In this document: positions 1-30,259 of the stretch, in pieces
How the letters are laid out: each line of letters opens with the position of its first letter
Numbering within the stretch: position 1 is the first letter of the stretch
Source: Mycobacteriales bacterium
GTDB lineage: Bacteria; Actinomycetota; Actinomycetes; Mycobacteriales; SCTD01
DNA: 30,259 bases
Reading direction: 5' to 3'
Assembly (NCBI GenBank): GCA_046713755.1
Contig: JBKKBU010000037.1
Coordinates: 1-30,259 of the forward strand
The notes under the pieces: generated by a model
Told to the model about the DNA's origin: nothing
The model's input: the letters and a program-made list of their open reading frames with translations, nothing else
Database searches by the model: none
Program-made: the position numbers and the translations under genes

Positions 1-166
1 CCACGCTCAGAGTGAGCGTGCCGAAGGACAGCCCGGAGCATCACTCCGGTGTCACTCGGATGTCACACACCTCGCCGATATCAGGCATGATTCAGGGTGT
101 CAGGCCGACACAGCCCGAAGAACTGCAAGGCCCTGACCTGCACAGATGCATCTCAGATGATGAGGT

Positions 167-567
167 GGGACGAGCTGGCCTGTAAGCCGGGTTCTGTTCC
201 CCTGCCGAGGCAGGAGCGACGATCATCCATCTAGGACCGCTGTTGCCAGCGGCCTCGTGCGGTCTACCCGCAGGCATCGGGCGGGCCGCCCTCGAGCGCC
301 TGCGCAGGAACCCCGAAAGGTTCCCTTTTGACCTTGCTCCGGGTGGGGTTTGCCGAGCCGCCCGGGTCACCCCGGGCGCTGGTGGGCTCTTGCCCCACCG
401 TTTCACCCTTACCGGTCCATGCCCGAAGGCTCGGACCGGCGGTCTGTTTTCTGTGGCACTTTCCCGCGGGTCACCCCGGGTCGCTGTTAACGACCACCCT
501 TGCCCTGTGGAGCCCGGACTTTCCTCGACAGCTGGTGGCTGCCGCGACCGTCCGGCCAACTCGTCCC
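167..567 (-). ncRNA. rnpB: RNase P RNA (bacterial class A)
   Basis: Minus strand begins GGGACGAGTTGGCC, contains GAGGAAAGTCCGGGCTCCACAGGGC and ends ACAGAACCCGGCTTACAGGCCAGCTCGTCCC. These are the universal P4 motifs, and the 5' and 3' ends pair as P1. Confidence 0.98.
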
Positions 568-573
568 AGGTCA

Positions 574-579
574 AGCGTA
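574..579 (-). promoter_or_regulatory. Putative -10 element (TACGCT) of rnpB
   Basis: TANNNT hexamer 6 nt upstream of the RNA 5' end at 567. Confidence 0.45.
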
Positions 580-637
580 CGACGACATCGCGCGCGCCTC
601 ATCGCCGTACTCCCCCTGTCCTGCCAGTCTCGCCGTC

Positions 638-1495
638 ATGGTGTCCCGTCGCTCGCTGCTGCTCGGCGGTGGCGCGGCTGTCGTGACCGCCACGGCTGTC
701 GGTCGGGACCGGCTGCCATACCGGGTGCGCGACACACTGGGACTCGCCGACGACCCTGTCGTCGCGCTGCCGACCGGGCCCACCGGTCCCCTGGTGAAGG
801 GCGCGCTGCCTGGGGGCGCGGGCTTCGGCATCAGCTACCCGCACGGCTCGACCGACAAGGACAGCCTGCCGGTATGCCTCGTCCTACACGGCAGGGGTGG
901 CGATCACACGGACGCCTTCGGCAGCCATGGTCTCGACCGATTCCTGGCCGAGGTCGTGCGCACGGGCACACCACCGTTCGTGCTGGCCGCCGTCGACGGC
1001 GGGCCCGACAGCTACTGGCATCGCAGGAGTGACGGGCGCGATCCCGAGGCCAACGTCACGCAGCTGCTCGCCGAGCTCCAGCGGCGCGGTCACCCGGTCA
1101 ACCGCGTCGCGATCAGCGGATGGTCGATGGGCGGGTACGGCGCGTTGCTCATGGCTGCTCGCCTCGGATCGTCGACGGTCACGGCGGTCGTCGCAGACAG
1201 CCCGGCGTTGTTCCGGCGCTACGCGGACGCACGACCCGGCGCCTTCGACGACGAGGCCGACTACCGCGCCCACGACGTGTTTGCAGCCACCGGTCCCCTG
1301 AGCAATCTGTCCGTGCGGTTGAGCTGTGGTCAGGATGACCCGTTCTTCACGCCCACCGCCCAGCTGGCGGCGGCGCTGCCCCGAGCCGAGGCGTCCTTCG
1401 GCCAAGGCAGCCACAACGTCGCCTTCTGGCGGTCCACGGGCGCGGCCGACCTCCGTTTCATCGGCCGAGCCCTGTCCAACCCGGCACCCCCGTAA
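638..1495 (+). CDS. Tat-exported alpha/beta hydrolase (esterase; Rv0774c/Rv0519c-like)
   Basis: ATG638 gives MVSRRSLLLGGG (twin-arginine signal). Nucleophile elbow GWSMGG, acid residue in GQDDPF, His in GSHN. CAGTCT 7 nt upstream suggests a leaderless mRNA. Confidence 0.85.
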   Translation: MVSRRSLLLGGGAAVVTATAVGRDRLPYRVRDTLGLADDPVVALPTGPTGPLVKGALPGGAGFGISYPHGSTDKDSLPVCLVLHGRGGDHTDAFGSHGLDRFLAEVVRTGTPPFVLAAVDGGPDSYWHRRSDGRDPEANVTQLLAELQRRGHPVNRVAISGWSMGGYGALLMAARLGSSTVTAVVADSPALFRRYADARPGAFDDEADYRAHDVFAATGPLSNLSVRLSCGQDDPFFTPTAQLAAALPRAEASFGQGSHNVAFWRSTGAADLRFIGRALSNPAPP

Positions 1496-1558
1496 CGTCC
1501 GCTCGAGCACCGCACAAGTGGTTCCCGCTCGGGCGGACGTTGTGGGGGCGAGGGGCTG

Positions 1559-2716
1559 CTACGGCAGGGCCGTGAGGTGGGCCGTGTCGTTGAGGGAGCG
1601 CACCACGGCCGGCCCATCGGCAAACCACTGCACCTGCGACAGGCAGGCCAGGTCGAGGTGCATGCGGTAGAGCGCCGACGGCGGTGCGTCCAGGGCCAAC
1701 CGCAACATCGTCTTGATGGGTGTCACGTGCGACACGACCACGACCGTCCGGCCGGGGTGGTTGCGGATGACCCGGTCGCGCGCCTGCCGCACCCGCGTGG
1801 CCGTCGCGTCAAAGGACTCGCCGTACGGCGGCGCCGTCGCAGTGTCCGCCAGCCAGGCGTCCAGCTCGCGAGGCCACTGCTTCTTGACCTCCGAGAAGCT
1901 GTAGCCCTCCCAGTCGCCGAAATCGGTCTCTCTGAAGCCGTCGTCGAAGACCAGCTCGAGGCCGGTTGCAGCGGCCACCGCCTCGGCGGTCTGCCGGGCC
2001 CGGCGCACCGGCGAGGACACGATGACGTCGGCGCCCGATCCCCTCAGCCGTTCGGCCGCGGCCGCAGCCTGCGCCAGCCCGACCTCGGTGAGCTCCTGGT
2101 CACCCACCCCAGAGAAGCGCTTCTCGATCGACAGCACCGTCTGACCGTGGCGCAGCAGCAGCGTGGTCGTCGGTGGAGCCGTCGCCTCCTGCCACCCCGA
2201 AAGCCGGTTCGGCACCGGCGCGACCGGGGCGACATCGTGCTCGGCGAGCCAGGCCGCCGCAGCGTCATCGGGCTGCGATCCGCCGCCGGGCTGCCACACC
2301 TCGCCACGAGCCGCGGCGTCCATCGCCGCGTTGGCGAGCGCGTCGGCGTCCTTGTTCTTCTCCCGCGGGATCCACGAGAAGCGGACCCGCGGTAGCTGCC
2401 GCACCAGCTCGGCCGCCTCGCGGGCAAGTGGCTTCATCGACGGGTGCTTGACCTGCCAGCGCCCAGACATCTGCTCGACGACGAGCTTGGAGTCCATCCG
2501 GACATCGACGTCGTCGGCGCCCAGGTCGAGCGCAGCCTGCAGGCCGGCGATCAGTCCGCCGTACTCCGCCACGTTGTTGGTCGCCACCCCGATCGCGGCG
2601 GCCCGCTCGGCGATCACCTCACCCGTCACGCCGTCCTTCACCACCGCGCCATAACCGGCCGGCCCGGGGTTGCCGCGCGAACCGCCGTCTGCCTCGACGA
2701 CGACGCGCAAGCTCAC
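1559..2716 (-). CDS. Bifunctional RNase HI / histidine (acid) phosphatase (Rv2228c-like)
   Basis: N-terminal EADGGSRGNPGPAGYG...TNNVAEYGGL...DSKLVVEQMSG..DALAN (RNase HI). C-terminal LLRHGQT...SHVTPIK (phosphatase RHG motif). GTG start overlaps the upstream TGA. Confidence 0.95.
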   Translation of the reverse strand: MSLRVVVEADGGSRGNPGPAGYGAVVKDGVTGEVIAERAAAIGVATNNVAEYGGLIAGLQAALDLGADDVDVRMDSKLVVEQMSGRWQVKHPSMKPLAREAAELVRQLPRVRFSWIPREKNKDADALANAAMDAAARGEVWQPGGGSQPDDAAAAWLAEHDVAPVAPVPNRLSGWQEATAPPTTTLLLRHGQTVLSIEKRFSGVGDQELTEVGLAQAAAAAERLRGSGADVIVSSPVRRARQTAEAVAAATGLELVFDDGFRETDFGDWEGYSFSEVKKQWPRELDAWLADTATAPPYGESFDATATRVRQARDRVIRNHPGRTVVVVSHVTPIKTMLRLALDAPPSALYRMHLDLACLSQVQWFADGPAVVRSLNDTAHLTALP

Positions 2717-3456
2717 AGACCCGACTCCGCGGTTCGCACCATGATCCGGCCGCACTCCTCGTGGCGCAGCAGGTCATCAGGAGCGGCCGCTCGGATAGCT
2801 GCCTTCTCGTTGCCCATCAGGTCCAGCCGGCAGCCGCTGCACTGCCCCCGACCGATGGCGCCGGCACCGACACCGCCTTCGGCAGCGCGAATCTTCTCGT
2901 AGAGAGCAAGCAGATCTGCCGGGAAGGTGGCAGCCATCTCGGAGCGCTCCCCCGTCAGCTTCTCGATCTCCGCGTCGATGTCCACGAAGGCCTGGTCGCG
3001 CGCCGCCTCGGCCTCGGACCGCTTGCTGAGGTGCTCCGCCCGCGCCGTGGTCAGCTCGTCGAGGGTGGCCTGCGCGGTCTCGGCCCGCTCCATGACCTCA
3101 AGCTCGCCGTCCTCGAGATCGGACTGGCGCCGGACCAGGGTCGCGACCTCGTGCTCCAGCTCCTGAAGCTGCTTGGGGCTGGTGATGGCGCCGGAGGACA
3201 GCCGCTCCTCGTCGCGGGCCTTGCGGGTGCGGACGGTCTCGATCTCGTCCTCGAACTTCTTGGTGTCGCGGGCCAGGTCGGCAACGTCAGTCTCGGCCCG
3301 GACGAGATCGTCCCGCAGGGCGTCGACGAGGCCTTCTAGGCGGGCCATCTCCGCGATCTCGGGCAGCGTCTTGCGGCGGTGCCGCAGTCGGTCGAGGGCG
3401 CTGTCGAGCGCCTGCAGGTCGAGCAGTCGCAGCTGGACGAACGGGTCGGCCTTCAC
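2713..3456 (-). CDS. Coiled-coil protein with C-terminal C4-type zinc ribbon (DUF164, Rv2229c-like)
   Basis: Long coiled coil, then LYEKIR..GGVGAG..CSGCRLDL..RHEECGRIMVR; conserved operon position between Nif3 and RNase HI. Confidence 0.92.
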   Translation of the reverse strand: MKADPFVQLRLLDLQALDSALDRLRHRRKTLPEIAEMARLEGLVDALRDDLVRAETDVADLARDTKKFEDEIETVRTRKARDEERLSSGAITSPKQLQELEHEVATLVRRQSDLEDGELEVMERAETAQATLDELTTARAEHLSKRSEAEAARDQAFVDIDAEIEKLTGERSEMAATFPADLLALYEKIRAAEGGVGAGAIGRGQCSGCRLDLMGNEKAAIRAAAPDDLLRHEECGRIMVRTAESGL

Positions 3457-4568
3457 GGCTGCGGGCTCCTTGTGTGCCAGGGGTCGGTGCCGAGGGTCGA
3501 CACCGTGGTGCTCACGTTAGCGGCGGCCGACAGCCGGGCTGCAGCGTCGGCCAACCACGGCCACTCCGTCGCCCAGTGCGCGACGTCCAGCAATGCCAAC
3601 CCCTCAGGAGCCTCGCTGGCCGGGTGGTGCCGCAGGTCGGCCGTGAGGAACGCCTGCGCGCCCGACCGACCGGCCTGAGCCAGCAGCGAGTCGCCGGAAC
3701 CACCGCACACCGCAAGGGTGCGTACGACGGAGCCGTCGCCGCCCCCAGCGCGGATGCCCCCGGCGGTGCTCGGCAGACGCCGCGCGGCGTGGTCCGCGAG
3801 CTCCTGAAGCGACATCGGCTCGGGGAGCTCGCCGACCCGACCAAGGCCACGGCTACCGGGCAGGGCAGCGAGCTCCAGGACGTCGTACGCCGGTTCCTCG
3901 TAGGGGTGCGCGGCCAGCAGCGCCCGGACCACCGCAGCGCGGCGGCCGCGCGGTAGCACCAGCTCCAGTCGGGTCTCCTCGACCTCGGTCACCTCGCCGA
4001 CCGATCCGATCGCCGGGGTGGCTCCGAGCAGGGGCCGGAAGGTGCCGGTGCCCGTCGTCATCCAGGCGCACCGGTCGTAGTCACCGACCGCGCCCGCACC
4101 CGCCGCCGCGAGGGCGTCGAGCAGCGCGACGGCGTTGGCCGCGGGGACGAACACCACGATCTTGTCGAGCGGTTCTTCAGGCAGCGCCTGCAGCGGCCGG
4201 ACGTCCCGCAGCCCGAGCGCCTCGGCCAGTGCGTCGGACACCCCGGGATCCGCGACATCGGCGTTGGTGTGGGCGACAAAAAGTGCACAGCCACCCGCGA
4301 TGAGCTGATGAATGACCTTGCCCTTCGGGGTCGTGGCCGCGACCGACGTGGTGCCGCGCAGGTAGAGCGGGTGATGCGTCAGCAGCAGGTCGTAACCACC
4401 GTCGAGAGCCTCCGCGACGGTGGCAGCCACGGGGTCGACGGCCAGCAGCACCCGGCGTACGTCGGCGTCTGGGTCTCCGCAGACCAACCCGACGGCATCC
4501 CAGGCCTCGGCCCAGTGCGGCGGGTAGAGGTCATCGAGCGCGGCGACGACGTCGGCGAGGCGAGGCAC
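3453..4568 (-). CDS. Nif3-like dinuclear metal-centre protein with PII-like insertion
   Basis: WDAVGL, THHPL, HTNAD, KIVVFVP..HPYEEPAYD, TADLRHH and AHWATEWP motifs. Confidence 0.95.
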   Translation of the reverse strand: MPRLADVVAALDDLYPPHWAEAWDAVGLVCGDPDADVRRVLLAVDPVAATVAEALDGGYDLLLTHHPLYLRGTTSVAATTPKGKVIHQLIAGGCALFVAHTNADVADPGVSDALAEALGLRDVRPLQALPEEPLDKIVVFVPAANAVALLDALAAAGAGAVGDYDRCAWMTTGTGTFRPLLGATPAIGSVGEVTEVEETRLELVLPRGRRAAVVRALLAAHPYEEPAYDVLELAALPGSRGLGRVGELPEPMSLQELADHAARRLPSTAGGIRAGGGDGSVVRTLAVCGGSGDSLLAQAGRSGAQAFLTADLRHHPASEAPEGLALLDVAHWATEWPWLADAAARLSAAANVSTTVSTLGTDPWHTRSPQP

Positions 4569-4578
4569 GTGCCGGAGA

Positions 4579-5139
4579 CTAGCTATCGACCCTCAGAACC
4601 GGTGGTGGCACGGGTGGCGGCTGGAGGTGCACGACCACCTCCAACGTGCCGGGATGGACGAGCAGCCGCGAGACGATGGTGCCAGCGCGCTCCAGCAGGT
4701 GCACCGACGCAACGTTGTCGGCGAGGACGGTGGCGGTGAAGAAGTGGACTCCCCTGTCCAGCGCCGCAGCGACGAGCCCGTCGCACAAGGCGCTCCCGGC
4801 CCCGATGCCGTGGCGGTCGTCGGCGACCGTGAAGGCGACCTCCGCCCGATCCGGGGCCAGCGGGTCCCGCACGAATCGGCCTACGCCGATGTCCTCGCTC
4901 TCGCCATCAGCCTGGGTCCTCACCAGCAACCGGGCGACGTGATCCACGTCGTCGACGCGGTCCACCAACGTGTCGAGCATCGCGGAGCTGAGCCGGGGCA
5001 CGGCAGACAGGAAGCGGGCATACCGTGACTCCGCCGACAGCTCCAGGAACGCGAGCCGCAGTCCCTCACGGTCCTCGTGCTGAAGCCGTCGCAGCTCGAC
5101 AGCGCTGCCATCACGCAGCAGTCGCGAGCCGGCGGTCAC
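4579..5139 (-). CDS. GNAT acetyltransferase (Pat/Rv0998-type GNAT domain, stand-alone)
   Basis: LSAESRYARFLS, VDDVDHVA, GVGRFVRD..AEVAFTVADDRHGIGAG and LADN motifs. Confidence 0.85.
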   Translation of the reverse strand: MTAGSRLLRDGSAVELRRLQHEDREGLRLAFLELSAESRYARFLSAVPRLSSAMLDTLVDRVDDVDHVARLLVRTQADGESEDIGVGRFVRDPLAPDRAEVAFTVADDRHGIGAGSALCDGLVAAALDRGVHFFTATVLADNVASVHLLERAGTIVSRLLVHPGTLEVVVHLQPPPVPPPVLRVDS

Positions 5140-5167
5140 AACGACAGCCTCCCGCAGCCGCCACGGG

Positions 5168-5449
5168 CTACGCGCCTGCGGTGTCGTCCACGCCCGCCCG
5201 GATCCCCTGCGAGACCTTGCCGAGCATCTCGTCCGCCGTGAGGCCGAAAGCTCCGGCTGCGATGTCGAGGAGCACGGCGCCCAAGGCGATGAGCGATTGC
5301 GTCATCGCCTCGGGGTCGTCCCTGGCAGCTGTCATCAGCGCGCTGTAAGCCCCGTCCTCGCGGCGCACATAGGCGGTCATGAGGTCGACCACGTTCGCGA
5401 ACGCCGCCGGCTCGGGGACGTACTCCACCTGATCCAGTGATCGCTCCAC
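5168..5449 (-). CDS. Small helical hypothetical protein (93 aa)
   Basis: GC3-rich codons. GTG5449 lies 7 nt after a TAGGTT -10 hexamer (leaderless); alternative start GTG5428. Confidence 0.65.
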   Translation of the reverse strand: MERSLDQVEYVPEPAAFANVVDLMTAYVRREDGAYSALMTAARDDPEAMTQSLIALGAVLLDIAAGAFGLTADEMLGKVSQGIRAGVDDTAGA

Positions 5450-5603
5450 GCGGCGCAACCTAACCGAAAAGCCCTCTTGTCGTATGGCGCTGAGGTAGGT
5501 GTCGTGTTACCAGAAGGTGACTCTGCCCACATCTGTCCCGCCACAGATCGAGGCATGTCGGCATCGACCTGACGTCGCTCGGCCAGCAGCCGAGACTTCG
5601 GGC

Positions 5604-6254
5604 GTGCGCCGCTCCACCGTGCTCGCCGCCCTGCTGCTGCTGGGCCTGCTCGGCGTGCCAGCCGCCAGCCCAGAGCGGGCCATCGCAGCCGCTCCCGTCC
5701 GCGCCTTGCTGATCGGCGACAGCATCCTCGAGGGCATCGGCACCAAGCCGCGCCGACCGGTGATGGCCCGGGTCGTTGCCCGCCGGCTCGGCTGGTCGGT
5801 CACCATCGACGGCATCGGTGGCACCGGCTACGTCAACACCGGGCGAGCCATGGGCAACACCTACGGGGAGCGGTTGGAGCGAGCCCAGCTCTCGTCGTAC
5901 GACGTGGTCGTCATCGAGGGGGGGCACAACGACTGGCGGGCTGACCCGACCTTGGTCGCGGACCGGGTGCGAGCAGTGGTGGCGCTGGTGCGGGACCGCG
6001 CGCCGCGAGTCCAGCTGGTCCTCATCGGGGCTTACGACCCGCCGGGCGTCAGGCTGCGCGGACCCGTGGACGCCCTCATCGCCGCGATCGCGCTCGAGCA
6101 GCAGATCCCCTTCGCGTCACCGATCTCCGGGGCGTGGGCTGAGGGGCTGCCCCGGCGGTTCCTCTCGGGCGACAGATTGCACCCCAGCGCATGGGGTTAC
6201 GGGGTGCTGGGCGAGCGGTTGGCCGCTGACCTCGCCCGGCTCACTTCCAGCTGA
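5604..6254 (+). CDS. Secreted SGNH/GDSL hydrolase
   Basis: Signal-like VRRSTVLAALLLLGLLG; blocks GDSI, GGTGY, EGGHND and DRLHP. Confidence 0.9.
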   Translation: MRRSTVLAALLLLGLLGVPAASPERAIAAAPVRALLIGDSILEGIGTKPRRPVMARVVARRLGWSVTIDGIGGTGYVNTGRAMGNTYGERLERAQLSSYDVVVIEGGHNDWRADPTLVADRVRAVVALVRDRAPRVQLVLIGAYDPPGVRLRGPVDALIAAIALEQQIPFASPISGAWAEGLPRRFLSGDRLHPSAWGYGVLGERLAADLARLTSS

Positions 6255-8229
6255 GCGAGCCGGTCCGCTGCAGGTCGCCCGCGTCGCCGGTCGCGATCCC
6301 GGTCTGGTTGACCGCGTAGACGTGCTCGGCGTCGTGGAGCACCCGCTCCGCCTGGAAGCCGGACGCCAGGTCGAGCCGGCCCGCCTCCGACAGCTGCCCG
6401 TCCGCACCGACCCGCACCCCGAGAGCGAAGCCGCCGCCGCGATAGTTGCTGAACGGCAGCAGCGCATGTCGCCGGGCGGGGTCGTAGCCGAAGGCGCGGG
6501 AGTCGTCGAGCGCAGGGCTCCACCCCTGGCCGAGGCTGAGCCGATCGATCTGCTTGGGCTCGGCCCGGTTGCGCAGGTCGAAGGTCGACAGCTGCATGCC
6601 GGTCGTTCGACCGGTCTTCTCGTCAGCGTCCATCCCGACGCCGAGCAGCAGGCCGTCACCGATCGGGTGCAGGTAGGTGGAGAAGCCAGGGATCTTGAGC
6701 TCCCCGACGATCCGCGGATCCTCGGCGTCGGCAAGGTCGAGGACGTAGAGCGGGTCGGTCTGTCGGAAGGTGACAACCGTCGCCATGGTGCCGAAGTAGC
6801 GCACCGCCTGGATCCGCTCACCCTTGCCCATGCCGCTGACCTTGCCCACCGTGACGAGCTCGCCGGCCGACTCCGCGAGGACGTGCAGTGACGAGATCGA
6901 CTGCTCGGCGCCCTGCCACGGCGGGGAGCTGGTCACCGCTACCCGTAGCCGACCCTCGTGCTCCGACAGCGCCCAGCGGCCCATGATGTAGCCGGGCACG
7001 CTGCCGGTCCCGACGTAGCGGGTGTCGTCGGTGGTGGTGTTGAAGGCGTGCAGTTCTGTGGTGACCTGCTCCGCGTCGGGTCGGGGTGCGCTACTGCCGA
7101 TCTCCGGGTTGGTCGGCTGCTGGGTGCCCCACCTGCTGGTGGCGATGTAAAGGCGCCCCTGGCTGGCGTAGACGAGCTGGCCGTCGGTCGTGACCGCCTC
7201 GCTGTCGAGCGCGACCAGATCCCGCGATGGGTCGAGGGTCGTGACGAGCAGGGTGCTAGCCCCTCGCGGGTCCTCCGCGCGACTCACCTCGTCGCAGCCC
7301 ACCGCCCGGCTGTCCGAGCGCACCCGACCGTCACGGCCGGTGTGCACCGCCCTCGGGAGCACCTCCAGCAAGGAGATCTCCTCAGCGGTCCGCTGGTTGG
7401 CGCGCAGCGACTTCTTCTGATCCGCCGGGGTCTGCTGGCCGGTCGGGTAGGTGGCCTCGAGCCGCGGGGTGGAGCTGGTGACGAGTCGGACTCTGCCGTC
7501 TGCCAGCCGGGCGGACAGGTAGGTCCCCTCGAGCTGCAGCCGTTCCAGCACGACCGGCTTCTCCGGCGTGGCGAGGTCGACCAGGACCGCCGTGGTCAGA
7601 GGATCGCCGCCGCCGTAGTAGCCATAACGGCTGTCCGCGGACCCCGGGTTGTTGCGCCAGCTGCTGATCAACACGACCGCGCGATCACCCGACAGCAGCA
7701 GCTCGCCGCCATAGCCCTGATCGGTGTCGGTCACGGCCGTCGTGGACAGCAGCTCGGGCTCGGCGCCGGAGCGCAGCACGCGCAGCCGGCCCTGGGCGAA
7801 GGTGACGATCAGGCCGTCGGCGAGCTTGGTGGTGTCCGGTTCGTCGACACCCTGCTCCTGCAGGTTGGTGCCGGACTTCCCGGATCCGACCGCATCGAGG
7901 CCACCGCCGGTGGCGCCGGTGGTGCCCCCGCCGGTCGTACCCCCACTGAGGGCGCCCCCGGCGTCCCTGGTGACTGGGGCGGCCGCCGGCACCGGCACCG
8001 CACCGGTGGCGAACTCCAGCCGGCCGTAGCCCTGCTGGCCGAAACCCCACGGCGTGGCGCTCTTGCGCAGCTCGGCGCGGTAGTGCGACAGGAGGGCGTC
8101 ACAACTGGCGTAGGGGATCAGTCCCGCGGCAGCCGCCGGCGGGGTCGCTCCGGGGAGGAGCAGCACCACCCCCGCGGTGGCCGATCCGACAACGCCCAGG
8201 CTGACGAGGGTCCTACCGAGTGCTCGCAT
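6241..8229 (-). CDS. Secreted protein with C-terminal beta-propeller domain (Beta_propel family)
   Basis: Signal peptide MRALGRTLVSLGVV; GTNLQEQGVDEPDTTK, GKGERIQAVRYFG, TFRQTDPLYVLDL and ELKIPGFSTYLHP motifs. Confidence 0.9.
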   Translation of the reverse strand: MRALGRTLVSLGVVGSATAGVVLLLPGATPPAAAAGLIPYASCDALLSHYRAELRKSATPWGFGQQGYGRLEFATGAVPVPAAAPVTRDAGGALSGGTTGGGTTGATGGGLDAVGSGKSGTNLQEQGVDEPDTTKLADGLIVTFAQGRLRVLRSGAEPELLSTTAVTDTDQGYGGELLLSGDRAVVLISSWRNNPGSADSRYGYYGGGDPLTTAVLVDLATPEKPVVLERLQLEGTYLSARLADGRVRLVTSSTPRLEATYPTGQQTPADQKKSLRANQRTAEEISLLEVLPRAVHTGRDGRVRSDSRAVGCDEVSRAEDPRGASTLLVTTLDPSRDLVALDSEAVTTDGQLVYASQGRLYIATSRWGTQQPTNPEIGSSAPRPDAEQVTTELHAFNTTTDDTRYVGTGSVPGYIMGRWALSEHEGRLRVAVTSSPPWQGAEQSISSLHVLAESAGELVTVGKVSGMGKGERIQAVRYFGTMATVVTFRQTDPLYVLDLADAEDPRIVGELKIPGFSTYLHPIGDGLLLGVGMDADEKTGRTTGMQLSTFDLRNRAEPKQIDRLSLGQGWSPALDDSRAFGYDPARRHALLPFSNYRGGGFALGVRVGADGQLSEAGRLDLASGFQAERVLHDAEHVYAVNQTGIATGDAGDLQRTGSLSWK

Positions 8230-8237
8230 GGTGCTAG

Positions 8238-8263
8238 GACGCAGCCTGGGGCGAATCGGTTGC
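8238..8263 (-). promoter_or_regulatory. ECF-type promoter GCAACC-N16-CGTC for the beta-propeller gene
   Basis: Exact 16-nt spacer; the -10 ends 8 nt before ATG8229. Confidence 0.55.
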
Positions 8264-8351
8264 TTCCCCCGTGCCCAAGTTCCCCGCCATCGTGCGGCCC
8301 ACCGGCAAGGATGGCCAGGCTCCGTCGAGCCAGCTGGGAGGCCGCACTCGC

Positions 8352-9506
8352 ATGACCGTCGCATCGGACCAGCCGCTGACCGTAGGCGTCCTGCGGGAGC
8401 AGGCCCGCGACGAGCTGCGCGTCGGCCTCACCCCCGACAGCACCGCCCGGCTGCTGCTCGCCGGGCACCGGGTGTTCGTCGAGCAGGGCGCGGGTCAGCA
8501 GGCCTGGTTCTCCGACGACGACTACGCCGAAGCCGGGGCGACCGTCGCCCCCTGCGCCACCGTGCTGGACGCCAGCGACGTCGTCGTGTGCCTGCACCCG
8601 TCGGCGATCCTGCACGCGCTGAGCCCGAAGCACATCGTCGTGGGCCTGCTCCAGCCGCTGCTCGATCCCCTGTTGATGCAGCGCATGGCCGACGCCGGCG
8701 TGACGGCGCTGAGCTTCGACATGCTCCCTCGCACCGTCAGCCGGGCCCAGTCCATGGACGCCCTGACCTCACAAGCCAGCGTCGCCGGCTACAAGGCAGC
8801 CCTCGTTGCCGCCGATGCCTACGGCGGGTTCTTCCCCATGCTCACGACCGCAGCCGGTACGACGAAACCCGCCACCGTGCTGGTGCTCGGAGCCGGCGTC
8901 GCCGGGCTGCAGGCCATCGCCACGACCCGGCGGCTCGGCGCAGTGGTCAGCGCCTTCGACGTGCGCGACAGCGCCCAGTCCGACATCCGGTCGCTCGGGG
9001 CGAGCGTGCTCGATGTCGGCGTGACCGTCGAGAGCCACGGCGGCTACGCCCGGGAGCTGGTAGCCGACGAACAAGCCGAGCTGACCGCCCGGGTGGCCGA
9101 CGCGATCGGGCGCTTCGACGTCGTCATCACCACCGCGCAGGTCCCCGGTCGCCCACCGCCGCTGCTCGTGCCGGCCAGCGCACTCTCGAGAATGCGTCCG
9201 GGCTCCGTCGTCGTGGATGGCGCGGCGAGCGACTTCGGCGGCAACGTCGAGGGGTCGGAGAACGGCCAGACGATCATCACGCCGGGCGGCGTCACCATCA
9301 TCGGCGCCGGCAACCTGGCGGCACACGTCCCTCGGGCGGCTTCCACCTCCTACGCCCGCAACGTCGCCGCCCTGGTCGCCTACTTCACCAAAGACGGCGG
9401 CTTCGCGATCGACCTCGAGGACGAGGTGCAAGCCGGCCTGGTCATCACGCACGCCGGCCGGGTCGTGCACCCGGCCGTCCGCGCTCTCCTGGAAGGGAAC
9501 CCATGA
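8352..9506 (+). CDS. pntAa: NAD(P) transhydrogenase subunit alpha, part 1 (dI)
   Basis: RTVSRAQSMDALTSQASVAGYKA, VLVLGAGVAGLQAI and VITTAQVPGRPPP motifs; GGAGG RBS. Confidence 0.95.
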   Translation: MTVASDQPLTVGVLREQARDELRVGLTPDSTARLLLAGHRVFVEQGAGQQAWFSDDDYAEAGATVAPCATVLDASDVVVCLHPSAILHALSPKHIVVGLLQPLLDPLLMQRMADAGVTALSFDMLPRTVSRAQSMDALTSQASVAGYKAALVAADAYGGFFPMLTTAAGTTKPATVLVLGAGVAGLQAIATTRRLGAVVSAFDVRDSAQSDIRSLGASVLDVGVTVESHGGYARELVADEQAELTARVADAIGRFDVVITTAQVPGRPPPLLVPASALSRMRPGSVVVDGAASDFGGNVEGSENGQTIITPGGVTIIGAGNLAAHVPRAASTSYARNVAALVAYFTKDGGFAIDLEDEVQAGLVITHAGRVVHPAVRALLEGNP

Positions 9507-9814
9507 CGAGCGAGCTGCTGGCCACCGTCACCGTCTTCGTTCTGGCGCTGCTGGTCGGCTACGAGGTGATCGGCAAGGTGCCCGCCACGTTGCACACACC
9601 GCTCATGTCCGGGGCCAATGCCATCCACGGCGTCATCGTCGTGGGCGTCATCCTCGTCGCCGCCAGCACCGAGTCGACGCTCGGCTACATCGTGCTGTTC
9701 GTCGCGGCGGTGTTCGCGGCGATGAACGTCGTCGGCGGCTACGTCGTCACGGACCGGATGCTCCACATGTTCCGCGCCCGCCGCTCCGGCAGCGCTGGTA
9801 AGGGCACGTCGTGA
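9503..9814 (+). CDS. pntAb: NAD(P) transhydrogenase subunit alpha, part 2 (membrane)
   Basis: KVPATLHTPLMSGANAIHG and NVVGGYVVTDRMLHMF motifs; ATGA overlap with pntAa. Confidence 0.95.
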   Translation: MTSELLATVTVFVLALLVGYEVIGKVPATLHTPLMSGANAIHGVIVVGVILVAASTESTLGYIVLFVAAVFAAMNVVGGYVVTDRMLHMFRARRSGSAGKGTS

Positions 9815-11211
9815 GCACCGCCGCGCACCTGCTCTACCTCGTCGCCGCGGTCACCTTCGTCCTCGGGCTGCACCTCATGGGCTCGCCGGCCTCGGCCCGC
9901 CGCGGCAACCTGCTCTCTGCCGCCGGTATGGGACTGGCGATCCTCGTCGCGGTCGCGGTCCTCGTCGACGACGCCGTGATCGGTCGAACGGCCCTGCTGG
10001 TCCTGATCGGCGGGCTGGCCGTCGGATCGGTAGCCGGTCTGGTGGGCGCCCGGCGCGTGCACATGACGGACATGCCCCAGCTGGTCAGCCTCTTCAACGC
10101 GGTGGGCGGTGGCGCCGCTGCCCTCGTCGCGTTCGCCGAGGTCCTGCGCGCGGACGGCGTTCTCGATGACGGTCGGCTCAGCTTCGCGCTGCCGACGGTG
10201 CTTGACGTGCTCATCGGTGCGCTGACGTTCTCGGGCTCGCTCATCGCGGCCGGCAAGCTCGCGGGTCGGCTGCCCGGCAACCCGGTCACCTCGCAGGCCG
10301 GCCGGCTCGCCTCGATAGGCCTGACCTTGGTGGCGGTCGCAGGCTCGGTCGTGCTGCCCACCGGCAGGGGTGGCGCTCCGCTGCTGCTGGTCGTCGCGCT
10401 GACCGCGGTGACCCTCGGCGTGCTGCTGACCTTGCCCATCGGCGGCGCCGACATGCCGGTCGTCATCTCGCTGCTCAACGCCTGCACCGGGACCGCCGTC
10501 GCCATGGCGGGATTCCTGCTGGAGAGCGTCGTTCTTGTCATCGCTGGCGCGCTGGTCGGCGCGGCCGGCGCGATCCTGACGGTGCTGATGGCCGAGGCCA
10601 TGAACCGGTCGCTGCTGAGCATCCTGCTGGGCGGCTACGGCACCTCCGACGTGCACGAGGCGATCGCCGCCACGGGCAACATCCGCGAGACCTCCGTCGA
10701 CGATGCCGGCCTGCAGCTGGCGTACGCGTTGAAGGTGGTGGTGGTGCCCGGCTACGGGCTCGCGGCGGCGCAGGCGCAGCACGAGCTCGTGGGACTGTGC
10801 TCGGCACTCGAGGCGCACGGCGTCGAGGTGAGCTACGGCATCCACCCGGTCGCGGGCCGGATGCCGGGTCACATGAACGTGCTGCTTGCCGAGGCCGACG
10901 TGCCCTACCCGCAGCTGCGCGACCTCGACGAGATCAACCCGGAGTTCCCCCGCACCGACGTCGTGCTCGTCGTAGGCGCGAACGACGTCACCAACCCAGC
11001 GGCCCGCCGGCCGGGCAACGCCGTCTCCGGGATGCCGATCCTGGACGTCGACCACGCGCGCAGCATCATCGTCATCAAGCGCTCCATGGGCACGGGTTAC
11101 GCCGGGATCGACAACGACCTCTACACGGACCCGAAGACGTCGATGCTCTTCCGCGACGCGAAGGCGGGCCTCCGCGAGCTGACGACCGCCGTCCAGGCCT
11201 ACGTGCGCTGA
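9811..11211 (+). CDS. pntB: NAD(P) transhydrogenase subunit beta
   Basis: IGGADMPVVISLLN, VVPGYGLAAAQAQH, HPVAGRMPGHMNVLLAEA, GANDVTNPAA and KRSMGTGYAGIDN motifs. Confidence 0.97.
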   Translation: MSTAAHLLYLVAAVTFVLGLHLMGSPASARRGNLLSAAGMGLAILVAVAVLVDDAVIGRTALLVLIGGLAVGSVAGLVGARRVHMTDMPQLVSLFNAVGGGAAALVAFAEVLRADGVLDDGRLSFALPTVLDVLIGALTFSGSLIAAGKLAGRLPGNPVTSQAGRLASIGLTLVAVAGSVVLPTGRGGAPLLLVVALTAVTLGVLLTLPIGGADMPVVISLLNACTGTAVAMAGFLLESVVLVIAGALVGAAGAILTVLMAEAMNRSLLSILLGGYGTSDVHEAIAATGNIRETSVDDAGLQLAYALKVVVVPGYGLAAAQAQHELVGLCSALEAHGVEVSYGIHPVAGRMPGHMNVLLAEADVPYPQLRDLDEINPEFPRTDVVLVVGANDVTNPAARRPGNAVSGMPILDVDHARSIIVIKRSMGTGYAGIDNDLYTDPKTSMLFRDAKAGLRELTTAVQAYVR

Positions 11212-11234
11212 CCGCTCCGTGGTCCACAGCGCGA

Positions 11235-11265
11235 CGCATGCGGAATCGCATGCATAAGCGCATGC
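11235..11265. repeat. Three CGCATGC units at 12-bp period (putative TA operator)
   Basis: CGCATGC at 11235, 11247 and 11259. The third overlaps a CATGCT -10 lying 6 nt before ATG11273. Confidence 0.7.
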
Positions 11266-11272
11266 TGAACCC

Positions 11273-11497
11273 ATGGCGACCACGGTCCTCGTGTCAGAAG
11301 CGACGAGGGCCCGGGCGGCCGCGCTGGCGTCCCAACGCGGGACCTCGATCGGCGAAGTCGTTGACGACGCGCTCGATGCCTACGAGAAGGCCGAGTTCTG
11401 GCGCAAGACGCAGGATGCACTTGCGCGGCAGCCGGTCGAGCGCGATGAGGACCCGGCGTGGGAGCGCTCCGTCGCCGACGGCCTCGACCGTGAGTGA
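11273..11497 (+). CDS. Ribbon-helix-helix antitoxin (MazE-like)
   Basis: 74 aa. N-terminal strand-helix-helix pattern (TTVLVSEATRARAAALA..SIGEVVDDAL) and acidic tail WERSVADGL; overlaps the toxin start. Confidence 0.8.
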   Translation: MATTVLVSEATRARAAALASQRGTSIGEVVDDALDAYEKAEFWRKTQDALARQPVERDEDPAWERSVADGLDRE

Positions 11498-11831
11498 AGG
11501 TCTGCGAGGCCACATCTGGCTGACAGACTTCGGCGTCCCCGTCGGCACCGAGCGAGGCATGGTGCGACCGGCGTTGGTGGTGTCAGGCGACGGCTGGAAC
11601 CGTCATGCGTCGACCCTGACCGTCTTGCCCCTGACGAGGACGTCGCATGACTTCCCGACCCGGATCGAGGTTGAGGCCACGCCGCAGAACGGTCTGGACG
11701 AGACCTCGTATGCGCGCTGCGAGGACATCCGGGCAATCAGCGAACGGCGGCTGCTCCGCCCGCTCGGCCGCGTCGATCCGGTCGTGATGCTGACGGTCTC
11801 CCGGACCCTGCGGCTGTTCCTCGAACTCTGA
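11490..11831 (+). CDS. mazF: PemK/MazF family endoribonuclease toxin
   Basis: RGHIWLTDFG..GTERGMVRPALVVS..N..TVLPLT..CEDIRAIS.RRL motifs; GTG11490 is in frame. Confidence 0.92.
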   Translation: MSEGLRGHIWLTDFGVPVGTERGMVRPALVVSGDGWNRHASTLTVLPLTRTSHDFPTRIEVEATPQNGLDETSYARCEDIRAISERRLLRPLGRVDPVVMLTVSRTLRLFLEL

Positions 11832-11844
11832 GGAGTCCAACGAC

Positions 11845-11889
11845 GAGCGGGGCGTCACGCCGTACGCCATGCGGCACAGCGACACCCGG
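11845..11889 (+). pseudogene. Possible tyrosine-recombinase fragment (box II-like ERGVTPYAMRHSDTR)
   Basis: Reads ..GVTPYAMRHS.., resembling the (H/Y)xxRH motif. No start codon and no other integrase boxes. Confidence 0.25.
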
Positions 11890-12098
11890 ACCGCGCTGCG
11901 GCCCGACATGAGTCGCGCCGGACTCCCGGGCCTGAAGATCAACAGCACATCCGCACGCTTTTCAGGCCTGAATCCGTTGCTTTTGTACCAGTGATCATGG
12001 ACAGCGTCCGGGAGCGTCAGCATCCGCGAGGTGCACCTCTCGGCAAGTACCCAGAGCGGCCGTGAGCCGCCCGGCCGGTGGTTCGGATCAGGACCAGC

Positions 12099-12437
12099 TC
12101 AGGGCTCGGGATGGAGTCGGCTGATGAGTCGTGAGACCGCCGCTTCGAGTTCGTCGAGATCGCTGCCGACGGTAGTGGCGACGATGGCGTGAGAGGTGTC
12201 GAAGTACCGATGCGCGAGTTGGTCACGCATGGCGGCGATCTGCTTCCAGGGGATGGTCGGCTCGGTCGCAAGGAGGTGCGGTGAGAGCGCTTTGACGGCC
12301 TCCCCGATCTCCAGAATGCGGATCCGGATCGCGTCGAAGACCAGGCCGTCGGAGAGATCCCCGCGGAGCAGGTGCGCACGGATGGCCGCGATGGCGGTGC
12401 CAATGTCGCTCAGACGCTGATCGTCGTAGCGCTTCAT
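12099..12437 (-). CDS. HepT-like (DUF86) HEPN ribonuclease toxin
   Basis: IGEAVKAL..IPWKQIAAMRDQLAHRYF, which is an RX4HXY motif; coupled to the MNT gene. Confidence 0.92.
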   Translation of the reverse strand: MKRYDDQRLSDIGTAIAAIRAHLLRGDLSDGLVFDAIRIRILEIGEAVKALSPHLLATEPTIPWKQIAAMRDQLAHRYFDTSHAIVATTVGSDLDELEAAVSRLISRLHPEP

Positions 12438-12952
12438 AGGCGAATCAGGTCGGCCTCGACGAGCGGGCGCACTCCTGGCTTCAGGTCTGCCTCAGGGATC
12501 AGGTCGACCGAGCATCCGAGGAGGTCTTCCAGCTCCTCGCGGACGCGCCCGTAGCCGAGCATCCCCATGTCTTCGGGGAACTCGACGAGCAGGTCGACGT
12601 CGCTGTCACAGCGGTCTTCTCCACGGGCGACGCTCCCGAACACACCGAGAACATGAACACCGTGCTCGGCGGCGATGCGCACCAGCTCAGTCCGGCGACG
12701 ACGCAGTCGACGACCGATCGGTCCCGACAGGCGCCTCAGACCGTGCTTTGGAGTCCCGAACGTGACCTCGAGCTCGTAGCCTGTTGCCGCGATCAGGGCG
12801 GCGAGCGTCGGAACGGAGGGTTGCCTTCGACCCGCCTCGTACACGCTGATGACGCTCTGCGTGACGCCGGCTCTGCTGGCCACGTCGGCCTGGGACAGGC
12901 CCGCCGCCGTCCGGGCCTCGCGCAGCAGGCTGCCCGCACGCGTCGTGTCCAC
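12434..12952 (-). CDS. XRE-HTH fused minimal nucleotidyltransferase (MNT) antitoxin
   Basis: LREARTAAGLSQADVASRAGVTQSVISVYEAGRRQPS (XRE HTH) plus VFGSVARGEDRCDSDVDLLV (MNT). GTG12952 lies 6 nt after a TATCCT -10. Confidence 0.92.
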   Translation of the reverse strand: MDTTRAGSLLREARTAAGLSQADVASRAGVTQSVISVYEAGRRQPSVPTLAALIAATGYELEVTFGTPKHGLRRLSGPIGRRLRRRRTELVRIAAEHGVHVLGVFGSVARGEDRCDSDVDLLVEFPEDMGMLGYGRVREELEDLLGCSVDLIPEADLKPGVRPLVEADLIRL

Positions 12953-13139
12953 CGGCCAAGGATAGCGCATTGTGCATGTCTCGACGAACCGATACGCTGC
13001 GCGTACACACCTCCCGCTGCTTCCTTCAAGGCGAGGGACCTTCCGTGTCGTGGCCTGACGCGAGCAGGTCGAGGCTCACGTCGGCGCTTTCCTGCGCGCA
13101 AGCCCACGCCCGGCCAACGCGATCTGGCGGACATCGGGA

Positions 13140-13697
13140 CTACGGCATCGCGTTGCACAGCAAGGGACCGGCCCCGAGCGTGACGGCCTTATCCGATGGG
13201 CCGTCATGGACCTGCACGGAGCGGCCGAGCGACCCGCTCGTCGCGCAGGCGGTGCCGTCGAGGACCACCTTCACGGCGGCAGTACGTCCGGCGGTGCCGT
13301 CGAAGGTCGTCGATCCTGACCTACCGTCGCTCTCGAAGCGACCGCTCTGCAGCGTGAAGCCGTCGCCTGCCAGCGCCCAACTGACCTGCAGTCGCCGGCC
13401 GTTGATGATGGTCCGCAGCTCGGCTCGCTCGGCCTCGATGGTGAGCTGACCCGCCGCCAGCGGCATGGACGTCTGCGCGCTGCTGCACGACGACCGCACG
13501 CAGTCTTCGATCCGCATCAGCAGCGCGTCGCCTGCGGTCCCCCGGGACGCGACGATCTCGACCTCTCGATACCCGGTGGCGGTGTCGACGGTGAAGGAGG
13601 TGATCGCGGCCTCGGTCACGCCGTCGGCATGGGACGGCACGGCGACGGTTGCGAGAACGACGCCGGCGAGCAGGACGGCGGTGCGAAGCTGGATCAT
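13140..13697 (-). CDS. Secreted hypothetical protein A (185 aa, 4 Cys, beta-rich)
   Basis: Signal peptide MIQLRTAVLLAGVVLATVAVPSHA-D; GGAG RBS; preceded by an ECF promoter. Confidence 0.8.
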   Translation of the reverse strand: MIQLRTAVLLAGVVLATVAVPSHADGVTEAAITSFTVDTATGYREVEIVASRGTAGDALLMRIEDCVRSSCSSAQTSMPLAAGQLTIEAERAELRTIINGRRLQVSWALAGDGFTLQSGRFESDGRSGSTTFDGTAGRTAAVKVVLDGTACATSGSLGRSVQVHDGPSDKAVTLGAGPLLCNAMP

Positions 13698-13735
13698 CTG
13701 CGGATCTCCGATGTCAGGTGGTAGGTCGATCAGTG

Positions 13736-13761
13736 GACGGTGTCGGGGCAGCGCAGGTTCG
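13736..13761 (-). promoter_or_regulatory. ECF promoter CGAACC-N16-CGTC driving secreted protein A
   Basis: Read directly on the minus strand; the -10 continues CGTCCAC as in the divergent partner. Confidence 0.75.
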
Positions 13762-13774
13762 CTCCGAATTCGCG

Positions 13775-13800
13775 TGAACCTCGCGGGGGTCTGCGACGTC
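13775..13800 (+). promoter_or_regulatory. ECF promoter TGAACC-N16-CGTC driving sigma 1 (autoregulation)
   Basis: Exact 16-nt spacer; about 50 nt upstream of the sigma 1 start. Confidence 0.75.
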
Positions 13801-13852
13801 CACAGTCGTCAGCCCCGCCTGGGGCCGTCAGGGACGGATGCAGGGAGGTGAC

Positions 13853-14359
13853 GTGACACTGGACGTGTCGGCACCGTCCGCCACGCCGGCCGCAGACGAC
13901 TTCGAGGCGCTCTACACGGCGCACTTCCCGCGGCTCGCCGGCTACTGCCTGTCGCTGGTGGGCGACGCTGGTGCGGCCACCGACATCGCGCAGGAGGCCT
14001 ACGCACGGCTGTACGGCCGGTGGACCAGCGTCCGCGACCCGCAGGCCTGGCTGTTCTACGTCGCCACCAACCTCACGCACGATCACTGGCGCGGACGTCA
14101 GCGCGAGACCGGGCTCGTCGACGCGATCGGCGTCGTCGAGCAGCGCCGTGGACCCAGCCCCGCGCACGACCCGTGGTTGCGCGATCTCGTCGAGAGGCTG
14201 CCCGAGCGGCTGCGCAGGGCCGTCCTGCTGCACTACTACGCCGACCTGCCCGTCGAGGAGGTCGCGCGACTCCTGCATCGACCAGTCGGCACCGTCAAGC
14301 GCCGCCTCCACGAAGCGCGCGCCCTGCTGGGCGCGCAGATCGGACCGGACCGTGGTTGA
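13853..14359 (+). CDS. ECF sigma factor 1 (SigE-family-like)
   Basis: FEALYTAHFPRLAGYC..DIAQEAYARLYGRW (region 2) and LPERLRRAVLLHYYADLPVEEVARLLHRPVGTVKRRLHEAR (region 4); GGAGG RBS. Confidence 0.95.
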   Translation: MTLDVSAPSATPAADDFEALYTAHFPRLAGYCLSLVGDAGAATDIAQEAYARLYGRWTSVRDPQAWLFYVATNLTHDHWRGRQRETGLVDAIGVVEQRRGPSPAHDPWLRDLVERLPERLRRAVLLHYYADLPVEEVARLLHRPVGTVKRRLHEARALLGAQIGPDRG

Positions 14360-15209
14360 CCTCCCGCGCCGCCCCTTCACCTTCCTGCCGCCGCCGCCCG
14401 GCGGTAGTGCCGGCCCACGGCGGCGCGGCCGCGCCCGCCAGCGCAGGCAGGCCCTGGTCGCGGCCAGCGCCAGTGTGGTCGTGATCGCGTCTGTCGTCGG
14501 GCTGGGCCTGGCGTCCACGACGTCCGCCATCGATCGCCTTGAGCCGGAGCAGTTCGCGAGCCCGAGTGCGGGACCGACCGGGGACCCAGGCACCGGCGGC
14601 ACAGCGCGCCCCACACCGTCGAGCGCGGACAGCGCGCCAGCCTCACCTGCGGCAAGCAAGCCGGCAGCGGAACCGGGCACAGCCTCGTCCGCCCAGCCGA
14701 CCGGCGCCCCGGCGACCGCACCTGCAACGACTCCGGGGGGATCCGCGCGCCCGGTCCTGCAGCGCAGCTACCAGCCGCCGCCGGAACCGGCCGGAGCAAC
14801 GGTGTGCGGCGCCCGCGCGGAGGGCCCGGTCGGAGCGCCCGCGACCCGCATCGGATGGTGCACCGCGGTCGAGGTCGGCGACAGCAGCGGCAGCGGCAGC
14901 CGCTATCTCACCGTGAGGGCATGCCGCTCATCGGAGGCCGCAGCGGCGGATCTCCACGTCGACACCGGAGCGATCGCGCTGCGCGTCGAGCAGGACGAGC
15001 GGGTGCTCTGGCGCCTGGAGCTCCCCGACGAGCCGGCCGCCGTCCTCCGCACCGACCCCGGCGGTTGCTGGCGCTGGCGCTACACGTGGGACGGCCTCGC
15101 CGACAACGGCAAGCCGGTACCCGCCGGCAGTGCAACAGCGCTCGGGCGCTCGCTCAGCGACGAGTTGCGCGACACCGAGGTCAGTCAGGCCTACACCAGC
15201 GAGGGATGA
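14352..15209 (+). CDS. Putative transmembrane anti-sigma/sensor 1 with 4-Cys Ig-like (BsuPI/FlgD-like) C-terminal domain
   Basis: 8-nt overlap with sigma 1. Arg-rich cluster, TM helix (ALVAASASVVVIASVVGLGL), P/A/S/T linker, then TVC..GWC..CR..GCWRWRYTWDG..DNG. Confidence 0.8.
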   Translation: MVDLPRRPFTFLPPPPGGSAGPRRRGRARQRRQALVAASASVVVIASVVGLGLASTTSAIDRLEPEQFASPSAGPTGDPGTGGTARPTPSSADSAPASPAASKPAAEPGTASSAQPTGAPATAPATTPGGSARPVLQRSYQPPPEPAGATVCGARAEGPVGAPATRIGWCTAVEVGDSSGSGSRYLTVRACRSSEAAAADLHVDTGAIALRVEQDERVLWRLELPDEPAAVLRTDPGGCWRWRYTWDGLADNGKPVPAGSATALGRSLSDELRDTEVSQAYTSEG

Positions 15210-15328
15210 CCGTAGGACGCCGAGAGGGCAGCGGGGATAGGGATCATCAAAGCCATCAAGGGTGTCATTACTGGCGCTTTCGTTGAGTTCTGAGTGGCGA
15301 CGCCGAGGGGGGAACATGCGCGCGCGCC

Positions 15329-15964
15329 ATGACGGCGGCTGCCGCCATGCTGCTCGGGTTGGCAGCCCCGTCGCTGGCCGGCCCGAGTTCCTGCAACGTC
15401 GTCGTGGACGATGCTGGCGACGCCAATGAGAATCCAGCGGTGGGCGGGACGCCCGTCGACAGCCCGGTCCCGACCACGGCCGCGGTTGACGTTCTGACGG
15501 CGGACCTCGCCTCGGATTCGCGGACTCTGACCGGCGTCGTTCGGCTTTCGGCTGCACCGCAGCCGGACGCCCAGTCCCAGTCCGGCTACCTGTACGAGAT
15601 CCGGTTCACCGTCCGTGGGCACACCATGGCTCTGTTCGCCAAGACGACGGTTGACGGGCAGAGCTTCGACGCCAGCGAGGTGTCCGGGCCAAGCAACTTG
15701 CCACGATCAGCTGACGGACCACCGGTGACCGGACAGTTGGATCTTCGTGGCCGTCGGGTTCTGATCCACGCGCCCTGGTCCCGACTTGAGCAGCTCGCCG
15801 GGGAGTCGCTCAAGGGCGGAGTTGCCAGCGAGATCGCGGTCTACACCTACAAGGCCGCTGGCAGCCAAGCGACGGGTTCGTTCACTGTGGTGGCCGACAT
15901 CGCGGAGGCACGGCGCAACTACGTCCTTGGCTCACCATCGTGCCAGCGGCCAGGGCGATCCTGA
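15329..15964 (+). CDS. Secreted hypothetical protein B (terminal Cys pair)
   Basis: Hydrophobic signal-like N-terminus, SC..VVDDAGD at the mature N-terminus and YVLGSPSCQRPG at the C-terminus. Start uncertain (see findings). Confidence 0.75.
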   Translation: MTAAAAMLLGLAAPSLAGPSSCNVVVDDAGDANENPAVGGTPVDSPVPTTAAVDVLTADLASDSRTLTGVVRLSAAPQPDAQSQSGYLYEIRFTVRGHTMALFAKTTVDGQSFDASEVSGPSNLPRSADGPPVTGQLDLRGRRVLIHAPWSRLEQLAGESLKGGVASEIAVYTYKAAGSQATGSFTVVADIAEARRNYVLGSPSCQRPGRS

Positions 15965-16000
15965 GGACTCTCCGCGTGCGGCAACGCTTCCGAGGGGCGG

Positions 16001-16867
16001 CTAACGCAGGATCTTCGTCGTGCTTGTCCCGGTGAGGTTGCCCTGGTCGGGTGCGACGACGGTGGCGGTGACGGTGTACTCGCCGGCGCCGAGCAGAATG
16101 CCGTCGGATGTCGTGCCGTTCCAGGTTGTTGTCCATCGGTAGCACTGGGCCTGCTCGATGGTGAAGGCGTGCGACTGCTTGGCCAGCCGCTGGGTGGCGG
16201 ACCAGGTCCACAGCGTCTTGCCGGCGCGGCTGATGACGATTTCGAGCTCTTGGCTGGTGGGGAAAGTCAGGGTGCCGGAGCCGGTAATCCCGGCTGTCTG
16301 CCGGCACAGCTCCACTCCCACGGTAGCGACGTTGGTTCCGCTGACGTCGCCACGGTTGTACTCGTTGACGCACCAGCCGTGGTTGTAGGGATCACCGCTG
16401 GATGCTGGGTACTGGCACACCGACCCGGCCTGGGTGCCGGAGTAGGACCGTTGCACGCTCTTGTGCCAGGGGCGCCGGTCAGTGCTGCTGGCGCCTTTGG
16501 TCGGTCGGGGGGTCGCCTTGGGTGCCGACGCTGCCGTTGGCTGCGTCTCGGAGCCAGTCGTGACCGCACCCTGCGTGCCCAGTGCGGCCCCAGCCTGTGA
16601 TGGTGGGGCGGCGAGCGGGCCGCGGGAGGCTGCGACGCTGGGGTTCGCCTCGGGGCCTGTGCGAGCCGGCTGCTGCAGCACGGTGTCGCTTGTCCCGCCG
16701 CCGGCAAAGACTGCGAAGGCCACGACGACCGACGCGGCTACAGCGGTACTTGCGCCGCCGGTGACGGCGAGGCGCCGCCGGCGCAGCTGGACGCCACGCT
16801 CCACTGCGCTAGCCAACGCGCCCAGCGGGGGCTGGCGGCGAAAGCTGGGGTTGGTGCCAAGCCTCAT
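16001..16867 (-). CDS. Putative transmembrane anti-sigma/sensor 2 with BsuPI-like domain
   Basis: ATGA overlap with sigma 2. RRRR then TM helix, then linker, then SVC..GWC..CR..LTFPTSQELEIVI..LWTWS..QCYRWTTTWNG..DG..GEYTV. Confidence 0.82.
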   Translation of the reverse strand: MRLGTNPSFRRQPPLGALASAVERGVQLRRRRLAVTGGASTAVAASVVVAFAVFAGGGTSDTVLQQPARTGPEANPSVAASRGPLAAPPSQAGAALGTQGAVTTGSETQPTAASAPKATPRPTKGASSTDRRPWHKSVQRSYSGTQAGSVCQYPASSGDPYNHGWCVNEYNRGDVSGTNVATVGVELCRQTAGITGSGTLTFPTSQELEIVISRAGKTLWTWSATQRLAKQSHAFTIEQAQCYRWTTTWNGTTSDGILLGAGEYTVTATVVAPDQGNLTGTSTTKILR

Positions 16868-17355
16868 CGGGGGTCCTCTCCGAGTGCAACAGCGAGCTGC
16901 GTCCTGGCCTCGTGCAGGCGGCGTTTAACCGTCCCGAGCGGCCGTTTCACGAGCCGAGCGACGGTCTCCAGCGACAGGTCGGCGTAGTAGTGCAACAGCA
17001 CGACGTCGCGCAACCGAGCCGGCAGGCGACGGACCGCATCGACGGTGTGGTCATGCCCCGCTGGCACCTGCCGTTCCGGCAGCACCGCGGGGTCGATCGT
17101 GGGCTCGCGGCGCTGGTCGTGCCAACGCTGCCGAACAAGATTGGTGGCGATCTTGAAGGCGTAAGGCCGCGGCTCAGCCAGGGCCCCGAAGCGGGCGTAG
17201 ACCCGAGCCAGCGACTCTTGGGCGACGTCCTCAGCAGCGACCAGGTCACCCGAGGTCAACGTCGCGGCGAACGCGAACAGGTCCGGCCAGACCGCGGTGT
17301 AGAAGTGCTCGAACGTGTCGGGCACGGCACGCACCACGGCCTCTCGTACTCCCAT
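16864..17355 (-). CDS. ECF sigma factor 2
   Basis: FEHFYTAVWPDL..AEDVAQESLARVY and LPARLRDVVLLHYYADLSLETVARLVKRPLGTVKRRLHEAR. Start could be ATG17355 or a nearby GTG. Confidence 0.93.
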   Translation of the reverse strand: MGVREAVVRAVPDTFEHFYTAVWPDLFAFAATLTSGDLVAAEDVAQESLARVYARFGALAEPRPYAFKIATNLVRQRWHDQRREPTIDPAVLPERQVPAGHDHTVDAVRRLPARLRDVVLLHYYADLSLETVARLVKRPLGTVKRRLHEARTQLAVALGEDPR

Positions 17356-17380
17356 CGCCAGGTCGGTCACAGCATCACCA

Positions 17381-17490
17381 TCAGCAGCTATGGCCAAAGG
17401 TTCATTCGAGTCTGCCGAATCGGACAAACCTGCCGAGCCGTCGGTAGCTGCAGCGTGCGTCCAAGGCTCAGCGTCGGTCCGCACGGGTTC
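17381..17490 (-). promoter_or_regulatory. Two copies of GAACC-N13-GCTGA upstream of sigma 2
   Basis: Copies at 17403-17381 and 17490-17468 with identical spacing. Confidence 0.5.
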
Positions 17491-17529
17491 GGTGTCCGTC
17501 CGGCGGGTCGCTGACTCGTGGGGGTTGGT

Positions 17530-18396
17530 CTACTGGCTGGTGCTGAATCGGCTCTCGTCGGTCTTGCCGGCGAGTTCGTCGGCCTTGACCTGAACCGCCA
17601 GGACGAGCTCGACCTCACCGCCGTAGGTCTGACCGCCGTCACCGACGCCGTCCCACTTGACCCTCCAGCGCAGGCAGTCACCACCCGCGAGCGTGTCCGT
17701 GCGCGCGGTCTGCGCGAAGGACTGACCGAGCGACCAGGTCCACACGGCCTCGCCGGTTGCAGGGTCACTGACGACGAAATCGGTCTCCTGCGCGGTTCGG
17801 AAGCTCAACTGGCCCGACCCCTGCGAGCCGCGGCAGACAAGGGTGTTGAGCGTGTACGTCTTGGCGGACGTGTCCACACTCGCGGTGAGACACCAGTCCC
17901 CGGGGCCAGGCAACACGGTGCCGCCACCCACGCCGCCGTTCTCGTTGCCGCACACCGTCGACAGCCGTTCCGACGTGCGTGTGACCGGCGGTTTCGGGCG
18001 CGCACTTGTCTCGCGGGTCGTCGTAGCTGTCGCACTGACGGCGGGTGCCGGCGCGGTCGACCCTGCCTCGGGTGAGGCGCCAGCGTCGGGCCGGCTCGAG
18101 CTCGACGGCACTGAGGACGCCGAGGCGGTCGGCTCGGAGGTCGGCTCGGCGCTACTCGACGGGCCGACAGCGAACTCGGCCTGCTGCTCAAGACTGATGC
18201 TGCCCGGGCTGACCGCCGCGAGCGCGACAACGGCGACCGCACTCACGGACAGCACCCCGCCGGCGCCGGCAAGCCCAGCCTTCCGGCGGCGACGGCGGCG
18301 AACGAGTTCACCGGCGTGCGCTCGTTCCTCCGCCCGAACGGGCAGTGGACCTGCCGGTCCACCGAGACGGCCGAGGACGTCGTCGAGGTCACTCAT
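17530..18396 (-). CDS. Putative transmembrane anti-sigma/sensor 3 with BsuPI-like domain
   Basis: 8-nt overlap with sigma 3. RRRRRRK then TM helix, then linker, then TVC..DWC..CR..LSFRTAQETDFVV..VWTWSLGQSFAQ..L.GGDCLRWRVKWDG..DGG. Confidence 0.85.
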   Translation of the reverse strand: MSDLDDVLGRLGGPAGPLPVRAEERAHAGELVRRRRRRKAGLAGAGGVLSVSAVAVVALAAVSPGSISLEQQAEFAVGPSSSAEPTSEPTASASSVPSSSSRPDAGASPEAGSTAPAPAVSATATTTRETSARPKPPVTRTSERLSTVCGNENGGVGGGTVLPGPGDWCLTASVDTSAKTYTLNTLVCRGSQGSGQLSFRTAQETDFVVSDPATGEAVWTWSLGQSFAQTARTDTLAGGDCLRWRVKWDGVGDGGQTYGGEVELVLAVQVKADELAGKTDESRFSTSQ

Positions 18397-18880
18397 CAGA
18401 GGCTCCTAGGATCGTGGCCAGCCGGCCGCGCGCCTCGTGGAGACGCTGCTTGACCGTGCCGACGGGACGTTGGGTGAGCTCGGCGACCGATTCGATCGGG
18501 AGGTCGGCGAAGTAGTGCAGGAGCACGGTCGTGCGCAGCCGCGCCGGGAGCCGGTCAACCGCGTCGCGTACGCCGTGGTCCGGCCCCGCAACGGAACTCT
18601 GCGCTGACTCACTGAGCTGGCGCATCGCGCCGTCGTGGCGCTTGCCCTTCGACCAGTGGTCACGAATGAGATTCGTAGCGACCAGGTACACCCACGCGCG
18701 AGGTTGGCGCACACTGCGCCAGCGCGAGAACAAGCGCACCAGCGACTCCTGCGCGATGTCACGAGCGACCTGCTCGTCGCGAGTCAGACGTTGGCAGTAA
18801 CCGGCCAGAGCCGGAAACTGCACTTCGAAGAACTCGTCGAAGGACCCCGCGCCGTCGCTCTTTATGAGCGAGACGTCCAC
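18389..18880 (-). CDS. ECF sigma factor 3
   Basis: FDEFFEVQFPALAGYC..DIAQESLVRLFSRW and LPARLRTTVLLHYFADLPIESVAELTQRPVGTVKQRLHEAR; GTG18880 follows a GGGGGA RBS. Confidence 0.94.
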   Translation of the reverse strand: MDVSLIKSDGAGSFDEFFEVQFPALAGYCQRLTRDEQVARDIAQESLVRLFSRWRSVRQPRAWVYLVATNLIRDHWSKGKRHDGAMRQLSESAQSSVAGPDHGVRDAVDRLPARLRTTVLLHYFADLPIESVAELTQRPVGTVKQRLHEARGRLATILGASDE

Positions 18881-18933
18881 GTTCCCCCACCCCGTGGCAT
18901 CGGCCACTCCCGTCGCAGTGTGCACGTCTCTAA

Positions 18934-18959
18934 GACAGGTGAAGATCGGCGAAGGTTCA
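18934..18959 (-). promoter_or_regulatory. ECF promoter TGAACC-N16-TGTC for sigma 3
   Basis: Exact 16-nt spacer, about 55 nt upstream of GTG18880. Confidence 0.65.
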
Positions 18960-19177
18960 ACCCACATCGTGGCGACTTGCGCAGACGCTCGGGACTGGGC
19001 GTCCACAGCACTGAAGGACGTAGCGCCGATCACGTGATCCCCCTGTGGGTGCACGGTGTCCGGGCCGCCGCCAGCCTCCGTGCGCGACGAGCTGCACGAG
19101 GCCGTCGCGGTCCCGGGCGGCCAGTGCCTCGCTGAACGTGGCGTAGCCGAGGACTCCACGATCAGCCTGACGTTCGA

Positions 19178-19194
19178 GACAAGGTTACCTTGTC
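19178..19194. promoter_or_regulatory. Palindrome GACAAGG-N3-CCTTGTC (putative operator)
   Basis: Perfect 7-bp inverted repeat about 60 nt upstream of the HTH gene. Confidence 0.55.
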
Positions 19195-19256
19195 AGGACC
19201 GGACGTCGCAGGCAGCTCGCGCACGTATGGCATCCAGGACGACCTAAGGGAACCGC

Positions 19257-19535
19257 ATGCCCCGCACCCGTGAACAGCTTCAACAGGCGCTGACCGACAC
19301 CGAGGCATGGCTGGACAACCTGGACCCGGACGCCATCGCGTACCCCGACGCAGGCGGCGCGGACCTGCGCGCGATCGGTGAGGCGCTGCGGGCGGTCGCC
19401 GCCAGCGACCTGGACCTGGCCGATCGCGTCGCGCAGGCCCGCACCCAAGGCAGGACCTGGACGCAGATCGCGACGGTCCTGGGCGTCAGCAAGCAGGCGG
19501 CGCGAGAGCGGTTCGGGGAACCGACCCACCGGTAG
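19257..19535 (+). CDS. Small protein with C-terminal HTH (antitoxin-like regulator)
   Basis: ADRVAQARTQGRTWTQIATVLGVSKQAARERFG is an HTH typical of small actinobacterial regulators; AAGGGA RBS. Confidence 0.8.
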   Translation: MPRTREQLQQALTDTEAWLDNLDPDAIAYPDAGGADLRAIGEALRAVAASDLDLADRVAQARTQGRTWTQIATVLGVSKQAARERFGEPTHR

Positions 19536-19609
19536 TGGTCCCAGCAGGACTCGAACCTGCGACATCCGCCTTGTAAGGGCGGCGCTCTAGCCAACTGAGC
19601 TATAGGACC
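19536..19609 (-). tRNA. tRNA-Val (anticodon TAC), CCA not encoded
   Basis: GGTCCTATAGCTCAGTTGGCTAGAGCG-CCGCC-CT-TAC-AA-GGCGG-ATGTCGCAGGTTCGAGTCCTGC-TGGGACCA; all four stems pair. Confidence 0.98.
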
Positions 19610-19625
19610 TTCGCCGAGGAGGTTA

Positions 19626-20531
19626 GTGGGCGAAGATGCGCAGGTGCCCACCCTCGGTCTCGCCGACAGCGACCCGAGAGCAGTCGGCGAGCACGTCGTC
19701 GCGGCCTGGGATGCTTTCATCGACCTGGCTAGTACGACAGATCTGCACCGCCCTTCCCGGTTGCCCGGCTGGTCCGGCAAGGACGTCTGCGTGCACCTGG
19801 GGGCCTGGGCTGACCGCACCCCGCTGTCCGGGGTCATCGAGAGCGCCCGGTCGGGTGGCACCGGTGGGGTGATCGACCCCGATGCCGACAACGCAGCGAT
19901 TCTCGCCGCCCACGGCGCAGCATCGATCGACGAGGTGTTGGCGGCGCTCGTCAACGCCCGCGATGCCATCGAGGACTTCTTCGACTCCTCGCAGCCAGCC
20001 GAGTTGGGCCGGCTGCTGGCCAGGTCGAGCCTCGGGCAGCTACCGGTGCTCTCGCTCGCCCACGCCACGACCTACGAGCTCGCGGTCCACGCGCTGGACC
20101 TTGCCCCGTGCGGTGCACCCGCTCCACCGGCCGAGCTGCTCGACCGCGGCCTGGCCTCGCTGCTGGACGTCACCGGCGCCCTCGCCGCCCGGGCCGGCAT
20201 CGACATCACCGGCACCGCCCGATCGCCGATGGGTGGCTGGACCTGCACGTCCGTCCCCGGCGACGGCTGGCTGCTGGAGCCGGCCCGCGACTCGTTCGTG
20301 GGTCCAGGGGTGCGCGGCACCGCGGCCGACCTGCTCGACGCCTCGGCCGGCCGGGCCTCGCTCCCCCACCTGCTGGTGTCCCGCCGGCTGGTCGTCCAGC
20401 AGATGACGTCGTTCATGCGCCTGGCACCGATCGTCACCGAGGTGCCCGGCCTGCCCGGTGGGGCGGCGCTGCGGACCGGGGTCGCCGGCCTGGGCAAGGT
20501 CAGCGGTCTGCTGAGCCGGCTACGCCGCTGA
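19626..20531 (+). CDS. MDMPI-N (mycothiol-dependent maleylpyruvate isomerase/DinB superfamily) domain protein
   Basis: AAWDAF..RPSRLPGWSGKDVCVHL..YELAVHALDL motifs; GAGGAGG RBS before the GTG. Confidence 0.8.
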   Translation: MGEDAQVPTLGLADSDPRAVGEHVVAAWDAFIDLASTTDLHRPSRLPGWSGKDVCVHLGAWADRTPLSGVIESARSGGTGGVIDPDADNAAILAAHGAASIDEVLAALVNARDAIEDFFDSSQPAELGRLLARSSLGQLPVLSLAHATTYELAVHALDLAPCGAPAPPAELLDRGLASLLDVTGALAARAGIDITGTARSPMGGWTCTSVPGDGWLLEPARDSFVGPGVRGTAADLLDASAGRASLPHLLVSRRLVVQQMTSFMRLAPIVTEVPGLPGGAALRTGVAGLGKVSGLLSRLRR

Positions 20532-20541
20532 GCCTGCGGGG

Positions 20542-21690
20542 TCAGACCGGCCGGACGACCAGGACGATCTGGGCGCCGGCGGAGCGGGTCAGCACGATGG
20601 TGACCTCCCGGGACCCCGTCAGCTTGAGCTGCCGGCGCAGGGTCTCCGGCTCGACGGCCGTGCCCCGCTTCTTCACGACCAGCGGGCCCGCATCAAGCTC
20701 GCGCAGTCGGGCGCGCAGCCGCTTGAGCGAGAACGGCATGGTCTCGAGGACCTCGTACCAGCGACCGAAAGGCGTCGGCACAGGCGCCGCGGCCGCGATG
20801 TAGGCGATCGTCGCATCGAGCAGCCAGCCGTCGACCAGGCTGACCAGCTCCTCGACGAGGTGCGCCCGCACGACCGCCCCGTCCGGCTCGAGCAGCCAGG
20901 GGCCGGGCGGTCGAACCCTCGGCGTGGGAGCCGCGGAAGCGACGAGCGAGTCGCCACCGGGCAGCAGCGTCGCGGTGCGGGACGCCCCGCGGCGGGCCGC
21001 CCCGCCCCACAGCACGGCTTCCTTCACGTCCCCGCGCAACGACACCACCTCGACCTCGAGCGATGGCGGCAGCAGCGAGTAGTCGATGCCCGGCGCGACC
21101 TTGACGCCGAGCTCGCGCACCTGCCACGCCAGGACCTGGTCCAAGGGCGGGGCGTAGCCACGCGGGTCGAACACCCGGCGGCGCCCGACTCGACGGGCCG
21201 GGTCGACGAAGACCGAGGCGGAGGGTGGGAGCCCGAAGGTCGTCGCGTCGGCGCACACGAGCGACACTGCCGCGCCGAGGACGCGGGCGTTCTCGGCGGC
21301 GAGGAGCAGCCGCGCCTCGTCGAGGTCGACGCCGACCCCCCAGCCGCGCGCCAGCGCTAAGGGGAGCAAGTCACCGCCGACGCCGCAACACAGGTCCAGC
21401 ACCGGGGCCGAGAACCGCTGGGTCCGGTGCACCGCCACGTCGTACGCCGTGGCCTGCTCGAGGGCGCCGGCGGTCCACCACAGCGAGCGTCCGGACGGGT
21501 GCTTGGCGGCCGCTCGCTCCCGCAGCAGGGCCTGCTCCAGCGCCAGCGGACCAAGGACCGGCCCGAACCGCCCGCCGAGAGCGGCCGCTGTCGTGATGCG
21601 GGCCGCCACCCCCAGGTCGTACGCCGACGCGGCCTCGACCGCGATCCGCCCCTCGGCGGACAGCAGCAGCCGCACGGCGGCAGGGGTCAG
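20542..21690 (-). CDS. Class I SAM-dependent methyltransferase with THUMP-like C-terminal domain
   Basis: LEQAT, VLDLCCGVGGD, FVDPARR, VKVAPGID, LEPDGAVVRA and VVKKRG motifs. Start uncertain (CTG21690, GTG21675 or GTG21744). Confidence 0.85.
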   Translation of the reverse strand: MTPAAVRLLLSAEGRIAVEAASAYDLGVAARITTAAALGGRFGPVLGPLALEQALLRERAAAKHPSGRSLWWTAGALEQATAYDVAVHRTQRFSAPVLDLCCGVGGDLLPLALARGWGVGVDLDEARLLLAAENARVLGAAVSLVCADATTFGLPPSASVFVDPARRVGRRRVFDPRGYAPPLDQVLAWQVRELGVKVAPGIDYSLLPPSLEVEVVSLRGDVKEAVLWGGAARRGASRTATLLPGGDSLVASAAPTPRVRPPGPWLLEPDGAVVRAHLVEELVSLVDGWLLDATIAYIAAAAPVPTPFGRWYEVLETMPFSLKRLRARLRELDAGPLVVKKRGTAVEPETLRRQLKLTGSREVTIVLTRSAGAQIVLVVRPV

Positions 21691-22142
21691 CGGCGCTGCT
21701 TGGAGCGCGCGGCCTTGGGCGAGACCAGGCGGGTGCCCGACCACTCCGGTGCGGCGCTCGTGGACCGGGTGCTCGACAGCCCGGCAGTCGGCGCCGCCTC
21801 GTCGATGTCGGCGGGCTCGACGTGGCCGGGTCGACCGGCCTTGGGCGTCAACAGCCAGATGCTGCCGCTGTCGGCGAGGTTGTGCAGGGAGTCGACGAGC
21901 GCGTCGACGAGGTCGCCGTCACCCTCCCGCCACCACAGCAGGACGACGTCGACGACGTCATCCGAGTCATCGGAGTAGATCGCCTCGGTCCCTGTCCGGG
22001 TGGCGACGTCGTCGAGGAGCGAGGTGTCGACGTCGGTGTCGTCCAAGGGACCGGTACCGACGACCTGCACCACCATGCCGGGCTCGAGACCCAACTTTTC
22101 GGCCAGCCCGCGGTGCCCCGCGTGGTCCGCGGAGGTGCTCAC
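21687..22142 (-). CDS. DUF3052 domain protein (Rv2239c-like)
   Basis: LAEKLGLEPGMVVQ, DVVDVVLLWWREGDGDLVDALVD, IWLLTPKAGR and WSGTRLVSPK motifs; sits between tRNA-Val and aceE as in other actinobacteria. Confidence 0.93.
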   Translation of the reverse strand: MSTSADHAGHRGLAEKLGLEPGMVVQVVGTGPLDDTDVDTSLLDDVATRTGTEAIYSDDSDDVVDVVLLWWREGDGDLVDALVDSLHNLADSGSIWLLTPKAGRPGHVEPADIDEAAPTAGLSSTRSTSAAPEWSGTRLVSPKAARSKQRR

Positions 22143-22398
22143 TCGTCGACCCCTTCCGTACCGCCCCTGGCGGGGCGCGTGGGCGTAGTCCACCGGACCT
22201 GATCGTCCGGCGCAAGTGCCACGAGTGTGGGACATGCCCCAACGAGGGTTGACTCGGCCGGTGAGCGGCCCGTGGCGAGCGCCGACCACGACCATCTGGA
22301 GCCCCTCGCCGAGCGGTGTCTGCTTGCTGACACCTGCTCCGGTCGCCGATGGCTAGGGTCGGTCCCACCCAGCCCCCGACTGCCTGTGGAGGCCTGCT

Positions 22399-22836
22399 GT
22401 GCGTGTCAAGAAGCTGAGTGCGAAGAAGGACCGTCGCGAGATCGCGGCGACGCTGCGGGAGCTGCCACTGTTCGCCCCTTGCAGCAGCAGCGACCTCGAG
22501 CTGCTGGCCGGCGCCGGTCGACTGCTGCACCTCCACGCCGGCTGGACGATCATGGCGGCCGACACCCCTGCCGACTCGCTCTACGTGCTGGTCGACGGCA
22601 CCACCGCCGTACGTCGGGGGCAACAGCTGCTCGCCCAGCTCGGCCCGGGTTCAGTCATCGGAGAGACCGCCCTGCTCGAGGGTCGGTTGCGGACCGCGAC
22701 CGTGTCGGCGGAGAGCGATGTCACCATGCTGCGCATCGGCTACGACGAGCTCGGTCCGCTGCTCGAAGCCCGCCCGAACCTCAAGCAGGTGATCCAGGGC
22801 GAGTACGACCGCAAGCACCTGCCCACCGGCGCCTAG
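22399..22836 (+). CDS. Stand-alone cyclic-nucleotide-binding domain protein
   Basis: LPLFA..LYVLVDG..LGPGSVIGETALLEGRLRTATVSA, an intact phosphate-binding cassette; GGAGG RBS; no HTH. Confidence 0.9.
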   Translation: MRVKKLSAKKDRREIAATLRELPLFAPCSSSDLELLAGAGRLLHLHAGWTIMAADTPADSLYVLVDGTTAVRRGQQLLAQLGPGSVIGETALLEGRLRTATVSAESDVTMLRIGYDELGPLLEARPNLKQVIQGEYDRKHLPTGA

Positions 22837-22869
22837 CGGCTACCGGCGAGTAGCGGGTTGGATGGGGGG

Positions 22870-25614
22870 GTGACCACCCCGAATCCGCCCTTCGGCGTCA
22901 TCAGCGACGGCCTGCCGAGCCAGCTCCCGGACATCGATCCGGACGAGACCGCTGAGTGGCTGTCCTCGCTCGACTCGGTCGTCGAGTCCAGTGGCCGGGC
23001 GCGCGCCCGCTTCCTCATGCTCAAGCTGCTGGAGCGGGCTCGCGAGAAGTCGGTCGGCGTCCCGGCGCTGCGATCCACCGACTTCATCAACACGATCCCG
23101 CCGGAGCGCGAGCCGTGGTTCCCCGGCGACGAGCACGTCGAGCGCCGGATCCGGGCCTACATCCGCTGGAACGCCGCGATCATGGTCTCGCGGGCCAACC
23201 GGCCGGAGATCGGAGTCGGCGGCCACATCGCTACCTACGCGTCGGCGGCCAGCCTCTACGAGATCGGCTTCAACCACTTCTTCCGCGGCAAGGACCACCC
23301 CGGCGGGGGTGACCAGGTCTACTTCCAGGGCCACGCCTCCCCGGGGGTCTATGCGCGCGCTTTCCTCGAGGGGCGGCTCACCGAAGCCGACCTCGACGGG
23401 TTCCGCCAGGAGTCCCGCGCCGCCGCGCTTCCGTCCTACCCCCACCCTCGACTGATGCCGGACTTCTGGGAGTTCCCGACGGTGAGCATGGGACTCGGCC
23501 CGATCAGCGCGATCTACCAGGCCCGGTTCAACCGCTACCTGCACCACCGCGGCATCAAGGACACCTCGGACCAGCGGGTGTGGTGCTTCCTCGGCGACGG
23601 CGAGATGGACGAGCCGGAGTCGCTCGGCGCCATCGGCCTGGCCGCGCGCGAGGAGCTCGACAACCTGACCTTCGTCGTCAACTGCAACCTGCAGCGGCTG
23701 GACGGCCCGGTCCGCGGCAACGGCAAGATCATGCAGGAGCTGGAGTCCTCGTTCCGCGGCGCGGGGTGGAACGTCATCAAGGTCGTGTGGGGCCGCCAGT
23801 GGGACGAGCTGCTCGCCCGCGATGTCGACGGGGTGCTCGTCAACGCGATGAACACCACACCGGACGGCCAGTTCCAGACCTACTCGGTGGAGCCTGGCGC
23901 CTACACGCGCGAGCACTTCTTCGGCCGTGACCCGCGGTTGCGCAAGATGGCTGAGCACCTCACTGACGAGCAGATCAAGGGGCTGCCGCGTGGCGGTCAC
24001 GACTACCGCAAGGTCTACGCCGCCTTCGACGCGGCGACCAAGACCGTCGGGCAGCCGACGGTGATCCTCGCCCACACCATCAAGGGCTGGACCCTCGGGA
24101 AGGACTTCGAGGGCCGCAACTCCACCCACCAGATGAAGAAACTGACCCTGGACGAGCTCAAGGAGCTGCGCGACCGGCTCTACATCGACATCAGCGACAA
24201 GGCTCTCGAGAGCGGCCTGCCGCCCTACTACTCCCCCGGACCGCACAGCGCCGAGATCGCCTACATGAACGAGCGCCGGCAGGCTCTCGGTGGCTCGTTG
24301 CCGCGCCGGGTGGTGCGGTCCAAGCCGCTGGAGCTGCCGTCGAGCGACGTCTACGACGAGCTCAAGCGCGGCTCCGGCAAGCAGGCCGTCGCGACGACCA
24401 TGGCGTTCGTCCGACTGCTCAAGGACCTGCTGCGCGACAAGGGGATCGGGGCGCGCTTCGTGCCGATCGTCCCGGACGAGGCGCGCACTTTCGGGATGGA
24501 CTCGATGTTCCCGACGGCGAAGATCTACTCGCCGTTCGGCCAGCGCTACGAAGCGGTGGACCGCGACCTGCTGCTGTCCTACCAGGAGAGCGAGACCGGG
24601 CAGATCCTGCACGAGGGGATCACCGAGGCCGGGTCGATGGCGTCGGTGCTCGCGGCGGGGTCGTCGTACGCCACCCACGGCGAGCCGATGATCCCGGTCT
24701 ACATCTTCTACTCGATGTTCGGCTTCCAACGCACGGCCGACCAGATGTGGCAGCTCGCCGACCAGCTCGGCCGCGGCTTCCTGCTCGGGGCGACCGCCGG
24801 TCGCACCACCCTCAACGGCGAGGGGCTGCAGCACCAGGACGGGCACTCGCTGCTCATCGCGTCGACCAACCCGGCCTGCGTGTCGTACGACCCGGCCTTC
24901 GGCTTCGAGATCTCCTTCATTGTCGAGGAGGGGCTACGACGCATGTACGGCCCGGACAGTCAGGGCTCGGCGGGCGATGTCTTCTTCTACATCACGGTCT
25001 ACAACGAGCCCTACCCGCAACCGGCGATGCCCGACATCCCCGACCTGCGCGACGGCGTGCTGCGCGGCATGTACCGCTACAAGCCGGCCAATGGCACGGG
25101 CGCGAAGGCCCACGTGCTCGCCTCCGGCATCTCGGTCCGGCAGGCGGTGCTCGCCCAGCACCTGCTCGAGGAGGACTGGGACATCGGGATCGACGTGTGG
25201 TCGGTGACCAGCTGGGACGAGCTGCGTCGTGACGGCCTCGCCTGTGACGCCCATCGCCTGCTGCACCCGGACCAGCCGCGCACGCCGTTCGTCACCCAGC
25301 AGCTCAGCGGCACCACTGGACCGGTCGTCGCGGTGTCGGACTGGATGCGTGCCGTCCCGGACGCGATCGCCCAGTGGGTCCCCGGCGACTGGGCTTCCCT
25401 CGGCACCGATGGTTTCGGCCGTTCGGACACCCGCGCCGCCTTGCGCCGGCACTTCCGCACCGATGCGGAGTCGATCGCCACAGCCGTGCTGTCCGAGCTG
25501 GCCCGCCGCGGCGACGTTCCAGCGGACCTCGCTCAGCAAGCCGTCGAGAAGTACCGGCTCGGTAACGAGCAGGTGCCCACCGACAAGGACACCACCGAAG
25601 GGGCCAGCGGCTAG
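22870..25614 (+). CDS. aceE: Pyruvate dehydrogenase E1, homodimeric type
   Basis: [39 protein letters not shown] (ThDP motif), [10 protein letters not shown] and [10 protein letters not shown] motifs. Confidence 0.98.
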
Positions 25615-25778
25615 CGGCCCGTCAGCTCCAGCTCGACGACGGTCCGGCCCGCCGGCCGGTCGTCGGCTGCCGTCTGCGTGGCGGCCCCGCCGACGAGCAA
25701 CGCGAGCAGCGCCATGCCGGGCAGCAGGGCCGACGGCCACGAGAAAGTCCTGCCGGCCGGCTCCATGGCGCTTTCCAT
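25611..25778 (-). CDS. Small membrane/secreted protein (55 aa), absent from the ORF track
   Basis: [57 protein letters not shown]3-rich with a purine-rich RBS; its TAG overlaps the aceE TAG. Confidence 0.6.
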
Positions 25779-25913
25779 GGCCCACTCGTACCCCCGAATG
25801 CCGCCACCTCACCGGCATTTCCTAGTCCCTTCGTGTCATTTTTCCACGAAACGCCCCGAATGCCCTGGGACTCCCGTTCACTGAGCAGACAGCAGTGCGG
25901 CGAGGGGGATTCC

Positions 25914-26750
25914 ATGGCCCGGCGGATCAAGCACATCGATCAGCTCGACGATCACCCCAACCTCCACGAGGTCCTGGGAGTGCTGGCGCAGCTGGTCCAC
26001 GTACGCGACTCGGACCTCCCGCGACTGGCGGCCGCGTGGCGCAACAGCCCCTCGGCGGCCGAGGCGCGTGACCGGGCACTGCACCCCGACAGCCCGCTCG
26101 TGTGCGAGGTGCTCGCCGCCTTCGACGCGCTGGCCGCCCTGTTCGAGGACGACCTCGCCGAAGCCCCGTGGGCCACGGTCGGGTCAGAGGTGACGGCCAC
26201 CGCTCTCAAGGCCGTCCGGGACGCGATCGCCGCCGCTTATGCGCGGCCCGTGCTGTCCAAGACCGAGCACGCCCTGCTGATGGCGCCGTGGCGCGCGGTC
26301 TACCCGACAGCCACGGTCGCCGAGCCCGATCTCGGCCCGGAGGCTGCGGCTGTGAAAGAGCTGCTCGCCGCCCTCCCCTTACTCGCGGTGCGCTGCCACG
26401 ACCCTCGGGGCCAGGCGATGTACGACCGCCTCGTCGGCCTCTCCTACGCCGACGAGGGGGACCGTGCCGAGGCTCGCGAGAGCGCCTTCCAGGTCGCCGT
26501 GCTGACTTCGCGGCGGCGGGTCTGGGCCCTCGTCCGCCGCAGCGGCGCTGAGGGCTTGACGAGGGCGTGTCCGCAATGCCGCCGCACCGCCACGCGGGCC
26601 GACGACGGTGACGCGATACGGGTGCTCGGGATGTGCCTCGACGCGGCCTGTGCCCTGCTGGTCGCCGACGCACTCCCGGACGCAGCCGTCGCCCTCCTGG
26701 TGTCCCCCGTCCGCGATCTCATCCCCGCGCAGCGCCGCCCATCTGCCTGA
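25914..26750 (+). CDS. Hypothetical all-helical protein with internal duplication
   Basis: GAGGGGGA RBS then ATG25914; GC3-rich; two ~120-130 aa repeats. Confidence 0.8.
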   Translation: MARRIKHIDQLDDHPNLHEVLGVLAQLVHVRDSDLPRLAAAWRNSPSAAEARDRALHPDSPLVCEVLAAFDALAALFEDDLAEAPWATVGSEVTATALKAVRDAIAAAYARPVLSKTEHALLMAPWRAVYPTATVAEPDLGPEAAAVKELLAALPLLAVRCHDPRGQAMYDRLVGLSYADEGDRAEARESAFQVAVLTSRRRVWALVRRSGAEGLTRACPQCRRTATRADDGDAIRVLGMCLDAACALLVADALPDAAVALLVSPVRDLIPAQRRPSA

Positions 26751-26752
26751 GG

Positions 26753-27808
26753 TCAGCGTGCTGTCCAGGCCAGCAGGTCGGCGACGTCCCAGGTGTTGAC
26801 CACGCGGTCGGCAGTCACACCGCACAGGTGGGCCCGCTCGGCGCCCAGGTGCTGCCAGTCCAGCTGACCCGGCGCATGCGCGTCGGTGTCGATCGCCACC
26901 CGGCAGCCGGCCTCGAGAGCCAGCCGCAGCAATCGCTTCGGCGGGTCGAGACGCTCCGGCCGGCTGTTGATCTCCACGGCCACGTCGAAGCGTGCGCAGG
27001 CGGCGAAGACCAGCTCGGCATCGAACTCCGACTCCGGTCGGCCCTTGCCGCCGCGGCCGTGGCCGACGACCTGGCGGCCCGTGCAGTGCCCGAGCACATC
27101 GGTGTGCGGGTTGCTGATGGCGGCGACCATGCGGGCGGTCATCTCGTCCCGCTCCATCCGCAGCTTCGAGTGGACGGACGCGACGACGAGGTCGAGCTCG
27201 GCGAGCAGCGCAGGCTCCTGGTCCAGCGAGCCGTCGTCGTTGATGTCGACCTCGATCCCGGTGAGGATGCGGAACTCTTGGGCGTCACCGGACTCCGCCT
27301 CGGTCGCGTAGGTCGCATTGAGTCCCCGCACGACGTCGAGCTGCTCACGCAGCCGCTCGGCGGTGAGTCCGCGGGCCACGGTGAGCCGCGGCGAGTGGTC
27401 GGTCAGCACGACGTAGGAGTGCCCGAGATCGCGGGCCGCGCGGCCCATCTCATCGATCGGCGAGCCCCCGTCGGACCAGTCGGAGTGGGTGTGGCAGTCC
27501 CCCTTCAGCGCAGCCCGCAGGGCCGCGGCGCCGGCCGCGACCGGGGCGTCCCCGAGCGTGGCGACCCGGCGCAGGTAGACGGGCTCCTCCCCCGCCATCG
27601 ACTCCGTGATGGCCAGCGCGGTGACCTTCCCGATGCCGGGTAGGTCGGTGAGCGAGCCGGCGGTCACCCGCGCCGAGAGATCCCCCGGCGACAGTCCGTC
27701 AACGACCGCGGCGGCCGTCCGGAAGGCCTTCACCCGGTACGCCGGCTCCAGTGCCCGCTCCAGGCAGAAGGCGATCCGTCGTAGGTCCTGTGCCGGGTCT
27801 CGGGTCAC
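26753..27808 (-). CDS. PHP-domain protein with N-terminal PolX 8-kDa/HhH domain (Rv3856c-like)
   Basis: YRVKAFRTAA..LPGIGKVTA (HhH); CHTHSDWSDG, TDHS, GIEVDI, VHS, GHCTGR and DTDAH (PHP metal ligands). Start GTG27808, or ATG27817. Confidence 0.92.
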   Translation of the reverse strand: MTRDPAQDLRRIAFCLERALEPAYRVKAFRTAAAVVDGLSPGDLSARVTAGSLTDLPGIGKVTALAITESMAGEEPVYLRRVATLGDAPVAAGAAALRAALKGDCHTHSDWSDGGSPIDEMGRAARDLGHSYVVLTDHSPRLTVARGLTAERLREQLDVVRGLNATYATEAESGDAQEFRILTGIEVDINDDGSLDQEPALLAELDLVVASVHSKLRMERDEMTARMVAAISNPHTDVLGHCTGRQVVGHGRGGKGRPESEFDAELVFAACARFDVAVEINSRPERLDPPKRLLRLALEAGCRVAIDTDAHAPGQLDWQHLGAERAHLCGVTADRVVNTWDVADLLAWTAR

Positions 27809-27826
27809 AGACGACATGATGCCCCT

Positions 27827-28264
27827 GTGGCCAGCCGAGCGATCACCAGCACCATCGCGATCGACGCGCCCCGGGACGTGGTCTGGGGGGTGCTGCGTGA
27901 CGTCGAGCACTACCCGGAGTGGAATCCCTTCACGGTCAGCGTGCGCACCTCGTTCGAGCTCGGCGCGCGGGTCGACATGCGGGTGGCCCTGCGGCCACCG
28001 AAGACCATCGCGCAGACCGAGCACATCTCGTCGTACGTCGATCGGGTGAGCTTTTCCTGGGGCACCACGGTCGGGCCGCGCTGGTTCCTCCGGGCCGACC
28101 GAACCCAGGTGCTCGAGGACCTGCCGGGCTCGCGGACGCGCTACACCACGACCGACACCTTCACCGGTCGCGGTGTGCCGCTCGTCATGGCCCTGACCCG
28201 GCGCTACGTGCAGCGCGGCTTCGACGACGTCGCCCGCGCGCTCAAGACTCGCTGCGAGTCCTGA
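27827..28264 (+). CDS. SRPBCC/polyketide cyclase-dehydrase family protein
   Basis: IAIDAPRDVVWGVLRDVEHYPEWNPF..TRYTTTDTFTG..GFDDVARALKTRCE. Confidence 0.9.
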   Translation: MASRAITSTIAIDAPRDVVWGVLRDVEHYPEWNPFTVSVRTSFELGARVDMRVALRPPKTIAQTEHISSYVDRVSFSWGTTVGPRWFLRADRTQVLEDLPGSRTRYTTTDTFTGRGVPLVMALTRRYVQRGFDDVARALKTRCES

Positions 28265-29012
28265 CCGCGGGGTGGAGACCCTCCTCCGGCTCGAGGCCCT
28301 CCTCGAGCGGGTGGACCTGCCCGCGTCCCTCTTCCCGGCGCCACACCACGAAGACCGCCGCGCACACCGCCGTCCAGCCGAAGCCGAGCACCAGTCCGGC
28401 CAGCACGTCGGACAGGTAGTGGACCCCCAGGAGCACCCTGGACGCGGCCACGCAGAGCGGGACGACGACAGCCACCCCGATGGTCGTACGACGAAGCCGC
28501 GGGCCGACCAGTGAGAGCACGAGCAGAGCCGTCGAGGCGTAGAAAGCAGCGGCCCCGAGCGAGTGCCCGGACGGGAACGACGGGCCGAGCGCGGTGGCGA
28601 CCGGCTCGTCGAACAGCGGCCGCACCCGGTCGACCACGTGCTTGAGCGTCGTCGAGATCGTGACTGCGCCCAGGCGGGCCGCGAGGACGAACAGCGCGAG
28701 CCGACGTGAGCCGCGCGCCAGCAGGAACCCCACTGTCAGCATGGTCGCCAGCGTCAGCAGCAGGGGATCGCCGAAGTCGGTGACGACCTGAAGGACGTTG
28801 ACGAACCACGGCCGCCCCGACACCAGACCGTCGGCCGCTGCACTGACGTCGCGGTCGAATCGCACGACCGCGCTGTCGTCACCGCGCACGAGCAGCGCCA
28901 GCGGCAGGACGACCACGAGGGCAGCCATGAGCGCACCCAGGACGAGCACCAGGCGCAGGCCGGCGCGCGCCTCGGGCTCGAGCCGATCAGAGAGCGGACC
29001 CGCGTCAGGCAT
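28242..29012 (-). CDS. PAP2 family membrane phosphatase
   Basis: KHVVDRVRP (C1), SFPSGHS (C2) and SRVLLGVHYLSDV (C3) motifs; multiple TM helices. Confidence 0.93.
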   Translation of the reverse strand: MPDAGPLSDRLEPEARAGLRLVLVLGALMAALVVVLPLALLVRGDDSAVVRFDRDVSAAADGLVSGRPWFVNVLQVVTDFGDPLLLTLATMLTVGFLLARGSRRLALFVLAARLGAVTISTTLKHVVDRVRPLFDEPVATALGPSFPSGHSLGAAAFYASTALLVLSLVGPRLRRTTIGVAVVVPLCVAASRVLLGVHYLSDVLAGLVLGFGWTAVCAAVFVVWRREEGRGQVHPLEEGLEPEEGLHPAVRTRSES

Positions 29013-30259
29013 CGGGGTCGCGCCGGTAGACGACGAGGGTCTGGCGGGCTGCCCGCAGCAGCAGCCGATCCGGCCCGTCGTGCGACTCGCCGTCGCGCGC
29101 CACCCGCAGCCCGCCCTCGTGCGAGATCACCGGGAGCTTGGCCACGACACGCTGCTCGTAGACCCGGCTGCGGCCGAGCCGACCGGTCAGCACCGCCGCG
29201 ACCAGCCGGGTCCTCGCGAGCGGCTTGTCGGCGTCGACGATCCGGATGTCGAGGCAGCCGTCGTCGAGGCGCTCCCGCCACGAGGGAGCGAAGCCGTGCG
29301 GGTGGTAGTGCCCGTTGCCGGCGAACAGCGTCCAGAGCTTGCGCGGCCGACCGTCGAGCTCGACCACCACGGGGGTGGCCCGACCCAGGATCCGCACGAG
29401 CGCCAGCAGCAGCGCCGGCCACTTGCCGACCGCCGCCTCGTGCTTCTCCCGCTCCTTCACCAGCTCCGGGTAGACCCCGAGCGCGAAGGTGTTGAGGAAG
29501 TAGAGCCCGTCGCCATCTGCGGCGGCGCTCCCGACGCTGACCTCGACCGCCGAGCCCGCGTGCAGCGCTGCGATCACGTCCTCAGCATTCCTGATGCCGA
29601 GCTCGCCGGCGAAGTGGTCGAGCGTGCCGCCGGGAAAGACGACGAGCGGGATGCCCGCGTCCAAGGCATGACCGGCGGCGCAGTTGACCGTCCCGTCACC
29701 TCCCGCCACGCCGAGCACCGTGGCCCGGCCGGCGGCGTCGGTCATGGCCGCGTCGATCTGGGCGCCCTCGACCTGCACCACCTCCGCAGCCGGCAGGGCC
29801 GCCCGGATGGTGGCCTCCAGTTCCTCGGCTTGATCCCCCGCGCCGGCACCGGTGTTGATCACGACGACCAGGCCGTCGCCGTCCAGCAGGGCCGGCGCCT
29901 TCGCCCCGACCGGAGTGGCAACGGCAGGGACGTCCGGCTTCACGGGCCAGACCCGCGTCACGGCGTACGCCGCGGCACCCCCGAGCGCGAGGCCGGCGAC
30001 CACGTCACCCGGGTAGTGCACGCCGGTGTGGACGCGGCCGTAGGCGACTCCCGCGGCGAGCAGCCCTACCGGCACGCCGAGCAGCGGCGCCTCGAGCGCG
30101 ACCCCCGTGGCAAAAGCAGCGGCGCTCGCGGAGTGACCGCTCGGGAACGAGCTCGAGCTCGGCTGGCGCAGCTGCTGGCGCGGGAGCGGGACGTGGTGCA
30201 GCTGGGGACGCGCGCGGCGCGCCGCCAGCTTGGCCGGCACGTTGGCGGCCGCGCTGGCC
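29005..30259 (-). CDS. Bifunctional PAP2 phosphatase / diacylglycerol-kinase-family protein (5' end outside the window)
   Basis: Frame is open to the window edge. K..RRARP, SFPSGHS and GRVHTGVHYPGDV (PAP2), followed by GVAGGDGTV, GGTLDHFA and FLNTFALG (DAGK). Confidence 0.92.
   Translation of the reverse strand, partial: ASAAANVPAKLAARRARPQLHHVPLPRQQLRQPSSSSFPSGHSASAAAFATGVALEAPLLGVPVGLLAAGVAYGRVHTGVHYPGDVVAGLALGGAAAYAVTRVWPVKPDVPAVATPVGAKAPALLDGDGLVVVINTGAGAGDQAEELEATIRAALPAAEVVQVEGAQIDAAMTDAAGRATVLGVAGGDGTVNCAAGHALDAGIPLVVFPGGTLDHFAGELGIRNAEDVIAALHAGSAVEVSVGSAAADGDGLYFLNTFALGVYPELVKEREKHEAAVGKWPALLLALVRILGRATPVVVELDGRPRKLWTLFAGNGHYHPHGFAPSWRERLDDGCLDIRIVDADKPLARTRLVAAVLTGRLGRSRVYEQRVVAKLPVISHEGGLRVARDGESHDGPDRLLLRAARQTLVVYRRDPDA

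Follow-up and report, generated by a model that had tools for sequence, protein, structure and literature searches.

SigE-like ECF sigma factors paired with BsuPI-domain membrane proteins, putative anti-sigma factors, in an uncultured actinobacterium

The window analysed here, a stretch of 30,259 nucleotides from an uncultured actinobacterium (Mycobacteriales bacterium, GCA_046713755.1; contig JBKKBU010000037.1), contains at positions 13140-18959 an array of three neighbouring ECF sigma genes, each paired with its own membrane-protein gene (Table 1). These three pairs had been proposed in a first-pass annotation and are confirmed by open reading frames, Pfam, NCBIfam and alignments. The gene overlaps that it reported (8, 4 and 8 nt for pairs 1, 2 and 3) are exact, and a GGAG-like Shine-Dalgarno sequence lies just 5' of each of the three overlapping partner starts, which supports translational coupling of sigma and membrane partner. 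The host genome is metagenome-assembled, in 497 contigs and with 4.3% contamination, and the copy numbers given below rest on it.

Table 1. Genes and promoters of the array, in order of position within the window
Feature	Position	Strand	Description
Secreted protein A	13140-13697	-	185 aa; clear signal peptide, four conserved Cys
ECF-type promoter of protein A	13734-13760	-	CGAACC-N16-CGTCCA
ECF-type promoter of sigma 1 operon	13776-13802	+	TGAACC-N16-CGTCCA
ECF sigma 1	13853-14359	+	168 aa from GTG 13853, after GGGAGG; alternative ATG 13838 gives 173 aa
Membrane partner 1, putative anti-sigma	14352-15209	+	285 aa; 8 nt overlap with sigma 1
Secreted protein B	15329-15964	+	211 aa; Cys near each end
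Membrane partner 2	16001-16867	-	288 aa; 4 nt overlap with sigma 2
ECF sigma 2	16864-17355	-	163 aa from ATG 17355; ORF open up to GTG 17484
Candidate sigma 2 promoter	17376-17403	-	GAACC-N16-GATGGTG; canonical -35, non-canonical -10; putative
Membrane partner 3	17530-18396	-	288 aa; 8 nt overlap with sigma 3
ECF sigma 3	18389-18907	-	172 aa from GTG 18907 or 163 aa from GTG 18880
ECF-type promoter of sigma 3 operon	18934-18959	-	TGAACC-N16-TGTC

All three sigmas carry Sigma70_r2 and Sigma70_r4_2 above the Pfam cut-off and lack region 3, as is characteristic of ECF (group IV) sigma-70 factors, which consist of regions 2 and 4 only and span about 160-200 aa. Their TIGR02937 scores are 55-63 bits against an NCBIfam cut-off of 42.9, and the region 4 signature VLLHY(Y/F)ADL...RP(V/L)GTVK(R/Q)RLHEAR is present in each, as previously described. 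Pairwise identity among them is 45-46%. The best-scoring NCBIfam family for all three is TIGR02983, the SigE family that includes Streptomyces coelicolor sigma-E (ECF39), with 109 bits for sigma 1 and 93 and 96 bits for the other two, although all fall below the curated cut-off of 141.55 bits. On these profile scores the sigmas are best described as SigE-like. Like sigma-E, they are actinobacterial and belong to a type with many paralogues per genome.

Promoters of the form GAACC-N16-(C/T)GTC precede sigma 1, sigma 3 and protein A. The earlier claim that cognate promoters are visible thus holds for these three genes, but not for sigma 2, whose candidate promoter has no canonical -10, nor for protein B, for which a search 5' of the gene gave no ECF promoter. 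Some 87 nt 5' of the sigma 2 candidate there is a second GAACC. The GAACC element is common to the three sigmas, in agreement with the conserved region 4 helix and with the near-identical -35 specificity suggested before, and autoregulation, as proposed, is likely. Across the host genome, GAACC-N16-CGT occurs 5' of most sigmas of the family, and the longer form GAACC-N16-CGTC(C/T)A precedes not only sigma 1 and protein A but also the majority of paralogues and orthologues. More distant family members combine GAACC with a GCTCT/GTCT-type -10, the strict CGT pattern being present in only 3 of 21. Target promoters of S. coelicolor sigma-E combine a -35 AAC with a -10 CGTC(T) over a spacer of 16-17 nt, and the GAACC-N16-CGTC promoters fit this description when compared with the published promoter table (PMC6767563). 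The sigmas are SigE-like and their promoters are of a characterised type; therefore the sigma side of the system is not exotic. This corrects the first-pass annotation, which recognised no characterised ECF group. On the pairing with BsuPI proteins, or on an anti-sigma with a BsuPI ectodomain, our literature search found no publication.

In the sigma 1 subclade, protein A is a conserved third component, encoded divergently from the sigma. Homologues with 26-31% identity lie divergently 5' of a sigma in eight further loci (C373, L015, L017, L027, L028, L031, L037 and L040); the orthologue in L040 is 57% identical, and the sigma adjoining it is 86% identical to sigma 1. In six of eight loci the intergenic region between protein A and the sigma carries mirror-image promoters, one on each strand, with -10 variants that match between strands (CGTCCA/CGTCCA, CGTGTA/CGTGTA, CGTCTA/CGTCTA, CTCTCC/CTCTCC). 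In the whole host genome GAACC-N16-CGTCCA occurs four times, two of these in the back-to-back protein A/sigma 1 pair, and GAACC-N16-CGTGTA only twice, both in the C373 intergenic region. The AF2 model of protein A is all-beta (pLDDT 80) and gave no confident match when compared with known folds. Protein B has a weak signal peptide without N-terminal positive charge and belongs to a separate multi-copy secreted family, whose paralogues form tandem arrays on C297 and C333, two contigs where no sigma/BsuPI pair was detected; its gene may be transcribed by read-through from the sigma 1 operon. Both proteins had been viewed as orphan secreted outputs of the system. The label of output suits protein A, which has its own GAACC promoter, but that of orphan does not, given its conservation in one subclade; protein B, with no cognate promoter visible, is a member of another family.

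The membrane partners share one architecture, as the first reading had it. Their cytoplasmic N-terminus is short and is followed by an Arg-rich stretch, a single transmembrane (TM) helix, a Pro/Ala/Ser/Thr linker and a C-terminal, four-Cys BsuPI Ig-like domain. The assignment to BsuPI (PF12690; gathering threshold 22.9 bits) draws on Pfam scores in two of the three, partner 2 (36 bits) and partner 3 (45.6 bits), and on the fold of the partner 3 model, whose C-terminal domain (AF2, pLDDT >90) matches Bacillus subtilis IPI (3ISY) in Foldseek with TM 0.85 and rmsd 2.1 Å at a sequence identity of about 18%. Partner 1 has no Pfam BsuPI score; it scores 262 bits with the family profile, aligns with it and keeps the four Cys. 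Whereas IPI is a small soluble single-domain protein, the BsuPI domain of the array has four conserved Cys and ends a sigma-coupled type II membrane protein. The architecture is uniform across 69 family members, in which the TM helix starts at residue 29-45 after a median of 6 R/K in the preceding 12 residues, the linker is 57% Pro/Ala/Ser/Thr, and the ectodomain has exactly four Cys in 67. N-terminal-only profile matches to other proteins may partly reflect this biased linker composition. The cytoplasmic segment of these members is 29-45 aa long; AF2 predicts two helices, at residues 2-10 and 22-43.

The family extends far beyond the array. The host genome contains at least nine sigma/partner pairs, and a database search at E<=1e-30 returned 214 clusters, from uncultured Mycobacteriales/Frankiales-type genomes; the pairing recurs in a few actinobacterial lineages. 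Of 42 members examined, drawn from about 20 genomes or metagenomic contigs, 41 have a family sigma immediately upstream. In all eight host-genome pairs with the junction on the contig, the two genes overlap by 4 or 8 nt and a Shine-Dalgarno sequence is present; the ninth (C147), with its junction cut by a contig end, was left out of this count. Sigma and partner trees are broadly congruent. The array did not arise by triplication on the spot: in the tree its pairs fall into different subclades, having diverged long ago. Tandem arrays of pairs also occur in L040 (three pairs), G319:C101 and G256:C14. It is improbable that the array is a horizontally acquired island at tRNA-Val, its clustering of three pairs devoid of functional meaning. 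The array does lie between two toxin-antitoxin modules and a tRNA-Val 3' end, and in a genome of the same genus (G001) the same MDMPI gene comes after tRNA-Val, without the array at that place. However, neither an integrase nor a repeat of the tRNA end was found at the array, its GC content equals that of the flanks, such arrays recur elsewhere, and such an origin would have no bearing on the function of each pair.

Class I anti-sigma domains (ASDI; zf-HC2 / RsrA / RseA_N type) are N-terminal and comprise about 70-90 aa in 3-4 helices. The partners lack any anti-sigma family match at E<=0.1 in Pfam or NCBIfam, and their cytoplasmic segment is far shorter, with two predicted helices, which places them outside this class. 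This lack of a recognised domain, together with their database name, 'BsuPI-related putative proteinase inhibitor', would suit co-transcribed cargo: wall-displayed, membrane-anchored protease inhibitors or binding proteins made under the control of the sigma, which would itself be regulated otherwise, for example transcriptionally. S. coelicolor sigma-E is controlled in this manner by the CseBC two-component system with the CseA lipoprotein, and not by a +1 membrane partner. In addition, IPI, the founding BsuPI protein, is reported to be a tight inhibitor or competing substrate of the subtilisin-like ISP1 (PMC3901451), and an anti-sigma is missing altogether from some subgroups of ECF39 (PMC7826278). 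Nevertheless, we regard cargo as an unlikely explanation. The partner gene strictly occupies the +1 position, its start codon overlapping the sigma stop codon (41 of 42 members), and none of the pairs seen adjoins a two-component system: no kinase or response regulator of the cseB/cseC kind was found among window genes or neighbours of the other members examined. Identity in five orthologous pairs is 74-88% for the sigmas, 53-79% for the partner's cytoplasmic N-terminus, 34-46% for the linker and 25-56% for the ectodomain. The N-terminus is thus the best-conserved part of the partner between orthologues, which is not expected of a mere membrane anchor and fits a sigma-binding constraint combined with a fast-evolving sensor; across the whole family its sequence is weakly conserved. 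Furthermore, other sigma-coupled membrane proteins of the host genome have the same N-terminal design fused to unrelated ectodomains.

We therefore favour, as the probable reading, three independent, anciently diverged modules, in each of which a SigE-type ECF sigma is translationally coupled to a single-pass (N-in) partner that is most likely its anti-sigma. Coupling, co-phylogeny and N-terminal conservation lend this role indirect support. The partner's cytoplasmic N-terminus (about 30-45 aa, two predicted helices, then the Arg-rich stretch) would hold the sigma at the membrane, while the long Pro/Ala/Ser/Thr linker would carry the four-Cys, probably disulphide-bonded BsuPI domain into the cell wall, where it may act as the sensor. 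An extracytoplasmic cue would lead to destruction of the partner, by analogy through site-1 cleavage followed by an M50 site-2 protease; the host genome encodes an M50 site-2 protease. The freed sigma would then transcribe its own operon from the sigma-E-type GAACC-N16-CGTC promoter and, in module 1, the divergent protein A gene from the mirror-image copy. Considering this mirror-image promoter and the conserved divergent gene, protein A would be the dedicated output or feedback component of module 1. Counted against the scheme are the sigma 2 promoter without a canonical -10, the partners' short cytoplasmic segment, its weak conservation over the whole family, the lack of a match to a known anti-sigma family and the non-CGT -10 of distant members.

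The proposed logic of a membrane-held sigma, an extracytoplasmic sensor domain and an autoregulated operon is that of B. subtilis SigV-RsiV and Escherichia coli RpoE-RseA-RseB/DegS, in which single-pass anti-sigmas undergo regulated intramembrane proteolysis. RsiV also shows that the ectodomain of an anti-sigma can bind a hydrolytic enzyme, in its case lysozyme. However, the partners are related to RsiV and RseA neither in sequence nor in fold, their cytoplasmic segment falls well short of a class I domain in length, and proteolytic release is assumed for the array. A very short cytoplasmic sigma-binding segment (putative here) and an extracytoplasmic partner encoded in the locus recall CnrH-CnrY-CnrX (ECF291), where CnrX is a metal sensor binding CnrY, and other class II short anti-sigmas, a likeness of design. 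In the actinobacterial ECF38/ECF39/ECF51/ECF222 clade, the putative anti-sigmas are mostly single-pass and share a cytoplasmic region across groups (Casas-Pastor et al. 2021, PMC7826278). The shared N-terminal design and variable ectodomains seen here agree with this, a likeness at the level of the clade and not a group assignment; neither BsuPI nor PF12690 is named in the main text of that classification (ECF classification 2.0).

In a more specific form of the anti-sigma explanation, the BsuPI ectodomain would be a bait or decoy substrate for extracellular, subtilisin-like proteases, with attack as the site-1 event that frees the sigma, the nine or more paralogues as a repertoire and protein A as a countermeasure or co-sensor. 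BsuPI biochemistry (PMC3901451), rapid ectodomain divergence compared with the sigma and expansion into many paralogues are consistent with it. We nonetheless consider it doubtful. No protease gene is consistently linked to the pairs: some of those seen adjoin an M23 peptidase, an M16 peptidase or a hydrolase, and others have no neighbour of relevance. An Ig-like fold is a generic binding module, and the role of IPI as inhibitor or competing substrate is disputed, the family having been taken out of MEROPS (PMC3901451). It is similarly a long shot that the partners form a previously unrecognised class of protease-bait anti-sigma receptors, each sensor using a -10 variant peculiar to it to control a small regulon, which in the sigma 1 subclade would be a single secreted four-Cys beta protein serving as countermeasure or co-sensor.

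ECF sigma/anti-sigma pairs are a major route of bacterial signalling, and the signal sensed by most groups is still to be learnt. The sigma/BsuPI pairing is real and, with no published study found, is a variation on this well-known envelope-sensing route. If the partners are ordinary anti-sigmas for generic envelope stress, the gain would be just one more subgroup of the SigE-like clade. The family is nonetheless a compact and tractable case, with a short, unconventional, putative sigma-holding segment and an ectodomain that is defined, foldable and akin to a protease inhibitor. One subclade appears to be a closed circuit, in which no targets are predicted beyond the sigma operon and a single divergent secreted protein and the promoter variants are nearly unique in the genome. 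The family could thus yield orthogonal sigma/promoter parts, and could test whether inhibitor-like domains sense proteolytic attack on the envelope in bacteria.

The array comprises eight genes, among them three ECF sigma genes that each overlap the gene of a BsuPI-domain membrane protein, its partner and putative anti-sigma factor. The three pairs reported in the first-pass annotation are borne out in their ORFs, their domains, their stop/start overlaps (8, 4 and 8 nt, with a GGAG-like ribosome-binding site ahead of each) and the region 4 signature common to all three sigmas. The sigmas consist of regions 2 and 4 alone and are 45-46% identical to one another; a scan for sigma-70 promoters and terminators returned no matches. 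The genome itself is metagenome-assembled (3.3 Mb in 497 contigs, 83% complete, 4.3% contamination, about 70% GC), and its PntB has its best matches, at 66-68% identity, in uncultured Mycobacteriales and Jatrophihabitantaceae MAGs and in Micromonospora. The best-supported reading of these pairs, and one that we consider likely to be correct, is that they are autoregulated modules of a SigE-type sigma and its anti-sigma, sensing through a BsuPI domain.

Locations of the array genes, their surroundings and related loci
Feature	Location	Strand	Remark
Secreted Beta_propel gene	window 6241-8364	-	PF09826
GCAACC-N16-CGTC	window 8238-8261	-	just upstream of Beta_propel gene
MazF/PemK-like toxin	window 11478-11831	+	PF02452, 88 bits; directly left of array
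HepT/MNT toxin-antitoxin pair	window 12099-12970	-	directly left of array
Secreted protein A	window 13140-13697	-	ORF
Sigma 1	window 13853-14359	+	ORF
Partner 1	window 14352-15209	+	ORF
Secreted protein B	window 15329-15964	+	ORF
Partner 2	window 16001-16867	-	ORF
Sigma 2	window 16864-17355	-	ORF
Partner 3	window 17530-18396	-	ORF
Sigma 3	window 18389-18907	-	ORF
92-aa ORF	window 19257-19535	+	ends exactly at the edge of tRNA-Val
tRNA-Val(TAC)	window 19535-19609	-	
Protein B family	C297, 1424-4761		same genome; about five copies
Protein B family	C333, 2805-4273		same genome
Protein B family	C298; C63		same genome
Secreted protein, 210 aa	C91 (L007), 277-909	+	same genome; adjoins a pair
Three sigma/BsuPI pairs and protein A orthologue	L040, 140-6549		Mycobacteriales MAG
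Secreted protein, 189 aa	L040, 1668-2237	-	adjoins a pair

Partners 1-3 and six more in the same genome have one common architecture. A cytoplasmic N-terminus of 29-45 residues is followed by an Arg-rich run and a single hydrophobic helix; a linker of some 90 residues, with abundant Pro, Ala, Ser and Thr, then leads to a C-terminal domain of roughly 140 residues. This domain contains four cysteines (exactly four in 67 of 69 family members). Partners 2 and 3 exceed the Pfam threshold for BsuPI (PF12690); partner 1 fits the family profile, though it has no score against the Pfam model. In partner 3, modelled with AlphaFold2 from 69 sequences, pLDDT is above 90 throughout the C-terminal domain, which superposes on IPI, the founding BsuPI protein of B. 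subtilis (PDB 3ISY; TM 0.85, rmsd 2.1 Å), and two helices are predicted at the N-terminus. The partner N-termini match no known anti-sigma family in Pfam or NCBIfam. Elsewhere in the databases, four proteins (P0007, of 862 aa, P0019, P0108 and P0119) carry three to six tandem four-cysteine BsuPI-like domains and lack the sigma-coupled N-terminus.

A sigma of the same family lies immediately upstream, on the same strand, in 41 of the 42 family members whose upstream DNA was covered, and the tree of the sigmas broadly mirrors that of the partners. In comparisons of five orthologous pairs, conservation within the partner is highest in the cytoplasmic N-terminus (53-79% identity, against 34-46% for the linker and 25-56% for the ectodomain), with the sigmas at 74-88%. 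Other sigma-coupled membrane proteins of this genome have the same N-terminal design and unrelated ectodomains, a pattern also described for the ECF38/39/51/222 clade (Casas-Pastor et al., PMC7826278). Together, the coupling, congruent trees, N-terminal conservation and exchanged ectodomains fit a putative anti-sigma factor whose sigma-binding head is conserved and whose sensor is exchangeable and evolves fast. That the partner is cargo alone, a displayed inhibitor, is less likely because of this conservation pattern and the strict coupling of sigma and partner. It is also attractive to view the BsuPI domain as bait for proteases, which is compatible with the biochemistry of IPI, reported as an inhibitor or competing substrate of the subtilisin-like ISP1 (PMC3901451), but no protease gene is consistently linked at the family loci. 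For an anti-sigma partner, sigma release would probably be proteolytic; an M50 site-2 protease is present in the genome.

The first-pass annotation had called both interleaved secreted proteins orphans. For protein A this does not hold, since a homologue is encoded in divergent orientation ahead of the sigma gene at eight other loci (C373 in this genome, genomes G009, G016, G062 and G184, a Frankiales MAG, an ENA contig and the L040 MAG). These homologues have a signal peptide and four conserved cysteines and are 26-31% identical (alignment A4), with the L040 orthologue at 57%; the adjacent sigmas form a loose cluster in the tree. Mirror-image GAACC-N16 promoters occur on both strands in six of the eight protein A/sigma intergenic regions scanned, those of the loci other than L040. 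The -10 hexamer is the same on both strands within a locus and differs between loci (CGTCCA, CGTGTA or CGTCTA, and CTCTCC in a seventh locus). Genome-wide, GAACC-N16-CGTCCA is found four times, two of them the sigma 1/protein A pair, and GAACC-N16-CGTGTA twice, both at C373; for each copy the distance to a downstream start codon is 32-36 nt. The conserved divergent arrangement, with matched and near-unique promoters, gives good comparative support for protein A as a direct target of the neighbouring sigma, and for modules that differ in -10 preference. Protein A would then be the dedicated output of module 1. Its model, at pLDDT 80, is all-beta, a meander or a barrel, and has no confident fold match (Foldseek TM at most 0.49; VIA Z at most 7.4, within that tool's stated noise range). 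Similarity to the small beta-barrel co-sensors VtrC and ToxS (Z 4-5) is a lead only.

Protein B is unrelated to protein A and belongs to a different multi-copy secreted family, with tandem paralogue arrays on C297 and C333, two contigs on which no sigma/BsuPI pair was detected. The family has no Pfam match. Protein B has a weak signal peptide, no ECF promoter was found upstream of it, and its transcription may simply be readthrough from the sigma 1 operon. On C91 and in L040, too, a pair is adjoined by a secreted protein of some 190-210 aa; a single family uniting these two unrelated proteins with protein B was rejected, as they show no significant similarity and have in common solely a motif of the DxxGD type close behind the signal peptide.

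Most sigma genes of the family in this genome are preceded by GAACC-N16-CGT, which equals the experimentally defined sigma-E target promoter of S. coelicolor (-35 AAC, CGTCT-like -10, 16-17 nt spacer; PMC6767563). It agrees with the best, albeit sub-threshold, NCBIfam match of the sigmas, TIGR02983 (SigE family). The sigmas are in this respect conventional, SigE-like proteins with a promoter of the sigma-E type. Cognate promoters, as first claimed, are visible for sigmas 1 and 3 and for protein A, but not for protein B. Sigma 2 is preceded by two GAACC boxes, each followed after 13 nt by GCTGA, with no CGTC upstream, and its region 2 differs from those of sigmas 1 and 3, which may reflect a changed -10 preference. 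A strict CGT -10 was also rejected as a family-wide rule, because distant members combine GAACC with GCTCT/GTCT-type elements. As a regulon predictor, GAACC-N16-CGT(C/G) was dropped: its 110 genome-wide matches are among the highest counts for any spacer (others give 50-96), and the counts vary with a 3-nt period stemming from coding sequence. Longer -10 variants alone are informative. The GCAACC-N16-CGTC site upstream of the Beta_propel gene is a candidate SigE-type target, of a pattern not above chance in the window (5 against 2.3 expected).

The family extends well beyond the array. At least nine strong pairs are encoded in this genome, three in the window and one each on C253, C373, C490, C91, C77 and C147 (the last cut by the contig end, yet counted), with a more divergent pair on C305. 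A word-based search with partner 3 returned one relative only, and an exhaustive search was needed: a profile built from the nine partners was run over 1.84 billion cluster representatives and matched 214 of them at E<=1e-30, rising to 814 at E<=1e-10. The best 150 matches are almost all of 265-315 aa and matched full-length; the few that are named come from MAGs of Mycobacteriales or Frankiales and bear the label "BsuPI-related putative proteinase inhibitor" or "hypothetical protein". Among sampled species-representative genomes the distribution is patchy, with full-length copies in 3 of 30 close relatives and, class-wide, in 13 of 300 genomes (11 of the 13 from one family; 1-6 copies each). 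The highest copy number seen is that of the window's genome, which is itself a bin.

Local triplication of the pairs, as initially proposed, is not borne out by these numbers or by the sigma and partner trees, which assign the three pairs to separate subclades. For sigma 1, another MAG supplies an orthologue of 86% identity, but sigmas 2 and 3 have no close orthologue in it. The subclades and this orthologue pattern indicate that the array gathers old paralogues. Tandem arrays of pairs also occur at G319:C101, G256:C14 and L040 (GCA_035536355.1, DATLOG010000071.1), where the gene caller split a 112-aa fragment off the third partner and an M23 peptidase gene follows protein A.

An acquired island might account for the position of the array beside tRNA-Val, at a synteny break: G001, of the same genus, shares the tRNA and the MDMPI-family gene that follows it (72% identity; G001:C20, L121), and its opposite flank has neither the sigma/partner array nor the toxin-antitoxin modules nor the 92-aa ORF. 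This reading is not supported, because the window contains neither an integrase nor an att repeat of the tRNA-Val end. The HepT/MNT pair combines a ribonuclease with a nucleotidyltransferase carrying an HTH; no antitoxin was identified for the MazF-like gene. The 92-aa ORF has weak HTH-like matches, including a faint one to Sigma70_ECF region 4 (E 0.04), and could encode a small protein that binds DNA, or be a remnant.

A literature search for BsuPI with anti-sigma, ECF or sigma factors found no relevant paper, and the sigmas may already be grouped in the ECF Hub. In databases the partners are labelled as inhibitors or hypothetical proteins. The main new result is that protein A is a conserved divergent neighbour of its sigma rather than an orphan.
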